DNA from: a virus
Strand: one strand, 5' to 3'
Length of the DNA: 64,000 nucleotides
Virus record (IMG/VR): IMGVR_UViG_3300021963_009388
Coordinates: 1-64,000 of that record
Shown here in pieces: positions 1 through 64,000 of this stretch. Below the pieces are notes generated by a model, which did not search any database, had not been told where the DNA came from, and saw only the letters and a program-made list of their open reading frames with translations. Positions within the stretch are counted from its first letter, which is position 1, and each line of letters begins with the position of its first letter. The translations under genes and the position numbers were made by a program.

Positions 1-152
1 AATGACTTGTAGATTCTGTTTAGGTTATCATGTATGTTTCTGGCTATCATTTTTGTGTTGCTTTAGGAATTACGAGTTTGTACTCTTAGTCCCAACAGCT
101 CTGGCCGCCAGGGCCATGGAGTACCACATAGAACTAGCACTGAGGAGAAAAG

Positions 153-512
153 ATGACGGAGAAGCTTAGACATATAGAAGTTACAGACGAGCTTAGCGAA
201 AAGATCTTGAGTCTATTAGAAAAAATTCCAGAGCTAAGATCATGCGCAGTAGTGCTAGATTGGAACGTTGCTCAAAACGACTTTCCATACGGCCTAATGA
301 TAGGTAGACAGGGGTCAGTAAGGCTTCCTGGAGAGCTGCACTCATTAATGATTCAGACAGCTAAGTTGTCTAAGCACCAAGCTGACGTGATGCTGGAAAT
401 TCTGACTAATGTCGATAAGATGGCTGAGGAGCTAAAAAATAAAATAACAACTCTTAAAGAAGAGCTTATCGTGCTTGAGTCTAGTAAAGTGGCCTTAACG
501 CAGAAGAATTAA
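153..512 (+). CDS. hypothetical protein, C-terminal coiled coil
   Basis: 119 aa ORF; GAGGAG Shine-Dalgarno upstream. Confidence 0.7.
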   Translation: MTEKLRHIEVTDELSEKILSLLEKIPELRSCAVVLDWNVAQNDFPYGLMIGRQGSVRLPGELHSLMIQTAKLSKHQADVMLEILTNVDKMAEELKNKITTLKEELIVLESSKVALTQKN

Positions 513-513
513 T

Positions 514-720
514 ATGAAAAAAAGCAGGCAAAAGAAAGCTGAAAGGATTATAATATTGAGCAGCAGAAGAATGGCTTCTAGGCTGTTCAATAAACATTTC
601 TCTAACGACCAATTCGTAGATGAGGATTGGTGTGAAAGGGTCAGGACGCTGTATGAACAAAGGTACAAGCTGCCAGACAGGTTGCTAAGGGCATATGACC
701 TTGCTAGCCTAGTCCGGTAA
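514..720 (+). CDS. hypothetical protein
   Basis: 68 aa ORF directly after the previous stop. Confidence 0.55.
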   Translation: MKKSRQKKAERIIILSSRRMASRLFNKHFSNDQFVDEDWCERVRTLYEQRYKLPDRLLRAYDLASLVR

Positions 721-732
721 GGATAGGTTAAA

Positions 733-897
733 ATGCGCAGGGTAAAAGTAAAATCAGTTGAGCTCTTAAAGTTCAACAAGTATTTGGTAACGCCATCGTG
801 TAACCACTCATTCGTAAATGATACGAGTGTGAATAAACTAAAAGAAGTACCTGACTACATCAATTGTGCCAGGTGCAATCCACCCGAAAAGCCTTAA
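733..897 (+). CDS. small putative Zn-binding protein
   Basis: Manual translation MRRVKVK...SCNHSF...CARCNPPEKP (54 aa), CxH plus CxxC. Confidence 0.5.
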   Translation: MRRVKVKSVELLKFNKYLVTPSCNHSFVNDTSVNKLKEVPDYINCARCNPPEKP

Positions 898-981
898 CTC
901 TGTTTTCAGGCAGGTACAGAGATAATGGCTTTGAGCCTCAGCCCTAAAAAGCTGGGGCTTATTTTATTTAAAGGAAGCAAA

Positions 982-1158
982 ATGAAAAATACACTAACCG
1001 ACTCTAAAGTAAGGGCTAAGATTAAAAAGGATAAAAAACAAAAGCTTTTTACAATGGTATTTAAAATAGAAGGAACTACGCCTCTGCTCGTAGACGGTAC
1101 GCCTCTCCGATGTTGTACATACTGCGAGCCTAACAGCATTGCGCACAAGCATGGATGA
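982..1158 (+). pseudogene. truncated paralog of the RAMP-like gene at 9381
   Basis: FKIEGTTPLLV matches FTVEGTTPLLV of 9381..10130; AAGGA upstream; similarity ends right after the motif. Confidence 0.45.
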
Positions 1159-1414
1159 TTTTAACCAATGGGCAGTAGGCAAATCCCTAGAACAGATGCT
1201 TACTATCTTCTTAACAAACCGTTTAATAAGAATAGGCGACAAAGACATATGGCCGTCATCCATCGTAGTTAACGGATGCCACTATGAGTTCGTATTCAGA
1301 GTGGGCAACGAGCTAGATGAAGATAGAGGGTGGTGGTCTTTTAAAGATGAGCCTATGGTGTACAGCATCATGGCTACTGAAGAAGACATGCTAAGAGTAA
1401 GGGAAAAATTATGA
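1151..1414 (+). CDS. hypothetical protein
   Basis: MDDFNQW... ORF; its stop overlaps the first MIRK unit (ATGA). Confidence 0.6.
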   Translation: MDDFNQWAVGKSLEQMLTIFLTNRLIRIGDKDIWPSSIVVNGCHYEFVFRVGNELDEDRGWWSFKDEPMVYSIMATEEDMLRVREKL

Positions 1415-1590
1415 TAAGAAAAACAAATGCACATCCTATTTCTAAAGAATGGGAAAAATCTCGACTGTGTTCATGGATTAGTGGGTGGAGCACGTTTGAT
1501 TACAAATCAGCAAACGGAAAATTAAATTACACGTTTTCTGCACTAAACAATTGGTTTCATCACTCTCGTTGTTGGGGGGAGAGACCATGA
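1411..1590 (+). CDS. S/W-rich peptide 1 (MIRKTNAHP...CWGERP)
   Basis: Manual translation, 59 aa; ATGA overlaps at both ends. Confidence 0.7.
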   Translation: MIRKTNAHPISKEWEKSRLCSWISGWSTFDYKSANGKLNYTFSALNNWFHHSRCWGERP

Positions 1591-1790
1591 TAAGAAAAGT
1601 AATCGAATCTTCATCTTGGGGCTGGACTAGATCTGACCGAATTAGTTCGGCTCTGTCTAAATACGGCCGACGTACTATTCATTCTATTTGTTGGACTATG
1701 GCTAGAGATTCGTTTTGGGTTCACTTCGGGGCTTGGTCTAAGTCTAAGCATCAGTCTAGGTCGGGCCCTTGGTATGAAAGGGCTAGATAA
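1587..1790 (+). CDS. S/W-rich peptide 2 (MIRKVIESSSWGW...)
   Basis: ORF track, internal MIRK start; paralog of unit at 7800. Confidence 0.75.
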   Translation: MIRKVIESSSWGWTRSDRISSALSKYGRRTIHSICWTMARDSFWVHFGAWSKSKHQSRSGPWYERAR

Positions 1791-1939
1791 TGATAAGAAA
1801 AACACAACCTGCGTCTGTGGCTTGGGCTTGGTCTAGGTCTGGGTCTAGTTCTTGGTCTTGGTCTTGGCCTGGGTTTAATTCTTGGTCTTGGTCTAAGTCT
1901 AGGACTAATTCTTGGTGCTGGGAAAGGACCTCTCGATAA
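1790..1939 (+). CDS. S/W-rich peptide 3 (MIRKTQPASVAWAWSRSGSSSWSWSW...)
   Basis: Manual translation, 49 aa; TAATG overlap. Confidence 0.7.
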   Translation: MIRKTQPASVAWAWSRSGSSSWSWSWPGFNSWSWSKSRTNSWCWERTSR

Positions 1940-1989
1940 TAAGAAAAACAGTATGGGGTAAATCTAAGAGTTGGAGGATAGGAAGATGA
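1936..1989 (+). pseudogene. degenerate unit 4 (ATG>ATA; IIRKTVWGKSKSWRIGR)
   Basis: Start mutated; reads as the 5' end of unit 2237 joined to the 3' end of unit 2484 at AAATCTAAG. Confidence 0.55.
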
Positions 1990-2240
1990 GAATGAAATCA
2001 GTGTGGTGTGGGTCTAGGTCTTGGTCTAAGTCTAGCTTGTCTACTCCTATGATTGAGCCTCGCGCGTCTCAGTCTTGGTCTAGGGCTGGATGTACACCTG
2101 AGGCTTGGTCTGAGTTTGGCTCTTGGTCTAGAGCTTTTCATAAATGTAGGTATACGTGGTCTAATTGTTGGAGCCGTCTTGGGAATAGACTTGCGTATGC
2201 ATGCTGGCAAAAATCTTGGAATTGGAGAATACACCAATGA
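1986..2240 (+). CDS. S/W-rich peptide 5 (MRMKSVWCGSRSW...)
   Basis: ORF track; ATGA overlap. Confidence 0.7.
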   Translation: MRMKSVWCGSRSWSKSSLSTPMIEPRASQSWSRAGCTPEAWSEFGSWSRAFHKCRYTWSNCWSRLGNRLAYACWQKSWNWRIHQ

Positions 2241-2422
2241 TAAGAAAAACAGTATGGGGTAAATCTAAGTCTTGGAGCTGGGCGGAGGCCATATCGGGGA
2301 CTGGGTCTTGGGCTTGGTCTCGGACTTCGTTTAACTCTTGGTTTAGGCCAGGGGTGGTACCTTGGTCTAGGTCTTGGGTAAATCTAAAAGGAAATTCCGG
2401 CGCTTGGAGAATACACCAATGA
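2237..2422 (+). CDS. S/W-rich peptide 6 (MIRKTVWGKSKSW...)
   Basis: ORF track, internal MIRK start. Confidence 0.75.
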   Translation: MIRKTVWGKSKSWSWAEAISGTGSWAWSRTSFNSWFRPGVVPWSRSWVNLKGNSGAWRIHQ

Positions 2423-2487
2423 TAAGAAAAACAGGGTCTTGGTCTGGGTCTTGGTCTGGGTCTAAATGTTGGGAGAGCAGACTATGA
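2419..2487 (+). CDS. S/W-rich peptide 7 (MIRKTGSWSGSWSGSKCWESRL)
   Basis: Manual translation, 22 aa; coupled at both ends. Confidence 0.6.
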   Translation: MIRKTGSWSGSWSGSKCWESRL

Positions 2488-2669
2488 TAAGAAAAACAGT
2501 ATGGTTTGGGGCTGCGTCTTGGACTGACTCTTGGCGTGAGTCTGATTCTTGGTCTAAGTCTTTTAGCTGGTATAGATCTAGGGCTGGGTGCTGGGATGGG
2601 TCCAATTCTTGGAGTTGGACTTCTTCTAGATGCTTGGATAAATCTAAGAGTTGGGGGATAGGCCGATGA
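2484..2669 (+). CDS. S/W-rich peptide 8 (MIRKTVWFGAASW...)
   Basis: ORF track; paralog of unit at 8170. Confidence 0.75.
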   Translation: MIRKTVWFGAASWTDSWRESDSWSKSFSWYRSRAGCWDGSNSWSWTSSRCLDKSKSWGIGR

Positions 2670-2869
2670 TAAGAAAAATAAGGACCCATGAATCAAAGTG
2701 CTGGACAGATAGAAGACCTACATCATTCTCAGCGAACTATTACTTTATAGATCGTTCATGGAACTGGGGGTGGCAGCATTGTATGTCATCTCCTTGGTTA
2801 GGTATAGGCGGCTGGTGCAATAGTCTAAGCTCAGGAGGGTGGAGTTTAAACTATTGGAGAAACATTTGA
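2666..2869 (+). CDS. S/W-rich peptide 9 (MIRKIRTHESKCW...)
   Basis: ORF track, internal MIRK start. Confidence 0.75.
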   Translation: MIRKIRTHESKCWTDRRPTSFSANYYFIDRSWNWGWQHCMSSPWLGIGGWCNSLSSGGWSLNYWRNI

Positions 2870-3060
2870 TGATAAGAAAAATAGTCATATCCGGGTCCGT
2901 TTCATGGACAAATGATTTTGTCCGCAATAACAGGTGTTTTTTAAGCGACATGATGGCGGCATTTTCGTACATGAACACATCCACTAGGTCTGGAATTGGA
3001 AGTCAGAGCAACCGTGGTTGGTCTGTTTTAAGATCGCTGTCGTGGTCCAAACACCGATAA
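2869..3060 (+). CDS. S/W-rich peptide 10 (MIRKIVISGSVSW...)
   Basis: ORF track; TGATG overlap. Confidence 0.7.
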   Translation: MIRKIVISGSVSWTNDFVRNNRCFLSDMMAAFSYMNTSTRSGIGSQSNRGWSVLRSLSWSKHR

Positions 3061-3077
3061 CCTAACTAGGAGAACCA

Positions 3078-3299
3078 ATGATCAAAAGTACAGTTGGAAA
3101 CACTATGGCCCAAGGGTATAGCCGTGCATGGGGAACATTAAGTCGTACATGGGGCTTAACAAGCAGTGGTTCGTTTACAGAATCTAAAGTGCGTTCTACT
3201 ACAAAACTGTGGCGCGGCTGTAGAGGAGTAGTATGGTCTAGTTTAACTATATCTTCTTCGTCATGGAGCAGTAGATTTTCAGGGTCCGTAAGGAGCTAA
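3078..3299 (+). CDS. S/W-rich peptide 11 (MIKSTVG...)
   Basis: ORF track; AGGAG SD. Confidence 0.7.
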   Translation: MIKSTVGNTMAQGYSRAWGTLSRTWGLTSSGSFTESKVRSTTKLWRGCRGVVWSSLTISSSSWSSRFSGSVRS

Positions 3300-3300
3300 C

Positions 3301-3495
3301 ATGATAAGAAAACTTTTGTATCCATTGCATCAAAGTAAGATGTCCGTCTGCTGGACTAAGGACAAAAAGCTGAATAGGCTCTGGTCAGAAAACACGACCA
3401 TATCTGGACACAAGCATAGTGGTATAACGTGGGCTTGGGCTCACTTCAATCGCTTGCCTTGGTCCATATTAGAACCTTGGAGAGTTATTTCATGA
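3301..3495 (+). CDS. S/W-rich peptide 12 (MIRKLLYP...)
   Basis: ORF track; AAGGAG SD. Confidence 0.7.
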   Translation: MIRKLLYPLHQSKMSVCWTKDKKLNRLWSENTTISGHKHSGITWAWAHFNRLPWSILEPWRVIS

Positions 3496-3647
3496 TGATA
3501 AGAAGAAGAATACACCCACTTGATTCATCTAAATCATGGTCTGATCCCTGGTGTTACTCTTTGTCCGGGTCTGAAGATTATGCTTACTCTGTGTCTTGGT
3601 CGAATTGGTGTCAATGGGGTAAAAATAGTCACTCGGTTGGTTTTTAA
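3492..3647 (+). CDS. S/W-rich peptide 13 (MMIRRRIHP...SKSWSDPWCYS)
   Basis: ORF track; similar to unit 14. Confidence 0.7.
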   Translation: MMIRRRIHPLDSSKSWSDPWCYSLSGSEDYAYSVSWSNWCQWGKNSHSVGF

Positions 3648-3669
3648 ATAGGCTTTGGAGAGGTCGCTA

Positions 3670-3849
3670 ATGATACTAAAACGCAAAGCATACTTAATTG
3701 GAGACGTCTCCAAATCTTGGTCTGAGCCTTATTCTTACTCTGTGGCTTGGGCGGATGACTGGAGATGGAGTAGAGATTGGAAGAACGGTTGGTTTTTAAA
3801 CACGTTACGAGCCTACTATAGGCAGTCTAAAGGAGGACCTCGTGGTTGA
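3670..3849 (+). CDS. S/W-rich peptide 14 (MILKRKAY...SKSWSEPYSYS)
   Basis: ORF track; GGAGAGG SD. Confidence 0.7.
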   Translation: MILKRKAYLIGDVSKSWSEPYSYSVAWADDWRWSRDWKNGWFLNTLRAYYRQSKGGPRG

Positions 3850-4084
3850 ATGGAAACCTACTGAATATGATATAGGATGGCTGGACTCAGTCTTTAGAAT
3901 ATTAAAAGAAGGCGGGTCATGGATAGCTCCTATCACAGGGCAGATGTTTGAAAAACGAGGAAACCTTTTCGTTCTAATGAACGAAGATACTCCTGACACA
4001 AGACGCATCTTTGAGAGAAGCCAAGTAATAGGGCCTAAGATTGGTATTAAAGTTATTAAACTATCGGAGGTGGATAGTGCTTAG
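3842..4084 (+). CDS. hypothetical globular protein embedded in the array
   Basis: 80 aa of ordinary composition; AGGAGG SD. Confidence 0.7.
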   Translation: MVEWKPTEYDIGWLDSVFRILKEGGSWIAPITGQMFEKRGNLFVLMNEDTPDTRRIFERSQVIGPKIGIKVIKLSEVDSA

Positions 4085-4241
4085 ATCCCGTATGCATATG
4101 TCTCAATCCTGGTCTTGTGGGCGAAGCGCATCAAGAGCAGCATCAGATTTTTGGGGAGTATCCAATATTTTTGCTGGATGCTACTCTTGGAGCTGGGTAA
4201 ATAACTTGTCGATTTCAGAAAATTTTATGGAGTTTGAATGA
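4077..4241 (+). CDS. S/W-rich peptide 15 (MLRSRMHMSQSW...)
   Basis: GTG start after GGAGG; ATGA overlap with the next unit. Confidence 0.55.
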   Translation: MLRSRMHMSQSWSCGRSASRAASDFWGVSNIFAGCYSWSWVNNLSISENFMEFE

Positions 4242-4435
4242 TTAGAAGAACAGCAACAATCCCAGCTAGTTGGTTTGGTGCTTCTAATGCGTCCTGGGCT
4301 GTACTCCATATAGCAACATGGGGAAGGCCGTCATCGCCAAGGTTTCAATCAACTTCCCATTCACAAAGCTGGTATAGGTCTAGCAGCTGGGAAGATGATG
4401 GTTCTGCTAGTTACAATTGGAAATTAAGGAGGTAG
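4238..4435 (+). CDS. S/W-rich peptide 16 (MIRRTATIP...)
   Basis: ORF track. Confidence 0.7.
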   Translation: MIRRTATIPASWFGASNASWAVLHIATWGRPSSPRFQSTSHSQSWYRSSSWEDDGSASYNWKLRR

Positions 4436-4436
4436 T

Positions 4437-5033
4437 ATGAAAAACAAAGGATATGAAGCTTGGGTGGCGCGACTCAAGTTCTTCAACGGGGAATTCAATT
4501 TTGGCCCCGTTAAGCGCGTCTTAAATGAAGACGGGCGACTGCACTGCGACACGGGTCCAGCGTATGTTAGTCCTACTCGTATTATGTGGTATAAGAACGG
4601 CAGGCAGCACGGAATGGACGCCGACAAGTTCGGCAGTATTCTGTACTATTACGAGGGGGTGCGTATTCCTCCACATTTCTTTACCAAACCAGAGGATGTC
4701 ACTGTAGAGGAGGTCTTAAGGCATCCTAACGCAGAAGTAAAATATGTTGGTATGAAGATAGTTGGGCTGGACAACATCATGTCTATGCCTACAACAAAAG
4801 TAGTGCATAGAGACGTGGATCAGTTCGGCAGAGAAAGAGTTCTCTTTCAGATCCCAAAGATCTTTGAGGAACCAACTCTTTATGTTAAAGTTGTTAATTC
4901 TACGGCGGAGCCAGATGGTAGTTTTAAAAATTACTTTCTGTGCGTCCCGCCAAACGTGAAAACGTGTGTCGAGGCGGTGGCGTGGACAAACTATATGAAG
5001 GCAGATAAGTATGCTCCTTCACAAGAATCTTAG
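4437..5033 (+). CDS. DUF6745-like protein
   Basis: GRLHCDTGPA...WYKNG repeats and C-terminal VVNSTAEPDGSFKNYFLCVPP...EAVAWT. Confidence 0.65.
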   Translation: MKNKGYEAWVARLKFFNGEFNFGPVKRVLNEDGRLHCDTGPAYVSPTRIMWYKNGRQHGMDADKFGSILYYYEGVRIPPHFFTKPEDVTVEEVLRHPNAEVKYVGMKIVGLDNIMSMPTTKVVHRDVDQFGRERVLFQIPKIFEEPTLYVKVVNSTAEPDGSFKNYFLCVPPNVKTCVEAVAWTNYMKADKYAPSQES

Positions 5034-5054
5034 TTTTAATCAAAGGAATTAGTT

Positions 5055-5381
5055 ATGAAGAAGTTTCAAGCGCGTCAGGGTGATATTTTCTTTAGGGTTG
5101 TTAAGAAGCCAGCGGGCTTAGCTAAGCTAAAGCCATTGGGCAGTAAGATATTGGCGTTCGGCGAGGTGACTGGCCACAGTCATCAAATTACTTCAGCAAA
5201 TGAAGTGGGTTCTTTTGTAGATGAGAAAGGAGATATCTATCTCTTCTCTGCAGAGGAGACTGTCGTGGGTCATGACGAGCACTCAAATATTACGCTCCCT
5301 AAGGGATCGTGGGTGTGCGTGACACGTCAGCGAGAGTATGATCCGCTAGCTGCTGAGAAAGAGCGAAAGGTAGCAGACTAG
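5055..5381 (+). CDS. conserved phage protein with RQGD / GEVTGHSH / HDEH / RQREY motifs (putative metal-binding)
   Basis: Motif pattern recalled from small proteins encoded beside DUF6745 genes. Confidence 0.7.
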   Translation: MKKFQARQGDIFFRVVKKPAGLAKLKPLGSKILAFGEVTGHSHQITSANEVGSFVDEKGDIYLFSAEETVVGHDEHSNITLPKGSWVCVTRQREYDPLAAEKERKVAD

Positions 5382-5620
5382 TGATAAGGAAAGCACTATT
5401 TGGAAACTCGTATAACTGGAGCTTATCAAGCTCCAGTTATAACGTTTCAGAAGTAAGAGATACATTCTACGGATCAACTACTTCGTTCTCTTGGCCTAAC
5501 TGTCCTTGGATGTTTTCCACTAGCTGGTCTTCTTCTGGACTAGCCTGGTCATGGAATTGGTCAGGTGGAGTGCATACATCTTGGGGTTGGAAAGAAGGAA
5601 ATGCAGTGTGGGACAGTTAA
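5381..5620 (+). CDS. S/W-rich peptide 17 (MIRKALFGNSYNW...)
   Basis: GTG start overlapping the previous TAG. Confidence 0.7.
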   Translation: MIRKALFGNSYNWSLSSSSYNVSEVRDTFYGSTTSFSWPNCPWMFSTSWSSSGLAWSWNWSGGVHTSWGWKEGNAVWDS

Positions 5621-5676
5621 GGGTGGAGTCTAAGTAATTAAAATATTGTTAGCTATATAGACAAGTTTAGCTTACG

Positions 5677-5707
5677 GGGGTAGCAGATGTTCTGCTGCCC
5701 CTTTTTT
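5677..5707 (+). terminator. rho-independent terminator
   Basis: GGGGTAGCAGA-TGT-TCTGCTGCCCC followed by T6. Confidence 0.7.
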
Positions 5708-5736
5708 GTTTGAATCACATTCAAGGAGTTGTAATT

Positions 5737-6054
5737 ATGGCTAAGGTTAAAAGCAAAGTGTCTTTAGTTGAGATCGATGGCGCAGCTGCAGCTAGCATGG
5801 CGCAAGTGGCACAGCAGTTTCTTGGGCAGCCGGTAGCGGTGTTATGTGCGCGGTACAACTACCGTGGGATTCTATCTCACGTGGGTGAAGATTGCTTGGT
5901 GCTTGCGCAAGCAAGAGCTGTCGAGACTTCTGGCGCTTCTAGTCAAGAAACACCGAACACTGAAGATCCGATTGGATCTTCTGTGATCATCTCCCTCGGT
6001 GCAGTCGAAATTATTTATCAACCAAGATGGTGCTTTGCACCATTGGATGCGTAA
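5737..6054 (+). CDS. putative Sm/LSm-like beta-barrel protein
   Basis: FLGQPVAVLCARYNYRGILSHVGEDCLVLAQA resembles the Sm1 motif; AAGGAG SD. Confidence 0.55.
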   Translation: MAKVKSKVSLVEIDGAAAASMAQVAQQFLGQPVAVLCARYNYRGILSHVGEDCLVLAQARAVETSGASSQETPNTEDPIGSSVIISLGAVEIIYQPRWCFAPLDA

Positions 6055-6302
6055 TGAGGACGCATACTAGACCGGGAAGGCCTTTTGACAACCCAATTCT
6101 AGGCCCGACTTTTTCGTGGACGCAGGATAAGTTACATGGCTGGCCCTACCCTGCTAAGTCCTGCGAATGGGCAAGGGGAGTGAGATTTAATAGGGCTTGG
6201 AAATCAGCTGAGTTTCTATCCATATCAACACTGAATAGGGACTCAAGCTATTCTTGGTCTAAGGGAATCCGAGGGTCTATAAAGACAAGGAACGGAGAAT
6301 GA
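6054..6302 (+). CDS. S/W-rich peptide 18 (MRTHTRPG...)
   Basis: TAATG overlap; W-rich. Confidence 0.6.
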   Translation: MRTHTRPGRPFDNPILGPTFSWTQDKLHGWPYPAKSCEWARGVRFNRAWKSAEFLSISTLNRDSSYSWSKGIRGSIKTRNGE

Positions 6303-6472
6303 TAAGGAAAATAGTACACGCTAGGACCAGATCTTGGGCTAATTATACGTATCAATCTTACTCTGGAACTTGGATCAAACCTGGTTGTCCTTGGGGAATA
6401 AATATGCCTTGGTCTTGGTCTTGGTCTTGGTGTAGACCTTGGAGTATGGAATCTTGGAGGACACCCCGATGA
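6299..6472 (+). CDS. S/W-rich peptide 19 (MIRKIVHARTRSW...PWSWSWSWC)
   Basis: Manual translation, 57 aa. Confidence 0.7.
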   Translation: MIRKIVHARTRSWANYTYQSYSGTWIKPGCPWGINMPWSWSWSWCRPWSMESWRTPR

Positions 6473-6714
6473 TAAGAAAAATAAGAAGAAGCACTGGAAT
6501 TGGAAAAGACTGCGAGGTTTCTAGTCTTTGGTCTAAGAGTTGGACTCTATCTGAGTCTGGGCGCCCAGGTGAGTTCAGTTCTAGCAATTGGGCTCAGTCG
6601 GAGGCTTTTCCTAGATATAACACAGAAAGGCACTTGTCTGAGTCTTCGACATCTTGGCGTTATAACCGGCATGACTCTTGGTATGACTTTTGGCATTGGA
6701 AGGATAACACATGA
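6469..6714 (+). CDS. S/W-rich peptide 20 (MIRKIRRSTG...)
   Basis: ORF track. Confidence 0.7.
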   Translation: MIRKIRRSTGIGKDCEVSSLWSKSWTLSESGRPGEFSSSNWAQSEAFPRYNTERHLSESSTSWRYNRHDSWYDFWHWKDNT

Positions 6715-6893
6715 TAAGAAACGCATGGACTGGGTCATCATACGCTTGGTCTACTTCTGGATACACGTCATGGGGCTTAACTAAGTATCGCCCTTCTCTA
6801 ATGCAGTCTGACCATTGGAATCATAATTGGTGTTTCAGTGGATGTTGGGCTGAAGATACAGACATGTCAGGCTCTTGGAGGATGCACATGTGA
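6711..6893 (+). CDS. S/W-rich peptide 21 (MIRNAWTGSS...)
   Basis: ORF track. Confidence 0.7.
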   Translation: MIRNAWTGSSYAWSTSGYTSWGLTKYRPSLMQSDHWNHNWCFSGCWAEDTDMSGSWRMHM

Positions 6894-7114
6894 TAAGAAG
6901 AGCATTGCTCGGTAAATCTGGTTCTTGGATTAAATTTCGATCTGAGTCTGAGTTTTTGTACTCAACAATTTGCTCCCAAGCTTGGAGTATGCCCTATGAT
7001 GGGGCTAATGCTTGGACTAGCTCTTGGCGTAAGTCTTCGAGTTGGGTTGGAAGAAGGTTTGGCTCCAGGTTTGACTCCAGGCCTGACTCCAGGTCTTGGA
7101 GGCATCAAATATGA
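6890..7114 (+). CDS. S/W-rich peptide 22 (MIRRALLGKSGSW...)
   Basis: GTG start with GTGA overlap; paralog of unit at 8525. Confidence 0.7.
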   Translation: MIRRALLGKSGSWIKFRSESEFLYSTICSQAWSMPYDGANAWTSSWRKSSSWVGRRFGSRFDSRPDSRSWRHQI

Positions 7115-7299
7115 TAAGAAGACCAGTGACAACAAATGGGCGCTCCCAGTGTTGGGCTAGAGATCAAGAAATGTCTTGGAGCGAAAGAAGGTATACGCCT
7201 TGGCCGCGTTATGCAGAGTGCTGGATACTGGAGTGGTGCTGGAGTGGGCTTTGGGAAACTGATGGAACCTACTCGGAGTTATGGGGGGAAAATATATGA
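7111..7299 (+). CDS. S/W-rich peptide 23 (MIRRPVTT...)
   Basis: ORF track. Confidence 0.7.
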   Translation: MIRRPVTTNGRSQCWARDQEMSWSERRYTPWPRYAECWILEWCWSGLWETDGTYSELWGENI

Positions 7300-7490
7300 T
7301 AATGATAATGAAATGTCTACCTGACGCTAGGCTCCGAGATAGGCCCATCTCCCAGTCTTGGACTCTAAACCGGCATTGGTCTAGGGCTATGTTCTTGCCT
7401 TGGTCCAGCATCAATGTTTGGTTTTGGTCTGATTCTTGGAGTATAGACGAGACCTGCTCAGATTCTTGGATGCGGAGGAATAACGAATGA
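7296..7490 (+). CDS. S/W-rich peptide 24 (MIMIMKCL...)
   Basis: ORF track. Confidence 0.65.
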   Translation: MIMIMKCLPDARLRDRPISQSWTLNRHWSRAMFLPWSSINVWFWSDSWSIDETCSDSWMRRNNE

Positions 7491-7642
7491 TAAGAAGATT
7501 TATATTTCCTAAGTCTGAGTCTTGGTCTCAAAACGGGAGTTGGGGTTCCAACTCTGGGCTTAGAATTTATAGCTCGGCTTGGAGCATAGAAGAATTCTGG
7601 TCTACGTGTTGGGCTATGGAGCGAGACTGGAGTAATAAATGA
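7487..7642 (+). CDS. S/W-rich peptide 25 (MIRRFIFPKSESW...)
   Basis: Manual translation, 51 aa. Confidence 0.7.
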   Translation: MIRRFIFPKSESWSQNGSWGSNSGLRIYSSAWSIEEFWSTCWAMERDWSNK

Positions 7643-7803
7643 TAAGAAAAGCGTTGTCTAGTTCTTGGTCTAGGTCTAAGTCTAGCTCTTGGTATAGTGC
7701 TAGGTCTTGGCCTGTGCATTTGTCTTGGTCTAGGTCTATGTCTAGGTCTATGTCTTGGTCTTGGTCTTGGTATGGGGATAGTCCTTGGAGGGCACACAGA
7801 TGA
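7639..7803 (+). CDS. S/W-rich peptide 26 (MIRKALSSSWSRSKS...)
   Basis: Manual translation, 54 aa. Confidence 0.7.
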   Translation: MIRKALSSSWSRSKSSSWYSARSWPVHLSWSRSMSRSMSWSWSWYGDSPWRAHR

Positions 7804-8006
7804 TAAGAAAAGCAAGTGAACATGGGTCTTGGAGCTGGACTAGATCTGACCGCCTTAGTTCAGATATGTTTAGCCCCCACTCTGGTATTCATTCTATTTG
7901 TTGGGCTATGACTAGGGATTCGTTTTGGACTCGCTTCGGGGCTTGGTGTAAGTCTAGGCATCGATCTGAGTCTGGCCCTTGGTATGAAAGGACTCGTAAA
8001 TGGTAA
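7800..8006 (+). CDS. S/W-rich peptide 27 (MIRKASEHGSWSW...)
   Basis: ORF track; paralog of unit at 1587. Confidence 0.75.
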   Translation: MIRKASEHGSWSWTRSDRLSSDMFSPHSGIHSICWAMTRDSFWTRFGAWCKSRHRSESGPWYERTRKW

Positions 8007-8173
8007 GAAAAACAAAATGTATTTTTGCTACGACTTTTTCTAAAGGTTGCGCTAGAGCTTATTCTTGGTCTAAAAGTTTTCCTAGGAATGGGTCTAGGGT
8101 TTGGTATAAGTTCGAGTCTGGGTCTTGGACTAATACTTGGGAAAAGTCTAGATGCTGGAGAAGCTCTCGATGA
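8000..8173 (+). CDS. S/W-rich peptide 28 (MVRKTKCIF...)
   Basis: Manual translation, 57 aa. Confidence 0.7.
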   Translation: MVRKTKCIFATTFSKGCARAYSWSKSFPRNGSRVWYKFESGSWTNTWEKSRCWRSSR

Positions 8174-8374
8174 TAAGAAAAGCAGTATGGCTTGGGGCTG
8201 CGGCTTGGGGCTGCGGCTTGGTCTGAGTCTTGGCGTGAGTCTGAATCTTGGGTCGAAGGTGAAAGATGGCCTCAATATAGATTTAGGGCTGATTTACTTG
8301 ATGTGTCTAAATCCTGGAGTCGGGATAGGACTCGGTATTGGAGTAGGTCTTTAAATTGGAGTATACGACGATGA
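8170..8374 (+). pseudogene. unit 29, frameshifted by a 13-nt tandem duplication
   Basis: GGCTTGGGGCTGC x2 (8189-8214); removing one copy restores MIRKAVWLGAAAWSESWRES... Confidence 0.7.
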
Positions 8375-8520
8375 TAAGAAAAGCTAACAACGGCTATCCC
8401 GTCTGGGATTGGCCTGGCTCTATAAGCTGGAAAAGGCCTTCGGCTAAATCGTCTTCTTGGTCTAGGTGCTGGGCTCTATCTTCTGTGTGGCGTACACGTA
8501 ACCCTAACCGTTGGGGATAA
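8371..8520 (+). CDS. S/W-rich peptide 30 (MIRKANNGYPVW...)
   Basis: Manual translation, 49 aa. Confidence 0.7.
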   Translation: MIRKANNGYPVWDWPGSISWKRPSAKSSSWSRCWALSSVWRTRNPNRWG

Positions 8521-8524
8521 ACAA

Positions 8525-8725
8525 ATGATGAAAAACACGTTATCTGCTAGGTCTAATTCTTGGATTTAATTTTGGAGCGAGTCTGAGTCTTTGTCATCGG
8601 TAATTTGCTCCCAAGCTTGGAGTGTTCCCTATGCTGCGTCTAGGATGTGGGCTAGCTCTTGGTGCGAGTCTTCGGGTTGGGGTAGAAGAAATTTTGACTC
8701 CAAGTCTTGGAGTAGTAGCTTATGA
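8525..8725 (+). pseudogene. unit 31 with in-frame TAA at 8567
   Basis: Paralog at 6890 has AAA at the equivalent codon; the frame continues to the TGA overlapping the next ATG. Confidence 0.65.
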
Positions 8726-8889
8726 TAAGAAAAACAGGGTGTTGGTATAAATATAAGTCTTGGTCTAAGTCTAGGTCTTGGTTTCGGAGTAAATCGGCGT
8801 CTGTGTTTGGGTCTTTGTTCTTACCTTGGTCTAGGTCTTGGCATTGGAATAACTCTATAGGTAACTTTAGCTCTAGCCCTTGGGAGTAA
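8722..8889 (+). CDS. S/W-rich peptide 32 (MIRKTGCWYKYKSW...)
   Basis: Manual translation, 55 aa. Confidence 0.7.
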   Translation: MIRKTGCWYKYKSWSKSRSWFRSKSASVFGSLFLPWSRSWHWNNSIGNFSSSPWE

Positions 8890-8895
8890 TAACGA

Positions 8896-9021
8896 ATGAT
8901 TAGAAAAGCGTGGAAAGGGCCTAACTCGTCTAGGTCTTGGTATTTTTGGAATTGGAGTCTAGGTCTCACCTGGTCTAGATGTTGGTCTATGGAACTGGTC
9001 TGGTGGAAAAAACAACGATGA
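8896..9021 (+). CDS. S/W-rich peptide 33 (MIRKAWKGP...)
   Basis: Manual translation, 41 aa. Confidence 0.65.
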   Translation: MIRKAWKGPNSSRSWYFWNWSLGLTWSRCWSMELVWWKKQR

Positions 9022-9206
9022 TACGAAAAGCATGTGCATGTGATAGCGATAGATCACAAGGATGGCAGAACGATAGAGGCAGCTCAGAGCTTTGGTTTAC
9101 AGACATGATGGATTGCTACACGCCGTCTTACTGTTGGAGCGCCCCATATTCGGGCGGCTGCAGCTGGGAGTGGAGGGCGGGAATGGCGAGCTCTTCTAAG
9201 TGGTAA
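9018..9206 (+). CDS. S/W-rich peptide 34 (MIRKACACD...)
   Basis: ORF track, internal MIRK start. Confidence 0.7.
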   Translation: MIRKACACDSDRSQGWQNDRGSSELWFTDMMDCYTPSYCWSAPYSGGCSWEWRAGMASSSKW

Positions 9207-9238
9207 GTGGAGACGTCTCTAAACTCAAGGAGGAGAAT

Positions 9239-9322
9239 ATGCCAAAGGTTAAAGTAAAGAAAAAAATAAAGAAGAGTATCAAAATAAAGACGGGTAATAG
9301 GAAAAAAATAAAAGCGGCTTAA
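9239..9322 (+). CDS. 27-aa Lys-rich micropeptide
   Basis: AGGAGGAG SD; MPKVKVKKKIKKSIKIKTGNRKKIKAA. Confidence 0.5.
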   Translation: MPKVKVKKKIKKSIKIKTGNRKKIKAA

Positions 9323-9380
9323 AGTTAACGCAATGTAGCGTTGACTTATCTAATTTATCAAATTCACGGAGAATGATTCT

Positions 9381-10130
9381 ATGACTACTATCAAACGCGA
9401 AACTACTAAAGAATTCATGAAGAAAGCTCGTAAGATTAAAGAAGCAGTAAATATGAGCGGAGAGGCTGCAGCTATTACGTTAGAGAGCGCTAGCAAAATT
9501 GTACCGGTAAACTTTACGTTTGCCCCAGTAACTCTGCACACGCTTGAGTTTACGGTAGAAGGCACAACGCCTTTACTTGTAAACAACTTTGGACCAAAAA
9601 GCAGGCAGCAGATGTTAGACTCAATGCAGCCATCAAAGACAAAAGCAGCTAAAGGTGCAGCCCCTAGAAAAGATAAAGATCCAGAAGAAGAATATAATAA
9701 TGCGTTCTATCGACTTGAAGACGGTCGGCCTGGGTTTCCTCTGCTTGCTTTAAAGGCTGCGGCTATCTCAGCGTTAACCTCTAACAATCCTAAGCTAAGC
9801 CGCCCTGTAGCTCGCCAAATGTTCTTTATTCTGAACGATGAAGAAGGCGGAGAACTTACACCAGTTTACCACCCAAATGAAGTCGGACCGGTTATGAGGC
9901 AAGACCGTGTAAGAATCATGCTAGGCAAGCCTGATCTTCGCCACAGGCCTGAGTTCAAGAAGTGGGGCATTAAGTTTTCTGTAAGGTTTAACCCAGCCCA
10001 TATCACTGCTGAGCAGATGGCGCAACTTATTAGCCACAGCGGGCAGACCGTTGGTATCGGCGAATGGAGGCCTGAAAAAGGTGGAAGCCATGGAACCTAC
10101 TTAGTAGTAAACGAATTTTCATGGGAGTAA
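9381..10130 (+). CDS. stand-alone Cas7/RAMP-like protein
   Basis: N-terminal strand VEGTTPLLV, RPGFPLLALKAA, RPEFKKW, and C-terminal Gly-rich loop GQTVGIGEWRPEKGGSHG as in RAMP folds. Confidence 0.7.
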   Translation: MTTIKRETTKEFMKKARKIKEAVNMSGEAAAITLESASKIVPVNFTFAPVTLHTLEFTVEGTTPLLVNNFGPKSRQQMLDSMQPSKTKAAKGAAPRKDKDPEEEYNNAFYRLEDGRPGFPLLALKAAAISALTSNNPKLSRPVARQMFFILNDEEGGELTPVYHPNEVGPVMRQDRVRIMLGKPDLRHRPEFKKWGIKFSVRFNPAHITAEQMAQLISHSGQTVGIGEWRPEKGGSHGTYLVVNEFSWE

Positions 10131-10162
10131 TTTTACTAGGGTAATTACACAGGAGTAATCAA

Positions 10163-10666
10163 ATGGCAAAAAAGAAGAAAGAAAGCGTAGGGTTTGAGTA
10201 CAGAAAAGGCAGAGAAATACCTGGAGTAACGGCTAAAGAAGCTTACGAAGCCGTTCTAGACATAAGGGATAGAAACGGAGGTAAGCTTACCGCTGAAGCT
10301 CTGTTAGAATATAGCAGCAAACCTGGAGACACATTCTATAGTGTGTTCACTAGAGATAAAGACTTAGCGCAATACAAGTTAAACTTAATAGAAGCTGCTA
10401 GGATTTTAAACATAGTGCGCTTAGTTGCTAGAGTAGATAACCCTGACTCTAAAGTGTCTATTCAAGTTAAATATAGAGCTTTTGTAAACGTGCATAATTC
10501 AGTAGATGGGTCAGCTTACTACCCTACTATTGAAGTTGCTAAGACACCCGATCTTAACAACAAACATAAAGAGCAGTTGCTAGACAGAATTAAAACTCTT
10601 ATAGCAACTTACTCTAAATACGAAGAGTTATCTGAAATTCTTAATAAGATGAGATCAATATTGTAA
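10163..10666 (+). CDS. accessory protein of the RAMP locus
   Basis: 167 aa; AGGAG SD; lies between the RAMP gene and the array. Confidence 0.7.
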   Translation: MAKKKKESVGFEYRKGREIPGVTAKEAYEAVLDIRDRNGGKLTAEALLEYSSKPGDTFYSVFTRDKDLAQYKLNLIEAARILNIVRLVARVDNPDSKVSIQVKYRAFVNVHNSVDGSAYYPTIEVAKTPDLNNKHKEQLLDRIKTLIATYSKYEELSEILNKMRSIL

Positions 10667-10676
10667 AATGAGAATT

Positions 10677-10764
10677 CGTCTAAACCAGCTGTTCGGCTAC
10701 GGGTGATTTAATGCAGGCGCAGCCATAGTTCATAAAATTACGACTGTGCGGGCTGGTTTAGACG
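10677..10764 (+). ncRNA. structured leader upstream of the pentamer array
   Basis: Perfect 13-bp stem CGTCTAAACCAGC/GCTGGTTTAGACG enclosing an imperfect inner hairpin. Confidence 0.45.
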
Positions 10765-10787
10765 TTTATTTATACTGATAGCAACAA

Positions 10788-11255
10788 GGCAGGCGTGGTC
10801 CGGCGAGGCCGGTCGAGGCGTGGCGAGGCAGGCACGGCGGGGTCTGACGAGGCAGCTCGGGGCGGGGCGAGGCATGGCAGGCGAGGCGTGGCGCGGTCCG
10901 GCTGCGATCGGCTTGGCAGGCTAGGTGAGGCGCGGCCTGTTCGGGCGAAGCGCGGCAGGCATGGTGCAGTTTGGCGTGGTTAGGATCGGCAGGCGGGGCG
11001 AGGGCTGGCGCGGCGTGGCCAGGCGAGGCATGGCAGGCGAGGTTAGGCCGGGTGAGGTTAGGCGAGGTGCGGCACGGCAGGCTAGGCAAGGCGCTGTCCG
11101 GCTGGGCTCGGAATGGCGAGGCAGGCGTGGTACGGCAGGCGAGGCGTGGCGGAGCCCGGTGAGGTGCGGCAGGGCAGGCACGGCCAGGTGTGGCACGGCC
11201 CGGAGAGGCCTGGCAGGCACGGCAAGGCACGGCTAGGCTGTGTTGGACTAGGGCA
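10788..11255 (+). repeat. GGY-NN pentamer array, 12 units delimited by GGCA (putative guide-RNA array)
   Basis: Delimiters at 10788, 10827, 10876, 10915, 10954, 10988, 11032, 11076, 11120, 11134, 11173, 11212; every spacing is 4+5n. Confidence 0.85.
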
Positions 11256-11354
11256 GTTCAACATAGCTAAGGTACTCAGTAACCACGAGATCATCTATCG
11301 TCTACGATGTGAGGTAGGTGGGTTATTGGGTATCACTTTTTAAAGGAGCAATTT

Positions 11355-11834
11355 ATGAAATATATTATGGGTCTAATAGTTTGTATTACTGTGTACGTAA
11401 ACAGCGTTAAAGCGGGTTGAGGAACCGCTGAGCAAAATGTGACCCGTGCGGTCATAACTAGAGTTACAGATGCAGACATATATTATATGAGAAGTATCAT
11501 CAACTCGATGCTGGTAAATAATACGGCAGCGATTGTAGAGCAGGCTTTAAAGTCTTCAGATTTTAGGATCAAGGCCGCGGGATGTGTTTTGGCTCGCAGG
11601 CTCGGTAAAGAGTACGTAGAGGATTTATTTGATGGTCTAGTAGATGATAATGAGCTGGTTAGGCAGGTTAGCAGAGAGAGCCTGATGATCATAAACCACT
11701 TCTACACAAAGAAAAAAATAGACTTCGGGCCTTGGCCTGGAGAGCAGAATAACGTTAATGCGTGTGCTAGTCAGTCTTTATGGAAGGCGCACTTTAGAAC
11801 AGTAGAAAACAATCAAAACAAGGAGAAGAAGTAA
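11355..11834 (+). CDS. secreted HEAT-like protein with in-frame TGA at 11418 (candidate selenoprotein)
   Basis: AAGGAG SD and signal-peptide-like MKYIMGLIVCITVYVNSVKAG, then TGA, then GTAEQNV in frame with ORF 11439..11834. Confidence 0.55.
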
Positions 11835-12029
11835 ATGGATATTAAAGAAAAAGAATTGGCTCTAAACACTATAGCTTCACTACCTTCGAAGATCGAAGTG
11901 GCTAAGAACACCAAGGGCTTCAACTTCACTGTTGAGGTACGGTGCAAAGACGGCGCTGAGCTAGAAGCAGTAGATAGGCTGGAGACTATCGTTAAGTCTC
12001 TTAACGAAAAGTTTAAATCAGCAGAATAG
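11835..12029 (+). CDS. hypothetical protein
   Basis: 64 aa ORF, coupled to the previous gene. Confidence 0.6.
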   Translation: MDIKEKELALNTIASLPSKIEVAKNTKGFNFTVEVRCKDGAELEAVDRLETIVKSLNEKFKSAE

Positions 12030-12038
12030 GAGACCTCA

Positions 12039-13502
12039 ATGAGGGACATGAACCAAATAACTGGGAAAGTAGTTAACCCAGGTCTAGTAGAGCATCTAGA
12101 TGTAAAAAACGTAAAGAAGTATGTAGGGTGTGAAACTATTCGTTTTGGAAAGCTAAAAACAATTTCTCCTTTTAGTATAGCGCGCCTTTCTGCCAGAAGA
12201 GCTGAGTCTATATGGCTAGGAACGTGCGCGGTATACGAAGACATGGGAAGAGATCTTGCAACCCTGCAGGTAGATCATTTGAATGTTCAGGGCCTAAATC
12301 TTAACCTACAAGATGTAGTCGAACTTCTAGGGTCTAAAACTATAACCGGTATAAGGTTGCCTACAACTTTTCTTTTAGACATAGATAAAGAAGGTTTAAA
12401 AACGCTTCAAGAAGCGTTTGAAAAGTTTAGCGGAAAAGTTGAATGGAGTAGATCATCAGCAGAGGTATCTGAACTTGAGATTACAAGTCCCAAGTTTCTC
12501 CACTCTATAGACGCTTCCTACTATGCGTCGTTTACTTCCACCGGCTCCTACGATCGTAAGTCTGGAACTTACATGAGCACAATTCAAGTTATGGACTTAG
12601 TTAAAAAGTACCCGAAAGTTAGTACCGAGGTACTATCTCAAGCTCTAGTACTAGGGACTCTATTTAATATAGACGGCGAGCATCCTTCCCCTAACGGGCG
12701 TAGAGCAGTGCTTTCGGTAAATATAAATAATGACAATAATGGAAACGATGTTCGTAGGGCAATCCGTATTATGGAGCATGTTGAAGAGCTCGTAGAAACG
12801 CACACATCGGCTCTCGATGACTGGAAGTTTAAGGATGCTGATGTAAGAGCTACTCCTGTTGAGAAGCTAAACGAGTTCTTTAAGGCAAAGGGCTGCAAGC
12901 TAGCCATAGACCTGTATATAAATAAAGACACCATAGACCAGAGTACTTTCGAAGAGTTAACAAATAGAAAGTTAAGAAAGCTAGCTGCTGATTCCGAAAG
13001 CTGCGACACTACTATGTTTGGTAAAAAGTTTGATGTTTTACATCCTGATGATGCTTACTTAAATTTATCAGAGATTTTACTTAAGGAGCCGGAAGAAGGA
13101 AAAGAAAGTCAAGGCCAGAGAATAGGTAAAATAATAAAGATGGCTTTTTGTGTGCGCAAACTATATTCCCTTGCCGATCCTTTCGAGATAGGTATAAGCG
13201 AAAAGTCAGATGAGATCTCATATGCTTCATTTATGCCCATATTAGAAGCTATAAACGAGATTAATGGGAAATATAAAGCCACGGGTGCGAAGACTAGTAC
13301 AGGAATGGCTAAACTGTTTAGAATTAGATTACCTGGTAATTTAAGCATAAACAATAAGCTGATTAAATATATAAAGGATTTTGTAAAGGAAAATAGGACT
13401 TCTAAAGAGCGCTTTGCTGAGCAAGCGATATGCACTGGAAATGATTCTGTTATGCCTTTAGAGCACAATTATAATACGTACTCTATAGATTTGTATGCTT
13501 AA
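12039..13502 (+). CDS. hypothetical protein
   Basis: 487 aa ORF; AGGAG SD. Confidence 0.8.
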   Translation: MRDMNQITGKVVNPGLVEHLDVKNVKKYVGCETIRFGKLKTISPFSIARLSARRAESIWLGTCAVYEDMGRDLATLQVDHLNVQGLNLNLQDVVELLGSKTITGIRLPTTFLLDIDKEGLKTLQEAFEKFSGKVEWSRSSAEVSELEITSPKFLHSIDASYYASFTSTGSYDRKSGTYMSTIQVMDLVKKYPKVSTEVLSQALVLGTLFNIDGEHPSPNGRRAVLSVNINNDNNGNDVRRAIRIMEHVEELVETHTSALDDWKFKDADVRATPVEKLNEFFKAKGCKLAIDLYINKDTIDQSTFEELTNRKLRKLAADSESCDTTMFGKKFDVLHPDDAYLNLSEILLKEPEEGKESQGQRIGKIIKMAFCVRKLYSLADPFEIGISEKSDEISYASFMPILEAINEINGKYKATGAKTSTGMAKLFRIRLPGNLSINNKLIKYIKDFVKENRTSKERFAEQAICTGNDSVMPLEHNYNTYSIDLYA

Positions 13503-13507
13503 ACTAA

Positions 13508-13542
13508 ATCAGCTAGGGCCAGTATTACTGGCCTTAGCTGAT
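13508..13542. terminator. hairpin between convergent genes
   Basis: ATCAGCTAGGGCCAG...CTGGCCTTAGCTGAT. Confidence 0.55.
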
Positions 13543-13556
13543 ACGTGAAAAGAATA

Positions 13557-13778
13557 TTATCTAAACAATCTAAAGTTAGATCTAATAGATTTTTTCTTTC
13601 CACAAGAATACGCCTTAGGGCTAGTGGCCACTTCTGTAGATTTAGGCTTAGCTGCCTCTACAGGCTTAGAAGATGCAGAACAGGAACCGCCGGAACAAGA
13701 CAAAGGTCTCTTCGAGAACACCCCATCAATGGACTCGGAGCTCAAAGCCACGCTGGCAGCCAATACGAATTGAAACAT
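13557..13778 (-). CDS. small secreted protein
   Basis: AGGAGG SD on the minus strand; hydrophobic N-terminus; SCSGGSC motif. Confidence 0.6.
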   Translation of the reverse strand: MFQFVLAASVALSSESIDGVFSKRPLSCSGGSCSASSKPVEAAKPKSTEVATSPKAYSCGKKKSIRSNFRLFR

Positions 13779-13907
13779 GCTAACCTCCTGTCAAATTTGT
13801 TACCCCGGCCCTGTTGCCGGAGATGTAAATATACAAAACGATAACGATCCGTCAAGGTTTATAAACAATAGTTAATTAATTTTAACTTACAAAGGAGCTA
13901 ATCAGCT

Positions 13908-14732
13908 ATGAAGACTAAATTAAAAATCAGCATAACGATGAAAGACTTGCTTGAATTAGTGAAGATGAGCCAGGAAAATAATGTTGACTTAGAAATAATC
14001 ACCAGTGAAAGTGAAGAAGAAAAGCCAGTAACGGCTAAAGAAGCACTGGAAGCTATACGCAGAGAAGAAGCTCTAAGCAACGCGCTAGCTTTAAGTAGGC
14101 ATAAAACTTCGCATGAGCAACTGTTTAATGACTTTGAGGAAGACTTTAATTCTAATATGCCTAAATTAGAAGCGCCTGTCGAAGATGATAACAAAACTCA
14201 TAAGGCTGATATTCTTAGAGACGACATTCTTAAGCGCATTAAAGAAATTAAAGAACGCCTCAATAAAGATTCTGGGCCGTCAAAGGAAGATCTTGAAAAA
14301 GCTATGGAACTATGTAGGAAAAACGGGCTTGCCATAAGTAAAACTAGTAAAAAAGGTAAAAGAGGTAAGGCAGATAAACGCATAGTAAAATCAAGACAGC
14401 TAGAAGAGAGAATCAAGCTGGGAATAGCTAGAGGTACGGACAGAAGAATATTTCTGTTAAAGAATCTTCCATGGCTTGACAAAAGCGTTATGGAAGATTT
14501 AGAAGCTTTAGGCTATTCAACGATAGGCGACATTCTTGACAGTAGCGCTACTGAGCTAGCGAAGAAGATAGGCGGCAAAGACGCAAACGGTGGCTACGTA
14601 GCGGCCGACCCTGAGATTCTAGATCATATGGTCAACAAGATTCAAGAAGCTATGCGCAAGATAGGCATTTACTTTCGGAAGAATTGCTACAAAGACAGAG
14701 GCTACGGCTATAGACGCAAGAATGAAAATTAA
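13908..14732 (+). CDS. hypothetical protein with C-terminal HhH / RNAP alpha-CTD-like domain
   Basis: LEALGYSTIGDILDSSATELAK...MVNKIQEAM. Confidence 0.55.
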   Translation: MKTKLKISITMKDLLELVKMSQENNVDLEIITSESEEEKPVTAKEALEAIRREEALSNALALSRHKTSHEQLFNDFEEDFNSNMPKLEAPVEDDNKTHKADILRDDILKRIKEIKERLNKDSGPSKEDLEKAMELCRKNGLAISKTSKKGKRGKADKRIVKSRQLEERIKLGIARGTDRRIFLLKNLPWLDKSVMEDLEALGYSTIGDILDSSATELAKKIGGKDANGGYVAADPEILDHMVNKIQEAMRKIGIYFRKNCYKDRGYGYRRKNEN

Positions 14733-14837
14733 ACTACACCCTTTTGCTGGCCCTTGAATGGGCATAAATTGATAAGTTACTGTCAAGTTAACACAACACT
14801 CGTTAGCTTGGCAGTTTTTAAAATTTAAAAGCAATAG

Positions 14838-14893
14838 GGCCGTATGTGGCTGGGCAAGGCAAGGCAAGGGCAAGGCAGGGTGAGGCAAGGTAG
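14838..14893 (+). repeat. orphan GGY-NN mini-array
   Basis: GGCCG TATGT GGCTG GGCAA GGCAA GGCAA G GGCAA GGCAG GGTGA GGCAA GGTAG in AT-rich intergenic DNA. Confidence 0.65.
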
Positions 14894-14969
14894 ATTATTT
14901 AATGTACTATTGGGCCAACGTATAGCCCTTTTAGATTGTGTTAGGTGCCAAATCATGTATATAAATCAC

Positions 14970-15004
14970 TGCACTTAATTCATTATATCTAAGATATAAT
15001 AGTA
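14970..15004. repeat. 35-bp inverted repeat, left copy
   Basis: TGCACTTAATTCATTATATCTAAGATATAATAGTA is the exact reverse complement of 15477-15511. Confidence 0.9.
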
Positions 15005-15029
15005 CAAGAAATATAAGAGGTTAATAAAA

Positions 15030-15473
15030 ATGTTAAGATGCATAGTTTTAAAAAATCATAAGAATCGCAGTCATGAAAATAGAATGAAATATTCTAGAAG
15101 TCCTAGTTTTATTCGGATTAGGGCTACTAAACTTCAGGTGTTTCTAGGAGATCACCACATAACAGCCATAGATGAAGTTAAGAAAATGCTAACTAAAGAA
15201 GGGCTAGACCCGGATGATTTTGATCTTGTGAGCTTTGATTGGTCTGAAGGCCTATTCTTAGATACTTTGTTCTCTAAGCCAAAAGCCTTAAGCATATGGT
15301 ACAAGTGTAAAGAAATAGACATAAGACATTTAAGTGATACAGCCTACAACGAAGGTGATCCTAATGGAGACTTATTTGAAGAGTATGACTTAGATACTTC
15401 TTTATCCGACTATCAAGCTGGATTGAAAGAAGAGTATAAGAAGGATATGAAAGAATATAAAAATGATGAATAA
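15030..15473 (+). CDS. hypothetical protein enclosed by inverted repeats
   Basis: 147 aa ORF; AAGAGG upstream. Confidence 0.6.
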   Translation: MLRCIVLKNHKNRSHENRMKYSRSPSFIRIRATKLQVFLGDHHITAIDEVKKMLTKEGLDPDDFDLVSFDWSEGLFLDTLFSKPKALSIWYKCKEIDIRHLSDTAYNEGDPNGDLFEEYDLDTSLSDYQAGLKEEYKKDMKEYKNDE

Positions 15474-15476
15474 CTA

Positions 15477-15511
15477 TACTATTATATCTTAGATATAATG
15501 AATTAAGTGCA
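15477..15511. repeat. 35-bp inverted repeat, right copy
   Basis: Exact reverse complement of 14970-15004. Confidence 0.9.
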
Positions 15512-15556
15512 AGCTGTACAGGGTAGTGTACAATCACCTAAAGAGGAGACCCAACT

Positions 15557-15976
15557 TTGAAAAATAAATACAGCCTAGAGTTAGCCCGAATATCTCCAAA
15601 CTCTAATAAGGTAGATGTGGTCGAACTTTCTTTTAATCCAGAAAAGATGAAATCTGTATTCGAAGATTTAGTTGGCGGGCTGGCTGGAGTGATGAAGTTA
15701 GATAATGGATTCTTTATAATATATAACAACTCAGAGTTTACCGAGAATGACCTCGATTTTAACATCGGGGCTTCTTGGTTTATAGCAAAGACTACAAAGC
15801 ACAAAGATATAAAAATTTACGGAAACGTACTGGTGGCTAGCTATAGAGATGAAGACCCAGACACACTAAGAAGCATAGACTTTGATAAACTGTCTACCAT
15901 CTTTAAGGATCAGGATGAACCTGTGGTAGGTGTTAGTTACCAATACAAGTCTTCAATTAACCCTTCAATCAATTAG
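15557..15976 (+). CDS. hypothetical protein
   Basis: TTG start; GAGGAG SD. Confidence 0.7.
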   Translation: MKNKYSLELARISPNSNKVDVVELSFNPEKMKSVFEDLVGGLAGVMKLDNGFFIIYNNSEFTENDLDFNIGASWFIAKTTKHKDIKIYGNVLVASYRDEDPDTLRSIDFDKLSTIFKDQDEPVVGVSYQYKSSINPSIN

Positions 15977-15985
15977 GACAACATC

Positions 15986-16279
15986 ATGGATGAAAGCTTG
16001 TTATCTATAATTGCCGCCACTCTGAACACTGATAGCGGTTCAGAGCTGGAGGCCGTTAAAAAAGAAATCTCTGATCAATCTATGTTTATAGAAGTCAAAG
16101 ATTTGGATATTTCCTTTAAAGAAAGGCAGATAGTCCTCACTGTTAATCACGAAGGTACGCTGTTTAGCAAGTGCCTTACTTTGTTCGAAGACGATACGCC
16201 CGTAGAGGTTAGGTCAAAGTTCTGGAACCTAGTGAATGAAGCAGAGAACTTCATGGCCGCGGATAACTTAAAATGGTAG
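15986..16279 (+). CDS. hypothetical protein
   Basis: ORF in an operon-like run. Confidence 0.7.
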   Translation: MDESLLSIIAATLNTDSGSELEAVKKEISDQSMFIEVKDLDISFKERQIVLTVNHEGTLFSKCLTLFEDDTPVEVRSKFWNLVNEAENFMAADNLKW

Positions 16280-16575
16280 AATGTATCATGTCTAACACTC
16301 AGGAGGTGCTCATGGCTACTTTAGGATTAGATAAAGATGGTTCAGTGGAGTCGTCTCCACTGAAAAAAGTCAAACCAAAAATAGATAAGGTTATACTTAA
16401 TAATCTTTCTAAGTTAGTGCTCTTTCCAGAAGAGCACATAAAGTGTGAGGCTATCAATGTTTACGACGACAGGTGGCGCGTAAACATTTGGACCTCTGGA
16501 GATAACAATGCCAAGATTGAAAAGTCTTGGTTTGTTGTAGCTGACTCTCTAGGTGCAGTCATATCTTTTAATTAG
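16273..16575 (+). CDS. hypothetical protein
   Basis: ORF; start may be 16288. Confidence 0.65.
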   Translation: MVECIMSNTQEVLMATLGLDKDGSVESSPLKKVKPKIDKVILNNLSKLVLFPEEHIKCEAINVYDDRWRVNIWTSGDNNAKIEKSWFVVADSLGAVISFN

Positions 16576-16611
16576 TTTTAGATTTTTATTTACTCTAACA
16601 ACGAGGTTATC

Positions 16612-16839
16612 ATGACTGACGTTATAGTTTCCGCACGCATAACCCCTATGCCAGTTAATTTTACAGACCCTATGCCTAACGTAATGGTTATCACTGCCGG
16701 CAGTGAAGAAGAGCAGCTGCTCTTCTCCTACTACCCTGACGAGCTTTCATTCTCACCTAGTGAGTTTATAGGTTTGTCTGTAGAGCAGGGTAGGACTCTA
16801 AAGTTTACAAAGGACGTGGCCTTTCTTAAAGCGCCTTAG
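16612..16839 (+). CDS. conserved hypothetical phage protein
   Basis: LFSYYPDELSFSPSEFIGL motif; GAGG SD. Confidence 0.7.
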   Translation: MTDVIVSARITPMPVNFTDPMPNVMVITAGSEEEQLLFSYYPDELSFSPSEFIGLSVEQGRTLKFTKDVAFLKAP

Positions 16840-16856
16840 TCCTAAGAAAGGACATT

Positions 16857-17636
16857 ATGTCTAGGAGATTTTACAGGTCCTGCTTTTATGTTCAAATGTT
16901 TGCCGCTTTACGCTCGCACGGCCCTACAAGCCGTGCGAGCGTTCTGTTTAAGTTTTTAGCTCTCAGAGAGAAAAAAGCAAAAGCTTTGTTTGACTCCGTA
17001 GAGGGCAGGCCTAATCTTAAAAAAAGTTACCCCTATCTTGCAGCCGCTGTAACCGCCTGTACTTTGCCGGCATACTTATACAAAAAAGAGAAAGATCTTA
17101 AGAGTAACTCATGCAGCAAGGCTCGTTACTGCGCATATTGCTGGAACAGAATGACGTGCAAGTCTTATGTGCGTATGACTAAGCCAGCCAACAGGTTAAA
17201 CATTAAAGACTATGTGTATGCTTACTCAGAGGTATCTGTATCTCTTCCCCTAGGATCAAGTAGAAACGATATAGCTTCAGCGGGCATGGCTCTGTTCTCT
17301 CCTAGGTGGAAGTACAGCAGAGACAAGCTTGCATCTTCTAGGGTTTTAGGCGTAGCTGAGCTGCTTGTAGTACACTCTTGTAAGCAAGACGCCGGTGATC
17401 GATCCTACAAAGTTACTTTAAGAAAAATAGCTTACTGCCATAAAAATTCAAAATTAGCTAAAGATTCTTTAAAATCTTCTAGCAGGTATGGCTCCGCTGG
17501 TGTTAAGTTTTGCTGTTACCCTGTGTCTATGCTTTTTGATGGGCCTCTTAGGTCTATAAAGTTTGATGAAGCCTTTAGGCACAGAAGGACTATGAGACAG
17601 TATGGCGTGTTTTATGGCAGTAATTCTATAAAGTAG
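16857..17636 (+). CDS. basic Cys-containing hypothetical protein
   Basis: 259 aa; C...YCAYCW. Confidence 0.6.
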   Translation: MSRRFYRSCFYVQMFAALRSHGPTSRASVLFKFLALREKKAKALFDSVEGRPNLKKSYPYLAAAVTACTLPAYLYKKEKDLKSNSCSKARYCAYCWNRMTCKSYVRMTKPANRLNIKDYVYAYSEVSVSLPLGSSRNDIASAGMALFSPRWKYSRDKLASSRVLGVAELLVVHSCKQDAGDRSYKVTLRKIAYCHKNSKLAKDSLKSSSRYGSAGVKFCCYPVSMLFDGPLRSIKFDEAFRHRRTMRQYGVFYGSNSIK

Positions 17637-17662
17637 CGCTCAGGAGGATAGTAGAACAGCCT

Positions 17663-18157
17663 ATGAGCAAACGGAAGGACCCGGCTAAAATGATTAAGGA
17701 AGCTAAGTTTAAGCATTACACCGTATTTGTACCCCCTGTCTTTGGGGAAGTACCTAGCGAAATACGTAAGTATCCTATGCCTGGAGAAAGTTATAATTAT
17801 AATCAAATGGTGGACGTTTTATCTATATTTGACAAGAGATGGAAGTCCGCCGGCTCCACGGAAGATAGGGAGCCTTATGCTACTTCTTCCGAGAAGGACG
17901 GGTCTAATTCTTTAAGTGATTTAAGCTCAAGGCTGACTAGAGATGGTATCTATTCTGAGGTAGCTAGTGAGGCTTTTATAGAAGCCGTGGCTGAAAAAGA
18001 ATCTTCTAATCTACTCATAAATAACTTACTTAGGCTTGACTGTTCTTCAGATGATGCAGATGATCTGGATGAGGACGTACCTAAACTTCAGCCACAAGGA
18101 GGTGGCCAGCCGTGTCCAAAAGGAAAAGAAGAGAAGAAGAGGAAGAAAAAAAGGTAG
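17663..18157 (+). CDS. hypothetical protein
   Basis: 164 aa ORF. Confidence 0.6.
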   Translation: MSKRKDPAKMIKEAKFKHYTVFVPPVFGEVPSEIRKYPMPGESYNYNQMVDVLSIFDKRWKSAGSTEDREPYATSSEKDGSNSLSDLSSRLTRDGIYSEVASEAFIEAVAEKESSNLLINNLLRLDCSSDDADDLDEDVPKLQPQGGGQPCPKGKEEKKRKKKR

Positions 18158-18342
18158 GTAAGAAAGACAAGAAGCACCCGAATAGCGGCGTTAAGCTTTG
18201 CTTAAGGTGTGGAAAAGAATTCATGTCTTTGGATGTATGCCGAAATAGAATATGTACGGCATGCGGCAGAGCAAACTACAGAGAGTGGCTACCTAACGTA
18301 TACAACTCAGGCCCTGGAATTGAAGCAGAGGATAACTTTTAG
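18112..18342 (+). CDS. small Zn-finger protein
   Basis: CLRCGKEFMS...NRICTAC. Confidence 0.6.
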   Translation: MSKRKRREEEEEKKVGKKDKKHPNSGVKLCLRCGKEFMSLDVCRNRICTACGRANYREWLPNVYNSGPGIEAEDNF

Positions 18343-18343
18343 T

Positions 18344-18991
18344 TTACCTGTTGTTTCTTAGCCCGGGATCAACCATGTGCCTAGCCTGTTGTATTACAAG
18401 CTCATCATCTATCGAGCAGAACTCAGCGACTGCACTCACGGTTTCTTGAGTACTATCCACCAGATCGTTGTAGGGCACTATCAATGTCTCTATCTTGTTC
18501 TCACTTGCCCACTGCAGAGTATCTAGCCTAGCTATCTCATATCTGCCTATTATCTCACTGGCTTTTCTATAATCTACTTTCATCAGCTTGCCCATGCTCT
18601 TAGCCGATAGGTTTATGGGCCTTGCTGTACTTACAATCTTTAACTTGCAGTTCATCAGATACTCAGAGAAGTTCTTAAGCACGAACACAAGCCTAGGATC
18701 CTTAAGGCCCCACTTCTCTTGAACACACCTTGTCCTTATGAGGTTGGTGTATTTAGGCTGAGTACACTCCATAGTGTAATCGTCCAAGTTATTCATTGAA
18801 AGGTTTGGTATTTCTCCATACATAAACTGGTGAAAACCCAAAAATTCAATGTCCTCATAGAAGCCTTTAATGTTATGCTCCATGCCGTTCATGAGGTTAG
18901 GGCCCATGTTGACTCCTAGCGAATGCATTACGCCCGCTAGAGCGCTTGACCCAGACCTTGGAGTTCCTATTACAGCGTAGCAGGTATTCAT
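18344..18991 (-). CDS. sulfotransferase family protein
   Basis: GTPRSGSS PAPS-binding loop, N-x-KGFYED, WGLKDPR. Confidence 0.85.
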   Translation of the reverse strand: MNTCYAVIGTPRSGSSALAGVMHSLGVNMGPNLMNGMEHNIKGFYEDIEFLGFHQFMYGEIPNLSMNNLDDYTMECTQPKYTNLIRTRCVQEKWGLKDPRLVFVLKNFSEYLMNCKLKIVSTARPINLSAKSMGKLMKVDYRKASEIIGRYEIARLDTLQWASENKIETLIVPYNDLVDSTQETVSAVAEFCSIDDELVIQQARHMVDPGLRNNR

Positions 18992-19009
18992 ATTTCACCG
19001 GGTTAGCCT

Positions 19010-19876
19010 ATGATTAATAAAAGATTAGCCGCGTTTACCATAGCTCAGAATGAAGACACGTTTTTGGAGATATGGGTTAAGCACTACTCAGCCCATATAC
19101 CTAAAGAAGATTTATACATACTTAACCACAACAGTACAACAGAATCTTCGCTTAAGGTTTTAGACAGGTGCAGGCAAGAGGGTATTAACGTTATACCCAT
19201 TCATAGGTTTGAAAGCTTCAACCATGAGTGGTTAAAGAACTCTGTAGAGTTTTTTCAAAAGTACTTGCTGCAGAGTTACCAGGCTGTATTGTTTGCCGAA
19301 GCGGATGAGATAATCTTTGTAAAGCCAAGTCCTACAGCCAAGGGGCTTGTTGATTTTATAATGGATAAGCTTTCAAAAGATGATGACACTAAGCCTCATC
19401 TTAAATTCTTAAGGTGCTTTGGATTTTCTATAGACCACGTTCCTAGTCTTGAATCCCCAATAGATTTTACTAAACCTATATTAGAGCAGCGTAAGTATTG
19501 GAGGTTTGATTATTTGTATTGCAAAGCTCTTATATCTAACGTGCATTGCTATTGGACTCTGGGGTTTCATCATTTGCACAACTGTGAAGCTATTCCAATG
19601 GATATGGACCTTATGCTACTTCATCTTCACAAAATTGATTACGAGTCTTGTAAGAAGAAGCACAAAGAACAGGCTGAAAGAAAATGGAGCAAGTTGGATC
19701 TAGAGCAGCTAAGAGGACTTCAAAACAGAACAAGCGAAGGCGAAGCGTTTGATAAGTGGTTCTTTGGAGATAACAGCGAAGCTCTTAAGAGGTTTCCCAA
19801 GGCTGATTTATCTTCTTTTCCTAAGGATCATAACTCTATAAAGTTAATACCCGATTTTATGATAGGAGTAGTATGA
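19010..19876 (+). CDS. GT-A fold glycosyltransferase
   Basis: TIAQNEDTFLEIWVKHY, EADE, LHLH. Confidence 0.7.
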   Translation: MINKRLAAFTIAQNEDTFLEIWVKHYSAHIPKEDLYILNHNSTTESSLKVLDRCRQEGINVIPIHRFESFNHEWLKNSVEFFQKYLLQSYQAVLFAEADEIIFVKPSPTAKGLVDFIMDKLSKDDDTKPHLKFLRCFGFSIDHVPSLESPIDFTKPILEQRKYWRFDYLYCKALISNVHCYWTLGFHHLHNCEAIPMDMDLMLLHLHKIDYESCKKKHKEQAERKWSKLDLEQLRGLQNRTSEGEAFDKWFFGDNSEALKRFPKADLSSFPKDHNSIKLIPDFMIGVV

Positions 19877-21114
19877 GTAGTTATTCTGATCTAGCTCCAT
19901 TTTTTCTAATTAAAGACCATGTACATTTACGCAATTTAACTACTATGTTTGCAGCCTCTATAACTTCTTCTCTTGTTGTGCCAACTATAAGGCTAGGAGA
20001 GATGCCCAACTTCCTTACTCAATGGGAATCCTTAGAGTGGTTTCCTGAGAATGTGCACGTAGTGTACGACGGAGCCAGCGCTGACATAGAAGGCACTGAA
20101 GAAGGTGTTAAACTCTTAAGTTTCTCCGAAGACAAGGCTTACTCTCTGCACATTCACAGCTGGGATAAGACTTACATGGGTAGCAAAGATAAGAGCACGT
20201 GTGATAACCTTCCCTACCCAATAGACATTCTAAGAGCAGAGGGCTATACCTGTTTTAGTAAGAAGGATTCAGCAATAAGAAGCTATGGGTTTCTTCAAGC
20301 CCATGCGCTTTACTCTAAGACTAAGACTTCAAAGATACACGCTTTGTTTACACTCGATGACGACTGCCGTCCTTCCAAGTCAACTGAAGGGTGCAGTTTC
20401 TTTAAGACTCATATAGTTAATCTATTTAACTTCTCATCTTGGTCTTCAACGGTTCCGGGTGTACGCGTTAGGGGTATTCCGTACTATTCGCATACGCAGA
20501 GCATGTTTGAAGCAGCCAGGCTTCAAGTTAAGCTAAGTGTTGGAACATGGGAAGGAATGCCTGACTTTGACTCTGTGCAGCGCATAGGGCACAGAGAGCT
20601 TGAATCTGCTGAGCTTCCTTTGGCTAGAGGAGCCATACTTGCACACCCTGATGTAACCTACCCTATATGCGGTATGAACATGGCGTTTAGGGCTGACTTT
20701 CTTCCTTTGTCGTTGTTCCCGCCCATGGGGGACATCTCACCATATAAGCGCTTTGATGATATTTGGTTTGGGCTTTTAGCGCAGTTAGTTTTAAAGTACA
20801 CCTCTGGGTCGTGGTGCTATGGAAGCCCTAACTTAAATCATCAAAAGCTTAGTGATAGTATGAAGTGCTTAGTAAGCGAAGCTCCAGGCATAGCTCTTAA
20901 CGAAGAGCTCTGGATAGCGTTAAAGCACATAGCTAAATCTAAATTAGCCGGGTTCTGCAGTAGAGACGTCTCCACAGCTTGCGCTGTTATGGCTGACGCT
21001 ATGGTAGAGTACTCGGATATAGGAAGAATAAGCGCAAACTGCTCTAAGTATATAAACCAGTGGGGCTTAGCCCTACGTGACTGGTTGAAGCTTATAGACA
21101 AGTATTCACATTAG
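19873..21114 (+). CDS. RGP / UDP-arabinopyranose mutase (GT75)-like protein
   Basis: [38 protein letters not shown]. Confidence 0.75.
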
Positions 21115-21269
21115 GCTATAACTTTTTTAGACTCTTCTCTATGAACACGTATGTGATCAGGAGCTTCTATACCTAGCTTTACTTGGTTGCCGTTTATACG
21201 TACAACCTTTATAACTATGTCATCTGTAATCTTTATAGTTTGATTTAGTTTTCTTGTTATGATTAGCAC
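21111..21269 (-). CDS. csrA: carbon storage regulator CsrA
   Basis: Manual translation [46 protein letters not shown]; AGGAG SD; absent from the ORF track. Confidence 0.92.
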
Positions 21270-21351
21270 AGTTTCTCCTTATAGATAGGTGTGGTCTACT
21301 TAAATTATTATAGGGGCACAGTGCCCATAGTCCAATTTTTTTGGAGGTTAA

Positions 21352-22488
21352 ATGTTAGATATTCTTAAAGGTAAAAAGCCAGTAGCGGTTATCACTTCTG
21401 ATTGGCACATGGCTCTGGGAGCTTGGAAAAAGTTACCAGATGTTAAAGGCGACGCTGAGTTTTCTTTGAGCCAGATAGTAGATATAGCGATAGAGCTTAA
21501 AGTACCACTTATAGCAGCGGGCGATTTGTTCGATACTAAGAACCCTGACTCCTATAGTGTTAATGCAGTTGCTACACATATGGCTCGAATGAGACAAGCT
21601 GGTCTACCTGTATACTACGTGCAGGGCCAGCACGAAATGGCTACGCCAACATGGTTTAGTTTATTTGAAGGCTGTCACAACGTACATGATAAGCACTTTG
21701 AGATAGGTGGAGTAACTTTTTACGGCTACGACTACTTTCTGCCTAAGTCGGTAGAAGACTCCTACTCTAGGTTTAAGCCGGCTGATGTTCTAATCACACA
21801 TCAAGTATGGAGTGAGCTTCTTCCTTTCAACGGCCAGGAATTCTGCTGCTCCTACAATCTTGTACACGAGCATGTAAAGTACAAGGCTATAGTCAGCGGA
21901 GACTATCATTCTCATTTTAAAGCACCTGTAGGTTCTTCTGTGTTTGTATCCCCCGGTAGCATATGCTTACAAGACTTAAAAGAGTCATGCAATAAGGCCG
22001 CTTGGGTATTAACAGATGATCTAGGGTTTACTTCTGTTCCTTACAACACAAGAAGGCTGATACAGTGCAAGGTAGAGTCTGACTCAGACCTGCACACCTT
22101 GGTAAAGATGGCTGACTCTATAAAGTCTGATGACTACCCTAACGGAATAGGCAAGCCCATAATAAGAGTAAAGTACGCTAGCACTATCGACAACGTTAGC
22201 GTTGCAGTGTCTAGCGCCTTTAAAGGAAAGGCTTACTATGACTTGTCTCCTATTATAGAGGGGTCATCTGAAAGCGAAGACCAAAGCAGGAATGAGCCTG
22301 AAGAGAAGATTCTAGATAAGGTAAACATAGACGAGTGTTTTCAAGAATCCTTGAGTGACTTTTGTGACCCTTCTGATCGGAGCTATGGTGATCTTCTAAG
22401 GCTATGGGGGGCTAGGTCTACTGAGGATATGCGTAGAGAGATAGAGGACATAGCCAACAGCATAAAAACTGGTGGACACGAGCATTAA
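21352..22488 (+). CDS. SbcD/Mre11-like nuclease
   Basis: SDWH, AGDLFD, GQHE, GDYH metallophosphoesterase motifs. Confidence 0.85.
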   Translation: MLDILKGKKPVAVITSDWHMALGAWKKLPDVKGDAEFSLSQIVDIAIELKVPLIAAGDLFDTKNPDSYSVNAVATHMARMRQAGLPVYYVQGQHEMATPTWFSLFEGCHNVHDKHFEIGGVTFYGYDYFLPKSVEDSYSRFKPADVLITHQVWSELLPFNGQEFCCSYNLVHEHVKYKAIVSGDYHSHFKAPVGSSVFVSPGSICLQDLKESCNKAAWVLTDDLGFTSVPYNTRRLIQCKVESDSDLHTLVKMADSIKSDDYPNGIGKPIIRVKYASTIDNVSVAVSSAFKGKAYYDLSPIIEGSSESEDQSRNEPEEKILDKVNIDECFQESLSDFCDPSDRSYGDLLRLWGARSTEDMRREIEDIANSIKTGGHEH

Positions 22489-22552
22489 TCAGTGAGATAA
22501 TTTAGTGGGCTATCACTAAAGTATTTTAACTGACATACGGAGAAATAATGCT

Positions 22553-23293
22553 ATGGCTGCTCCGCTTCTTCCTCCAAAAAATGTTGGGCCGATAACTTAC
22601 GTTTACAACGGTAAAACTTTTACTGTTAGCTGGCCCTATTTTACGTATGACAGTAATGGTAGAAACGCTTTACAGAAACAAGCTATGCCTGGCGGTAACC
22701 TAGATTTAAACGCAGTAGTCCTAGCTAGTGCTATTCAAGGAGCTCTAGACAAGTTTGCAAATGACGCGGCTAAAAAAGTTTCTGCTGATAGAAAAGCAGC
22801 AAATGACGCGGCGTACGCAGATATGGTTGCGCGTAATTACGCTCAAACAAATGCATCAACTTTGCCAACCACTGTAATTACTCTTGGTAGCACTACTCCA
22901 CAGCCCATTAAACCTTTTACTACTAATACACCTATACTAGCTACTAAGGTTGTTGTAATTACCGCTAAACCCAATAGTCGAAAAGCTATAAAAACCACGC
23001 CCAAAAAACCAAATACTACAAAACAATCAAGTCCTGGAAAACCCACCCCTAACAAAAACCCGGCTATACCTCCACCACCGCCGCCACCACCTGATATAAA
23101 AGTAAGTCTCTGCCTTCCTGACACATACTTAGATATTAAAACCGGTAAATGTGTGCCATGCCCTACTGGAAAGGGACAATACATTAGGGGTAGTGGGTGC
23201 CAGCCATGCCCTCCAGGCTCTACTGGAGAAAGCATACATACTGGGTGTACCCGTGTCGGGCCTGATGGAAATAGCTACACGATGATAGCTTAA
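22553..23293 (+). CDS. Pro/Thr-rich protein with Cys-rich C-terminus
   Basis: Poly-Pro stretch and CVPCP...CQPCP repeats. Confidence 0.6.
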   Translation: MAAPLLPPKNVGPITYVYNGKTFTVSWPYFTYDSNGRNALQKQAMPGGNLDLNAVVLASAIQGALDKFANDAAKKVSADRKAANDAAYADMVARNYAQTNASTLPTTVITLGSTTPQPIKPFTTNTPILATKVVVITAKPNSRKAIKTTPKKPNTTKQSSPGKPTPNKNPAIPPPPPPPPDIKVSLCLPDTYLDIKTGKCVPCPTGKGQYIRGSGCQPCPPGSTGESIHTGCTRVGPDGNSYTMIA

Positions 23294-23316
23294 CTATTTT
23301 TATTAAAATTACTTAT

Positions 23317-23350
23317 CAAGCCCTCTAGTATTTCCTAGAGGGCTTGCTTT
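23317..23350 (+). terminator. terminator
   Basis: CAAGCCCTCTAG...CTAGAGGGCTTG plus T-rich tail. Confidence 0.6.
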
Positions 23351-23388
23351 ATATATACTTACGCCATCTTGTTTAATTTGGAGAACTT

Positions 23389-25503
23389 ATGAGATTAGAT
23401 AGGTTAAGGCTTAAAAACTTCTGCTATCACAGAGAGCTCGACTGGGTATTCTCTGATGGCATAACCTCAATATCCGGAGAGAATGGCTCTGGAAAATCAA
23501 GTGCCCTTACAGCCATATACGCAGCCCTTACCGGGGACTTTAAGCGTAACGACGGCGTAATGGGAGATAACATAAACCAGTTCTGTTCAGAGAAAGAAGA
23601 AAGTTTTGTAGAGCTTCATTTCTCTACTGACTCTAACTCTGCAGTAATAACTAGGTATCTAAGACCCAATAAGCGGTCTCTAGTAATAGACGGCGGTACG
23701 CCCATAACGTCAGAGAAAGAAATTGCTTCGGCTATAGAAGGGTTGATAGGCGTATCGTTTGAGATACTGTCTGACTACGTCTTTGTGCGCCAAGGCGATA
23801 TGCTAGGCGCGATAACCATGCGCAAAGGCGATAGACTATCAGCACTTCAATCGCTGTATGGCCTGCAAAGGTCTGAATCTTGTTACGACGAGATAAGTAA
23901 AAGCGCTGCTAAAATAATAGTGCAAACCCCCTCTGAAACTATAGAGAGCATAGCTGCTCAGCTTAGAGAGAAGAATCTAATTCTTAACTCTTTGAAAGAG
24001 TCTATTGTAGATTTAAATAAGCAAGAACTAAATGACTCTAGCCTAAAGGCAGACCTTGAGTTTTTTAGAAAGCAAGAATCAATCAAGTCTAGCATAGCTG
24101 AAGCTAATCTTAGTTTATCTAAAGTTGGCAACGATCTTAAAGAATTGATAAATAGAAGACCCATAGTAGTCGATAGGCTTAGCGGGCTGGATGTAGGTAA
24201 CCTTGATGCTATGCTATCAGATTATAAAAGAGCCAAAATCGTATGGGGCTCTATATCGTCTTATGATTTAAGAATGGCTTCAAATCGAAGTAGCGAAAGT
24301 CTTTTGTCAAGTAGACTTGGAGAGCTAATAGATTCTAAGCCTGAAAAATTAAAGGGTTACATAGCCTCAAGCGGAAAAGACTTTGATCATCTCACTGAGT
24401 TGTGCGGAGCTCTTAGCTCTAAGCGAGAGTGTTTAGAAAAGCTTCAGACTAAAAATGAATGCCCAATATGTGGAAATATGGGGGCAACACTGGCGGTAGC
24501 TGTGGATGCCCTTAAAGAAACTATAAGCATTTTAGAGCCTACAATACAACTAATGAGAGAGCTCTACCAGTCAAGCAGGGACTACGATAACCGAATATCC
24601 GATTACGAAACTAATTATGCTTTACTAAACAATCAGATTGCTCTTTTAAAGTCTAGGATGGAGGAAGTTAGACCGGAAGAGCCCAGTGTCAGCGAAAGCG
24701 AAGCCGATAAGTTTATATCTAGTTTTAACGAAGCTAGAATAAACTACAACGCTGCCTCTAGTGAGTTGGCTTCTTTAGACTCTAGAATAGTTTCTGCAGA
24801 AGCCTCCATAGCAACTTTAAATGATCTAATAGATTCTAAGAAAGGCCTGTGCGACACCTCCATAGACTACGCAAAGATAGATAGGGAGCTATCTTTTAAA
24901 ATAGCCGAGATAGGCGCTAATAAAGAAAAGAGTATTAGATTTCAGGAGCAGGAAAGATCTTTAAAGGAATCTATAGTGTACTTGGAATCAAGAAGAGAAA
25001 AAATAATGGGGGACATAGGTGAGGCTAATGTTAATAAAGAAATTAAAGATCACCTAGAAAATTTAAGAACAGTGATGCATAAGACTAACCTACCAAGAAA
25101 ACTTACGGTAAACTATCTTAAGAGAACTGTTGTTAAAGCGAATAATTACTTGGAAGATTTCAGCGCTCCATTTAGAATATACTCAGATGACGATTTGGTT
25201 TTCTGGGCGAAGTTTATAGATGGAAGAGACCTACCAGTAGGAAGGCTTTCAGGCGGCGAGCTAGGTGTGCTGTCTTTAGCGTTTAGGCTAGCAGTACACT
25301 TTGAAATAGGCGCTGGACTAAACCTCTTGGTTTTGGACGAGCCTACTGATGCTCTAGATGAGGCTAATTTAGAGTGCATTGAAACTGCATTCTCTAGGAT
25401 GAGAGCTATGTCTAAATCTTGTGGTCTGCAGGTTCTTATAGTTAGCCATAGAAAAGCTATCGAGAGAATGTGCGATCATAAGCTTCTCTGTACAAAAAGG
25501 TGA
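23389..25503 (+). CDS. SbcC/Rad50-like ATPase
   Basis: GENGSGKS, coiled coil, CPIC hook, LSGGE, LDEP. Confidence 0.92.
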   Translation: MRLDRLRLKNFCYHRELDWVFSDGITSISGENGSGKSSALTAIYAALTGDFKRNDGVMGDNINQFCSEKEESFVELHFSTDSNSAVITRYLRPNKRSLVIDGGTPITSEKEIASAIEGLIGVSFEILSDYVFVRQGDMLGAITMRKGDRLSALQSLYGLQRSESCYDEISKSAAKIIVQTPSETIESIAAQLREKNLILNSLKESIVDLNKQELNDSSLKADLEFFRKQESIKSSIAEANLSLSKVGNDLKELINRRPIVVDRLSGLDVGNLDAMLSDYKRAKIVWGSISSYDLRMASNRSSESLLSSRLGELIDSKPEKLKGYIASSGKDFDHLTELCGALSSKRECLEKLQTKNECPICGNMGATLAVAVDALKETISILEPTIQLMRELYQSSRDYDNRISDYETNYALLNNQIALLKSRMEEVRPEEPSVSESEADKFISSFNEARINYNAASSELASLDSRIVSAEASIATLNDLIDSKKGLCDTSIDYAKIDRELSFKIAEIGANKEKSIRFQEQERSLKESIVYLESRREKIMGDIGEANVNKEIKDHLENLRTVMHKTNLPRKLTVNYLKRTVVKANNYLEDFSAPFRIYSDDDLVFWAKFIDGRDLPVGRLSGGELGVLSLAFRLAVHFEIGAGLNLLVLDEPTDALDEANLECIETAFSRMRAMSKSCGLQVLIVSHRKAIERMCDHKLLCTKR

Positions 25504-25506
25504 TAG

Positions 25507-26421
25507 ATGACTACGGCCATAGAAGGATCTGTATATAAGTTGTCGCTCGATAGCAATGGAGAGGTATGGGTAATAGCTGGCGACAAAATGCCAAGCTGTA
25601 CCCATATGGGTGTCGAAGAATACACAAGCAATTTAGAAAAGTCTGGATCTTATCCTAGCAATTTGAGAATACTGGGTAACAGCTATAACGCTGAGCTTAT
25701 AGTAAGGCTGTACGGCCTTAAATCTAAAGGCTTTATAAAGTCTATAGAACTGGGCAGCCCTTCTATAAGCTCAAGCGATGATACTGCTTCCATTCTTATG
25801 CGAATGAGAATGTCTAACCTTCCAGCTTCTTTAGGTGGATGGCATGAGATGAATCAGAACGACTGCATATCTTATGGTGTAGGAGTTCTGATGAGGTCTG
25901 CCACCAACGGATCTCACTTGCGGGCCTGCGAGCTAATGAAGCAGCACCCTGTTTGGGGTTACGTAAACTTTATACCCCATATCAACGACATGTTCTTTAC
26001 GAAGGTTATGGCGAGAATAGCTGACCCTAGATGGTTCGTAGACCCGAGCCACGTTAACAGGTTGTCACGTTTATATGCATGGCTCGGTCTGTGCAACGGT
26101 CCTCAAACGGATGAAAAGCTTGTTAAAAAGTTTGATGTTTACTCTTGCTGGTCTGAAGGGCTTACAGGCAGCCCTGAAGATATGGCTAAGCCAGGGTGGT
26201 TTATAATAAGAGAAGGCAACATAAGATGGGGAGCTCATAAGCCGTGGGTAAGGACTTTAAGAATGTCGCAACTTTTTATCAAGTTTTTAAACACCGCTTG
26301 GATAGACTGCATCTATCCTTACCCTAATAATTGGATGGAAAAAATATTAGAACCAGACATATTCTTTAATAGCTCAGTGGATTCTTTGGGATTTTCAAAT
26401 CACAGAAAAAAAATTATTTAA
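25507..26421 (+). CDS. hypothetical protein with an IS110 transposase C-terminal-like segment
   Basis: FIPHIN...ARIADPRWF...LYAWLGL. Confidence 0.5.
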   Translation: MTTAIEGSVYKLSLDSNGEVWVIAGDKMPSCTHMGVEEYTSNLEKSGSYPSNLRILGNSYNAELIVRLYGLKSKGFIKSIELGSPSISSSDDTASILMRMRMSNLPASLGGWHEMNQNDCISYGVGVLMRSATNGSHLRACELMKQHPVWGYVNFIPHINDMFFTKVMARIADPRWFVDPSHVNRLSRLYAWLGLCNGPQTDEKLVKKFDVYSCWSEGLTGSPEDMAKPGWFIIREGNIRWGAHKPWVRTLRMSQLFIKFLNTAWIDCIYPYPNNWMEKILEPDIFFNSSVDSLGFSNHRKKII

Positions 26422-26494
26422 TCTTATTTGAGACTATAAGTCTTTCTGTTAAAAGGCCTTGTATTTTATTTTATTTTAACTTTTTAATCAGTGA

Positions 26495-26523
26495 TTGACA
26501 CTCCTCTAATAGATAAATAGAAT
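26495..26523 (+). promoter_or_regulatory. sigma70-type promoter
   Basis: TTGACA-N17-TAGAAT upstream of the helicase operon. Confidence 0.6.
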
Positions 26524-26603
26524 TCGATTCTAACCTTAGTGGGCTCAATAAATATTGAGTTCGCATAACAATACTTATGCCATGACCGGCAGAAGAGGTT
26601 TAC

Positions 26604-28139
26604 ATGGACGTAGTATTTACTACAGGCAATTCGCTACTTCAGATATCGGTTCCAGAGTTTGGGCCAGGGCTTCCGGTAGATCTTACTAAAGCCTTTGAAA
26701 GCAGGCTATGCTACACACACAGCACCTTTAATCAGCCTACCTACTTCTCCAAAAAGAGCGGCGTATCTACTGAGATAAGAAGAGTGTTTCAGTATGACTT
26801 AAAGGGTAACTTAGTGTGTCCTAAGGGTTTCATATCTAAGCTTGAAACAGACGCAAAAAGCCTTGGGTACTCAGTTAAAAGAGTTAACATAGACGCGGAG
26901 TATCAGAGAGGCCCAGCCTTTCAATACGACCTTGATAGGCTCTCAGGTCTCATACAGTTAAAAGATAAACAAGACGAGTGCTTGGCCGCTATTCTTACAA
27001 GTGAAGGGGGTATAATAGTTGGGCCTACAGGATTTGGAAAGTCCTTCATGTTCTCAGCAATCTGCCTAGCCTACCCCAATGCAAAGATTCAAATAGTTAC
27101 GAAGCGCGTAGATGTTATGAAGCGCATATATGGTGGGCTATCAAAGTTTATACCTAAGCTGGGAATGGTAGGTAGCGGTAACTGTAACTGGGAGCGAGTG
27201 ACGGTAATAACCGCCGATAGCATGCACCGAATATCCCATACAGACGAAGGACTTGCAGACATACTTCTGTACGACGAAGTACATGAGGCTGTAGCTCCAA
27301 CCTACCAACATGAGCTGGGTAAGTTTCTAAGGACTCGCAAGTTTGGGTTCACTGCGTCTCCCGATGGCAGAATGGATGGCGCGCACTTTATGCTTGAAGC
27401 CATATTTGGTCCTAGAATATTCGAGCTGTCCTATAGCGCAGCTGTGGATGTAGATTTGGTAGTCCCAATCAAAGTAGAGTGGGTAGCCGTAGACGGTGAT
27501 GGGCCTAGCCCCTGCGCTGACCTTTCAGGCGTTCCCAGAGAAAGATGGGGCATTTGGCGTAACGAGTATAGAAACAAAGCAATAGCCGACAAGGCTAGGG
27601 AATACGCTAAGGATGACCAGGTACTTATAATGGTAAAGTCAATTGAACACGCAGTTCATTTGAAGCAGTTCTTACCAGAGTTTAAGCTTTGCTACGACAG
27701 CATGGACCCCGCTGACTACAGCAGATATGTATCCAAAGGAATGCTAGACCACACAGAGCCTTTGATGGTACCAGCTAGGCGAGAAGAGATGAGGCTAGGG
27801 TTTGAGCGTGGAACTCTGAAGAAGGTTATAAGCACAGATGTCTGGAGTACAGGCGTGGACTTTGCCCAGCTTGCTGTTCTGATAAGGGCAGACGCCAGGG
27901 CGAGTAAAATCGTAGACATACAGGCGCCTGGTCGAGTAGCTCGAAAGCATGAAGAGTCAGGTAAAGAGTTTGGAGTGGTAATAGACTTCATGGACAACTT
28001 TGACTTTACGTTTCAGAACAGAAGCAGAAGCAGGCGGGTTAGCTATAGAAAAATGGGGTGGGAAGAGATAGTAACTACCAGCGGTAAGCTACTGCCTGAT
28101 GACCACATAGAAGTTTTAGAGGAGGCATTTGATGAGTGA
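26604..28139 (+). CDS. superfamily 2 helicase
   Basis: PTGFGKS, DEVH, TAS, QAPGRVAR. Confidence 0.9.
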   Translation: MDVVFTTGNSLLQISVPEFGPGLPVDLTKAFESRLCYTHSTFNQPTYFSKKSGVSTEIRRVFQYDLKGNLVCPKGFISKLETDAKSLGYSVKRVNIDAEYQRGPAFQYDLDRLSGLIQLKDKQDECLAAILTSEGGIIVGPTGFGKSFMFSAICLAYPNAKIQIVTKRVDVMKRIYGGLSKFIPKLGMVGSGNCNWERVTVITADSMHRISHTDEGLADILLYDEVHEAVAPTYQHELGKFLRTRKFGFTASPDGRMDGAHFMLEAIFGPRIFELSYSAAVDVDLVVPIKVEWVAVDGDGPSPCADLSGVPRERWGIWRNEYRNKAIADKAREYAKDDQVLIMVKSIEHAVHLKQFLPEFKLCYDSMDPADYSRYVSKGMLDHTEPLMVPARREEMRLGFERGTLKKVISTDVWSTGVDFAQLAVLIRADARASKIVDIQAPGRVARKHEESGKEFGVVIDFMDNFDFTFQNRSRSRRVSYRKMGWEEIVTTSGKLLPDDHIEVLEEAFDE

Positions 28140-28836
28140 TCAAGTAAGCATGGACGTTCTAGCTTTAGAAGCTAGGCGTGTTTACTGTATGCATATGCGT
28201 AATTTTAATAGATCAAAAGGGCAATCTTCCAACTACGGCAAAGGTAAATTGGCTAGGTACGACGGCACTTCTTCAGGCAGGCCCAGGCCTGGAGAAGCCG
28301 TATTAAGTAAGGACGGAAAAGACTACAAGCCTGTCTGGCCCAGAATAGCTGAAACTGTAAGTTCAAACAGAGTTACCATACTAGAGCTAATAAGGGCTCA
28401 GTTTGCCACTGTATCAGGTGGCGCTCCTTCTGCCAGTGCTTGCTATGGTGATAGAGCTGTAAGGCTTACAGTGCAGCGCAGAGAACAGGAGAAGCAGGAG
28501 ACCTTAAACCTTCTTAACTCCTACAGACAGGTAACTAACATCGAGGTGACTCGAATGCGTGACTTTATAACATCGGAGCAGTCTGTTGTGGATATCATCG
28601 CTGGATGTGATGTTTCTCCTTTTTACAAAGTTAACACAATAATGTTTATGAGTGACTCGGCTTTCATAGATCCTTTAATTATAAGCTTAGCCGAAGAAGA
28701 CTATCTTATGCGAATGGATGTGTACGAGGCTGTATGGTCTAAGTCCATACATACTTCGTTCAGGAGCACGGCTATTAATTCTCTCCGCAGGGAGAGAGCT
28801 AGCCTATTTATTAGCACGGATAATCTAATTTTATAG
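28129..28836 (+). CDS. hypothetical replication-cluster protein
   Basis: 235 aa between the two helicases. Confidence 0.7.
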   Translation: MMSDQVSMDVLALEARRVYCMHMRNFNRSKGQSSNYGKGKLARYDGTSSGRPRPGEAVLSKDGKDYKPVWPRIAETVSSNRVTILELIRAQFATVSGGAPSASACYGDRAVRLTVQRREQEKQETLNLLNSYRQVTNIEVTRMRDFITSEQSVVDIIAGCDVSPFYKVNTIMFMSDSAFIDPLIISLAEEDYLMRMDVYEAVWSKSIHTSFRSTAINSLRRERASLFISTDNLIL

Positions 28837-28844
28837 GGGTTAAC

Positions 28845-30494
28845 ATGGATGGTTATGTAGATAAAAGATTACCTGAAGTAGTTGAAACAGTTTATAGGAT
28901 TGACGCTTCAACTGTTGATTTTGTTATTAAGCATATAGTAGCCGATTCCACTTTGCTGTTAGAGTGTTTACCGCATTTTAACGAAGAGTACTTTTCCTCT
29001 GACGAGAAGCCTTACAGAATAATCATCAAAGCCCTTAAATTCTATCACAACGAGTTTAATGAGGCTCCAACTTCTGAGATGATAAAATGCATAGTAAGCG
29101 ATCTATCAGAAGTAAGAGGTAGCCTTCCTGTAGATGGCCTGAGTCTAAAGGATCAAGTCTTTAGAATAGTTGACAGCGCTTTTGACTATGGCAAGGACGG
29201 AGTCGAAGCGAATAGAAAGCTATGTAGAGAAACTCTGCAAAGGTTCTTAAACGAAAGAGCTATTCACGATAAGCTTTACAGCCAGCTTAGCTCTACCTCT
29301 GCGGTTCAGACTGTAGTTAAAGACGCTAATGATTTCTTTAACAAGTTCATATCTGTAAACCAGTCGATTCAATCGATGAATGAGTCGGCAATGTGCGATG
29401 TTATTCCAGACCTGTGGAAGCCTGCCACTAAGATAGGAGACCCTTTAGGCCTTCCTTACTTTGATAAGTTTATGACCGGCGGCACTAACGCTGGGGATGT
29501 GTACGCTATTCTAGGTGGGTTCGGCTCTGGTAAAACTTGGATGGGTATAAACGTAATAGCTAATAATTGCGCTCGCGAGCACGCCAGGGAAATGAAGTGC
29601 ATAGCGGAAAATACGCCTTATATACCTAAGGTAGGCATCTATGTAAATTACGAAGGCAGTATTGATGTTATTAGATTTAGGTTGGCTGCTTGTCTCTCTA
29701 GAATACCTGAGAAAATTATAAAGGAGCACCTCGTAAATGGCCTGCCTCTATCTACCAGAGAAACTCTAAGAGACTACGAGCTTCGAAGGTACTCTAACAC
29801 CAAGGATGAGGCTATGCGCATACCCGAAGTTGAAAGGTTTGCAAGCATTAAGGGTTTAGTAAATAGGTACACGCAGATTCTGGACATGAGTGGTAGCACT
29901 CCTGCTAAGCTAGGCAAGGGCTTTACTTCTGAGTTAATATCTCAGATAGATAAGTATGTAGCAGCTAACAAAGTACAGATAGGCACAGTGTGCGTCGATT
30001 ATGTAAAGCTAATGGCCGACAGGCATATCGCAGCTAATGGTAACAAGATGGAGAATCTAAGGCATTATATTCGTAGGGTTCCAGCTGAGCTATCCGTAGG
30101 CATAGGCATAAAGCATAACTGCGTAGTGTGGCTTCTTCATCAGATAAGCGGCGAAGCCAATAGCATAAGGCCTGGAAAAGCATTACACCATTCTCACTCT
30201 TCCGAGAGTAAAGACTTTGGTGAAAATGTGCATAGGGTATTTTGCTTAGGGCAAAAGCATGAGGAGAGCGGAGTTCAGCGCATGGACGCTTCAAAGCTTC
30301 GTAGCGATGAGACTCCATCTAAGAGCTATGTGGTTGTTAAGTTTGACGGAGAAACCAGCTCCTTTAGCCTAGACAACAACTGGATCATAGATGAACACGC
30401 CGGGTTTGTTAAGGCTTCCTATTCTGGGTCTTCTATGGATGTGTCTTCTAGAGGCAGATCTAAAGAAGAAGACTCAAATGACAGAGATTCTTAA
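28845..30494 (+). CDS. DnaB-like replicative helicase
   Basis: GGFGSGKT, YVNYE, CVDY, LLHQ; adjacent to primase. Confidence 0.75.
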   Translation: MDGYVDKRLPEVVETVYRIDASTVDFVIKHIVADSTLLLECLPHFNEEYFSSDEKPYRIIIKALKFYHNEFNEAPTSEMIKCIVSDLSEVRGSLPVDGLSLKDQVFRIVDSAFDYGKDGVEANRKLCRETLQRFLNERAIHDKLYSQLSSTSAVQTVVKDANDFFNKFISVNQSIQSMNESAMCDVIPDLWKPATKIGDPLGLPYFDKFMTGGTNAGDVYAILGGFGSGKTWMGINVIANNCAREHAREMKCIAENTPYIPKVGIYVNYEGSIDVIRFRLAACLSRIPEKIIKEHLVNGLPLSTRETLRDYELRRYSNTKDEAMRIPEVERFASIKGLVNRYTQILDMSGSTPAKLGKGFTSELISQIDKYVAANKVQIGTVCVDYVKLMADRHIAANGNKMENLRHYIRRVPAELSVGIGIKHNCVVWLLHQISGEANSIRPGKALHHSHSSESKDFGENVHRVFCLGQKHEESGVQRMDASKLRSDETPSKSYVVVKFDGETSSFSLDNNWIIDEHAGFVKASYSGSSMDVSSRGRSKEEDSNDRDS

Positions 30495-30503
30495 AGGAGA
30501 ACT

Positions 30504-31556
30504 ATGAGCACAGCTGTAGACGATGTATTGTGCCCAGAGCTTTACTTTAGGTTAAAGAAAGTGTTTGGGAAGGTATATGTAAATAATAGAGGTACGGCTA
30601 TGGTTATGCGGCCTAGCTCCAATGGAGAAAGGCCCACGTACTTACTGCATGGAGAGTATTATAGAATATGCTGCCCATGGTGCGGAGACACTCGACATAG
30701 GCTTTATATAAACCATAGGTGGTTTGAGCATCGCCATATGGCGAACTGCTTCAACGAGACAGCGTGCACCAGGGGAGAGCTGGGCAGCATGCGCCTAGAC
30801 CAGCTACATCTGTGGCTGTTCAATACTTCTTCTCCTGTGTCTTTGCCAGTGCATCATAAGGTAATGACGCATGAGCAGATAACGGCTTTGACTGAGATTC
30901 GACCTCCTGATAGGTGTGTAGCCTTATCTTCGCTTAGAGAAGACCACGAAGTCCTAAACTACATAGTTCAAAGGGGTTATAACCCTAAGGTTTTGGAGAA
31001 GTACTTAGGAGTGGGCTGGATAACAGAAGAAGCTATTCCAACCCAGAGAGAAAGAATTTACATACCAGTTTTTCAAAATGGGAAATTAATGGGGTACCAG
31101 GGGCGAATAATTACAGACGACCCATTAAAGAAGAAGCAAAAATATATCAACCCACCAGGTATGAAGAAGTCTATGCTTCTATATAATCTGGATAACGCCA
31201 AGAATCAGAATGTGGTTGTCATATGCGAAGGCCCTATTGACGTGTGGTCTGTAGGCCCTTCAGGTGTAGCTATCTTTGGAAGCGATTGCAGCCAGGGGCA
31301 GCTAAACCTTATCGGTGAATTCTTTAACGGCAAGGTTATAGCTATAGCCCTTGATGGGGATGCTTCCTACAAGGCAGACGCGCTTGTAGATAAAGTTCAG
31401 CATTCAGCGCCTAGGTCTGTGGTTATTAAGATACCCATGGCGAAAGAAGAAGATCCAGATTCCCTAAGAGATGAGTTGTGGAGACGTCTCCAATCTATAG
31501 CAACAAACATGGGTGTCACTTTGCCAGACACTTTAAAGGAGTGGCCCAGTGAATGA
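30504..31556 (+). CDS. DNA primase (Zn finger plus Toprim)
   Basis: CPWC, KYINP, CEGPID, LDGD, EDP. Confidence 0.88.
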   Translation: MSTAVDDVLCPELYFRLKKVFGKVYVNNRGTAMVMRPSSNGERPTYLLHGEYYRICCPWCGDTRHRLYINHRWFEHRHMANCFNETACTRGELGSMRLDQLHLWLFNTSSPVSLPVHHKVMTHEQITALTEIRPPDRCVALSSLREDHEVLNYIVQRGYNPKVLEKYLGVGWITEEAIPTQRERIYIPVFQNGKLMGYQGRIITDDPLKKKQKYINPPGMKKSMLLYNLDNAKNQNVVVICEGPIDVWSVGPSGVAIFGSDCSQGQLNLIGEFFNGKVIAIALDGDASYKADALVDKVQHSAPRSVVIKIPMAKEEDPDSLRDELWRRLQSIATNMGVTLPDTLKEWPSE

Positions 31557-34500
31557 TTTTAATAGTGAGTGCACCTATGGTAATTTTGTAAAGCTAATAA
31601 ACAAGGCCGGACCTCTTTTGAGCTGGCCTTTTTTATTTCCTTCTGAGCACTCTGGAGTTATACCTAAGGTAGGCCCTGATTTCTATCAGTGTGCCAAAGC
31701 TCTAGCAGGAACAGACGAAGACATAGTCATAGACTCGTATTCTGATATGCTTTACTTCAAAGCGCTCTATCAGCAGGGGTTCTCTCTGCCAGTATCCCTT
31801 AATGGGAACATAATAAATGCAAACTTTGTACCTGGGTGCGGCTGGATGGACAACTGCAGAGTTGGGCCTTTTAGAAAATACAAGTACATGATCATAGGTA
31901 AGTGCCCATCTATCTATGACATCAAATATAATAAGGTAAACTTTGGGCTTAGCGCTGATTTGCTATGGGATGCTTTAAGCGTAGAGGGCTTTAACAAGCC
32001 AGACTTCTACCTAACCTATGTAGTTAAACACCAGTTGTTAGACCCATCGAGCGGCAATATCAAATCCGTTTGGATCAATAACTGTGCTCCACTACTTAAG
32101 CTAGAGATGATGCTTACTCTTCCAGATTTTATATTGCTTACAGGCGATGAAGCCATGAAGGCAATACTTGGAAGGGACAATAAGCTTTCAACTGCTTCTG
32201 GTAAAGTATTTGACGTGGCTATACCTTTGGCTGACGGAGGCGTGCATATAGCTAAAGCTATAGCCTGTGTTAACCCTTCGTTTGTGCTGAGGTACCCTGA
32301 GCACATAGATCGCTTTAATTCTTCTATAGCTCATTTCTCAGCTGTATGCAGAGGAGATGAGTTTCTATCCACTGAGGCTGGCATTAATCACTTTTCAGTA
32401 AGGACTATTGAAAGGCTGCTATATGTTAGGGATGAGATAATGAAAGAGGCTTCTCCGGTTATAGCATTAGACCTTGAGTGGCAGGGAGCTTGGCCTGGAG
32501 AGAAGGGAGCGTACGTTCGTACTCTTCAGTTGTCTTGGAAGCCAGGTGTAGCCTGCAGCATAATAGTAAATGAAGCTGGAGGCGGGTTTTGCTTTGAAGG
32601 CGGCCCAGAAGCCCTTAAAGCTATACTGAACACCATATTCCATCCGACGGACGAAAGAACGGTAAGAGTAGTAGGCCATTACATTACTGCCGACTTACCT
32701 TGGCTTGAGTCTTTAGGAGTAAACTTACATACTCTCTTTGAAGCCCCCTGCGATGACTTAGTTTTTGACTCCGTAGAGGGCTACAAGTTTGGGTTTGAGA
32801 AGACAAAGCATGTAGGCGGCTTTGATACGTTATTGGCAGCTCACTCTGTTAACGAGACCGACATCTTTAACCTAGAAGAGCAGGCCGTAAGGTACTGCGG
32901 AGTTCCTAGATGGGAAGGCCCCATAATTGAATGGAGAAAAAGCTACTGCAAAGCCAAAGGAATAAAGGACTCCGAGCTAGGCGGCTATGGCGATTGCCCA
33001 GACGATGTCATAGTGCCTTATGGCTGCTACGACGCCGATGTGACTAGAAGGTTGTTTGACTACTTTAATGGAATAGGAGAAGAGCCCGGTAAGCTAGATA
33101 AGGATAAGTACGGCAATAACTGCAGGCTTCCTTTCTGGCTTTCAATGCGCGCTTATCCATCTTTCATAGAGATGAGGCAAAAGGGTATTCTCATAGACGA
33201 AGTCATGGTGCACAGCCTGACTGAGACCTATGACAAGCTCTATGGCAACCTTTTAGAGAAGCTAAGAGTAAGTATACGCTGGCCTGACTTCAATCCCTCT
33301 AGCGCTTTTCATAAGCGAGAGCTGCTCTTTGGTGAGAATCTGTCTGGAAGAAGAGATGCTTCTGGCAACCCTATTAGGCAAAGGCCTGCTGAAGCTTTAT
33401 CTCTTGAGCTTCTGCCCTATAAGAGTACTGGCACTGGCTCTAAAGGTAAGCTGTGGTCTTACTTGGTAGCTAAGTCAGAGGATCATCTGTACATGGCTTC
33501 TGCAGATAGAGAATCACTAACCATATTGGCCGAAGCTCATCCAGTAGTAGAAATGCTAAGGGATGTACGCGCTTTGCATTACTTAAGAACTACAGTTCTC
33601 AGGTCTCCTGACTGTGATGATGACGGCAATGAGAAGGTAGACTCTGAAGGTGACGTTGTATATGACAAAGGATTGTTGTCGTATATCCATGAAGACAAAA
33701 GAGTTAGGTCTATGTTTAGTCAGACTAAAGAAACTGGAAGGGCATCATCGTCAAAGCCGAATATGCAGAACTTGGGCAAGACCATAGAAGAGAAGTACAA
33801 GGCTATATTCATAGCTCATGGAAAAGACCTAGGGCTTAGTTACACATACCCTCTAAGGTCTGTGATAAGCGCAAAGCCTGGATGCGTTCTAGTAGAGGCT
33901 GACTATACCGGTGCAGAGCTAGCGATTATGGCATGGCAGTCAGGTGATAAGAACATGATCGACCATGTTCGTAGAGCCAACCTGCCAGAGAATCATCCTG
34001 AGTACTATGACATTCACAGCAACGTTGCTGTAAATACATTCAAGCTAAAATGTCCAGCTACTAAGAAGGGGCTTAAAGATATAGGCAAGGCTGGTATGCG
34101 CACTGCTGCTAAGGCTGTGGTGTTTGGATATGCATACGGACAAGGAGCCGACTCAACCGCTAGAAAGGCAAAGCAAGAGGGAGTAATAATTTCTGTAAAC
34201 GAGGCTCAGGAGCTTATAAACGGGCTAGTAGATATGTACCCAAGACTTCCAATGTACTTTAACGAGTGCAAGGCAAGAGTTACTGATCCAGGTTGGATGA
34301 GCAACTGTTTTGGAAGGTACCGTAGATTTGCTCCGAGTAAAGATAGGGCTGTTGTGGCAGAGTACGAAAGACAGAGTATGAACTTCCCAATTCAGTCAGC
34401 TGTAGCTGATGCAATGTCTTGCGCGCTTGACCATATTTATACCCATCGTAAAATGGTCACGACCAATTTACGATATGACATCATATTGCAGGTGCATGAT

Positions 34501-34740
34501 GCTGTCATTCTAGAGGTGCCTTATGAGTGCGTAGAGGAAGTCGTAGATAAGGTTCTGCCTATGTGCATGAGCGATAAAGTCAGTGTGTATTCTTGTGGCC
34601 TAGATGGGGCTATGAGAGTTGGAGATTGTGGTCCTTTTCACTTGGGCATAGCGACTGAAGTATTTACCAAATGGTCGATACCGCTAACCAAGGAGGACTG
34701 CAAGGTTATGGGCATACCCGAGAGGTTTGCCCAGCATTAA
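31549..34740 (+). CDS. family A DNA polymerase with N-terminal UDG-like and 3'-5' exonuclease domains
   Basis: DLE exo motif; ETGRASSSKPNMQN; DYTGAEL; RTAAKAVVFGYAYG; QVHD. Confidence 0.92.
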   Translation: MNDFNSECTYGNFVKLINKAGPLLSWPFLFPSEHSGVIPKVGPDFYQCAKALAGTDEDIVIDSYSDMLYFKALYQQGFSLPVSLNGNIINANFVPGCGWMDNCRVGPFRKYKYMIIGKCPSIYDIKYNKVNFGLSADLLWDALSVEGFNKPDFYLTYVVKHQLLDPSSGNIKSVWINNCAPLLKLEMMLTLPDFILLTGDEAMKAILGRDNKLSTASGKVFDVAIPLADGGVHIAKAIACVNPSFVLRYPEHIDRFNSSIAHFSAVCRGDEFLSTEAGINHFSVRTIERLLYVRDEIMKEASPVIALDLEWQGAWPGEKGAYVRTLQLSWKPGVACSIIVNEAGGGFCFEGGPEALKAILNTIFHPTDERTVRVVGHYITADLPWLESLGVNLHTLFEAPCDDLVFDSVEGYKFGFEKTKHVGGFDTLLAAHSVNETDIFNLEEQAVRYCGVPRWEGPIIEWRKSYCKAKGIKDSELGGYGDCPDDVIVPYGCYDADVTRRLFDYFNGIGEEPGKLDKDKYGNNCRLPFWLSMRAYPSFIEMRQKGILIDEVMVHSLTETYDKLYGNLLEKLRVSIRWPDFNPSSAFHKRELLFGENLSGRRDASGNPIRQRPAEALSLELLPYKSTGTGSKGKLWSYLVAKSEDHLYMASADRESLTILAEAHPVVEMLRDVRALHYLRTTVLRSPDCDDDGNEKVDSEGDVVYDKGLLSYIHEDKRVRSMFSQTKETGRASSSKPNMQNLGKTIEEKYKAIFIAHGKDLGLSYTYPLRSVISAKPGCVLVEADYTGAELAIMAWQSGDKNMIDHVRRANLPENHPEYYDIHSNVAVNTFKLKCPATKKGLKDIGKAGMRTAAKAVVFGYAYGQGADSTARKAKQEGVIISVNEAQELINGLVDMYPRLPMYFNECKARVTDPGWMSNCFGRYRRFAPSKDRAVVAEYERQSMNFPIQSAVADAMSCALDHIYTHRKMVTTNLRYDIILQVHDAVILEVPYECVEEVVDKVLPMCMSDKVSVYSCGLDGAMRVGDCGPFHLGIATEVFTKWSIPLTKEDCKVMGIPERFAQH

Positions 34741-34750
34741 GAGAAACAAA

Positions 34751-34954
34751 ATGGAAAAAAATAGTGTCGAGTCTTGGCTAACCATTATAAAAGTTGCAAT
34801 CGACCCAGACTCTCCGTTTAAGGGTTTAGTCGATTTACGAGAGATTTTCAACTTACCACTTTCAACACAGCATAAAATACACGATGCCATGACTGAGGAC
34901 GAGCGGGCACAGCTTGCTTTAGTCTATGGCTCTGCAAAAGGAGAAGTAGCATGA
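34751..34954 (+). CDS. hypothetical protein
   Basis: Short ORF coupled to the next gene. Confidence 0.5.
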   Translation: MEKNSVESWLTIIKVAIDPDSPFKGLVDLREIFNLPLSTQHKIHDAMTEDERAQLALVYGSAKGEVA

Positions 34955-35391
34955 ACAGAGGAATATCAGCACTACAAGTTGTAGAAGAATTAGCAGCCAG
35001 CAGATTAGAAGAGATGAAGACTGCGGCCTATAATAGAGCTCGAAATAAAATTAGAAAAGAACAGCGTAATAGATCTAAATGGGATAGCTTAACCAAAATA
35101 GTTTCTGAAATTAGTAGAAAATATCCCATATGCGTAGAGAATGTACAGTTTCCAGAGTCATCAAACCCTTACTTTTCATTCTTATTAAACGACCGCTCTA
35201 CGTATGGTCGTTATGATAGGTTTCATATTCATTTTGTTACTGAAGAAAGCGGAAGAGTAAGCCTTAGATATAGTGATTCTACTGAATATAGTAGATCCCG
35301 TACGCACCCTCTAGCAGATGCTAATACAGTAGATGAGTTAATACCTGCTTTGATAAGTAAACTAGCTGACGTGGTAATTAGCAGGCGGTAA
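34951..35391 (+). CDS. paralog 1 of a three-gene family
   Basis: C-terminal VDELIPALISKLAD. Confidence 0.75.
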   Translation: MNRGISALQVVEELAASRLEEMKTAAYNRARNKIRKEQRNRSKWDSLTKIVSEISRKYPICVENVQFPESSNPYFSFLLNDRSTYGRYDRFHIHFVTEESGRVSLRYSDSTEYSRSRTHPLADANTVDELIPALISKLADVVISRR

Positions 35392-35426
35392 CTAAACAAT
35401 TAAAATTTAAACAAAAAGGGATTAAA

Positions 35427-35864
35427 ATGAAAACAGCAACAGATCTTATAAAAGAGTTAGGTGTTAGCAGATTAGAACAGATTAAGATTGAAAAATTTAA
35501 TGACGAACAACACGAAATAAGAGACGTTGAATGGCGAAAATCTTTTTGGGCCAGCCTTATTAATATAGTTTCTGAAGTTAGTGATAAGTATCCTGAAAAT
35601 GTATGTAAAGTTCAGATTCTTTATGGAAGAGAGCCATACTTTTTATTTAAGTATCAAGAAAAGGATGCGAGTTGCAAATACGATGGCACCATGTATTTTA
35701 ATAAACAAGATGGAATGGTAAGTCTTCAGTATAGGAAAGATAAGTACGATACTAATAGATGGACAGCCGCAGAGGCTAGAGCTGTGGACCAATTAATACC
35801 TGCTTTAATAAGCGTATTAACTGACATAGTTCATGGATTACCGATTAATAGATGTAAAATTTAA
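35427..35864 (+). CDS. paralog 2 of a three-gene family
   Basis: MKTATDLIKEL...VDQLIPALISVLTD. Confidence 0.75.
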   Translation: MKTATDLIKELGVSRLEQIKIEKFNDEQHEIRDVEWRKSFWASLINIVSEVSDKYPENVCKVQILYGREPYFLFKYQEKDASCKYDGTMYFNKQDGMVSLQYRKDKYDTNRWTAAEARAVDQLIPALISVLTDIVHGLPINRCKI

Positions 35865-35909
35865 TCAAGATAGTAAAGTGTGCACAAAACAACTTCAAAA
35901 GGAATTAAA

Positions 35910-36404
35910 ATGAAAACAGCAACAGACCTTATAAAAGAGTTAGCAGAGTCAAGGAATAAAGAAGAAAAAGATAAAGCAGAAAAGGAAGCAGAAGAAAATC
36001 GTATACGTCGAATTGCTTTTGATGCGAAACTGTTAAAGCCGTTTTGGCCGTTAATAAATATTATTAACGAGGCTGCAATTCAGTTTAAAGATGTAGTAGA
36101 GCATGTCTCAGTGTATGACGACTACAGACATAACGCTGGTGGTTGGGCTCATTATGTTACATTTAGTTTATTAAATACTAATGAATATGGTCGAAGAGAA
36201 GGAAATGACTTTCTTTTTTTAAGCTTAGACCACGGTATGTTTTCAGTTAAAAAATTTGGAGGGTACGATATGCGCTACGGCACTGGCTCTTATGATGCTC
36301 ACAAAACTATGTTTAGTGCAAAATCGGCAGATGAGCTTATACCTGGTTTAATAAGCCTAATAGCAGATAGAGTTAGAGCCTTTGAGAAAGGTAAAAGTAA
36401 ATAA
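35910..36404 (+). CDS. paralog 3 of a three-gene family
   Basis: MKTATDLIKEL...ADELIPGLISLIAD. Confidence 0.75.
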   Translation: MKTATDLIKELAESRNKEEKDKAEKEAEENRIRRIAFDAKLLKPFWPLINIINEAAIQFKDVVEHVSVYDDYRHNAGGWAHYVTFSLLNTNEYGRREGNDFLFLSLDHGMFSVKKFGGYDMRYGTGSYDAHKTMFSAKSADELIPGLISLIADRVRAFEKGKSK

Positions 36405-36423
36405 ATTTATAGGTGTAAAATAA

Positions 36424-36891
36424 ATGAATATTTTTGTGCTTTCTGAAGACGTTAAGGAAGCAGCTGAGTGGCATGTAGATAGGCATGTAGTAAAGATGCC
36501 ATTGGAGACAGCGCAAATGCTATGCACAGCGCTGTCTTTAAATGGCAACAGTAATGTGGAGTATAAGCCGGCTTTCTTTAAGCACCCTTGCACCATATGG
36601 GCAGCAGCTACCAGAGATAACTTTGAGTGGCTATGCAGGCTAGGCGTAGAGCTTTGCTCCGAATACACTTATAGGTATGAAAGAGAGCATGCTTCAGAAA
36701 AGGTCATTCGCAGCTGCTATGAGAAATATACCAGTGTACCAGCAGGTGCACTAACAAGCTTTGCTCAGGCCATGCCGCTTGAGTATAAGAGTGAGTGCGC
36801 TATTGCGGCGTACAGACTGTATTATGTTAAAGGCAAGAGCCATTTGGCTTCTTGGAAAAAGCGTAGTAAACCTTTATGGTTTAAGGAGTAA
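36424..36891 (+). CDS. pyrimidine-dimer DNA glycosylase (DenV-like)
   Basis: MNIFVL, HVVKMPLETAQML, HPCTIW, FAQAMP, AYRLYY. Confidence 0.8.
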   Translation: MNIFVLSEDVKEAAEWHVDRHVVKMPLETAQMLCTALSLNGNSNVEYKPAFFKHPCTIWAAATRDNFEWLCRLGVELCSEYTYRYEREHASEKVIRSCYEKYTSVPAGALTSFAQAMPLEYKSECAIAAYRLYYVKGKSHLASWKKRSKPLWFKE

Positions 36892-36894
36892 CGC

Positions 36895-37164
36895 ATGGAT
36901 GATTTTTACAAAGAAGAGGTTGTAGCGAAAGCAGCTACAAGCTCTCTGAAGGTTTTAGATATGATAATGCAGGCTGTTAGGGACGCCAAAAGCCCTTTGT
37001 TTTGCCCGGATTACCAGAGTTTTCTTAGGCTTGTTAACGATCCCAAACATGCTGATATCAAGGAGATCCTTGAAAGAACAAAGGCGGAAATAATAAAAAG
37101 CGAAGTCGATAGATTAGAGTTGAGACAAGAAATAATGAAACAGCGGAATCACCTTAATCTTTAA
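36895..37164 (+). CDS. hypothetical protein
   Basis: AAGGAG SD. Confidence 0.65.
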   Translation: MDDFYKEEVVAKAATSSLKVLDMIMQAVRDAKSPLFCPDYQSFLRLVNDPKHADIKEILERTKAEIIKSEVDRLELRQEIMKQRNHLNL

Positions 37165-37175
37165 AGGGAGTTAAA

Positions 37176-37745
37176 ATGAGTGAACCAAAGTATGTTGTAA
37201 TAGAGTACTACGAATCAGATCACGGCGGAAAACCTGGAGATGAGCATAACTCTCTAGCTTTGCATAGAGTAGAGGATGGAGAAGTACAGGCATCTGATGA
37301 TGGTGCTCCTGTCACTAGAGAGGAAGCTCTGGAAATGCTGGCTGCCTTTGATAGACCTATTCACTCGTCTGTGGATGTAGCTGAAGAGGAAGAGCTTAGA
37401 AACATAACTGAGTACGATGGAGACTCTTCTCCTGATCTTGAATTTCTTAAAGCTAAAGCAGACGCTGAATCAAAAATAAAAATGATGCCAATTACTAACG
37501 TATTAAGCCTAATACCATTAGTAAAGTACGTAGAGTTAGAGTCTAAAATTTTAAATGGTCCTACCTGGAGTATACTAGTTGTAAGTGTTAAAATCGATGG
37601 CACAAAACATAGGGATGAGCTTTTAAAGATGGGTCTTACTAATATATCCAAACCTAAGCTATGGGTTGAATGCAACATTTATAAAACTTCCGGTTCTGAA
37701 GGATTAGCTTTTGTAGGCAGCTGCCTTATAAATAAGGACATGTAA
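37176..37745 (+). CDS. hypothetical protein
   Basis: 189 aa; GGGAG SD. Confidence 0.7.
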   Translation: MSEPKYVVIEYYESDHGGKPGDEHNSLALHRVEDGEVQASDDGAPVTREEALEMLAAFDRPIHSSVDVAEEEELRNITEYDGDSSPDLEFLKAKADAESKIKMMPITNVLSLIPLVKYVELESKILNGPTWSILVVSVKIDGTKHRDELLKMGLTNISKPKLWVECNIYKTSGSEGLAFVGSCLINKDM

Positions 37746-37747
37746 AT

Positions 37748-38230
37748 ATGATAGCATTCTGTGGCCATAGCCGTTCTGGTAAAGACGCAGCAGCGTTTAT
37801 GTTCTCCCAGATAACTGGCCTTAAATATGCAGGTAGCTTGTCTTGGTTACATAAGGACATAGTTGCGGAAAAGCTGGGTGTTCCTGACCAAACCGCTTGG
37901 GAGAACAGGCACATAAACAGAATGGAATGGCGTAGGATTCTCGACGAGTATAAGGCTGGAGATGAGTCAAGATTGATAAGGAGGTCGCTCCAGTATGGTC
38001 AAATTATTGTTGGAATAAGAAATTTTTCTGAGTTGCAAGCTGCTCTCTCAGAAGGACTTATAAAAATTGCGATTTGGGTTCACAGACCTGGTATTGAAAT
38101 TGACCCAACCGTAACATATACTTCCTCTGACTGCACTCATGTGCTTAGTAATACTGGAGACTTAAGTTATCTTAACCACCAGTTAACGCTATTGGCTGAG
38201 AGCGTCTGTTCAAATGGTTCAAAAAGTTAA
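37748..38230 (+). CDS. dNMP kinase-like P-loop protein
   Basis: GHSRSGKD; GIRNFSE; IWVHRPG. Confidence 0.7.
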   Translation: MIAFCGHSRSGKDAAAFMFSQITGLKYAGSLSWLHKDIVAEKLGVPDQTAWENRHINRMEWRRILDEYKAGDESRLIRRSLQYGQIIVGIRNFSELQAALSEGLIKIAIWVHRPGIEIDPTVTYTSSDCTHVLSNTGDLSYLNHQLTLLAESVCSNGSKS

Positions 38231-38377
38231 ATGGTTCAAAATGAATTGAGGTCTTTGTGTTCAATTTTTACTTATGGTCTTTGTTAACACATTTCTCGGT
38301 TTACCCTGAATACCATTAAACTTATTTCTTGAACTGGCATTGTGTCAGTTCTATTTTTTTATTTGGAGGTAAGTTTT

Positions 38378-39697
38378 ATGTCTAGTTTTGGAATTAGTGC
38401 TCCTAACTTTGAGTCGAGCGGCTCTGACTTTAATAGAGGCGACCATGTGCTAAAGCCTGGCGCAGGTATTGTTATGCGCCCATCTTGGACGAAATCCGAC
38501 CCGACTGTTATTCGCCCATTTCCCTGCGTAGAGGGTGATAGCTTTCAGCCTACTCGCTATTCGGAACACGCGTATAGTAAGTGGTTTTCAGAGTGCACTA
38601 TGGTTAGTAGCTTCGGCAATCCGCAGAAGAGCTGGATAGCGTATGACCCTGAAGACAAGTCTTATGAGATTAGAAGCAATCCGGCTTTTATGGTATATGA
38701 CCTAGCTTCACAGGTATCTACTGGAAAGGTACGAGGTCCACAAGAGTGGGCTCTGACTATTAAAGGTGGCATGGGTAAATCGGCAGCTGTGTCTAGGCCT
38801 GATAGAGCGGTTATCATTCGTTGCGCGATTTACGAATACAAGGGTATTCCTAAACCTGTAGCTGACGGATTGGCACCGTTTCATCAAACGGTGTTTATGG
38901 TGCTCAAAAAGTCTGCAGCTCAGGCTTTGTTCAGAGAGTTAGGCATGCCAAGCTCTACTACGTCTGGACCAGACATCAACGAGAAGTACGCTACCGGTGA
39001 CGTGGTATCACTTAGTGATGGAGCGTACTTTGTGTTCTACGAAATAGGAATGACTCCTAGAGGATACACTCCTCCTACCTCTTCTGCTGTAGGGTACTCT
39101 AACGGAAAGAACAAGCCTATTGGGTATGATTGCCTCGTAAGCAAGACATACAGAAATATGCCTGCGGCTTTCTCCGAGAGTGAAATAGCGGAAGTAGCAA
39201 AAAGAGTAGCTCAGCCTATTAGGTCACAGCTTAACTTTGCTACAGACGAGGAACAGGTTCGGTATGTAGTGGACAGCCTTAGGGACTGCCCAGCTCATGC
39301 TGGTTTGGTTGTTCATGCGCTTAGAGATAGGTACGAGCGATTCTTACCAGCTGACTTTGTTAGCTACGGTAACGAGTTCCTTAGGCAAGTAGGTCTTATG
39401 GCATCTTCTGTGGCTAACCCAGGTTATGCTCAGCCAACGCTTCCTACCTACCCTATGCCTACGCAGCCTTATCAAGCTCAGCCTGTTTATGTGCCAGCTG
39501 CTGCTCCAGTATATGCTCCAGTCCCTGCTCCGGTTCCTGCGCCAGTTCCTGCTGCCTATAGGCCAGCAGCTCATGTGCCGGACACTAGAGCGGTTATTGA
39601 AGAGATTACTAACGCTCCAGATTTGGCTGAAAGCAAAGAGGCAATCGTTGCCAAGCTTAGAGAGTTTAGGTCTAAGAACGGGCTGGAATCAAAGTAG
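38378..39697 (+). CDS. hypothetical protein, possibly ssDNA-binding
   Basis: GGAGG SD; directly upstream of the RecA-like gene; Pro/Ala-rich tail (function is inference). Confidence 0.6.
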   Translation: MSSFGISAPNFESSGSDFNRGDHVLKPGAGIVMRPSWTKSDPTVIRPFPCVEGDSFQPTRYSEHAYSKWFSECTMVSSFGNPQKSWIAYDPEDKSYEIRSNPAFMVYDLASQVSTGKVRGPQEWALTIKGGMGKSAAVSRPDRAVIIRCAIYEYKGIPKPVADGLAPFHQTVFMVLKKSAAQALFRELGMPSSTTSGPDINEKYATGDVVSLSDGAYFVFYEIGMTPRGYTPPTSSAVGYSNGKNKPIGYDCLVSKTYRNMPAAFSESEIAEVAKRVAQPIRSQLNFATDEEQVRYVVDSLRDCPAHAGLVVHALRDRYERFLPADFVSYGNEFLRQVGLMASSVANPGYAQPTLPTYPMPTQPYQAQPVYVPAAAPVYAPVPAPVPAPVPAAYRPAAHVPDTRAVIEEITNAPDLAESKEAIVAKLREFRSKNGLESK

Positions 39698-39776
39698 TTG
39701 ATAGTGTAGCGCTACTGGCAAATGTTAGTAGCGCTATTTAATATACACATATAGTTAGAATAAGGCGCATCATACT

Positions 39777-40988
39777 ATGGCTAAGAAAAAGTGGGACTCA
39801 GACGTAAAGATATCTCCATCTGACTTTTTTTCATCTCAGTTATCTTCCTCTCAAGCGGAGCTTGGCAGGAACGATACTTTCGTAGGCAAGGAATCGCAAC
39901 GTGTGATTATAGGTATACCATTAAAGGCATTTAGCCTTAGGTACCTATTTCAAAACGATTGCTTTCCTTTAAGCCGTATGACTGAGTTGTATGGAGTCAG
40001 TGAATCCTGTAAGTCAGCTATGCTTTACGAAATGTTTCGTTGGCATGTTGACGCAGGTGGAGGCTATGTGCTTAATCTAGCTGAGCCTAGAGACAGCCCC
40101 GATCTTCGGGCAAGCATAATAGGCCACGCGTCTGATACCACTTTTCCTACAGTCACATGTAACAGTATAGAGGACTGGCAGCAGAACATAACTGAGTGGC
40201 TTAAGAAAAGCCGAGATATGTTCTCTGAGTCTGGGTCTTGTCCTTTTCCAGCTGCCATAGGCGTAGACTCCTTAACAGGAGTAACCACCAGAGGCGACAT
40301 TGATGATATATGGTCTAAGGGCTTTGCTTCTATAGGCTTTGCCAAAGCAGCCAACATCATCAACACTTATTGTAAGTTTGTCTTCAGTGAGCTAAGGGTA
40401 TGGCCCTACAGCTTCATCGGGGTCAATCATATGAAGATAAGTAAAAATCCTCAGGGCTTCATAGAGCGCAAGATACCTGGCGGCCAGGCCTTGGACTACT
40501 ATGCCACCTTTAAGCTGCGTATGCATCGCCGTAATGATATTGACCGCCTTGATGAGGCAGGCCGACTTATCGAGTTCACAATGGATAAAAACAGTCTAGG
40601 CACTGCCCCTGAGCGCAGGTCGATTGATGTCCCTATGAAGTGGATATTCAATGAGAACGGCGAGCAGCACACTTGGTGGGATTGGCATGAAGCCAGTATT
40701 GCCTTGATAAACGAAATGACCAGTACTCGTAAGAACAGAGTCTTAGAGGTTACTGGACTTCGTAATATCAACAAGGCGCAGCGCACTGCTGACTGCGGTG
40801 AGCTAGGCATGATTAAAGCCACGTGGACAGAGATAGGCGCAGCTATCGAAGAGAACGAGGTAATCAAAGCCGAGCTTGATGCTATTCACGGTATAAGGAA
40901 ACGTCGTCCTTTCAGGGCTGGTGTTCCTTACTCAGTGCAGATGAAGGAAGCATGCGAAGCTGGTGAGTTGGAAGATGAAAAACTATAA
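39777..40988 (+). CDS. RecA/UvsX-like recombinase
   Basis: ELYGVSESCKS, GVDSL, GVNH, PGGQALDYYA, KN. Confidence 0.8.
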   Translation: MAKKKWDSDVKISPSDFFSSQLSSSQAELGRNDTFVGKESQRVIIGIPLKAFSLRYLFQNDCFPLSRMTELYGVSESCKSAMLYEMFRWHVDAGGGYVLNLAEPRDSPDLRASIIGHASDTTFPTVTCNSIEDWQQNITEWLKKSRDMFSESGSCPFPAAIGVDSLTGVTTRGDIDDIWSKGFASIGFAKAANIINTYCKFVFSELRVWPYSFIGVNHMKISKNPQGFIERKIPGGQALDYYATFKLRMHRRNDIDRLDEAGRLIEFTMDKNSLGTAPERRSIDVPMKWIFNENGEQHTWWDWHEASIALINEMTSTRKNRVLEVTGLRNINKAQRTADCGELGMIKATWTEIGAAIEENEVIKAELDAIHGIRKRRPFRAGVPYSVQMKEACEAGELEDEKL

Positions 40989-40991
40989 GGA

Positions 40992-41555
40992 GTGAGTATG
41001 ACTAGCAGGGAAGAGTTCTTTAAAGATAGAGTTTCCGGTATTGATACCGAACACTCTTCTGTCGAAGCGGCTTTAAGGCAGCTGGTTAATAAGTTCCCTG
41101 CAGCAGGTACCTTTCCTGATTTGAAGCGTAAGTGTAAAGCCCAGACAGGAAGCGTAAAGGTGACTCTAGAATGGTTTTCAGAAGAGCACCCTAACTTCCC
41201 GATCCACATGGTATACAAGAACATCCCTTGGATACGAGATATGTGGGCTGGGCTTTACACAGGCTTTAAGAAGACAGAGTTGTATCAAGGCTGGGTAGAA
41301 GAAGAAAACTTACTTCAGTTAAAGGGATCAAAGGATGCTGCGTCTAAGCCTATGGCAGTTGTCTTTCAGTGGCCTAAATGGAAGATGTGCTGTATGCATA
41401 ACTTGGACTCTAAGAAATTTGGCGGTTCTTGGTACAGTGTTGCCGCCGCTAAAGATGATGACTGCTTAAAGATTTACAAGTCTTTAAAGAACGGAGAAAG
41501 CTTCGTGATCGAACCGTTCGAGCAGCTTCTTGATTCGGTCACGTGGACTAATTAG
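40992..41555 (+). CDS. hypothetical protein
   Basis: 187 aa ORF. Confidence 0.7.
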   Translation: MSMTSREEFFKDRVSGIDTEHSSVEAALRQLVNKFPAAGTFPDLKRKCKAQTGSVKVTLEWFSEEHPNFPIHMVYKNIPWIRDMWAGLYTGFKKTELYQGWVEEENLLQLKGSKDAASKPMAVVFQWPKWKMCCMHNLDSKKFGGSWYSVAAAKDDDCLKIYKSLKNGESFVIEPFEQLLDSVTWTN

Positions 41556-41567
41556 AAAGGATTTTTT

Positions 41568-41921
41568 ATGTCTAGTAAGTTAAGTAAGTTAGCCGTAGAG
41601 ATGCATAGGACTGTAGCTTTAGACAGTGCAGCCGTAGAGGAAGGTGCTTCTTCAAAGTACCTAGATGTAACTATGCAGTATTTTCCAAGTTGCGATAAGG
41701 CTAACACCGATGAGGGTAAGGATAGGGACTGGTTTAAAATGCTCGTAGACTCTAACCCTACAATCGATAACTTATCCGAAGCGGTAAACGCTGCAGCTAA
41801 ATCCATGATTAGTCAAGTTAACCCTTCAGAGGTCAACATGACGGTAAGGCTTAGCAACGATGTAGATAAACATGGGTTCTGCTCTAAGACTGTTTATTTT
41901 TCTTGGTCCGATGGAAAATAA
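41568..41921 (+). CDS. hypothetical protein
   Basis: ORF with SD. Confidence 0.65.
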   Translation: MSSKLSKLAVEMHRTVALDSAAVEEGASSKYLDVTMQYFPSCDKANTDEGKDRDWFKMLVDSNPTIDNLSEAVNAAAKSMISQVNPSEVNMTVRLSNDVDKHGFCSKTVYFSWSDGK

Positions 41922-41927
41922 CCAGCT

Positions 41928-43118
41928 ATGCGCACTAAACCACCTAACAACGAGCCTAACAACCTTGCGGTCTCCTTACAGGGTTCGTTGTTTAACAAGG
42001 GCGACTACCCAAAACTTGTTGATGTTTTGGCTGAGTGCGAAAGGACAACTGAGTCCTGGTTTATAGATGACGAGGCTCAGTTAGCTTTATCGCGCAAGGG
42101 CACTACAGTTGGTGGTGACAGAGTATCATGGCTGGCTATGAGACAGGTCTGTAAAGTTCTATCATCAGGCCTGTCTTTATCTTTATTAGATTTACTTGGT
42201 ATGAGAAGAGAACCAGAAGATTTGGATAAGCCTTACAAATCTGAGGTAGATCCAGACGAAGACTTTTCTGTAGGGGAAGCTGCTTCTCTATATAACTTAG
42301 CGCTTAAAAAAAGGTTTGGTAGGTTGTTCGGATTTCAAGCCATACGTAATTCGGACACCAAAGTGATAGAGGCTGTGGTAGGCAGTAGGTACAGGAGATT
42401 ACCAAATGGCGATTTCGTATCAGCAGTGTCTAGTTCCCTGGAGTCTTGTGAGACTCCTCTAACCTTTCACTCTGCCTCTTTATCAGGCCGTAAAATATCA
42501 GTTCTGTATTCCGCAGATGGGTACGAAGATTTTCCTTTGCGCCCTGGAATAAGACTAGTAAATAGCGAGATAGGCGATTCGGCTATAAAAGCAGCCGTAG
42601 TAGTAATGTCAGAAAACGGCAGCACCATGATGTCGTCATACGGTAAGCTTAATCGTGTGTCGCATTCAGGAAAGGACCTTCTAGGTAAGCTCTCTAAGCT
42701 TATATCCAGTACTGTTGACAAAATCTCTAGTCAGCCTTTGTCTTCTGCTGGGCTAGCTAAAAAAATAGAAAACTCTTCTAGCCTATCTTTAGGGTTTTCT
42801 GGCGTCGATGGGGATGAGAAAAGGTTTAAAGACTTCATAGAGTTTTTAACCGAAAGAGCTGGCCTTACTTACTTCATGGCAAAAAGATGTTTGGCAATGG
42901 TGCTCACTGGTAGTGAGCCTAAGGTAAACAACTTTGCCATGCTAGAAAGATCAACGACTTGGCCTAAAAAATCCGCTATGGATTTAATTAGTGCAATAAT
43001 GCAAGAAAGTCTCAGTCAGCGTACGTTGTATTATAATACAACGGACAGGTTTGAGCGGGTAGCGTGGGGTATATTTTTTAACAAGATAGCTTTACCAGAT
43101 ATTAATTCTGGAAGCTAA
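41928..43118 (+). CDS. DUF932-like protein
   Basis: AVVGSRYRRLPN...IRLVNSEIG. Confidence 0.55.
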   Translation: MRTKPPNNEPNNLAVSLQGSLFNKGDYPKLVDVLAECERTTESWFIDDEAQLALSRKGTTVGGDRVSWLAMRQVCKVLSSGLSLSLLDLLGMRREPEDLDKPYKSEVDPDEDFSVGEAASLYNLALKKRFGRLFGFQAIRNSDTKVIEAVVGSRYRRLPNGDFVSAVSSSLESCETPLTFHSASLSGRKISVLYSADGYEDFPLRPGIRLVNSEIGDSAIKAAVVVMSENGSTMMSSYGKLNRVSHSGKDLLGKLSKLISSTVDKISSQPLSSAGLAKKIENSSSLSLGFSGVDGDEKRFKDFIEFLTERAGLTYFMAKRCLAMVLTGSEPKVNNFAMLERSTTWPKKSAMDLISAIMQESLSQRTLYYNTTDRFERVAWGIFFNKIALPDINSGS

Positions 43119-43135
43119 AATTACAAGAGGTAAAC

Positions 43136-44041
43136 ATGAGTACAAAAGACGCGATTGAAAAAGACATTAAAAGTGTTAGCAACCCTACTGCCAAAGTAGT
43201 GGATGATGCTAAGAAGATTTTGATTGATAGTATGGACCCTGAGCTTAGAGAAATCTACGAAAAAGAATTGAAAGCGTATCAGACGCTTGGAGTGGATACG
43301 CTTACCTTTAACTACGAAAGGGGCTGCGTAGCAAGCACTGTTCAAAGGTCACCTAAAGGAGATCAGTCAATCGCCCTGTTATCCAAAGCGCTTGATCTGG
43401 ACAAATCCACGGTCTACAAGACCATTACCTTCAGCTCTATGTATTCCGACTTGGATGATCTTAACGCTGTGGTAAAGCGAGCCAAAGACTCAGGGTTTTT
43501 ATTAACCTGGTCTCACTATGCCTCAGTAGTACATATCAAGGAATCTAGCGGCTCAGATCCTCACGGAAATAGACGCGATATGATTGATCGAGCTATAAAG
43601 GAAAAGCTGTCGGTTAGAGCTTTGGCTGCAGTGGTTAAAGAAGAGTACTCCGTAGCCGCTCCGGCTAAACCAGTGAACCGAGGGGCTCATGTAAAGTCTT
43701 TGGTTAAAAAAGTAGAAGAAGCAACTATTAGGTACCAAAAGACGGTAACCTCAAATGTAGAGGACATCGTTTCCGATTTTGCCGAAGTAGTTGAGAAGGT
43801 CGAAAATCCTGAAGAGCTGCTTGCAAATATAACCAGTATGCATGATAGTCTTGTAACTCTAACAGCTATATTAAAAAGAGTACTCGTCTATACGGACAAG
43901 TTCACTCCTATAGCTAAAGAGGTTATGCAGGCTAGAGAGAAGGTTAAGAAGAAAGTAGCTGCGGCCGAAGAGGAAGAGGGGTTATCCAAGACCTCTAAGC
44001 CGAGAAAGCCTTCTTCCATAGAAGCCAAGATTAAGTCTTAG
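43136..44041 (+). CDS. putative DNA-binding hypothetical protein
   Basis: HTH-like LSKALDLDKSTVY; LTWSHY; LSVRAL. Confidence 0.6.
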   Translation: MSTKDAIEKDIKSVSNPTAKVVDDAKKILIDSMDPELREIYEKELKAYQTLGVDTLTFNYERGCVASTVQRSPKGDQSIALLSKALDLDKSTVYKTITFSSMYSDLDDLNAVVKRAKDSGFLLTWSHYASVVHIKESSGSDPHGNRRDMIDRAIKEKLSVRALAAVVKEEYSVAAPAKPVNRGAHVKSLVKKVEEATIRYQKTVTSNVEDIVSDFAEVVEKVENPEELLANITSMHDSLVTLTAILKRVLVYTDKFTPIAKEVMQAREKVKKKVAAAEEEEGLSKTSKPRKPSSIEAKIKS

Positions 44042-44049
44042 GAGCTGCC

Positions 44050-44760
44050 TTGAACACGACCGTATGCTGTCTTCTTTACGGTGACTTTCCAGAGCTTGCT
44101 GATAGGTGCTTAAAGCCTATTAGCAAGCTTCTTAGCTCCGGCGTTCAAGTAAGGGCTGGCTGCAACGAAGTCTCCACTACCGTAAAAGGAATAGTGGAGA
44201 CCTTGCTTCCAGCCTCACTTGGAGCCAAAGTATGCTATGAGTCCCCGCAGATATTCAAGTACCCAATGATGTCTAAGCTATTTAAGCTTGGGCCTATAGA
44301 CACTGACTATATAATGTGGTTCGATGATGATAGCTACATAACTCAAGCCGACCCTATTCAATGGCTTAAAGACTTAGAATCCTTTATGAAGTCCAGCTCC
44401 GCTGATATGGCAGGAGCAACCTATGTTGTATCCACAGTTGGTTCGCAGGATGAGTGGAGACGTCTCCACTGCAGCTGGTACAGCAGCAATAACTCTAATA
44501 GGCAATCTAGGTTTGCCACTGGCGGCTGGTGGATTATAAAGTCATCTATCATAAACAAATATGGCTGGCCCCACCCTATGCTCAAGCATAGAGGGGGAGA
44601 TGTTCTTCTAGGGGAACTTATAAGAAGCCAGGGCCTCAAACTGGCCAACTATAAAAAAGGAGTAGCAATTAATGCTGATGATAACGGAAAGGAGTCTGCA
44701 TCAAAGCGCAGAGGCTACGACGAGCAGCCCATAGGCGTAACTATGAAAAGAAAGGAATAA
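44050..44760 (+). CDS. glycosyltransferase-like protein
   Basis: YIMWFDDDS; FATGGWW; GGD. Confidence 0.65.
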   Translation: MNTTVCCLLYGDFPELADRCLKPISKLLSSGVQVRAGCNEVSTTVKGIVETLLPASLGAKVCYESPQIFKYPMMSKLFKLGPIDTDYIMWFDDDSYITQADPIQWLKDLESFMKSSSADMAGATYVVSTVGSQDEWRRLHCSWYSSNNSNRQSRFATGGWWIIKSSIINKYGWPHPMLKHRGGDVLLGELIRSQGLKLANYKKGVAINADDNGKESASKRRGYDEQPIGVTMKRKE

Positions 44761-44766
44761 GTAACA

Positions 44767-45687
44767 ATGACTAGCAGGAAGCTAACAGATGAAAAAGTTA
44801 AAGTGTCAGTCTCAAAGATCCTCAATACTCGCAAGAGAGTTACTGATGCTCTCTACGGTTTCTGCGGTAATATTCTTAGTAGTGATAGCCTTGACGGGGC
44901 TACATCTGCTTTGGCGTTTTGTATTCCCAAGTCATGCATAGACTTTCACTGGGTTCAGAACCAGCTCTTAACGTTTGTAAGAAAACCTATTCTACATCAC
45001 CACGTAGATGCCATAGCTTCTAAGCTAGCTGGCAACCTAGATCTTATACTAGCCGGTGAAACCGTAGGCGACAATGAGTGGCGCATAAGGTCAGGCTGGG
45101 GGTTAGTAAGAATACTAAACGTAGAAAAGGCCGTAAGAACATTTAAAGACGGCAACTCCCAAAGAGGGGCGTGGATGAGCCTTGAAGTTATGAGCGGCCC
45201 TGCTAGCTCATTTAAGTATAAGAAGTTTTGGTCTTCCGATATGTTCAACTACGCTAAGTTCAGAATAGGCTTTAGCTACCCAGGGGATAGCTGCAAGTAT
45301 CCTTATGCTGAAGAGTCTAACCTAACTAACTTCTACTTTTTAGGTATGTTTGATCATTTGGCATTGAGAGATGGCCCCGACTACTCCGACTTTCTATGCA
45401 CTGACTATATTGTGTCTAAGAACAGAGAGCTTCTAAGAAATAGGTTAAGAAGCATTCATGTTAATTCAGGGTTTCAGTGCCCTAGAAATTATCCTAGAAA
45501 CATAAACTGTCACAAGTGCCCTGCAGGCTTGAATGAGTGTGAAGCTGCGACTCATGCTACAACTTATGTAGAGGACGACTGTAAGCATTGCAAAAGGCCT
45601 AGCTGGTTTAGCCCAGACAACATGGATAAATGCGTGGATTGCGTTACTTCTAGCAATTTAAAATTAATAGTGTTAGATGATAACTAA
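44767..45687 (+). CDS. hypothetical protein with Cys-rich C-terminus
   Basis: Several CxxC motifs. Confidence 0.7.
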   Translation: MTSRKLTDEKVKVSVSKILNTRKRVTDALYGFCGNILSSDSLDGATSALAFCIPKSCIDFHWVQNQLLTFVRKPILHHHVDAIASKLAGNLDLILAGETVGDNEWRIRSGWGLVRILNVEKAVRTFKDGNSQRGAWMSLEVMSGPASSFKYKKFWSSDMFNYAKFRIGFSYPGDSCKYPYAEESNLTNFYFLGMFDHLALRDGPDYSDFLCTDYIVSKNRELLRNRLRSIHVNSGFQCPRNYPRNINCHKCPAGLNECEAATHATTYVEDDCKHCKRPSWFSPDNMDKCVDCVTSSNLKLIVLDDN

Positions 45688-45763
45688 AACCAACTTATCT
45701 ATTGTGTATATAGCATTCCGAATGTAAGCTTACGCTTTTAGGCACTATACTTATGGGGGATAA

Positions 45764-46288
45764 ATGGCTACTAACATAATAGGACACCCAGATAGGCGAA
45801 GATATAATCCTTCTAGGGATATAGCCTACTGCTGGCCTAACATAATGAAGTCAGCTATGGATAGGTTAAGTGAAGGGGCGGCTCTACCTTGGTTCGTATC
45901 CCTAATAGACAAGTACGAAGTAACTGATAAAAATATAGAAGATACAGCGAAGGCCATGGCCCTTTACATGGCTTTGTGCAATAAGCCCGAAGAAGGCCCT
46001 TCTGGCGCCTTACCTCTCATGAATAGGGCCGGCCTTACAAAATGCGATGACACTTCTAAGATGCTGCTCTACGCTGCCTTAGGCGAAACTATGATGGTGG
46101 CTTTTCACGCGTCTATAAGGGATGTGCTCATGGAAGATGAAGCATCCCCTTTAAACGATGCTAAGCTTGTAGAAGTTATAAACACTTCTATGACTCAAAT
46201 TCTCGAAGAGAGAAGTTCTTACATTTCAAAATTAGTAAGAAAAATAGGATCGGTATTTTCAAGAAAGGCAAGGAAGCTTAATGCATAA
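45764..46288 (+). CDS. hypothetical protein
   Basis: 174 aa ORF. Confidence 0.7.
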   Translation: MATNIIGHPDRRRYNPSRDIAYCWPNIMKSAMDRLSEGAALPWFVSLIDKYEVTDKNIEDTAKAMALYMALCNKPEEGPSGALPLMNRAGLTKCDDTSKMLLYAALGETMMVAFHASIRDVLMEDEASPLNDAKLVEVINTSMTQILEERSSYISKLVRKIGSVFSRKARKLNA

Positions 46289-47048
46289 TTCAGAAGCGGA
46301 CAAGTGGATGGCTAATGTAGTGGCTAGACTAGGCGGGTTACCTAAAAACTACATGGTGTTCGATGTAGAGTCAACCGGCTTGGACTTAAACAACGACCTA
46401 GTCATTCAACTTGGGTACGCCCTGGTTATAGACAAAACCTTAGTAGAGTGCTCCAGCATCATGGTGGATTGGACACACTCAAGAGATGATGAGTTCTGTC
46501 AGTGGCTGGACAACAGAATGACTTCCACTAGAAACAACATGGAAGCAAAAAACCCAGGGTCTGGCATGTATAAGCATAGCGTAGCCAGGCTTAAAGAAAA
46601 GGGAATACCAGCCTACGAAGCCTTTACTCATTTCATGGACATAGTAAAGCTGTGCAGGTCTAACAAGTTCAGCTTTATAGCTCATAACGGGCTTAGGTTT
46701 GACCAGCCTATGCTGGATAGATGCGTTAAGCAGCTGAGAGGAGAAGACGAGAGCTTTAAGCTCGACACCACAAGTGGGCTCTACTTTGACACCATGGGGC
46801 TAGAGAGAGGCAGTCAGACTAAGATTATGCCTACTCCTTCTGATGATTGGTATACCTTCAACCACAGGCTTGTGTACGAAGGCGGAAGAATCTTTAGCTC
46901 TCTAGATCGCCACTGCTCCACCAAGTACGACCTAGTTAATAAGCACGCTTTAGAAGGCAGCGCGCATGAAGCTGACTTCGACTGCAGGCTCACACATCAC
47001 CTGTTTGAAGAATTTAGAGAGATGGCCGAAAGGGGCGCTGCGCTTTAA
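46281..47048 (+). CDS. DEDDh 3'-5' exonuclease
   Basis: FDVESTG, AHNGLRFD, AHEADFD. Confidence 0.9.
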   Translation: MHNSEADKWMANVVARLGGLPKNYMVFDVESTGLDLNNDLVIQLGYALVIDKTLVECSSIMVDWTHSRDDEFCQWLDNRMTSTRNNMEAKNPGSGMYKHSVARLKEKGIPAYEAFTHFMDIVKLCRSNKFSFIAHNGLRFDQPMLDRCVKQLRGEDESFKLDTTSGLYFDTMGLERGSQTKIMPTPSDDWYTFNHRLVYEGGRIFSSLDRHCSTKYDLVNKHALEGSAHEADFDCRLTHHLFEEFREMAERGAAL

Positions 47049-47317
47049 TGAGATCAACAAAAAAGAGTATAGAAGAGTTTGCCGAAGCTTACGAATTAGA
47101 TATCCTATTCGCAGATGGGTTTGATGAATGCATAATCGGACTTGGGCAGTGCTTTGATAAATATCAAGTGATATACGACAGAGATAAGGTTATAAAGTGT
47201 TTAATGAAAAGCATGTCAGAAGACGAAGCCGAAGATTACTTTCAGTACAACATCGTAGGTTCTTACGTAGGAGAAGCCACTCCTATATTTACAGTTAGCT
47301 TAGGAGAAGACCTATGA
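47048..47317 (+). CDS. conserved hypothetical phage protein
   Basis: ADGFDECIIG...YNIVGSYVGEATP. Confidence 0.75.
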   Translation: MRSTKKSIEEFAEAYELDILFADGFDECIIGLGQCFDKYQVIYDRDKVIKCLMKSMSEDEAEDYFQYNIVGSYVGEATPIFTVSLGEDL

Positions 47318-47952
47318 AGCAAGACATACAACGCATTCCTGAAGTCCTGGAGTCCAAGGTTAATTCTGAAAAGCCCGCTGGCTTTAAGACTGTACTGGGG
47401 TTAGACTTAGGTACATCTTGTGGGTATGCCTATTGCTTTGTTAATGAGGACAATACACTTAAACCAAAAATATACGCAGGCCAGCTGGACTTATCTGCTG
47501 GGCCTTATGACTCAGGGGCCATACGGTTTATAAAACTAAGGCATTTCCTAGCAGCTATAAAGCCAGATCTAGTAGCGTTTGAGGATGTAAAGTACACACC
47601 ACCTAGTGCCGGGTTTCAAAGTGTAGGGGCAATCATCGCTAGGGCTGCTACAGCTTGCGAGTGGTTTGGAGCACTTAAGGCTACTATGGCCACTTGGTGT
47701 GAGGCTAGGAATATTCCAAGCACAGGCATTCCTATCGGAACTATTAAGAAGAGAGCCACTGGAAAAGGTAATGCCAATAAGGCAGAGATCATCAGCGCTT
47801 GTAATAAAGAGTTTGGAATGGATTTTGAAGTAGACGGATACGAGAATTCAGGAGTGGATAATATAGCAGACGCTGTATATGTATGCTCTCTATTGTTGGA
47901 GCAGTACGGCTCGGGCCTTAACTTTGCGGATGATGCGAAAGGTGCAGTATGA
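47314..47952 (+). CDS. RuvC-like Holliday junction resolvase
   Basis: LGLDLG, FEDV, KKRATGKGNANK, NIADA. Confidence 0.8.
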   Translation: MKQDIQRIPEVLESKVNSEKPAGFKTVLGLDLGTSCGYAYCFVNEDNTLKPKIYAGQLDLSAGPYDSGAIRFIKLRHFLAAIKPDLVAFEDVKYTPPSAGFQSVGAIIARAATACEWFGALKATMATWCEARNIPSTGIPIGTIKKRATGKGNANKAEIISACNKEFGMDFEVDGYENSGVDNIADAVYVCSLLLEQYGSGLNFADDAKGAV

Positions 47953-48923
47953 GCGGCATTAATATAAAAGACACTAAGACATTTAAGAGCCCTATTTCTA
48001 AGGGGTCTAGCCAAGCTTACTTTATGGATGCTCTTAGGCTTTCTCACATGCTTAGGGCTAGGGCTATACAGGACATAGAAGCTAAGGCAAGGGACATAGG
48101 AGCTTCTGACAAAGCTATACTTAAGCTCAAGGAAGATGTTAGCAACTTGGCTGAAGCCACTCCTCTGGAAAGGTTTCTCGTGCCTAAGGCATGCATGCAG
48201 ATATCCGCATACCTTGTCGATGGGTTGGTAAAGTTTAAGAAGGACCCTAATCACAAATACACTAACACCATAGAGATTCCCGGTGCTACTGTAGCCGGTA
48301 GTGTATTCTCATCTACTAAGACAAAAAGAATAAACAAGTTTGATGTAACTGCTAGCGAGTCCATATTGTCTTCAGAACCAATGGTGGTATTTGGAACAAG
48401 GGAAGAGCTAGACCTAATTATACCTTACATCATCGATAGGGCCGCGCTGGCCCCTACTAACTGCCTTCACTTCAGTGTGAAGACTTACTACAAGAAGCTT
48501 AACAAGCATTATGTAAGATACTCCCCAGAGAGATGGGAAGATACGCTTCGTACTAAAGATGGCTTCAACAGCATCATAGTAAACGAAAGCAGGTATAGGC
48601 CTGTGGAGTTAGTCATAGTTGACAACATCAATCATGGGTTTAGTCCAGCCCCTATTAAGCGAAAGAAATGTATAGCTAGGCTAGGCAGAATGAAAGAGGC
48701 TCTGCTATGTTTAAAAAGATGCAAAGCTCACACATCATCAAAAGGTATATGCTCTATTATTTGTTTTCATACAGACGACATAGTGGGGGGCATAAACCCA
48801 GAGATGATTAAATCGTTTGAAGATATAAGTTCTTTGTACGACTGCAGTTCTGACAAGAACAAAGTCCACCTAACCAAGCGAAAAGGCAAGACTATACTAT
48901 CTCTGCGCAAGGATAAGAAATGA
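47949..48923 (+). CDS. hypothetical protein
   Basis: 324 aa, coupled. Confidence 0.7.
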   Translation: MSGINIKDTKTFKSPISKGSSQAYFMDALRLSHMLRARAIQDIEAKARDIGASDKAILKLKEDVSNLAEATPLERFLVPKACMQISAYLVDGLVKFKKDPNHKYTNTIEIPGATVAGSVFSSTKTKRINKFDVTASESILSSEPMVVFGTREELDLIIPYIIDRAALAPTNCLHFSVKTYYKKLNKHYVRYSPERWEDTLRTKDGFNSIIVNESRYRPVELVIVDNINHGFSPAPIKRKKCIARLGRMKEALLCLKRCKAHTSSKGICSIICFHTDDIVGGINPEMIKSFEDISSLYDCSSDKNKVHLTKRKGKTILSLRKDKK

Positions 48924-49579
48924 GCGAAAAGAGGCTAAACCCTGAAGAGGTATTGGGTTACATGAAGGATGTAACCTGTGCTGAGCTAACAGGATCCCCA
49001 CCGGTAGAGCCTGGCGTAGTAGACGCAGGCATAGTAAACCCTACCTCTCAGGAGCTTAACAGACTGCCTCCACTCAAACGAGTGGAGCTCTCAGATTCTT
49101 TAAGCAGCCTTTCCAATGACTTCGTGTTTTTTAACCATACTATGCTGTTCTCTAAAGGGGGTCTAGACTTTGACCCAATTAAAGAGTATCAAGTATTTGC
49201 AAATAAACCGGAATTAGTTAACTATGTAGTCTTTAACAGACCCATATTTAGCGGGCTTGACTTTCCTGATAACACGGGGGGTCATGATTTTATTTTATCG
49301 TTTGTTCCTATAGAGCACTGGGACACTATATACAGAGCTATAGGCAACATAACCATACTAAATAGAGCTAATGGTTACATGTTTCTATGCGAAGCAGTTA
49401 AGGTAAAAATACCCGATCCAAAGCAGCCGAGCTTGACTATAGAGCCATATCTATGGAAGATGAAGGGCTCACAACAGAGCTGGGTGTACCAGGGGTACCC
49501 TGTACCTAGGGCTGTAAAACGGTCTGCTGACTATGAAGCTATGAACTTAATGAAAGCTATTAACAATGAACCCAGATAA
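48920..49579 (+). CDS. hypothetical protein
   Basis: 219 aa, coupled. Confidence 0.7.
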   Translation: MSEKRLNPEEVLGYMKDVTCAELTGSPPVEPGVVDAGIVNPTSQELNRLPPLKRVELSDSLSSLSNDFVFFNHTMLFSKGGLDFDPIKEYQVFANKPELVNYVVFNRPIFSGLDFPDNTGGHDFILSFVPIEHWDTIYRAIGNITILNRANGYMFLCEAVKVKIPDPKQPSLTIEPYLWKMKGSQQSWVYQGYPVPRAVKRSADYEAMNLMKAINNEPR

Positions 49580-49862
49580 TACTTACGTGTATAGAAAGAC
49601 TAAAACATTCGTGGAAGAGCGGGTGTACGAGCGCCCAGCCGGATCTACTCCAGACGACTGGAGACTAATAAAGATAACCGATCCGCTGGATGAAACTATA
49701 AACGAATGGGTATTGGCTAATCAAGCCACCATAGTAACTGTATCGGCTCCAGGGATGGACAGTAGATGGCTAGACAAGGAAATGACCAAGCGGTCGGTGC
49801 TTGTAGCCATTACAGTTATTTACGAAGGTAGTAACAATGGACAATGGCCAGAACGTAAGTGA
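49566..49862 (+). CDS. hypothetical protein
   Basis: Overlapping ORF in the operon. Confidence 0.65.
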   Translation: MNPDNTYVYRKTKTFVEERVYERPAGSTPDDWRLIKITDPLDETINEWVLANQATIVTVSAPGMDSRWLDKEMTKRSVLVAITVIYEGSNNGQWPERK

Positions 49863-50184
49863 TACGGGCCCGCCAGAGCCAGATAAATATAATTATCATA
49901 TTGTTATTATACCGGCTCACGGTCCGCCTGAAGCTCACTCGTTTAAACTTAAAGAAGAGCTTATAGACGTTCTTAGGGCTCAGCACGGACGGCGTACATG
50001 CTGCTTCGTGTATGAAGGTAATAGGTGGAACATATCTTTGCCGCCTAGAAGGTTGTTAAATTCCAACGGAGAGATAGAGGCTGAGTTATCGGCCGAGTTT
50101 AAGAACACATTACCCGACCCAAGTGGAATGATGTTTGATGACATGGACGTAGTCGACGAAGACGATGAATACTTCAAAAGCTAG
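49837..50184 (+). CDS. hypothetical protein
   Basis: Overlapping ORF in the operon. Confidence 0.65.
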   Translation: MDNGQNVSDTGPPEPDKYNYHIVIIPAHGPPEAHSFKLKEELIDVLRAQHGRRTCCFVYEGNRWNISLPPRRLLNSNGEIEAELSAEFKNTLPDPSGMMFDDMDVVDEDDEYFKS

Positions 50185-50198
50185 TTCAAATCTAAATA

Positions 50199-50227
50199 CT
50201 TAATTCGAGCTAAAATCGCGTCATAAT
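50199..50227 (+). promoter_or_regulatory. repeated promoter-like motif, copy 1
   Basis: CTTAATTC-N11-GCGTCATAAT. Confidence 0.7.
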
Positions 50228-50264
50228 CATTTGCTTCCCCCTTAGGAAGTAGAAGGAGGTCGTT

Positions 50265-50402
50265 ATGACCTTGTTTCTAACGATATGGCTATTTGCCATA
50301 TTTTGCTATTTTTGCTTTGGAGCTTCAAAAGCTCCAAGTGTTAAAGCAGTTTCTTCTCTTTCCTCCGCTTTCAAAAGGAAGCGCAGGAGGCGAAGAAAAT
50401 AA
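50265..50402 (+). CDS. 45-aa membrane peptide with polybasic tail
   Basis: AAGGAGG SD; MTLFLTIWLFAIFCYFCFG...KRKRRRRRK. Confidence 0.55.
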   Translation: MTLFLTIWLFAIFCYFCFGASKAPSVKAVSSLSSAFKRKRRRRRK

Positions 50403-50476
50403 GGACCGGGCGAAAGCCATAAAGACAGGGCTTCGGCCATATGGTTTCACATTTTTATCTACTTAAGGAGATGACT

Positions 50477-51136
50477 ATGGTAACTATTTCTTTGTCTTAC
50501 TCCCCCGCTAGCCTCGGCTTCCCAGCTGGGGAACGTTTGTTTCCAGTCGGAAAAATCGGCGTTCTGGTGCTGTACCCCGACAACATAGTTGGGGTATGGG
50601 GCCGCCGACCAGGCGGCTGGGTAAACCTGGTTGCCGGGGACCCCATCATTGAGCGTGGCCTCCTCAGGCCTATTCCCGCTTCGGCGGCGGCGGCGCAGAC
50701 TTTCTTTGAGAAGGAAAGTCTGGTCATTGGGCCGTTGACAGGGCCTTTGGTATTACCTCGCTTAATGGCGAGGATCCCAGAGGGGTTTGATCCCGCCGAT
50801 GCGGATCAGACTGCGTTGGAGAAGGCAGCCGGTTCGGATGACGGTGACGCAATGCTCTCGACGTTTGTTGAGAGTACGGTACGAGGCCCCGACGGCCTAT
50901 TTGTTCCGAGGGGGTTCATCCCAGGGCCAGTGGCCCTGGAGGACGTTTTCGAAGACGTCGGAGGTTTAGTAGGGGACGACGGCGTCCCCAAAGTTCAGCA
51001 GGTAACCCTGCAGGAACTTAGAAAGGCCCGCCTAGCAAGGCTGGCCTTCACAAAGCAAGCCCCATCCCCAGCTTTTGGGGAGAGGGCGAAGTTCGTTAAA
51101 TCGTTTAAGAAAGCCGTAGCTACCTTATACCGGTAG
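50477..51136 (+). CDS. hypothetical protein, GC-richer than neighbours
   Basis: AAGGAG SD; ORF track. Confidence 0.65.
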   Translation: MVTISLSYSPASLGFPAGERLFPVGKIGVLVLYPDNIVGVWGRRPGGWVNLVAGDPIIERGLLRPIPASAAAAQTFFEKESLVIGPLTGPLVLPRLMARIPEGFDPADADQTALEKAAGSDDGDAMLSTFVESTVRGPDGLFVPRGFIPGPVALEDVFEDVGGLVGDDGVPKVQQVTLQELRKARLARLAFTKQAPSPAFGERAKFVKSFKKAVATLYR

Positions 51137-51451
51137 TCTACGTAGGGGGGGGATAACCAAGAAGCTCCAAGCGCTATGGTTCTTGGAACAACTTCTTGAC
51201 TTCCCGGAGGTGGTGCGCCACATGGCTCCAACCCACAAGCCCGTGCAGAGTAAATACAAAACTCTGCATGAGCCTAGGTATTCTGATGCACCCTTACTGG
51301 AGGGTGCATTTGGCGCGGCTCGTCCGCCGACGTAAAGACCTATAGAGGTTCATACGTTGAGACCCAGGTCGGGTGTTCGGCTAACGGCTTGAAGCCGTGA
51401 ACACTAGCTTCATCGCTAGAGTGAGCGACCCGATAAACCAGGCCAATTCGT

Positions 51452-51491
51452 CATCTCGAAAAGAGGTGGCGAATTGGTTTTTTTTAGCTAT
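51452..51491 (+). terminator. terminator
   Basis: CCAATTCGTCATCTC...GAGGTGGCGAATTGG followed by a T-run and AGCTAT. Confidence 0.75.
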
Positions 51492-51501
51492 TAGGTGATC
51501 A

Positions 51502-51530
51502 CTTAATTCAGAGGTAAATAGCGTCATAAT
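51502..51530 (+). promoter_or_regulatory. repeated promoter-like motif, copy 2
   Basis: CTTAATTC-N11-GCGTCATAAT. Confidence 0.7.
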
Positions 51531-51613
51531 AAGGTGAGTTAGTAGTAGCTATAGTCGCCCGTTCTGGGTCGAGTAGTATACGACGAACTCTTTCCTGGAA
51601 AGGGAAAATTGAT

Positions 51614-51811
51614 ATGGCTAACTCTTCGAAGACTGTACTCAGCTGTGTAAAAGTTAGTGGAGAGCAGTGGGCTTCACAGGTAGAGATGGCGATGGCGGGT
51701 GAAGCCATGCAAATAGCTCTAACTGAGAGGCGGCGCGGTTTAATAGCCGTGTCCCGCCGCTCCGACACAGGCATCGTCTATGAATCAGTATTCGAGGTAT
51801 ATGACGCGTAA
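51614..51811 (+). CDS. small hypothetical protein
   Basis: Lies between the promoter motif and a terminator. Confidence 0.5.
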   Translation: MANSSKTVLSCVKVSGEQWASQVEMAMAGEAMQIALTERRRGLIAVSRRSDTGIVYESVFEVYDA

Positions 51812-51827
51812 GCGTTGTATACCTCAG

Positions 51828-51880
51828 GCTACCAGAGCTTCCTTCACAGGGAAGCTCTGGTGGTATTTTTTTTAGCTATC
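51828..51880 (+). terminator. terminator
   Basis: ACCAGAGCTTCC...GGAAGCTCTGGT followed by a T-run and AGCTATC. Confidence 0.75.
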
Positions 51881-52107
51881 AGACACTTCTAAGGATCTTC
51901 ACCCATGACTAAATCTATAAGATGGGGTACTCCCAGCCACACTAGGTATACGGCTGACACCACATAAAACGTATCAGTTCTAAAACTTAAAATATATATA
52001 AGGGTTTCCATGGTGCTTCAATCTTGTTATTTTAATATCATGTTGCTTATTATCCTTAGAAGAAGTAAAAAGAGTAAGTTTAATATTTAAATCACGAAAG
52101 GCGAGCC

Positions 52108-52845
52108 ATGGCAGACACTAGACTAGCATCTGTTACAGGTGGATCTACTATAGACCATAACAGAAAGACCACTAAGATAATCGTCGATCCGCATGAGACA
52201 GACTCATTCGTAATCGATCTCTCAGCTATGAAATCTGCACAAACGTTTGAAGTTAAAGAGGATGGCAGTAAGGACTTAAGGAAACTAGAACAAATAGAAA
52301 GATCTAAAATGATAGCCAACAGTTTAAGGAGATTTGCCAAGAGTACACCCGACAGCGCGCCTCCTAGCTTAGGCACTGTCTCAGGTACTGTAGACGGCGG
52401 CAACCATGTTCATCCAGCTGCTCAGCTTCCAGAGTCGGCTGTGGCTCCACCTAACGTAAGGGTCTATTTTGATATGCCTGGTCTGGCTACTCTAAACTAC
52501 AGATATCACGGAGCAGCCGTAGTGCCTGGTTATCTCGTCCTCACCACCGATATGCGGTACTCAGGCCCAGGTGAGTTCTACCCATTTACTAGTAAGCTGG
52601 CTATAGAGACAGACGCCCGAATAGGCGTTATGGTTGATGGTATAGACAGCCTATTTCTAATAAAGCCTCCAACTATACAGCACAAGTTCGGACCTTACGA
52701 GCATTGCTTAGTTCCTATAGTTCAAGAGAAGGATCTTCCTCCTGAGCTGAAGGAAGGGCTAGTTCAAGATAAGCCAGAAGTAGTGGAGACGTCTCCACGA
52801 CCAGTCGCTACTTCATCGTCAGATGCAGAAGACGGGGTGCTTTAA
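52108..52845 (+). CDS. hypothetical protein
   Basis: 245 aa ORF. Confidence 0.7.
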   Translation: MADTRLASVTGGSTIDHNRKTTKIIVDPHETDSFVIDLSAMKSAQTFEVKEDGSKDLRKLEQIERSKMIANSLRRFAKSTPDSAPPSLGTVSGTVDGGNHVHPAAQLPESAVAPPNVRVYFDMPGLATLNYRYHGAAVVPGYLVLTTDMRYSGPGEFYPFTSKLAIETDARIGVMVDGIDSLFLIKPPTIQHKFGPYEHCLVPIVQEKDLPPELKEGLVQDKPEVVETSPRPVATSSSDAEDGVL

Positions 52846-52887
52846 TCTTAATTTATTATAAGTGTAACCTAGGGGGCCTAGCCTAAC

Positions 52888-54822
52888 ATGTCAGACTTTT
52901 CAGAAGGTGCTTTGGGCAAGGGCTGGGCTCTTAACGGAAAAGGTGATGAGCCTTTTCCAGATCCATTTATGGACTACGCCTCTACGGTCATGCCTGAGAA
53001 TATCAGGGATGCCCTGAGGTATTGCGAGTTCATATTTAACTCCAACTCTATGATAAGAGAAGCAGCAAGAAGAGTTCTTAGCTACTTCATAACAGACATA
53101 GAGGTTAAAGGCGTTGGCGGTAAGGACATCGGCGATGACGAGAGGGCTAAGTATGAGAGCTTCTTAAATGAAACTCTAGACATAAAGACCATTCTTCACT
53201 CTGTGGGTCTTGACCTCTTATGCTATGGTAATAGCTTTACCACTCTTGTAGTACCTTTTAGAAGGTACTTATCCTGCCCTCAGTGCTTTCTTGACATACC
53301 TCTTAAAGAAGCCATAAATAACAGTGCGTTCGCATTTAAGTGGAAGATGCCTGACTTTACATGTAACTGCCCTAGGTGCAAGTACACAGGTATATGGAAG
53401 CGCACAGACAGAAGAACTAACGAGCCTGAAGAAGTACGAGTAAGAAGATGGCCAGCAGCTGAGATGGAGATAAGGTACGATCCAGTAAGGGATAACCGTG
53501 ACTATCTTTGGAGAATACCAGAAGACTATAGGCTGCAAGTAAGAAGAGGAGATCCTCAAATCTTAGAGACGGTACCTTGGGAAGTAGTAGAGGCAGTTGC
53601 AGCTAACGGCTTTCTTCTATTTGACAAGGGAGCCATATACCATATGTACGAGCCAACTCTGTCAGGGGTTAGGTCGAGAGGCTGGGGTATATCTAGAACT
53701 CTAGTTAACTTTAGACATGCTTGGTACTGTCAAGTGCTTCACCGATACAACGAAGCTATAGCTCTAGACTACGTCATACCATTTAGAGTTCTAAGCCCTC
53801 AACCACAGTCTAGCTCTCTGCCAGAGGCTGGGGACCCTTTAATGAACATGGACTTGGGCGGCCTTAGAGGTCAGGTCCAGGCTATGCTTAGAAAGAGAAG
53901 AAAGGATCCGGCTGCTTGGCACTTCCTTAGCACTCCTATTCAATATCAGATGCTCGGTGGAGAAGCAAGAAACCTTGCACCTACTGATCTATTAGAGTCA
54001 GGCATAACCAATCTTTTAAACGGGTTCGGTATGCCAGCTGAGCTGTACAGAGGCACTTTATCTTTGCAAGCAGCTCTACCAGCTATACGCCTTTTTGAGT
54101 CAAGCTGGGTATACTTAGTACACTCACTCAATGCTTTTCTGAGAGAGCTTACCAAAGACATAGGCGATGCGTTTGGCTGGGAGCCGGCTGTATGTAAACT
54201 CATAAGGCCTACTATGTTAGATGATGTTCAGCTCATCATGTCCAAGATGCAGCTTATGCAAGCTCAGCAGGTCAGCCAGACCGGCGTGCTTCGAAGCATG
54301 GGTATGGACTTCAAAGACGAGCAGAGGCAGATCATTCAGGAACAGAAGTTCACACAAGAGGAGCAGGCCAAGATGCAGGAGGAGATGGACAACTCTTCGC
54401 TTATGGAACAGATGGCTCCTCCTGTTATAGATCAGATGGCTCAGCAAGGAGGACAAGGCGGGCAGCCAGGTGGACAACCACCAGCTCCTCAAGGATACGG
54501 CGCACCTGCAGCTCCAGCCGAAGGAGGAGGCGGCCAGCCACCTCAAGGACCAGCAGGCATGGCAGCACAAGGCATGTCTGTCGCTACTCCTACTAGCCCT
54601 AATCAGAAGGTTACTCCGCAAGACCTTCAAGCTAAGGCTCAAACATTGGCGGATCAGATGCTGGCTATGCCTGAATCTCAGCGTCAGTCAGAGATGACCA
54701 AGCTCAAGTCTCAGGACCCAGTTATTCATAGTTTGGTTAAGCAGACCATAGGCAACATAAGACAGCAGGCTCAGACCGCTGGAGCTAGATCTATAATGCA
54801 GCAGAAATACGGGGTAATGTAA
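52888..54822 (+). CDS. putative portal protein
   Basis: Size and helical pattern, LLCYGNSF, FGMPAEL, Q/P/G-rich tail, CxxC insertion (inference). Confidence 0.5.
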   Translation: MSDFSEGALGKGWALNGKGDEPFPDPFMDYASTVMPENIRDALRYCEFIFNSNSMIREAARRVLSYFITDIEVKGVGGKDIGDDERAKYESFLNETLDIKTILHSVGLDLLCYGNSFTTLVVPFRRYLSCPQCFLDIPLKEAINNSAFAFKWKMPDFTCNCPRCKYTGIWKRTDRRTNEPEEVRVRRWPAAEMEIRYDPVRDNRDYLWRIPEDYRLQVRRGDPQILETVPWEVVEAVAANGFLLFDKGAIYHMYEPTLSGVRSRGWGISRTLVNFRHAWYCQVLHRYNEAIALDYVIPFRVLSPQPQSSSLPEAGDPLMNMDLGGLRGQVQAMLRKRRKDPAAWHFLSTPIQYQMLGGEARNLAPTDLLESGITNLLNGFGMPAELYRGTLSLQAALPAIRLFESSWVYLVHSLNAFLRELTKDIGDAFGWEPAVCKLIRPTMLDDVQLIMSKMQLMQAQQVSQTGVLRSMGMDFKDEQRQIIQEQKFTQEEQAKMQEEMDNSSLMEQMAPPVIDQMAQQGGQGGQPGGQPPAPQGYGAPAAPAEGGGGQPPQGPAGMAAQGMSVATPTSPNQKVTPQDLQAKAQTLADQMLAMPESQRQSEMTKLKSQDPVIHSLVKQTIGNIRQQAQTAGARSIMQQKYGVM

Positions 54823-55352
54823 TGAATGTGATTAGCGGGTTTTTAAGTATTCTTCTTGATGTGTCTTCTAAGCGTAAGCAAGGGAGGGATATAGACATGC
54901 CCAGCATTAAAGAATGCGTAGAACTACTAGAGCTGCACAACAAGACCAGAGATATGTATGACCTGGCTCCAATGAAGACTAACGACAACTGTGCTCTTGT
55001 GGCTCAGTCTCATGCTACTTGGATGGCTGGAGTCAGTACTATATCTCATTTAGGGTTCAGTTTCTTTGGCCCGGCACAGAGGCTATCCATAGTGGGAGAG
55101 GACCCAGCAAACATAGGTGAGTGCATATCCTTCTCTAGCTGCGAAGGTGCGTCCTCTTTAATGAAGTCATGGTTTAAGTCAGAAACCCACAAGGCCATCA
55201 TTCTAGGAAACTACTCTCAGTTTGGAGTAGGAAGGGCTCTGAGTAAGGACGGCTTATACTACTGGTGTGCTATATACATGGACAGCGGTGTTTCAACTAG
55301 GGCACCAAAACTCAACTTATCCGATAGCCTGGTAGATACAGACAATATATGA
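54822..55352 (+). CDS. CAP/SCP domain protein
   Basis: LHNKTR, AQSHATWMA, SWFKSETH, GVG, YWC. Confidence 0.8.
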   Translation: MNVISGFLSILLDVSSKRKQGRDIDMPSIKECVELLELHNKTRDMYDLAPMKTNDNCALVAQSHATWMAGVSTISHLGFSFFGPAQRLSIVGEDPANIGECISFSSCEGASSLMKSWFKSETHKAIILGNYSQFGVGRALSKDGLYYWCAIYMDSGVSTRAPKLNLSDSLVDTDNI

Positions 55353-55978
55353 GCATCAATCTTATAAACTTCTTTGACTGGTTTTCTTCTCATCTACTTA
55401 CTCGACCTTGGCTCATAATAGGAAAAGGACCTACCTTTGATCTATTAGATAAAGTTGATCTATCTAAGTATCATGTCATAGGGCTTAACCATGTTATGTT
55501 TAAAGTGCCATGCTTGCTTGGGCACGTCATAGACTTTGATGTTATCAAATCGTCGGTAAGCGATAACCTTTGCCAACATATTGTAACTCCATGGGAGCCT
55601 CATATAAATAACTCACCTGGAGGAAAGACTGCACTTAGCTTATTTAATAATCCCGATATAGTTGCAAAGAGCCCAGTGCTTTGGTACAACAGCAGTCGAT
55701 CAGCTCCGCTTATGATAAAGTCAGGGCCGGTTATAAGGGTCAGAGGGTTTAGTGCGGTAGCTGCAGTTAACTTATTAAGCGCAGCTGGAGTTAAAGAAGT
55801 GTTTACCTTAGGCGTTGATGGTGGCACTAAGTACTCTAGTCAGTTTAAGACAGATACTCTGTTAGCGAATGGAAGGTCTTCGTTTGACTGTCAGGCTGCT
55901 GAGTTCAAGTACTCTAGAAAAAAGTTTAATATAAAAGTTATACCACTTTACAAGGGTTTGTTTAAAGAAGGAACATAA
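55349..55978 (+). CDS. DUF115/Maf-like sugar transferase
   Basis: IIGKGPT, IGLN, LGVD. Confidence 0.6.
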   Translation: MSINLINFFDWFSSHLLTRPWLIIGKGPTFDLLDKVDLSKYHVIGLNHVMFKVPCLLGHVIDFDVIKSSVSDNLCQHIVTPWEPHINNSPGGKTALSLFNNPDIVAKSPVLWYNSSRSAPLMIKSGPVIRVRGFSAVAAVNLLSAAGVKEVFTLGVDGGTKYSSQFKTDTLLANGRSSFDCQAAEFKYSRKKFNIKVIPLYKGLFKEGT

Positions 55979-55979
55979 G

Positions 55980-56684
55980 ATGATAATTGAAGGCTTTAAC
56001 CGATACGTACCTCACATAATGGTTGTTGATAACTTCTACAAGGACCCCAATGGAGTTAGAGAGGAGGCGCTTAAACTCGAATTTATAGAAGACAACAGAT
56101 ACTATAAAGGATCAAGAACACAAGAAAAGTATATAACTTCAGGGCTCATTGAAGAGTTCTCTAGGCTAATGGACCACGATATAGAAGACTGGGATAACCA
56201 GCCTATGAATGGCATATTCCAAAAGACTACTAAGGATAACCCTTTGGTCTATCATAGCGATTCTCAGGATTACGCTGGGGCTATCTACTTGACCCCAGGC
56301 GCCCCAGCAGACCAAGGCACTTCTTTCTGGAGGCATAAGGTTACCGGGTGCAGGCGACCTCCTCAGCACTTCTTAGAGCAAAGAACGGGCATTACAGCTG
56401 ATGATGTTTACAACGACAACACTCTGCTTAATCCAGATGCTTGGGAACTCATAGACCAAGCAGGATCCTTGTATAACCGACTAGTCATATGGGATGCCAA
56501 GATGATTCATTCAGCCACAAAGTACGGGGATGATGAGCGCCTAGTTCAACTGTTCTTTTTTAATCTATCTAGGTCTAAGCCAGCTCCTAAAGTTATTATA
56601 AACAATCAAAAAGAGGAAAGTGTTAAGCCTGGAATGGCCACCTTAACAGTAGCTAGATCAAGTTCTTCTATTACTAGAAGGTAA
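55980..56684 (+). CDS. DUF6445-like 2OG-Fe(II) oxygenase
   Basis: VVDNFY, HSD, YLTP, GTSF, NRLVIWD, HSA, RLVQLFF. Confidence 0.75.
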   Translation: MIIEGFNRYVPHIMVVDNFYKDPNGVREEALKLEFIEDNRYYKGSRTQEKYITSGLIEEFSRLMDHDIEDWDNQPMNGIFQKTTKDNPLVYHSDSQDYAGAIYLTPGAPADQGTSFWRHKVTGCRRPPQHFLEQRTGITADDVYNDNTLLNPDAWELIDQAGSLYNRLVIWDAKMIHSATKYGDDERLVQLFFFNLSRSKPAPKVIINNQKEESVKPGMATLTVARSSSSITRR

Positions 56685-56687
56685 GCT

Positions 56688-57938
56688 ATGCCATTTTTTT
56701 CAATAATTACTCCCACTCATAATACTAAGTACCTATTGAGGGCAGCTGACTCTTTAGCAAGTCAGACCTTTAAAGACTTTGAGTGGATCATCATGCCTAA
56801 TGGGGACGCTGTTCTTCCAGATCTAGATAGGCTACCTAATCATAAAATAGTCAATCCAAGTGACCCTAGATCAAAAGCTATAGGCCTGTATAAGAAGGAA
56901 TGCTGTGAAGTAGCTAAGGGTAACATTCTTGTAGAGCTAGACCACGATGATGAGCTAACTCCTGATTGCCTCGAAGAGCTGCATGCCGCGTTCTCGGCTG
57001 ACCCTGAGCTAGACTTTGCTTACTCTAACGACGCAGATCTAGACCAGAACTTTGAGCCATTTGCATATGGCAAGGCTTTTGGATGGGATGATAGGCCTTT
57101 CTCATATAAAGGCAGAATCATTAAAGAACAGTTATCGTTTCCGCCTACAGCTGCTTCATTCTCTAGAATATGGTATGCCCCTAATCATGTAAGGGCTTGG
57201 AAGAAGTCCTTCTATGATCGCATAGGCGGGCACAACATAACCATGGAGGTTCTTGACGACCAAGACCTTCTAGCTAGAACTTACATTCAAGGTAAGGTAA
57301 AGCTAATAAACAAATGCCTGTATATTTATTACAGACACCCTGAGAACACTTGCTACGGCGATAAGAACGCCTTTATACAGACAGAGACATTGAACATTCA
57401 TGATAAGTATATCTATGCCCTTGCAGAAAAGTGGTCGGACCTCAATGGGTTACTTAAAGTTGATCTGTGTGGTGGTATAGGTAAAGCCCCAGGGTACATG
57501 TCAATTGACTTACACTCAGCAGATATAGTACACGACCTCAATGAGCCATGGCCCTTTAGCGAAGGATCTGTAGGTGTCATAAGAGCTCATGATGCGCTTG
57601 AGCACCTTAAGAACCCAATACACGTTATGAAGGAAGCATATAGAGTACTAAAGCCTATGGGCTGGTTTCTTACGCTAACTCCTTCTACAGATGGAAGAGG
57701 AGCCTTTCAAGATCCTACGCACATATCTTTCTGGAACAGTAATAGCTTTTGGTACTATACTAGAGCAGAGACAGCTCAGTACATAGGTACACCTGTAAGA
57801 TTTCAAGCAGCTAGAATAAACAACTTGTTTCCTAGCCAGTACTGCAAGACTCATAATATAGCTTATGTTAAGGCAGATCTTATACGACTCCCAGATCGCA
57901 GCTCTGGAATAAGAGTTCCAGGCGGAGTTAATATTTAA
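56688..57938 (+). CDS. GT2 glycosyltransferase fused to a SAM methyltransferase
   Basis: SIITPTHN, ELDHDD; DLCGG, HDALEH, QDPTH. Confidence 0.85.
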   Translation: MPFFSIITPTHNTKYLLRAADSLASQTFKDFEWIIMPNGDAVLPDLDRLPNHKIVNPSDPRSKAIGLYKKECCEVAKGNILVELDHDDELTPDCLEELHAAFSADPELDFAYSNDADLDQNFEPFAYGKAFGWDDRPFSYKGRIIKEQLSFPPTAASFSRIWYAPNHVRAWKKSFYDRIGGHNITMEVLDDQDLLARTYIQGKVKLINKCLYIYYRHPENTCYGDKNAFIQTETLNIHDKYIYALAEKWSDLNGLLKVDLCGGIGKAPGYMSIDLHSADIVHDLNEPWPFSEGSVGVIRAHDALEHLKNPIHVMKEAYRVLKPMGWFLTLTPSTDGRGAFQDPTHISFWNSNSFWYYTRAETAQYIGTPVRFQAARINNLFPSQYCKTHNIAYVKADLIRLPDRSSGIRVPGGVNI

Positions 57939-57946
57939 TTAGGAGA

Positions 57947-58741
57947 ATGAACATGCCTACAGGCCCTATTCGGATTTTCGTAGGAACAGAGGAAAAGACC
58001 AAAGTTCCTTTTGATGTGTTGTCTAGCTCTATAAAGAAATGGGCTTCAGTGCCTGTTGAGATAACTCCTATGATAGGCCCTAAGTGGACTGTACCTAAAG
58101 GGTTACATCAAGGAACAGGGTTTAGCCTTCGTCGGTTTATGATACCCGCTGCCTGCAACTTTGAAGGGTTTGCTATATACCTAGACGCGGACCAACTCTT
58201 GTTTAGCGATATAGCTGAGTTGTGGGAATACGCTAACCTTCTTACTGATAAGAGGTCAGTAGGATGCACATATCAAACAGACAAGTTTAGCTTAAAGAAT
58301 CCATGGCCTCAGTCTTCAGTAATGATAATTGACTGCGCTAACTGCGGCTGGGTTCCTGAAGAAATATGGAACCTACTTAGAGGCGGCTATCCTTATCATG
58401 ATCTTATGCACCTTATGTTCATGAGAGGTAAAGATACCTCCAAGCCAATAGATGACTTTGTTCTACGAATACCCAATTACTGGAACCACTTAAACACTTA
58501 TGAAGACACAGTCACTAGGCTGCTTCATTATACTAAGGAGCCTGAGCAGCCATGGTACAAGCCTGAGCACTCTTTGGCTAGGTTATGGGAAACCGCTTTA
58601 GGTAAAGCCATAGCCAATGGTGAAGTATACAAGGCTGACTTTGTTGCCGGGCTAAAGCTATGGCACGGCCCCAAAATAGACAAGCGACCTAAACAGGGCC
58701 TAAACCCTTATTACGAAAGGTACTTACCCAAGTTTAAGTAG
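57947..58741 (+). CDS. GT8-like glycosyltransferase
   Basis: TGFSLRRF, YLDAD, SSVM, WNHL, LHYT, QPW. Confidence 0.75.
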   Translation: MNMPTGPIRIFVGTEEKTKVPFDVLSSSIKKWASVPVEITPMIGPKWTVPKGLHQGTGFSLRRFMIPAACNFEGFAIYLDADQLLFSDIAELWEYANLLTDKRSVGCTYQTDKFSLKNPWPQSSVMIIDCANCGWVPEEIWNLLRGGYPYHDLMHLMFMRGKDTSKPIDDFVLRIPNYWNHLNTYEDTVTRLLHYTKEPEQPWYKPEHSLARLWETALGKAIANGEVYKADFVAGLKLWHGPKIDKRPKQGLNPYYERYLPKFK

Positions 58742-58747
58742 GGCAAA

Positions 58748-59461
58748 GTGTTAATAAGCAAACTATATAAGAAACATGTAGGCGAAGACATATATGTGGT
58801 AGGCACAGGGCCCACTGGAAGGCTGCTGCCTTCGTCTTTCTTCAACTCTAAAACATGCATAGGCCTTAACCAGGCCTATAAGCAATTCAGCTTAACCTAC
58901 AGCATAACGGCTCATCCTGAACTAGAGGTAGAGTACTGCGAACTAGCTAAAGTTAAAGCTGCTAATGTTACTAAGTGGATAGTAAAGCATAAAGCCCCAA
59001 CGTACTTAAAGCTATATGACTCAACACGTTACGTCTTTCATACCTCAACATCCTGGGATGACTTTATAGGCAAAGACCCTGACAAACTATTTCTAGGCAG
59101 AGGAATACAGCAGACAGCCATAGATATAGCCGTTAGAATGGGCGCAGCGAATGTAATATTAGTCGGGGTTGACATGGACTCGTTAGGCGGAGATCATCAC
59201 GGGCATGATCAGCATGTGCGGTTTCAGGGTTTAAACCCTAAAGAAGCTTACAGAGAATATAGGCTTTGGACATATAAAGCGAAGAAGTTAGCTAGAGAAA
59301 AAGCTGGAGTTAATGTACTATCATTATCGCCCTTGTTGGGCTGCGGTGGAGATATACACCAAGAGGACTATGTTAAAGTTAGAAAAGAGCTCGGGCTTAC
59401 GGAGCTGCCTAAGCCTAAAGATATATCAAACATTAAGCGTAAATCTATAGATTTACCTTGA
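58748..59461 (+). CDS. DUF115/Maf-like sugar transferase
   Basis: VVGTGPT, IGLN, MGAANVILVGVD. Confidence 0.65.
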   Translation: MLISKLYKKHVGEDIYVVGTGPTGRLLPSSFFNSKTCIGLNQAYKQFSLTYSITAHPELEVEYCELAKVKAANVTKWIVKHKAPTYLKLYDSTRYVFHTSTSWDDFIGKDPDKLFLGRGIQQTAIDIAVRMGAANVILVGVDMDSLGGDHHGHDQHVRFQGLNPKEAYREYRLWTYKAKKLAREKAGVNVLSLSPLLGCGGDIHQEDYVKVRKELGLTELPKPKDISNIKRKSIDLP

Positions 59462-59492
59462 GCTACTAGACCTTTTAATCAAGGAGTTGGAC

Positions 59493-60668
59493 ATGGCAAG
59501 TAGATACGACAATCTTAGTGTGGCTATTGAGGCCACAATTAACATTAGCAAGAAGACTAAGCCCTACAGAATAGTAGACATCGGAGTGGGTAGCGGCTCC
59601 AAGGCTGAGCTCATGGTTAAACTAGCTAAGAAGCTGGGAAGATCCAACATTGAATACTATGGGTTTGACTTTTTTGAAGACGTTACTGACCTTGTAGCAT
59701 CCAGCGAGTTTGCTCTTGGAATAGGCGTAAGCAGAGATAAGGCCAGGGAAATGGTTTTAAAGTCTGGAGCTGCAAAGGCTCAGCTCATTAAAGGCAACAC
59801 TAATCAAACTCTTGCTCAGGCTAAGAAAGACATACCTATCGCAGCTGTAGTGTGCGTAGATGGAGGAGCCTCTCCTACCACAATAGCAAATGACATTGAA
59901 AACGCCCTAAGCTTTTGCTCTGAAGGCACTTACATGGTTATAACCAACTGTATTTCTTCGACCTACTACAGAGGATCTGCCTTCATCATTAAGTCAGCTG
60001 CTATGCTTAAGAAAGAGTACAGCATCACTATTGAAGAAGCAGGCCCAGTAGACGTAGTAAGTGATAAGTATTCAGATGGCACTATAGCCATTAGCTGTAT
60101 CATTCTAAAGTGCGCAGCTCAGCTTACTCCAGCAAAGTTAGAAGGCTTAGCTCACAAGCTATTAGTGGAGGCGTCTCCACAAGCTGACCCTGAGCCACAA
60201 GAGTATGTTCCCGAAGTAAGCTTTGTTCCAGAACCACCTAAGGAAATACCTGTTGAACAGGAGGCCAGCGCACCTGCTGGAGAGTCATTTCCCCAGAGTT
60301 GCAGTGGTGATACCGACGTACAATCAGTTCGAGTATGCGAAAATAGCTGTGGAAAGTTGCCTGAAGAACACTGCGAATTGCCTAGTGATTCTTGTGGACG
60401 ACGGGAGTCCTCAGTGGAACCCTGCGGACTGGTCAAAGTATCCGAAGAGCCAGATGCTAATACACCGGTTCCCGAAGAACGACAAGAACCTGACTCGGTC
60501 GTGGAACAAGGGAATACAGATAGCACTGCAGAACAAGTGCCAGATAATAGTGGCAGCGAACTCAGACCTGAAGTTCCCCCCGAACTGGACAAAGGGAATA
60601 ATAGAAACGCTAGACGCAGGCGCAGGCGCGGTGGGGCCGATGACGAACGCTCCGGGGCACAGGACTAG
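59493..60668 (+). CDS. class I SAM methyltransferase with low-complexity tail
   Basis: DIGVGSG, YYGFDFF, LIKGNT, VDGG. Confidence 0.7.
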   Translation: MASRYDNLSVAIEATINISKKTKPYRIVDIGVGSGSKAELMVKLAKKLGRSNIEYYGFDFFEDVTDLVASSEFALGIGVSRDKAREMVLKSGAAKAQLIKGNTNQTLAQAKKDIPIAAVVCVDGGASPTTIANDIENALSFCSEGTYMVITNCISSTYYRGSAFIIKSAAMLKKEYSITIEEAGPVDVVSDKYSDGTIAISCIILKCAAQLTPAKLEGLAHKLLVEASPQADPEPQEYVPEVSFVPEPPKEIPVEQEASAPAGESFPQSCSGDTDVQSVRVCENSCGKLPEEHCELPSDSCGRRESSVEPCGLVKVSEEPDANTPVPEERQEPDSVVEQGNTDSTAEQVPDNSGSELRPEVPPELDKGNNRNARRRRRRGGADDERSGAQD

Positions 60669-61026
60669 GCAGAACGTTAAGCATTGTATTCCTAACTACA
60701 AAGTTAAAGACTCAGACGGGCACATTGCTAATGTCTCGTCTGAGTTAATTAAAAACCATACTGGAAGAGTAGACAAAGGCCCATTGAATGGTTTCTGCAT
60801 AGCTGCCAAGGCAGCTACATGGAAAGCTGGGGCTTTTGCTTTTCCAGAGCATTTCTTTAATCCTAAGTTTAAGATGACCCGCAATGAAGATGAGCTTATG
60901 GGAAGGTGGAAGAAGCAAGGCATAAGCAGCTTAATAGCATGTTCAAGCTTTGTCTTTCATTACAGGGGAGTAACTAGGCGCCCTAGTGGAAAAGGAGCAG
61001 GTAGTGGTAACCTGAGAATAAAATGA
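60223..61026 (+). CDS. GT2 glycosyltransferase
   Basis: VVIPTYN, LVDDGS, SWNKG, NSD, VFHY; start uncertain. Confidence 0.8.
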   Translation: MFQNHLRKYLLNRRPAHLLESHFPRVAVVIPTYNQFEYAKIAVESCLKNTANCLVILVDDGSPQWNPADWSKYPKSQMLIHRFPKNDKNLTRSWNKGIQIALQNKCQIIVAANSDLKFPPNWTKGIIETLDAGAGAVGPMTNAPGHRTRQNVKHCIPNYKVKDSDGHIANVSSELIKNHTGRVDKGPLNGFCIAAKAATWKAGAFAFPEHFFNPKFKMTRNEDELMGRWKKQGISSLIACSSFVFHYRGVTRRPSGKGAGSGNLRIK

Positions 61027-61244
61027 ATAAGAAAAAGAAATTAGGCTCAAAGCTTAGATGCAGAGTAGCTAAGAAAAAACCAGCAGAGAAGATAGTAATA
61101 GCTAGAAAGGCAAGAGTATCTTCTAAAAGCTCAGATGACGGCATGAGCATAAAGGCAGTCAAAGCGCCTATCGTGAGGGCCAAGCGCGTTTCATCTGGGT
61201 CGTCTGATCAGCCTAAGCCCATAGATGACGGCTTAGTCCAATGA
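61023..61244 (+). CDS. small basic protein
   Basis: ATGA-coupled on both sides. Confidence 0.55.
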   Translation: MNKKKKLGSKLRCRVAKKKPAEKIVIARKARVSSKSSDDGMSIKAVKAPIVRAKRVSSGSSDQPKPIDDGLVQ

Positions 61245-61867
61245 GGAATTGGAAGTCAAAGACTAACATTCCTGCTAGTGCCAAGATAGGCATATCTTTA
61301 GTTACCTATCATCAAGGGCATTGCTTAGCTTCTCTAATACATTCTATAAAAGCTCAAACCTATAAAAATTACTACATACACATAATGCACGATGGCCCAT
61401 GGTCGTCTGAGTATAACAGAGCCATATGCTTAAAGGCTGTAGATGGAGACCCTAGGTTCTTTGTAGGCTGCACTGAAACGAGAGCCAATAAGTTTGGCCA
61501 TAACATGCGACAGGCAGGATTTGACGCTGCTATCAAAGAGGGCTGTGATTGGATAGGCACTATGAATGGAGATTGCTGGTATGTTCCTGTTTACTTTGAG
61601 TGGATGCTTGGATCAGCCTATAGCATAAAGGCTAGCTTTGTTTACTGTAACATGGTACACAGTCATACCTTATGGGGAAGTGTAAAGACTTCTATAGCTA
61701 GGGGTAAGATAGACGGAGGCGGATTCCTTATGCGTAAGTCTCTATGTGATACTGTAAAGTGGACGAGCACTGAATTCGCTGCTGACTGGTTCTATATAGA
61801 TAAGCTCAAAAACAAGCCTGGTTTCGTTCCAGCAAAAGTGGATGGTTATCTGTTCACTCACAACTAG
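61241..61867 (+). CDS. GT2-like glycosyltransferase
   Basis: QTYKN, MHDGP, FGHNMR, ADW. Confidence 0.75.
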   Translation: MRNWKSKTNIPASAKIGISLVTYHQGHCLASLIHSIKAQTYKNYYIHIMHDGPWSSEYNRAICLKAVDGDPRFFVGCTETRANKFGHNMRQAGFDAAIKEGCDWIGTMNGDCWYVPVYFEWMLGSAYSIKASFVYCNMVHSHTLWGSVKTSIARGKIDGGGFLMRKSLCDTVKWTSTEFAADWFYIDKLKNKPGFVPAKVDGYLFTHN

Positions 61868-61875
61868 GTTAAACT

Positions 61876-62919
61876 ATGAAGATAGGGTTTGATGTACAGT
61901 ATAAGCTTCATGACGCAGTCTATGCGGCTTTAAGACTGTCTGATTCCCTAAAGGCTTTAGGCTACGAAACAACTCTGTACAGTAAGCTTAAGAAGAAGCA
62001 CATATACGGCTGTGACTGGGACTCTCTAGTTACTACGCCAGAAGACATGTCTTACGAAGAGTGGCTCAAGACTATTACTCATATCATTTGGCCTGTTCCA
62101 CCCAACAAAGATACGGTCAAGAAGGTTGGTAAGAATATAGTAACTATAGCTTTAGCGCCATGGGACTGCCTGCCATCTTACACCAAGGGCTCACTTAAGC
62201 TATGTGCTCACATTGTATCCACCTGTAGTGAGAACACCAAAGTACTTAAAGCTGGATCCAGCCTTACCAACATATCCACTATAGAGTGGGATAGCTTCAT
62301 ACCTATTACGCACAAAGCCTCTGGAAGCGTAGACTTAAATAACCCAAAGGTGCTTATACCTCTTCACTCAAGCCAAGGCCTTCGATGCGACCTTGACTCT
62401 TTGTTTGATATCATCGAAGGGGTAATCAGCGGGTGCCCAAAGGCTAGAATATTTATATCGTATAGCCTTAAGTCTATTCCCTGGGAGATATCAAAAGAGC
62501 TAAGAGTATTTGTTCGCAAGCACAACACTAGCGTAAGCTTAGTATTAGACGCAGCCACCTGTGTTAGCTCACTGCTTCTATATGGTAGTCATGACATAGT
62601 GCTGTGGCCTGCAGAGATAGAAGGGTTCGGCTTAGTAGGCGTAGAGTCGATATACATGGGAACTCCTGTAATTGCTTATGATGTGCCTCCTATGTCTGAT
62701 ATAGTGATAGACGGAATTAATGGAGTTCTAGTTCCCTGTAAGCATGGAGGGGCTGCCAACAATATAGTATTTGCAGAGCCTAATGCTTATAATTTCATAG
62801 ATAAGTCAGTAGACGCTATAAACAATAAGCTGGTTGAATTGAACAAGCACACGAAGACAGGCAAGAAGTCAAAGCGAAGTAAGTTCAACTCAGCATGGAA
62901 GAAGATCATAGAGGGCTAA
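61876..62919 (+). CDS. GT4 (GT-B) glycosyltransferase
   Basis: EGFGLVGVES..GTPVI..GINGVLV. Confidence 0.8.
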   Translation: MKIGFDVQYKLHDAVYAALRLSDSLKALGYETTLYSKLKKKHIYGCDWDSLVTTPEDMSYEEWLKTITHIIWPVPPNKDTVKKVGKNIVTIALAPWDCLPSYTKGSLKLCAHIVSTCSENTKVLKAGSSLTNISTIEWDSFIPITHKASGSVDLNNPKVLIPLHSSQGLRCDLDSLFDIIEGVISGCPKARIFISYSLKSIPWEISKELRVFVRKHNTSVSLVLDAATCVSSLLLYGSHDIVLWPAEIEGFGLVGVESIYMGTPVIAYDVPPMSDIVIDGINGVLVPCKHGGAANNIVFAEPNAYNFIDKSVDAINNKLVELNKHTKTGKKSKRSKFNSAWKKIIEG

Positions 62920-62922
62920 CAC

Positions 62923-63288
62923 ATGGATGTTCTAGCTGTACGACAAGAAGAGAAGCTATGGGGCCGCAACCATATCATTCATTTGGATAACTCCTTTCAG
63001 ATCTGCCACATACACATCCTCAAAGGTGGATACTGCTCTAATCACTTTCACCAGCATAAGTGGAATCAATTCTATATTGTCTCGGGTAAGCTGGTGGTTA
63101 TCTGCTACAACCCAGACGGCACTACAAAGAGCACCATCACTCTTAGGCCTACCGAGTGCATTAAGATACCTCCTGGTTTAAACCATAAGTTTGAAGCTTT
63201 AGAAGAGACTGAAGCTTTGGAGATCTATTGGTCTGAGCTATCTGAGCACGATATTGTGCGTACAGACATAGGTGGCATCAAGGCTTAA
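62923..63288 (+). CDS. cupin domain protein (sugar isomerase-like)
   Basis: SNHFHQHK, IPPGLNHKF. Confidence 0.8.
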   Translation: MDVLAVRQEEKLWGRNHIIHLDNSFQICHIHILKGGYCSNHFHQHKWNQFYIVSGKLVVICYNPDGTTKSTITLRPTECIKIPPGLNHKFEALEETEALEIYWSELSEHDIVRTDIGGIKA

Positions 63289-63312
63289 TTCAGCCCATAA
63301 TAGCGTCATAAT
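63284..63312 (+). promoter_or_regulatory. repeated promoter-like motif, copy 3
   Basis: CTTAATTC-N11-GCGTCATAAT. Confidence 0.7.
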
Positions 63313-63350
63313 GAAGTGAGTACGTAACTATTTAATAAGAGGAGTGCATT

Positions 63351-63554
63351 ATGCACGGATTTTACCAGTCGGTTGACGCTTCTAGAATACCAGCAGACCT
63401 GGGCATCGAAAGATGCCCGGTATGCAAAGGCATCGCTCGAAACTCAACGCTTGCATGTTCGACATGCAAGCGTGACGCAAAGCTCTGCCCTAAGTTTGCT
63501 CAAAAAGTAAAAGATACTGAAAAACTAAATGGCTGGAGCGACATAGTCGCCTAG
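63351..63554 (+). CDS. small Zn-finger protein
   Basis: GAGGAG SD; CPVC...CSTC. Confidence 0.65.
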   Translation: MHGFYQSVDASRIPADLGIERCPVCKGIARNSTLACSTCKRDAKLCPKFAQKVKDTEKLNGWSDIVA

Positions 63555-63609
63555 CCATTCGTCCTGAGCAGGACGTTAACTTGCTCTTTTTTTAGCTATC
63601 AGCCATCCC

Positions 63610-63638
63610 CTTAATTCAACCTATAAGTGCGTCATAAT
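63610..63638 (+). promoter_or_regulatory. repeated promoter-like motif, copy 4
   Basis: CTTAATTC-N11-GCGTCATAAT. Confidence 0.7.
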
Positions 63639-63639
63639 A

Positions 63640-64000
63640 TAATGATACCGATAGGTATCGATGGTCCCATCGAGATAGCGACCTTAAAAGTACTCGTAAG
63701 CCCAACTGATTGTTCCATCAGGTTGGTAATATGGCCTAGGAACTTTATTAACGTCCATGCATGACGTTAAACTGCAGGTTCCCACTGACTGACAGTGGGC
63801 GGCTACCGGCCGGGGACGGATGTGGATGAAACTTCCACACTACGCCAAGTAACTACTGGCGTAGAATTTATCGGCATCTTAGTGAGGTGCACGTCTTGAG
63901 CAGGACGTTAAACTGCTTCATTTGAAGCTTATCGCTGGTGTCCTTAGTAAGACGTTAAACTGCTAACTGACCAATGAAGGCCCCACGGCCTAAGAACAGT
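63640..64000 (+). ncRNA. putative structured non-coding RNA (runs off the window)
   Basis: No ORF in the track; many consecutive hairpins and three GTC...GACGTTAAACTGC motifs. Confidence 0.45.

Follow-up and report, generated by a model that had tools for sequence, protein, structure and literature searches.

An array of 34 small + strand genes or gene remnants of 17-84 aa, placed back-to-back between positions 1411 and 9206 of a DNA stretch from an uncultured aquatic phage, encodes tryptophan-studded, mostly basic miniproteins in which serine alternates with other residues. The genes are joined by a single type of start/stop adaptor and differ in content and order between strains, as if exchanged like cassettes. 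The stretch analysed, referred to here as the window, comprises the first 64,000 nucleotides of a 102-kb viral record. The original prediction, made from the sequence alone, had described about 34 chained Ser/Trp-rich micro-proteins with a shared MIRK N-terminus and otherwise divergent bodies; this observation was confirmed. Its interpretation, a diversified peptide library expressed as one or two polycistrons, was supported in part, as detailed below. We found no match to the family in Pfam, PHROGs or PDB and no paper describing it, and any function assigned to it is inferred.

Organization of the array

The pattern ATGAT[ATC][AC]G[AG]A[AG] occurs 23 times in the window, always on the + strand between 1411 and 9018 and never on the - strand; a looser pattern yields 27-29 starts. 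Most units begin with ATGATAAGAAAA (M-I-R-K), and each start lies 7-9 nt after a cTTGGAG sequence providing a Shine-Dalgarno motif. A profile of the family detected units only at 1411-9206 in the whole 102-kb record. The count of 34, which agrees with the original prediction, includes degenerate starts: ATA at 1936, MRMK at 1986, MIKS at 3078, MILK at 3670, MHMS at 4092, MRTH at 6054, MIMIMK at 7296, MVRK at 8000 and GTG at 5381 and 6890.

The left portion of the array opens with unit 1 (1411-1590, MIRK, 59 aa), whose ATG overlaps the stop codon of the upstream gene 1139-1414 (ATGA). It is followed by unit 2 (1587-1790, MIRK, 67 aa), a paralog of unit 27 with 64% aa identity, and by unit 3 (1790-1939, MIRK, 49 aa), which is almost pure (Ser-X)n and contains a hexamer tandem repeat at 1821-1916. 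Unit 4 (1936-1989) is a 17-aa remnant whose start is mutated to ATA and which is 93% identical to the first 41 nt of unit 6. Next are unit 5 (1986-2240, MRMK start, 84 aa), unit 6 (2237-2422, MIRK, 61 aa), the 22-aa mini-unit 7 (2419-2487, MIRK), unit 8 (2484-2669, MIRK, 61 aa), unit 9 (2666-2869, MIRK, 67 aa), which has an ortholog in the related phage L072 with a dN/dS of 0.35, unit 10 (2869-3060, MIRK, 63 aa), unit 11 (3078-3299, MIKS start, 73 aa) and unit 12 (3301-3495, MIRK, 64 aa; dN/dS 0.41 against L072). The C-terminus of unit 13 (3495-3647, MIRR, 50 aa) is cut short because one T found in other strains after 3625 is missing here. Unit 14 (3670-3849, MILK start, 59 aa) precedes an embedded 80-aa gene (3842-4084, +) that is not a family member and is conserved in L072 and in L098. 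Unit 15 (4092-4241, MHMS start, 49 aa) and unit 16 (4238-4435, MIRR, 65 aa; dN/dS 0.31) are followed by two further embedded + strand genes, a DUF6745 gene (4437-5033, 198 aa), which shows 79-95% aa identity in all relatives, and a phrog_27831 gene (5055-5381, 108 aa). This portion ends with unit 17 (5381-5620, GTG start, VIRK, 79 aa). A hairpin resembling a strong intrinsic terminator (5676-5702, +; 12 pairs, 7 of them G-C), followed by a run of Ts, then separates two transcription units, splitting the array into at least two.

The right portion begins downstream from a gene for a predicted Sm/LSm-fold protein (5737-6054, +, 105 aa), whose TAA overlaps the ATG of the divergent unit 18 (6054-6302, MRTH start, 82 aa). 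It continues with unit 19 (6299-6472, MIRK, 57 aa), unit 20 (6469-6714, MIRK, 81 aa), unit 21 (6711-6893, MIRN, 60 aa), unit 22 (6890-7114, GTG start, VIRR, 74 aa), a paralog of unit 31, and unit 23 (7111-7299, MIRR, 62 aa), which has orthologs in four phages with dN/dS values of 0.37-0.50. These are followed by unit 24 (7296-7490, MIMIMK start, 64 aa), unit 25 (7487-7642, MIRR, 51 aa), unit 26 (7639-7803, MIRK, 54 aa), containing a hexamer repeat at 7656-7771, unit 27 (7800-8006, MIRK, 68 aa) and unit 28 (8000-8173, MVRK, 57 aa). Unit 29 (8170-8374) is broken: a 13-bp tandem duplication (8189-8221) shifts the frame, so that the MIRK frame stops at 8226 while the Ser-Trp frame continues from 8192 to 8374. 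Unit 30 (8371-8520, MIRK, 49 aa) corresponds to a cassette that, in other strains and in L072, sits between units 9 and 10. Unit 31 (8525-8725) is also broken, having an in-frame TAA where its paralog unit 22 has AAA; the remainder (8591-8725) is still open. Unit 32 (8722-8889, MIRK, 55 aa), unit 33 (8896-9021, MIRK, 41 aa) and unit 34 (9018-9206, MIRK, ATGATACGAAAA, 62 aa; dN/dS 0.29) complete the array. Four to five units are therefore broken or truncated (those at 1936, 3495, 8170 and 8525, and the 22-aa unit at 2419), a feature absent from the original prediction.

Evidence for a protein-coding frame

To assess whether the open frames could be a by-product of the TCTNGG hexamer, the different reading frames were compared. 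The MIRK frame has 0 stops in 1583 codons, whereas the +1 frame has 92, the +2 frame 166 and the reverse frames 41-122; hexamer bias alone would also leave the +1 frame open. Starting from a motif, the ORF reaches the next motif in 18 of 28 cases, 15 of them with an exact ATGA or TAATG overlap, as compared to 0 and 1 of 28 cases in the other two frames. Between orthologs, in-frame TGG (Trp) is kept in 276/294 positions (94%) while out-of-frame TGG is kept in 42/83 (49-56%), all trinucleotides together being kept at 66-67%. Frame conservation is far better than the hexamer bias alone would give, an outcome that goes against the condition set beforehand for rejecting the prediction. Trp is the most conserved residue, at 94% against 76% overall; hence the Trp positions are not hypervariable, contrary to what the original description of the units implied. 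Paralogs are 25-64% identical, so the bodies are indeed divergent.

The dN/dS ratio is 0.04-0.5 in 13 of 22 ortholog pairs and 1.05-1.6 in the other nine, with flanking genes giving 0.04-0.23. Together with the broken units, the nine high values suggest that many single units may be dispensable. However, synonymous divergence of the units (mostly 0.12-0.27) is lower than in several flanking genes (0.24-0.82), which could reflect a nucleotide-level constraint or recent exchange, and inflates dN/dS. As a hint of expression, contigs of a lake metatranscriptome library cover several units, although these may represent carried-over DNA.

The predicted peptides have a median length of 61 aa and a median pI of 10.15; nine of 71 units are acidic. 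Units are 20.5% Ser and 12.6% Trp, as opposed to 8.3% Ser and 1.4% Trp in the large genes of the phage. TCTNGG lies in frame 0 in 65 of 67 cases. Nucleotide self-similarity is 0.341 at lag 6 and 0.258 at lag 3, and 84% of the Trp residues in a unit share one parity, against a null of 64% (sd 1.3), with Trp/Arg/Lys/Gly on one phase and Ser/Ala/Pro on the other. AlphaFold2 with a 71-row alignment gave a pLDDT of 51.7 and no secondary structure, hence no confident fold.

Junctions, cassette order and decay

The sequence logo of the junctions shows conserved TTGGAG at -15 to -10 and ATGATAAGAAAA at 0 to +11, and start-to-start distances are all 2 mod 3. The flanks of the array are 88-92% identical between the window and L072, yet array content and order differ, with blocks of homology beginning and ending at junctions. 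Contigs from other strains join 2867 to 8370, 8495 to 2869 and 7637 to 2236, with 13 shared letters at the joint. Related large aquatic phages carry 8-16 units each, against 34 here. The role of the junction as a double stop, the conservation of Trp, the reshuffling of cassettes at the junction and the predicted Sm fold of one embedded gene had not been anticipated by the original prediction.

The embedded gene with a predicted Sm fold

The AlphaFold2 model of the 5737-6054 gene product had a pLDDT of 83, and a Foldseek search matched it with probability 1.0 to archaeal SmAP and eukaryotic Sm/LSm proteins. The TAATG overlap (6052-6056) indicates translational coupling of this gene to the right half of the array. 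The Sm-like gene, DUF6745 and phrog_27831 are conserved next to arrays in all relatives; they travel together with such arrays in all close relatives and in several more distant lineages. Arrays with MILK or MIFK junctions are found in more distant lineages. On the other hand, the Sm-like family is far wider than the arrays, with at least 160 protein clusters, and several loci in this subfamily have no Trp/Ser unit directly downstream. The left sub-array is not adjacent to the Sm-like gene, and a search among longer proteins, in which a null is weak evidence, found no fused Sm-plus-tail protein.

Alternative explanations

Among alternatives, it is possible, though less likely than the view favoured below, that the units are counter-defence or host-takeover binders, each a small inhibitor or decoy for a variable and as yet unnamed host protein (a defence sensor, for example, or a protein with aromatic-binding pockets), in a "gene accordion" expanding and diversifying under an arms race. 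Copy number varying from 8 to 34 between related phages, cassette turnover, the nine pairs with dN/dS about 1-1.6 and the location upstream of the replication module, among small genes of unknown function, are in line with this view, and conserved Trp with free spacers is the pattern of short linear binding motifs. Yet no unit matches PADLOC-independent libraries such as Pfam, PHROGs or PDB, and the high dN/dS may be inflated by low dS. We consider it unlikely that the cassettes are largely neutral and self-propagating, a micro-gene "nursery" in which the universal junction and the slippage-prone hexamer drive proliferation by recombination and only a few older units have a function. The broken and mini-units, the dN/dS near 1 in nine pairs and the very low-complexity, recently duplicated units of L113, another genome bearing an array, would fit. 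Against it stand the frame-specific retention of Trp codons, the thirteen pairs under purifying selection and the persistence of arrays in lineages whose Sm-like proteins are only 60-71% identical and which use different junction sequences. The anti-defence decoys, toxins and specificity subunits for the embedded globular proteins listed in the original prediction remain conjectural.

Still less likely are membrane-active, amphipathic beta-type peptides perturbing the host envelope in lysis timing, superinfection exclusion or killing of competitors after lysis. The cationic, Trp-rich composition resembles that of Trp/Arg-rich antimicrobial peptides, and Trp/Arg/Lys and small residues lie on opposite phases; but no hydrophobic segment or signal-like N-terminus is visible in the translations, the array lies with replication-side genes rather than a lysis module, and some units are acidic. 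A nucleotide-level element with incidental ORFs, such as a protein-binding DNA array or a U/G-rich RNA bound by the Sm-like ring, appears very doubtful. CTTGGTCT occurs 30 times on the + strand and never on the - strand (a 132-fold enrichment), the signal has period 6 and not period 3, the start motif is conserved beyond what codon usage predicts, dS is low and an Sm-fold gene is predicted next door. However, TGG conservation is frame-specific, the +1 frame carries 92 stops, several well-conserved units with few hexamers (for example 7111-7299 and 2666-2869) have dN/dS of 0.35-0.5, and there is no Rfam match. Least likely of all is the RiPP precursor library with a minimal leader, matured by an enzyme encoded elsewhere, which the original prediction had listed and which is not supported. 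There are many small variable peptides with a constant N-terminus, and W-x-W-S-K-S-like strings recall the darobactin core; but the constant part is 4 residues, no radical-SAM gene was found in this record or in three relatives of 173-181 kb, and no Pfam-recognisable modifying enzyme is among the conserved neighbours.

A model for the array

We conclude that the locus is a lineage-specific multigene family of microproteins built as (Ser/Ala/Pro)-(Trp/Arg/Lys/Gly) dipeptide repeats deriving from a TCT-NGG hexamer. That these form a real translated family is, from sequence evidence, close to certain; it is a diversified family laid out as coupled polycistrons, as originally proposed. Each cassette is self-contained. 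It opens with ATGATAA..., which is its own start codon and, read one base later, the TGA-TAA double stop for the preceding gene, and closes with TTGGAG, which is both its last Trp codon and the Shine-Dalgarno of the next cassette. With start-to-start lengths of 2 mod 3, any cassette can therefore follow any other and stay translationally coupled. The family turns over by birth and death, as evidenced by hexamer slippage, duplication, frameshift and nonsense decay, and cassettes are re-ordered between strains, probably through recombination at the roughly 13-25-nt junction. Selection acts on the protein and above all on the Trp residues. Apart from the recombination mechanism, which is probable, we regard these points, along with the coupling of the right-hand sub-array to the highly conserved gene with the predicted Sm fold, as established by the sequence comparisons.

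What the products do is inferred, and the explanation as a whole is about as likely to be right as not. Within the libraries searched, no described system with this layout was found. We postulate that the peptides are disordered, multivalent ligands whose evenly phased Trp side chains, helped by Arg and Lys, act as contact points, the Ser-rich spacers being free to vary; copy number and sequence diversity would tune dose and target range. Expression would come before or with the replication genes that follow. The targets may be RNA or an RNP, or host targets; RNA or an RNP, possibly together with the co-expressed Sm-like ring, is the most likely class, but this assignment is tentative as RNA binding is argued from composition only. 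In this view, the peptides would work like the Arg-rich low-complexity tails of eukaryotic Sm and SR proteins.

Genomic context of the array

The window corresponds to the first 64 kb of a 102,495-bp IMG/VR virus record whose source run is a marine metagenome; lake, freshwater and estuary runs were found to be partial holders. All large genes are on the + strand and include a replication and recombination module made up of SbcCD-like genes, two helicases, a UvsX-like recombinase and a family-A DNA polymerase fused to a uracil-DNA-glycosylase-type domain. No cultured phage is close: a search of the INPHARED phages returned no relative of the array, and the best DNA polymerase match is 24% identical. 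The pattern ATGAT[ATC][AC]G[AG]A[AG] occurs 23 times, always on the + strand between positions 1411 and 9018 and nowhere else in the window, and a profile of the family found units nowhere else in the record. Each start lies 7-9 nt after the sequence cTTGGAG, with information content peaking at −15 to −10 (TTGGAG) and at 0 to +11. When degenerate starts are included, the array comprises 34 units or remnants of 17-84 aa, interrupted by four genes that do not belong to the family, at 3842-4084 (80 aa), 4437-5033 (DUF6745, E = 1.7e-24), 5055-5381 (phrog_27831) and 5737-6054. The observation underlying the original prediction, an array of about 34 micro-proteins sharing an MIRK N-terminus, was therefore confirmed.

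Right after the last unit, a 27-codon ORF preceded by a strong AAGGAGG Shine-Dalgarno (9239-9322) encodes an extremely Lys-rich peptide and is followed by a hairpin at 9322-9347. Further downstream, at 10738-11300, lies a GC-rich tract of roughly 5-nt-phased GGC-type repeats. The close relative L072, a locus on a 181-kb contig, has a second, similar tract upstream of the whole block (reverse complement, 3-637). The contig of the window probably broke at that upstream copy, in which case the roughly 10-kb block may be bracketed by these repeats. Elsewhere in the window, a dispersed 16-bp palindrome (GTGGAGACGTCTCCAC and near copies; repeat family D19) occurs about every 7-15 kb, at 16345, 31478, 44454, 52783 and 60165, and three to four adjacent paralogous genes of about 145-175 aa at 34951-37745 share near-identical 47-nt start regions and an internal 62-nt block (repeat families D17 and D18).

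Conservation of the reading frame

The region has a strong period-6 signal (0.341 at lag 6 against 0.258 at lag 3) and its oligomers are extremely strand-biased, CTTGGTCT occurring 30 times on one strand and never on the other, a 132-fold enrichment. It was thus necessary to assess whether frame conservation exceeded what the TCTNGG hexamer bias alone would produce, which was the original prediction's own refutation test. Four results show that frame conservation is far better than this bias alone would give. Starting from a motif, the ORF reaches the next motif in 18 of 28 cases, 15 of them with an exact ATGA or TAATG overlap, while the other two frames do so in 0 and 1 of 28 cases. Over 1583 unit codons, the +1 frame, which a pure TCTNGG repeat would leave open (CTN-GGT), contains 92 stops; the other frames have 41-166. 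Between orthologous units of related phages, in-frame TGG is kept in 276/294 positions and out-of-frame TGG in 42/83, with all trinucleotides together kept at 66-67%. Finally, with a flat scoring matrix Trp is the most conserved residue, at 94% against 76% overall.

Nei-Gojobori dN/dS values for 22 pairs were 0.04-0.5 in 13 pairs and 1.05-1.6 in 9 pairs, as compared to 0.04-0.23 for flanking genes. Since the dS of the units is rather low (mostly 0.12-0.27, against 0.24-0.82 for several neighbours), the high ratios should not be read as positive selection. Contigs of a lake metatranscriptome library cover several units; as DNA can be present in such libraries, this is only a hint of expression and, conversely, the parts of the array left without cover are not evidence of silence.

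The junction motif

Read one base after the A of ATG, the motif is TGA-TAA. The upstream gene is always in that frame and start-to-start distances are all 2 mod 3. The motif is therefore at once a double stop for the upstream gene, a start for the downstream gene and an A-rich opening. The TTGGAG Shine-Dalgarno lies inside the upstream gene and encodes its last Trp, Trp being fifth from the end in 47 of 71 units. ATA and AGA are the commonest Ile and Arg codons of the phage (62% and 42%), yet the motif is more uniform than codon usage alone predicts, which the overlapping TAA explains. Most of the variants that do occur are synonymous (ATT, AGG, CGA and AAG) or conservative (K/R swaps). More distant lineages keep M-I-x-K with different nucleotides, ATGATCCTTAAA and ATGATCTTCAAA; hence, some peptide-level constraint on the N-terminus is likely too.

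Properties of the peptides

The units have a median length of 61 aa, a median pI of 10.15, and a median of 7 Trp and 1 Cys. Ser and Trp account for 20.5% and 12.6% of residues, against 8.3% and 1.4% in the large genes. Trp-Trp spacings are almost only even: spacings of 2, 4, 6, 8 and 10 occur 68, 78, 75, 50 and 52 times, while spacings of 3, 5, 7 and 9 occur 11, 10, 13 and 7 times. Within a unit, 84% of Trp residues share one parity, against a null of 64% with sd 1.3, with Trp, Arg, Lys and Gly on one phase and Ser, Ala and Pro on the other. Of about 496 Trp residues, 186 are preceded and 154 followed by Ser. The scarcity of odd spacings led us to set aside Trp-zipper hairpins, and the thrombospondin type-1 repeat (TSR)/WSXWS Trp-Arg ladder, which calls for i, i+3 spacing and conserved Cys pairs, does not fit the units.

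AlphaFold2 modelling of unit 23 with a 71-row alignment gave a pLDDT of 51.7 and no secondary structure, thus no usable model on which to base a fold search. A profile search of the PDB and a search of Rfam returned 0 hits, the ESM Atlas gave no usable hit, and nothing meaningful was found in Pfam or PHROGs for any of the 71 units. A profile search of 1.84 billion representatives gave 12 hits at E<1e-3, of which 11 are members of the same family, and a single-sequence search of a 5.8-billion collection gave 3 hits.

Related arrays and exchange of cassettes

A pattern scan of IMG/VR, followed by scans with the Sm-like protein, identified the same arrays in eight further contigs of 25-181 kb, each carrying 8-16 units at one locus on one strand. 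With its 34 units, the array in the window is the largest we found, and it has a second sub-array upstream of the trio of conserved genes. In the closest relative, L072, the flanks and embedded genes are 88-92% identical in DNA to the window, but most of the units at 1411-2640 are lacking and others are present in a different order. Homology blocks begin and end at junctions. Contigs from other samples join 2867 to 8370, 8495 to 2869 and 7637 to 2236, with 13 shared letters at the joint. Some units of the window are broken: a 13-bp tandem duplication shifts the frame at 8189-8221, AAA has become TAA in unit 31, one T present in other strains is missing near 3625 and the start at 1936 is mutated to ATA. 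This is birth-and-death evolution with recombination at the adaptor; the phage encodes its own UvsX-like recombinase and SbcCD.

More distant phages, whose Sm-like proteins are 60-71% identical, carry analogous arrays with other junctions. One (locus L113) is an MIRK array of very low complexity. Sister arrays with other adaptors, at L140 727-1902, L143 (reverse complement) 1834-2443 and L142 (reverse complement) 1450-6442, are of two types. One uses ATGATCCTTAAA (MILK) with a roughly 25-residue constant head containing NNxCFGFNxPKSxCWS; the other uses ATGATCTTCAAA (MIFK/MIIK) with a constant LFNGE[IL] tail, where GGTGA serves as the Shine-Dalgarno.

Genes associated with the array

Gene 5737-6054 encodes a 105-aa protein with at least 160 homolog clusters in uncultured phages, at 58-99% identity. 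Its AlphaFold2 model is confident (pLDDT 83) and matches archaeal SmAP and eukaryotic Sm/LSm chains with a Foldseek probability of 1.0 and a target-normalised TM of 0.6-0.8. The gene lies directly upstream of unit 18 and is translationally coupled to it, its TAA overlapping the ATG of the unit (TAATG, 6052-6056); from there, ATGA/TAATG-type start-stop overlaps run almost unbroken to 8173. The Sm-like gene, DUF6745 and phrog_27831 stay together in all relatives, although their order is changed in some distant lineages. In that wider subfamily, whose contexts were drawn only from IMG/VR loci, a Trp/Ser unit directly follows the Sm-like gene in some loci and not in others. By eye only, the N-terminal third of the DUF6745 protein (4437-5033) looks like two MORN-type repeats (G-x-L-H ... 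G-P-A ... W-Y-x-N-G). Sequence searches of the PDB with DUF6745 and phrog_27831 gave nothing. Complex prediction with DUF6745, phrog_27831 and the Sm-like protein, and unit 23 as the partner, yielded a score of 0.17 (mark 0.32), which says nothing for or against binding. Some Sm-like homologs (loci L144-L148) lie on contigs binned into Gemmataceae, Phycisphaerales and Acidimicrobiaceae MAGs, one being a 271-kb contig with two Sm-like copies. As binning of phage contigs is unreliable and these are probably phage contigs swept into bins, they provide only a weak host hint.

Possible function of the microproteins

We consider the expression architecture, the evolutionary mechanism and the fact that Trp is the selected element to be established by the sequence analysis, whereas what the products do, including any binding, is inferred. 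In our reading, the products are disordered multivalent ligands whose phased Trp side chains, with Arg and Lys, would make the contacts. The most economical target class is RNA or an RNP, possibly with the co-expressed Sm-like ring, a suggestion that remains tentative. The original prediction, which read the array as a diversified peptide library with several candidate roles, was partly supported.

A diversified set of host-protein binders or decoys is possible and only slightly less favoured than an RNA target. It is unlikely that the array is a largely neutral nursery of cassettes, and more so that it encodes membrane-active peptides. Inspection of the translations alone shows no hydrophobic N-terminus that might serve, as in Trp/Arg-rich antimicrobial peptides, as an export or release signal. 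A purely nucleotide-level element is now very unlikely, given the stops in the +1 frame and the frame-specific conservation of TGG. Least likely are the RiPP precursors that the original prediction had listed among its options, since the constant head is only four residues (M-I-R-[KR]) and no radical-SAM gene (PF04055, the one enzyme class searched genome-wide) was found in four records (G000-G003, this record and three relatives).

A more speculative possibility, which we regard as doubtful, is that the locus would be a self-renewing generator of Trp-anchored disordered ligands. In this view, hexamer slippage would make new (Ser-X)n bodies, a universal start/stop/Shine-Dalgarno adaptor would express whatever arises, and recombination at the adaptor would reshuffle the set. 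The products would act as multivalent hooks, either as detachable low-complexity tails for the phage Sm-like ring or as decoys that jam a host RNA-guided or RNA-handling machine, in what would be a phage counterpart of eukaryotic RG/RS tails or GW Ago-hooks.

If our reading is right, a clade of large aquatic phages keeps a dedicated, standardised production line for microproteins below normal annotation cut-offs, which would be a clean natural case of gene birth from a simple repeat. It would also show a translational adaptor that lets any cassette follow any other, with Trp, normally the rarest residue, as the selected element. The link to an Sm-fold gene offers a route to an unknown layer of phage RNA biology or counter-defence. 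In practice, these genes are missed or mis-called by gene finders and the repeat breaks assemblies.

Comparison with known systems

We found no paper describing the peptides, the adaptor or the link to an Sm-fold gene, and literature searches on DUF6745, Trp-rich phage small proteins, GW repeats with prokaryotic Argonaute and tandem multigene families retrieved no description of such a system. Prochlorosin-type RiPP precursor families also consist of many small genes with a constant N-terminal part and a hypervariable remainder, but have a long conserved leader and a dedicated modifying enzyme. The GW/WG Ago-hook repeats of GW182/TNRC6 and of some viral silencing suppressors are disordered regions in which only Trp, flanked by small residues, is conserved and acts as a multivalent ligand; Ago-hook proteins bind Trp pockets of an Argonaute PIWI domain. 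The units resemble them in their Ser-flanked, conserved Trp and predicted disorder; however, there is no sequence relationship, the spacing here is strictly even (i+2, i+4 and so on) and no Argonaute or other pocket-bearing target is known for the host.

In eukaryotic Sm, LSm and SR proteins with Arg-rich dipeptide-repeat tails (SmD1, SmD3, SmB, LSm4; RS domains), an Sm fold is associated with a disordered, basic dipeptide-repeat region that contacts RNA or partner proteins. In the phage the repeat is a separate gene rather than a tail, is rich in Trp rather than Arg-Gly or Arg-Ser, and exists in dozens of copies; no homology is implied, and a search for longer Sm-like proteins with a fused tail found none, although this is weak evidence. 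A precedent for the neighbouring gene 5737-6054 is provided by the LSm-like early proteins of Tevenvirinae (GoF, MotB.1, Frd.2), small phage-encoded LSm-fold proteins expressed early and linked to mRNA stability (Kim et al. 2025, PMC12152347). Their sequences are unrelated, and the abstract of that study mentions no associated repeat-peptide genes.

The way cassettes are exchanged works like the PeSL-mediated modular shuffling of ORFan cassettes in the hyperplastic regions of T4-type phages (Arbiol et al. 2010, PMC2839356; Comeau et al. 2014, PMC4122927). There, short conserved regulatory motifs between small non-essential genes serve as recombination sites, so that closely related phages differ by insertion, deletion and replacement of whole cassettes; likewise, homology blocks and contig joints start and end at the junction motif in the arrays described here. 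The locus is not a member of that class, however. PeSLs are a sigma-70-type early promoter plus a terminator stem-loop and their cargo genes are unrelated, whereas in the array a sigma-70 promoter scan showed no enrichment (13 promoter-like sites against 17.3 expected) and only one strong terminator lies inside. Here the motif is a translational adaptor, consisting of Shine-Dalgarno, start and double stop, the cargo is one paralogous family and the cassettes are coupled in a polycistron.

What the first reader, a model, noticed from the sequence alone, without database searches (positions are those of the whole stretch)
9381..11255. Candidate RNA-guided system: stand-alone Cas7/RAMP-like gene, accessory gene and GGY-NN pentamer array
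Seen: a RAMP-like protein (EGTTPLL strand; GIGEWRPEKGGSHG Gly-loop), a 167-aa partner and a roughly 470-nt GC-rich tract in an AT-rich genome. The tract parses as GGCA followed by n x (GGY-NN), with a minority of triplets deviating (e.g. GTC, AGC, GGA) but the 5-nt phase kept throughout. Units hold 7,9,7,7,6,8,8,8,2,7,7,~8 pentamers. The dinucleotides vary freely, e.g. unit 1 GT CC GA CG GA GT GA and unit 3 GA GT GC CC TG TC TT. There are no cas1/cas2 genes and no CRISPR repeats in the window. Established: Cas7 RAMPs polymerise on guide RNA with fixed periodicity. Inference: each GGCA-delimited unit is a guide in which GGY is the protein handle and the NN pairs spell a discontinuous target code, possibly against rival phages or host genes. 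From memory, unverified, a similar architecture has been reported as 'VIPR'.
Basis: partly seen in the sequence, partly recalled or inferred. Interest (0 to 1): 0.95.

Follow-up and report, generated by a model that had tools for sequence, protein, structure and literature searches.

The report
Phage VIPR system with staggered guide array
An uncultured freshwater phage carries a VIPR system, a recently described phage relative of CRISPR. It has a Cas7-like protein, a small partner gene and an array of 12 GGY-NN guide units, and one unit exactly matches the catalytic-site codons of a serine recombinase on a mobile element in planctomycete-like bacteria.

Summary
It is described in three 2026 bioRxiv preprints (10.64898/2026.04.26.720920, .720927 and 2026.10.15.759431).

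**Membership**
- The 249-aa protein matches the solved SUSP1 Vipr protein by sequence (PDB 36pp; E 4.8e-7 alone, 1.9e-15 as a clade profile).
- Its model has a Csm3/Cas7 fold, and it keeps the Arg and the Glu-Trp-Arg residues that hold GGY.
- The 463-nt tract is 74% GC. It parses as 12 GGCA-delimited units, and 67 of 83 pentamers are GGY-NN.
- This fits the published 'staggered' vrRNA array with a 1-nt overlap.
- Distant homologues in Mycobacterium and Gordonia phages carry the same arrays next to the gene.

**Variation**
- A 98%-identical sister phage shares some units and differs in others.
- Lake metagenomes show units inserted or replaced.

**Target**
- Under the published 1-nt-skip rule, unit 7 matches 16 of 16 guide bases. 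Its 13-pentamer sister version matches 26 of 26.
- The match lies on the first conserved codons of a large serine recombinase.
- It recurs in 10 lake metagenome contigs and one Planctomycetaceae MAG, with variation only at skipped wobble bases.
- The other units gave no target above controls.

**Limits and verdict**
- Expression and RNA processing are untested.
- This is a new member of a known kind.

The parts
9381..10130 (+). vipr gene: 249-aa stand-alone RAMP (Cas7/Csm3-like) protein
   Evidence: - phmmer finds PDB 36pp_D 'SUSP1 Vipr protein' at E 4.8e-7. A profile of the clade finds the same chain at E 1.9e-15 over nearly its full length.
- The AF2 model has pLDDT 86. Foldseek's top hits are Csm3/Cas7 chains at E 7e-7.
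- It matches phrog_4652 and no Pfam family.
- R189, E228, W229 and R230 align with SUSP1 R138, D177, W178 and R179.
10163..10666 (+). vap-like accessory gene, 167 aa, function unknown
   Evidence: - It lies 33 nt downstream of vipr.
- It has a weak homologue in the same position after vipr in Mycobacterium phage Donkeykong (gene 50, E 2e-5).
- Its family has about 76 cluster representatives of 145 to 190 aa.
- No Pfam or PDB relative was found, and the single-sequence fold was poor.
10677..10773 (+). Conserved leader element: a 13-bp long-range stem (10677-10689 pairing with 10752-10764) followed by a T-rich run. It is either the vap terminator or the array leader.
   Evidence: - The fold is.
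- It is 93% conserved in the sister phage, with one compensatory pair: U-A in the window and G-C in L002.
- An RNA-library contig runs from this element into an array with different first pentamers.
10788..11250 (+). Staggered vrRNA array: 12 units, each GGCA followed by 2 to 9 GGY-NN pentamers
   Evidence: - The parse is, and the periodicity and composition statistics are.
- Units are shared with or differ from the sister phage L002.
- The array is polymorphic in lake DNA runs.
- The same kind of array sits beside vipr homologues in three actinophages.
11032..11075 (+). Unit 7 (GGCA plus 8 pentamers; NN = GA TA CG GA TA GA GC AC): guide against a large serine recombinase
   Evidence: - It matches 16/16 under the 1-nt skip rule in 11 loci, against a shuffled-control maximum of 12 to 14.
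- Its 13-pentamer version in L002 matches 26/26.
- Only a skip of 1 nt works.
11212..11262 (+). Terminal unit and conserved 3' end of the array, with a possible short hairpin (CTGTGTTG...CAACATAG)
   Evidence: It is conserved in L002, where the hairpin arms change together. The function was not tested.
14838..14938 (+). Possible solo vrRNA gene: about 9 GGY-NN pentamers (NN mostly AA), then a conserved tail and a hairpin with a T-run
   Evidence: - It is the only other GGY-pentamer run in the genome.
- The flanks are conserved in L002 while the pentamer NN differ.
- The terminator hairpin shows compensatory changes.

Best explanation
This is a VIPR (Viral Interference Programmable Repeat) system of an uncultured freshwater phage. 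The genome record is 102 kb, and a sister record is 181 kb.

**Mechanism, taken from the published SUSP1 system (inferred here)**
- Vipr protomers polymerise on RNA from the array, one protomer per pentamer.
- They sequester each GGY and present the NN pairs.
- The NN pairs bind double-stranded DNA that reads NN-x-NN-x, and the bound filament blocks transcription.
- The array is of the 'staggered' kind. Units follow each other with a 4-nt GGCA step, equivalent to a 1-nt overlap. That step breaks the 5-nt register and so sets unit boundaries, giving guides of 6 to 9 pentamers with footprints of 17 to 26 bp.

**Shown here by computation**
- Unit 7 is directed at the first conserved codons (RVASYSRYSTNLQ, the catalytic-serine motif) of a large serine recombinase of about 715 to 740 aa.
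- That gene lies on a small integrated element. A conserved 207-aa gene sits beside it in at least four contig groups, and an AbiEii toxin gene in two.
- The element occurs in lake metagenome contigs and in a Planctomycetaceae MAG.
- The skipped bases fall on wobble positions.

**Inferred function**
- The phage silences the element's recombinase so that the element cannot excise or mobilise during infection, as shown for SUSP1 and its satellite.
- This also points to a planctomycete host.

**Not shown**
- Transcription and processing of the array, binding by Vipr, repression of the target, and the role of Vap.
- The targets of the other ten units of six or more pentamers.
For: **Protein**
- It matches SUSP1 Vipr in the PDB by sequence.
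- Its model has a Csm3/Cas7 fold.
- The GGY-contact residues R, E (for D), W and R are conserved in the window. Across 26 clade members the two Arg are invariant, Glu is in 24 and Trp in 22.

**Array**
- 67 of 83 pentamers are GGY, and the 5-nt periodicity has z = 7.
- GGCNN arrays with GGCAGGC junctions sit beside vipr homologues of 30 to 33% identity in phages Donkeykong, Pipp and ODay.
- Staggered arrays with a 1-nt overlap are described in the preprint.

**Variation**
- The sister phage, whose Vipr is 98% identical, shares units 1, 3 and the last one, and has other units that differ.
- Lake DNA runs show a one-pentamer insertion and a unit replacement inside otherwise 95 to 99% identical flanks.
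- Between unit 7 and its sister version, all 6 differences lie in GGY and none in the 16 NN bases.

**Target**
- The 26-base gapped pattern has 10 exact hits in metagenome contigs and 1 in GTDB genomes. All are in one gene family.
- The family carries Pfam Resolvase and Recombinase domains.
- The recombinases are only 71 to 76% identical to one another, yet keep all NN bases. 7 of the 12 skipped bases vary.
- Only the 1-nt skip matches.

**Other**
- No self-target was found.
- No Cas1 and no serine recombinase were found in the phage.
- The published parallel is SUSP1 vrRNA4, six units long, which silences a satellite's excision recombinase at codon-determining positions.
Against: - Only one of the eleven units tested in the window's array has a demonstrable target. 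The others did not exceed shuffled controls in the phage genome, the sister record, the UBA969 MAG or exact IMG/VR scans.
- On its own the 16-base unit 7 pattern also gives chance hits: 2 unrelated families in IMG/VR and 1 in 267 Planctomycetales genomes. The case therefore leans on the longer sister guide.
- Units lack the conserved 3' tail or pseudoknot of the characterised type II vrRNAs.
- According to the preprint, staggered arrays were not among the architectures confirmed by small-RNA sequencing.
- The His that reads G1 in SUSP1 (H17) is Asn68 here, although 24 of 26 relatives keep His.
- The Vap fold and function are unknown.
- The host assignment rests on one 5.7-kb MAG contig plus planctomycete-like neighbours. 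One neighbour is 45% identical to a UBA969 protein.
Confidence: 0.88

Rival explanations
1. This is a genuine VIPR locus, but the recombinase match is not its biological target. The array's real targets would be other phages that are not in the databases, and the recombinase motif matches because it is a widely conserved sequence.
For: - Ten of the eleven units tested have no identified target.
- The 16-base unit 7 pattern alone gives chance hits.
- Other units do not converge on the fetched parts of the recombinase-bearing contigs.
Against: - 26 of 26 specified bases match exactly in 11 loci of a single gene family. I estimate the chance expectation at far below one hit; the collection sizes are not stated, so this is my estimate.
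- The variable positions are exactly the skipped ones.
- All differences between the two guide versions avoid the NN bases.
- The published SUSP1 case has the same logic.
Confidence: 0.08
2. The GC-rich tract is not an RNA guide array. It would be a simple-sequence or recombination hot-spot, or a coding region for a Gly/Arg/Ala-rich protein, that happens to sit next to a RAMP-like gene.
For: - ORFs of up to 154 aa can be drawn through the tract on both strands.
- The equivalent tracts are annotated as 'hypothetical protein' genes in phages Donkeykong and Pipp.
Against: - A 5-nt period with 4-nt steps is incompatible with a conserved reading frame.
- Units are inserted, deleted and swapped in steps of 5 nt or of whole units.
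- The NN bases of one unit spell a natural target in gapped register.
- Arrays sit on either side of vipr in different phages.
Confidence: 0.02
3. This is a degenerate or orphan CRISPR-Cas remnant: a lone Cas7/Csm3 left over from a type III or type I system.
For: Foldseek's best solved matches are Csm3 subunits of type III-A complexes.
Against: - Sequence identity to Csm3 is only 8 to 14%, whereas SUSP1 Vipr is found directly by sequence.
- There are no CRISPR repeats and no Cas1.
- The associated repeats are 5-nt GGY-NN units, not repeat-spacer units.
Confidence: 0.02

Closest known systems
VIPR systems (Vipr + vap + vrRNA), bioRxiv 10.64898/2026.04.26.720920; the 'staggered vrRNA array' architecture (Fig. 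S18 of that preprint)
   Same: - A minimal vipr-vap operon in a phage.
- A Vipr RAMP that keeps the G-loop and thumb residues holding GGY.
- GGY/NN pentamer repeats with hypervariable NN.
- A natural target that obeys the 1-nt skip rule, with skipped bases on wobble positions.
- No self-targeting.
- Units that abut with a one-base overlap.
   Different: - The host is an uncultured freshwater phage of 100 to 180 kb, probably infecting planctomycetes. It would not have been in the NCBI-based survey (my inference).
- There are twelve short units of 2 to 9 pentamers and no per-unit 3' tail.
- Asn replaces the His that reads G1.
- The Vap family could not be assigned to vap1-6.
- The VIPR type (I to VII) cannot be assigned from the text I could read.
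Escherichia phage SUSP1 type II VIPR (structures in 10.64898/2026.04.26.720927; biology in 10.64898/2026.10.15.759431)
   Same: - Homologous Vipr (PDB 36pp).
- A guide aimed at codon-determining positions of a mobile element's recombinase gene. SUSP1 vrRNA4 has six units and an 18-bp footprint.
   Different: - SUSP1 vrRNAs are about 100 nt, with 9 to 16 repeats and a conserved pseudoknot tail, and are transcribed as separate units.
- Here units are separated only by GGCA.
- The two Vipr proteins align with confidence mainly over the C-terminal 50 residues when compared singly.
- The target element here is a small recombinase-bearing island with a conserved 207-aa gene and, in two contexts, AbiEii. 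It is not a capsid-hijacking satellite with structural genes, as far as the fetched flanks show.
Class 1 CRISPR-Cas backbone subunits (Cas7/Csm3)
   Same: - An RRM-based RAMP fold with a glycine-rich loop and a thumb.
- Polymerisation along a guide RNA with fixed periodicity, known for the family and inferred here.
   Different: - The period is 5 nt with three bases sequestered, not 6 nt with one base flipped.
- There are no CRISPR repeats, no Cas1/Cas2 and no large or small subunits.
- The system is virus-encoded.

Membership tests
VIPR | Vipr protein homologous to characterised Vipr proteins | tested here: met
   PDB 36pp_D 'SUSP1 Vipr protein' is found at E 4.8e-7 with the single sequence and at E 1.9e-15 with a clade profile. 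The profile alignment covers chain residues 2-190 of 202.
VIPR | Minimal RAMP fold (RRM core, G-loop, thumb) | tested here: met
   - The AF2 model has pLDDT 86.
- 74 PDB chains match at E<=1e-3, and the top ones are Csm3/Cas7.
- The G-loop GIGEWRPEKGG aligns with SUSP1 GVGDWRPRFG.
- Individual domains were not dissected.
VIPR | Residues that read GGY in SUSP1 (H17, R138, D177, W178, R179) | tested here: inconclusive
   R189, E228 (for Asp), W229 and R230 are conserved. The H17 equivalent is Asn68 in the window, although it is His in 24 of 26 clade members.
VIPR | Adjacent tandem YNNGG/GGYNN repeats (at least 4 units) | tested here: met
   There are 83 pentamers, 67 of them GGY, starting 122 nt downstream of vap. 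The periodicity has z = 7.1.
VIPR | NN hypervariable while GGY and flanks are conserved among related loci | tested here: met
   - Comparison with the sister phage L002.
- Unit replacement and a pentamer insertion in lake DNA runs.
- Arrays in three actinophages with unrelated NN content.
VIPR | Two-gene vipr-vap locus without a CRISPR array or adaptation genes, in a virus | tested here: met
   - ORF map.
- IMG/VR virus record with phage replication genes.
- No Cas1 and no CRISPR-like repeats.
- A vap homologue sits after vipr in Donkeykong.
VIPR | Natural targets follow the 1-nt skip (NNx) rule; no self-targets | tested here: met
   - Unit 7 matches 16/16 and its sister version 26/26 with a skip of 1 only.
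- No self-hit exceeded the controls, apart from a marginal 13/14 for the terminal unit.
- This was met for one guide family only. The other units are unresolved.
VIPR | Array transcribed into discrete vrRNAs that bind Vipr | not testable with these tools
   The only hint is weak. In one lake metatranscriptome, assembled contigs cover the leader-to-array junction and the array's 3' end but not vipr or vap. Contigs cannot show RNA ends, and DNA carry-over is possible.
VIPR type II (SUSP1-like) | Each vrRNA ends in a conserved structured 3' tail (pseudoknot) | tested here: not met
   Units are separated only by GGCA, and Rfam finds no ribozyme or known RNA between them. The locus is therefore filed under the staggered-array architecture, not type II.
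CRISPR-Cas class 1 | Repeat-spacer array plus cas1/cas2 and further effector subunits | tested here: not met
   No CRISPR-type repeats and no Cas1. The only neighbouring ORF is the 167-aa vap.

The most novel reading that the evidence does not exclude
In staggered arrays the one-base register slip at GGCA|GGC may itself be the unit delimiter. It would stop one Vipr filament and start the next on a single long transcript, so no tail, ribozyme or dedicated nuclease would be needed.

The same invariant GGCAGGC junction may also be the site where whole guide cassettes are exchanged, truncated or extended between co-circulating phages. Examples are unit 7 (8 pentamers) against its 13-pentamer sister version, and unit 2 against its 11-pentamer sister version with a different 5' end.

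That would be a recombination-based, Cas1-independent way of updating a guide repertoire.
Probability: 0.2. Interest if true: 0.7.

Novelty: new member of a known kind. Interest (0 to 1): 0.5.

Why it matters
VIPR was described only in 2026, and its code has been demonstrated for the E. coli and Pseudomonas type II systems.

This locus is a natural example from a very different setting: a large freshwater phage with a staggered array.
- The published 1-nt-skip rule, applied blind, recovers a perfect 26-base target with wobble-aligned skips.
- That is independent computational support that the code also holds for staggered arrays. The first preprint did not confirm that architecture by RNA sequencing.
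- A second phage lineage aiming VIPR at a mobile element's recombinase suggests that silencing recombinases is a recurrent strategy.
- The target match also gives a host lead (Planctomycetaceae) for a phage that has no cultured relative.

Tried and rejected
- **Self-targeting.** All window and L002 units were scored against the 102-kb genome with skips of 0 to 3 nt, and nothing exceeded the shuffled controls. The one exception was a marginal 13/14 for the terminal unit at 80723, which I did not pursue.
- **Exact NNx scans of IMG/VR for units 2, 6, 7, 8 and 11.**
  - Hits were few and fell in unrelated families, consistent with chance, and other units did not converge on them.
  - The best was unit 2 and its sister version, at 16/18 and 20/22, on a terminase large subunit of low-GC viral contigs L010, L014 and L023. 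It was not significant given five independent families with the 16-base core.
- **Full 26-base pattern in IMG/VR.** No hits. The targets are in cellular contigs.
- **Units 6, 8 and 11 and sister units X3 and X8 against the UBA969 MAG and the sister phage record, with mismatches allowed.** Only a 15/16 hit for unit 6 turned up, in an unrelated gene, at about the chance level.
- **Does the junction pentamer GGCAG contribute an 'AG' to pairing?** The recombinase target does not continue with x-AG, so for this guide it apparently does not.
- **Own-genome near match of the sister guide (18/26 at 51153).** It is within the control range and was not taken as a diverged self-site.
- **Vap.**
  - No Pfam, PDB or atlas family carrying a Pfam domain was found.
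  - The single-sequence AF2 model was unusable at pLDDT 40.
- **RNA evidence.** One metatranscriptome run holds 5% of the sampled words, and its contigs lie over the array's ends only. I do not count this as evidence of expression.
  - The search for related loci with the alignment failed for lack of a conserved stretch.
- **Array parser.** My simple GGCA parser did not give clean unit lists for the actinophage arrays. I rely on the run scan instead.
Full report
**1. Observation**

The window is the first 64 kb of a 102,495-bp IMG/VR virus record, estimated 87% complete. It carries phage replication genes: DNA polymerase, DnaB-like and other helicases, SbcCD-like and a UvsX-like recombinase.

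At 9381-10130 there is a 249-aa ORF, and at 10163-10666 a 167-aa ORF. After a conserved hairpin comes a 463-nt tract (10788-11250) at 74% GC in a genome of about 43% GC.

- Read as GGCA followed by pentamers, the tract gives 12 units.
- 67 of 83 pentamers begin with GGY, while positions 4 and 5 use all four bases.
- The 5-nt spacing of GG is 7 standard deviations above Markov simulations.
- The only other such run in the genome is a short one at 14828-14909.

Two small corrections apply: one ambiguous junction between units 10 and 11, and the phase is kept within units but slips by one base at each GGCA.

**2. What it is**

Three 2026 bioRxiv preprints describe Viral Interference Programmable Repeat systems. 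Each has a minimal RAMP protein (Vipr), an accessory gene (vap) and vrRNAs made of alternating GGY/NN pentamers. Vipr polymerises on the RNA one protomer per repeat and hides GGY, and the NN pairs read double-stranded DNA with one base skipped between pairs. Seven types and several array architectures are listed, including 'staggered arrays' in which successive vrRNAs overlap by 1 nt.

*Protein*
- The window's protein finds the solved SUSP1 Vipr chain (PDB 36pp_D) directly by sequence at E 4.8e-7.
- A profile of 26 clade members aligns to nearly the whole chain at E 1.9e-15.
- An AlphaFold model with pLDDT 86 has Csm3/Cas7 subunits as its best solved matches.
- The residues that hold GGY in SUSP1 are R138, D177, W178 and R179. 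They correspond to R189, E228, W229 and R230 here.
- The His that reads the first G (H17) is Asn68 in this protein, although it is His in 24 of 26 relatives.

*Array architecture*
- The GGCA step equals a GGCAG pentamer whose last G is the first G of the next unit, which is the 1-nt overlap described for staggered arrays.
- Homologues of only 30 to 33% identity in Mycobacterium phage Donkeykong and Gordonia phages Pipp and ODay have GGCNN arrays with the same GGCAGGC junctions immediately beside the gene. The array is upstream in one phage and downstream in two.
- In two of these phages the arrays are annotated as hypothetical proteins.
- Rfam finds no ribozyme or other known RNA in the locus.

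*Vap*
- The gene after vipr in Donkeykong is a weak homologue of the window's 167-aa protein.
- That protein belongs to a family of about 76 cluster representatives with no Pfam or PDB relative.
- Its fold could not be obtained.

**3. Variation**

A 181-kb IMG/VR contig (L002) encodes a 98%-identical Vipr. Its leader, its first and third units and its last unit match those of the window. Other units are unique to one phage or the other, and some are length variants.
- Window unit 7 equals the last 8 pentamers of a 13-pentamer unit in L002.
- Window unit 2 shares 8 pentamers with an 11-pentamer unit in L002.
- Between unit 7 and its sister there are six substitutions, all in GGY positions and none in the 16 NN bases. 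I calculate about a 3.5% chance of that arising by random placement.

Lake-water DNA runs from several studies hold the flanks at 95 to 99% identity. Inside the array they show a one-pentamer insertion, a unit replacement and many divergent ends.

**4. Target**

No unit matches the phage's own genome above shuffled controls at any skip length.

I wrote the 13-pentamer sister guide as an NNx pattern with 26 specified bases. It gave no hit in IMG/VR. It gave 10 exact hits in metagenome contigs and 1 in the GTDB genome set, the latter on a contig of Planctomycetaceae bacterium UBA969.

- All 11 hits lie in one gene, on the strand opposite to the guide sense. They cover the codons for V-A-S-Y-S-R-Y-S-T-N-L-Q at the start of the Resolvase domain of a large serine recombinase of 714 to 742 aa.
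- These recombinases are only 71 to 76% identical to one another, yet all 26 guide-read bases are kept. This is partly by construction, because the search was exact.
- 7 of the 12 skipped bases vary, and they are third codon positions.
- In the flank that runs into the gene, the same three-base rhythm of variation continues. Toward the gene start, all phases vary. The site is therefore the first conserved stretch after the start codon.
- Window unit 7 matches 16/16 at the same site in all 11 loci, against shuffled controls of at most 14.
- Skips of 0, 2 or 3 nt give only 11/16 and 15 to 17 of 26.
- In two different sequence contexts the recombinase lies beside an AbiEii toxin gene. In at least four contig groups it lies beside a conserved 207-aa gene. 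In the 85-kb and 328-kb contigs it is flanked by ordinary chromosomal genes.
- The phage itself has no resolvase-family gene.
- Among 267 genomes of the order, only UBA969 carries the site, plus one unrelated chance hit.

**5. Mechanism**

The most likely mechanism is as follows.
- The array is transcribed from the region of the conserved leader.
- Vipr filaments assemble on each GGY-NN run and end where the register slips at GGCA.
- Each filament binds DNA reading NNx. The unit 7 filament sits on the 5' end of the recombinase gene and blocks its transcription, which keeps the element from excising during infection.

This last step is modelled on the SUSP1 work, in which a six-unit vrRNA with an 18-bp footprint silences a satellite's excision recombinase at codon-determining positions.

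*Shown here:* homology, fold, array structure, array variation and the target match.
*Inferred:* transcription, processing, binding, repression, the biological role and the host.

**6. What remains open**
- Ten of the eleven units tested have no identified target.
- Exact scans of IMG/VR for five units gave only scattered hits at chance level.
- Searches of the UBA969 MAG with mismatches allowed gave nothing convincing.
- One lake metatranscriptome has assembled contigs over the leader-to-array junction and the array's 3' end but none over vipr or vap. This is only a hint.
- The VIPR type cannot be assigned, because the type-defining figures and data files are not held as text.

**7. Verdict**

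This is a real VIPR system of the published staggered-array architecture, so it is a new member of a known kind. The added value has three parts:
- a blind, exact natural target that extends the 1-nt-skip code to this array class;
- a second case of recombinase targeting;
- a host lead.

Interest is moderate.

Noticed in passing
window 1411-9206: About 30 tandem units, each with GGAGG then ATGATAAGAAAAGC (M-I-R-K) followed by hexamer repeats TCT-NGG (Ser-Trp, Ser-Arg). They are chained by ATGA overlaps and lie directly upstream of vipr. The near-exclusive use of TCT for Ser and the strict 6-nt DNA repeat suggest conservation at the nucleotide level as much as the peptide level.
   Followed up: partly
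window 14838-14938: A stand-alone run of about 9 GGY-NN pentamers (NN mostly AA) with a conserved upstream region, a conserved tail and its own hairpin with a T-run. In the sister phage the flanks are conserved but the NN differ. It looks like a solo vrRNA gene. Its AAxAAx target would be of low complexity.
   Followed up: partly
L003 2479-2840 (Mycobacterium phage Donkeykong gene 48); L004 3637-3873 (Gordonia phage Pipp gene 43): The annotated 'hypothetical protein' genes coincide with GGCNN pentamer arrays next to vipr homologues. They are probably non-coding vrRNA arrays mis-called as genes.
   Followed up: partly
window 10677-10773: A long-range 13-bp stem enclosing about 60 nt, followed by a T-rich run, lies between vap and the array. 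It is conserved in L002 with one compensatory base pair. In an RNA-library contig from another strain the same element is joined to a different upstream sequence and a different first array unit.
   Followed up: partly
window 50441-51500: An island of about 60% GC in a 43% GC genome, containing a 231-aa ORF of unusual composition. Its origin is unknown.
   Followed up: no
L029 5170-8929; L028 1733-5448; L035: A small integrated element in planctomycete-like lake contigs. It holds a large serine recombinase with two C-terminal HTH domains, a conserved 207-aa gene (90 to 93% identical across contexts, more conserved than the recombinase) and, in some copies, an AbiEii toxin gene.
   Followed up: partly
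L010, L014, L023 (IMG/VR contigs, 37-38% GC): A terminase large-subunit gene matches window unit 2 at 16/18 and its sister version at 20/22 in NNx register, in frame, just upstream of the nuclease motif. This is above the preprint's 80% cut-off but not distinguishable from chance here.
   Followed up: partly

Follow-up and report, generated by a model that had tools for sequence, protein, structure and literature searches.

The IMG/VR virus genome analysed here, which belongs to an uncultured freshwater phage, carries a gene in which the codons of a predicted signal peptide are followed by an in-frame TGA, and this TGA stands at the same codon in all 25 related loci that could be read as DNA (23 distinct sequence contexts). 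The gene probably encodes a secreted selenoprotein that depends on SelB and a SECIS element and is made with the machinery of the host, with the reservation that selenocysteine (Sec) insertion has not been demonstrated and that the host has not been identified. A phage-encoded selenoprotein had been proposed for this position before, and the proposal is now supported but not proven: the comparison with homologues that might have refuted it was passed, the hairpin behind the UGA is conserved and distant relatives carry Cys, whereas Sec insertion itself and the sel machinery of a host are still missing from the evidence.

Conservation of the in-frame TGA and translation across it

The window is a stretch of 64,000 nucleotides, positions 1 to 64,000 of the virus record IMGVR_UViG_3300021963_009388, which has a length of 102,495 bp, an estimated completeness of 87%, and a GC content of 43%. 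Nearly all large ORFs of this genome lie on the plus strand, and its replication module comprises a DNA polymerase, DnaB-like and other helicases, SbcCD, and a UvsX-like recombinase. No match was found in the GenBank phage collection, either by DNA or by the HEAT-like protein. Unlike the rest of the genome, positions 1–9000 of the window contain few ORFs of at least 90 aa, several of which overlap. Just upstream of the gene, a G-rich and GC-rich tract of about 500 nt (10700–11240) was observed, for which Tandem Repeats Finder gave periods of 5, 10, 15, 24, and 44 nt (GGCGA or AGGCG units) and which also lies upstream in two relatives (L001 and L002).

The features of the gene are listed in Table 1. 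The original prediction had described a strong Shine-Dalgarno (SD) sequence, 21 signal-peptide-like codons, a TGA at 11418, and an in-frame HEAT-like ORF lacking a good SD of its own, and each of these elements was found at its place. Behind the hydrophobic core, the leader reads N-S-V-K-A-G before the TGA, and the frame beyond the TGA stays open as far as the TAA at 11832–11834. An SD motif, AAGGAGCAAT, precedes the start in nearly all related loci. With table 11, only an ORF of 131 aa is called, which begins at GTG 11439 in frame with the leader; upstream of this GTG there is only GAG and no real SD.

Table 1. Positions of the gene features in the window
Feature	Position	Strand	Remarks
Shine-Dalgarno AAAGGAG	11342..11348	+	6 nt upstream of the start codon; read directly from the sequence
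Start codon ATG	11355	+	opens 21 codons reading as a signal peptide
Predicted signal peptide, residues 1–20	11355..11414	+	MK n-region, 13-residue hydrophobic core, V-K-A signal peptidase I site
Gly (GGT) and in-frame UGA (11418–11420), candidate Sec codon	11415..11420	+	predicted first two mature residues
Flexible linker, residues 23–39, containing the hairpin	11421..11471	+	AF2 pLDDT ~50; length changes in steps of 3 nt among relatives
Candidate SECIS hairpin, 7-bp stem	11438..11456	+	MFE structure; conserved core; compensatory changes
HEAT-like helical repeat domain, six helices	11472..11831	+	motifs KAAG, LVRQxSRESL, DFGP, SQxLWK
Stop codon TAA	11832..11834	+	ATG of the next gene at 11835

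A word-index protein search identified 25 relatives, nearly all of which had been called at 117–131 aa with starts downstream of the TGA. The 25 loci read as DNA consist of the window, 22 close relatives (59–99% aa identity), and two loci of a distant subfamily (L023 and L024); the DNA of the close relatives derives from one IMG/VR locus (L001, 85% aa identity) and 21 freshwater metagenome loci (59–99%). Upstream in-frame translation of the close relatives yielded an SD, a signal peptide of 21–25 codons, [A/V/S]-K-A-G, the TGA, and [G/A]-[S/T/D]. Within the window's subfamily, K-A-G-TGA is invariant, and diverged relatives retain the signal-peptide features together with the [AVS]-K-A site. 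Over all loci, a signal peptide with [AVSL]-x-A-G and the TGA is present in 25 of 25. Homologues with Trp, Arg, or another residue at this position, or homologues lacking the N-terminal extension, would have refuted the selenoprotein interpretation. Neither was encountered in the 25 aligned loci, all of which have TGA: TGG, TGY, or CGA was not found at this codon in any of the 23 distinct contexts, and the extension was never missing. In the whole 102-kb genome, this is the only TGA that combines the hairpin pattern with a usable upstream start and long open frames on both sides.

It is highly improbable, and by now largely refuted, that TGA is a sense codon in the host (table 4 or 25) or that the window merely contains a recent nonsense mutation or a pseudogene. 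A changed code would account for the W given at the site in some public entries (P0025, P0026, and P0036). However, P0025 is encoded by L021, whose DNA has TGA at the site, and its gene caller had used a table with TGA=W. TGA serves as a stop elsewhere, terminating 13 of the 93 large ORFs of the genome, several of them in ATGA overlaps, and also the same gene in four relatives (L004, L019, L023, and L024). No tRNA genes were detected in the genome with ARAGORN, and in no second gene of the genome is an internal TGA flanked by long open frames. A stop-reassigned code was rejected on these three grounds. A nonsense mutation is ruled out by the conservation of the TGA in 25 of 25 loci and a pseudogene by this conservation together with a pN/pS of 0.06 downstream.

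In public databases the family is mis-annotated, its members being either ORFs cut short at the N-terminus or proteins that show W at this codon; the selenoprotein interpretation, if true, would correct this annotation. The W appears in the records P0025, P0026, P0036, and P0077 and goes back to the TGA=W table, and most other public entries start downstream of the UGA. In L021, the stretch 1601–2005 departs from the family after ...MMTKKE and ends early with TAG, probably because the frame was shifted, or the assembly went wrong, close to the DFGP motif.

Several observations indicate that translation crosses the TGA. Leader and domain share one frame in all lineages despite three different linker lengths, and this frame is selected on both sides of the TGA. 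For the commonest lineage, represented by 16 distinct sequences, the leader had a pN/pS of 0.36 in frame as compared to 0.98 and 4.1 in the shifted frames, and pN/pS of the domain was 0.06; the leader is under purifying selection in the frame of the gene. In 11 relatives, no ATG, GTG, or TTG occurs between the TGA and the conserved D-x-x-Y-M-R that opens the domain. Furthermore, there would be no point in a signal peptide with a conserved AxA cleavage site unless a protein came after it. Passage through the TGA is thus deduced from the frame kept through indels, the leader pN/pS, the 11 relatives without a start, and a signal peptide in need of cargo.

The same observations bear on a reading with two cistrons, in which a hydrophobic leader or membrane peptide of 21–24 residues would end at the TGA and the HEAT-like protein would be made in the cytoplasm by downstream re-initiation. 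Table 11 does give two ORFs, most database entries start downstream, and GTG 11439 is available in the window. However, 11 relatives offer no canonical start ahead of the conserved residues with which the domain begins, there is no SD ahead of GTG 11439, and indels never put the two ORFs into different frames. No obvious use can be seen for a peptide that stops one residue beyond a conserved AxA site, and the remote homologues are single proteins consisting of signal peptide, Cys, and domain. We consider two separate cistrons improbable.

The hairpin behind the UGA

The hairpin GTGACC-CGTGC-GGTCAT, which had been described about 19–35 nt after the TGA, was located at 11438–11456. T/GTGACC (11438–11444) pairs with GGTCAT/A (11450–11456), and the loop CGTGC (11445–11449) starts 24 nt after the UGA. 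In the relatives, a stem of 5–7 bp with an invariant CC-NGUNN-GG core was found, the loop of which starts 21–24 nt after the UGA. When 14 distinct sequences were aligned, the columns without any variation were TGAG followed by CC, GU, and GG, where CC and GG form the two loop-closing pairs and GU occupies loop positions 2 and 3. From this set, RNAalifold predicts exactly the 5-bp helix. Double changes occurred at the pairs 23:37, 24:36, and 25:35 (once from C:G to U:A and twice from A:U to G:C), and 3–4 pairs covary overall. For the 7-pair version, none of 500 shuffles reached the observed covariation, and when the partner was shifted along, pairing fell from 85% to 19–51%. The covariation derives from only about four lineages.

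The coding sequence around the hairpin was analysed for synonymous constraint as well. Among six representatives, 12 of 158 third codon positions are invariant, of which one is the A of the TGA and four belong to hairpin codons, and these hairpin codons encode varying amino acids (T/A, R/S, and A/V/L/S). The linker has a pS of 0.18 as compared to 0.49 in the domain. Since third positions are frozen and synonymous divergence of the linker is low, the constraint acts on the RNA, and the hairpin is under selection at this level.

The thermodynamic stability gives a mixed picture. The window hairpin has a minimum free energy (MFE) of −8.1 kcal/mol and is no better than its shuffled versions (z = 0.16); across the subfamily, z ranges from −1.05 to +0.6 without any significant value. 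An MFE of −9.2 kcal/mol was obtained for L019 and of −8.2 kcal/mol for L004. The commonest variant has a 5-bp A/U-rich stem, and for most of its members folding of 48 nt gave only −5.9 to −7.4 kcal/mol, which misses the consensus limit of −7.5 kcal/mol. Support for the hairpin is conservation and covariation, not stability. No matching family and no meaningful match to the hairpin was found in Rfam. A lower stem, UGAGCA:UGCUCA, was rejected, as it is confined to the commonest variant and has not been kept in the different lineages.

The published consensus for bacterial SECIS elements describes an apical loop of 3–9 nt, an upper stem of 4–16 bp, a distance of 16–37 nt from the UGA to the loop, a G within the first two nucleotides of the loop with G or U next to it on the 3' side, and an MFE of −7.5 kcal/mol or lower (PMC13188914). 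With a loop of 5 nt, a stem of 5–7 bp, a spacing of 21–24 nt, and a G at loop position 2 followed by U, the geometry of the hairpin lies within these ranges. Most of the consensus is thus fulfilled, and the suggestion of a SECIS-like element, made at first from a single sequence, has gained conservation and compensatory changes in its favour.

Distant relatives, fold, and predicted export

A profile search of 1.8 billion representatives identified 52 homologues, which are small proteins with the motifs KAAA, LVxQxAR, DFGP, and SQxxWKxW. In many of them, the signal peptide is followed by a Cys-containing segment (CxxC, CxxxxC, CC, or GCG). In secreted homologues, which are HEAT-like as well, a Cys is located at +1, at +2, or a little further behind the signal peptide, and in several remote homologues Q-C stands directly behind an AxA site, so that Cys is at +2 of the predicted mature protein and matches the Sec position in the window. 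By hhalign, the Sec subfamily was aligned to a Cys subfamily with 99.7% probability, and the U column coincided with the second of the two Cys in CxxxxC. In this run, the score of C had been used for U; with W instead, the alignment begins four columns later in the same register. Because of this scoring, the residue match of U to Cys is plausible but not independent. Two further Cys residues of the window protein, in KAAGC and CASQ, are specific to its subfamily.

A Cys-form member was also observed on an IMG/VR contig of 274,625 bp (L025, the size of a jumbo phage), where the signal peptide is followed by C-V-N-G-N-C. As this is a viral contig, phages carry the Cys form as well as the Sec form. 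A scan of viral contigs for the P0027 group gave no match.

The subfamily of P0036 is represented in some database entries by ...L-Q-A-G-W-K-D-N... and in others by downstream starts. Two IMG/VR contigs with relatives of P0036 (L023 and L024) have ...K-L-E-A-G-TGA-N-D-D... in their DNA. A 10-bp hairpin with the loop GUUU (−14.1 kcal/mol) starts 3 nt after this TGA and is followed by a second hairpin, CCGCC-GGUC-GGCGG, both lying within 3064–3125. The GUUU loop is located 13 nt after the UGA and the GGUC loop inside the range of 16–37 nt. As far as can be judged from sequence, a deeply diverged branch thus has the same arrangement of UGA and hairpin with an unrelated stem sequence.

Genes for Sec decoding were looked for as well. 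Neither tRNA-Sec nor selA, selB, or selD was found in the phage or in three related virus records, and Sec decoding must therefore rely on the machinery of the host, which is unidentified. Scans of genome contigs did not reveal a cellular copy of the gene. The distant Sec subfamily is also represented on a virus record of 116 kb, in which Rfam gave a weak match resembling tRNA-Sec at G002:C1:50968-51079 (L026; 20.8 bits with a cut-off of 47), and ARAGORN predicted no tRNA there.

All evidence for translation across the TGA would also fit with a programmed readthrough independent of selenium. A near-cognate tRNA would insert a standard residue such as Trp, Cys, or Arg, expression would be set at a low level, and the hairpin would act as a stimulator or pause site. 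That no sel genes were found in the phage, that the host is unidentified, and that the hairpin is weak are compatible with this as well. However, if the residue were unimportant, TGG or other sense codons would be expected at the site, and none was found in 23 contexts at a synonymous divergence of 0.49 in the domain. Where relatives have a sense codon at or close to this position, it encodes Cys and not Trp, and the invariant GU of the loop recurs at a SECIS-like spacing in the distant subfamily on a different stem. To our knowledge, hairpin-stimulated UGA readthrough has not been established in bacteria except for SECIS, which also counts against it. Readthrough without selenium therefore appears unlikely, though it deserves more weight than the other alternatives to a selenoprotein. 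That Sec rather than another residue is inserted is an inference.

The structure of the protein was predicted by AlphaFold from an alignment of 34 sequences (pLDDT 85, pTM 0.77), and the model consists of a signal-peptide helix, a disordered tail (residues 21–38, pLDDT ~50), and six helices with pLDDT >90. When only 12 close sequences were used, pLDDT was 48. Foldseek searches of the PDB returned only weak matches to alphaRep, HEAT, and TOG repeats (best E = 0.07). With Pfam HEAT_2 (PF13646), the window protein scored 13.5 bits and its homologue P0040 25.2 bits, both below the gathering cut-off of 27.7 bits. Generic HEAT clusters and viral GT2 clusters were obtained from the ESM Atlas, and no PHROGs family was found for the window protein. 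The weak repeat-protein matches in Foldseek, Pfam, and the Atlas point to a binding-type scaffold and not to a known enzyme fold.

A bacterial lipoprotein was also considered, as A-G-U fits positions −2 to +1 of the lipobox [LVI][ASTVI][GAS]C, but instead of the hydrophobic residue required at −3, every Sec form has K, E, or Q. Moreover, position −1 is taken by Q in several Cys relatives, and an AxA site for signal peptidase I fits better.

Proposed mechanism and comparison with known systems

In the selenoprotein interpretation, positions 11355–11834 would form one gene for a precursor of 159 residues, in which the UGA at codon 22 would be read as selenocysteine by SelB and Sec-tRNA(Sec) of the host. 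Both would be recruited by the hairpin in the coding sequence, with its loop NGUNN starting 21–24 nt after the UGA. The Sec translocon would export the precursor, and signal peptidase I would cleave it before Gly-Sec; both steps are inferred. The mature protein is predicted to expose an N-terminal Gly-Sec on a flexible tail of about 18 residues, attached to the compact HEAT-like domain. The selenol, or the thiol in the Cys relatives, might be a redox-active or metal-binding group with which the scaffold meets a target located in the envelope or the periplasm of the host. This function, in which a protein binding in the periplasm or envelope would bear a reactive selenol at its N-terminus, is no more than an inference. 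Against the selenoprotein interpretation stands that a single Sec, no nearby redox partner of the CxxU type, and a non-enzyme fold are unusual for selenoproteins.

A more far-reaching idea is that, in phages whose hosts use Sec, the N-terminal Cys of a secreted HEAT-like binder has been converted several times into Sec, which as a tethered selenol "warhead" forms a selenylsulfide with a periplasmic or envelope target of the host or binds a metal in it. This is speculative and, in our opinion, rather unlikely as it stands. If it were true, production of the exported protein would also be tied to the selenium status of the host, because without Sec-tRNA only the bare signal peptide would be made.

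If the selenoprotein interpretation itself is true, phages exploit the 21st amino acid through SelB and SECIS of their hosts, and the known selenoproteins would be joined by a family that is secreted, is not enzymatic, and has its Sec at the N-terminus of the mature protein. The gene could then also be used as a marker for host prediction, as only Sec-decoding bacteria could express it. So far, a published phage selenoprotein was not found in the literature. A review of viral recoding from 2021 lists only two poxvirus glutathione peroxidase (GPx) genes as viral selenoproteins (PMC8310308), and phages and viruses are not mentioned in a review of the prokaryotic selenoproteome from 2026 (PMC13188914).

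Bacterial SECIS genes, with E. coli fdhF as the prototype, resemble the window gene in the in-frame UGA conserved among orthologues, the hairpin immediately 3' in the coding region, the small apical loop starting with G and then U at 21–24 nt from the UGA, the existence of Cys homologues, and the use of TGA as a stop elsewhere. Unlike these, the present gene resides on a phage without sel genes, its hairpin is at the small and weak end of the model, and its product is a small secreted HEAT-like protein and no oxidoreductase, with Sec at the predicted mature position 2. The GPx genes of the poxviruses molluscum contagiosum and fowlpox are likewise virus-encoded and depend wholly on the Sec machinery of the host, and the fowlpox SECIS lies in the coding region (PMC8310308). 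However, these are viruses of eukaryotes with a SECIS of the eukaryotic type and a captured cellular GPx gene, whereas the SECIS candidate of the phage is of the bacterial type and belongs to a protein family without a characterised member.

With HEAT and alphaRep helical repeat proteins, the window protein has in common six antiparallel helices and weak matches to HEAT_2 and alphaRep/TOG, but the family has its own motifs (DFGP and SQxxWKxW), a signal peptide, and an N-terminal tail with Cys or Sec. The A1 protein of the RNA phage Qbeta is a further case in which the full-length phage product needs decoding of a UGA. In Qbeta, Trp is inserted by readthrough, the short and the long products are both functional, and neither a conserved hairpin nor Cys homologues are known to be involved, whereas the short product of the window gene would be a bare signal peptide.
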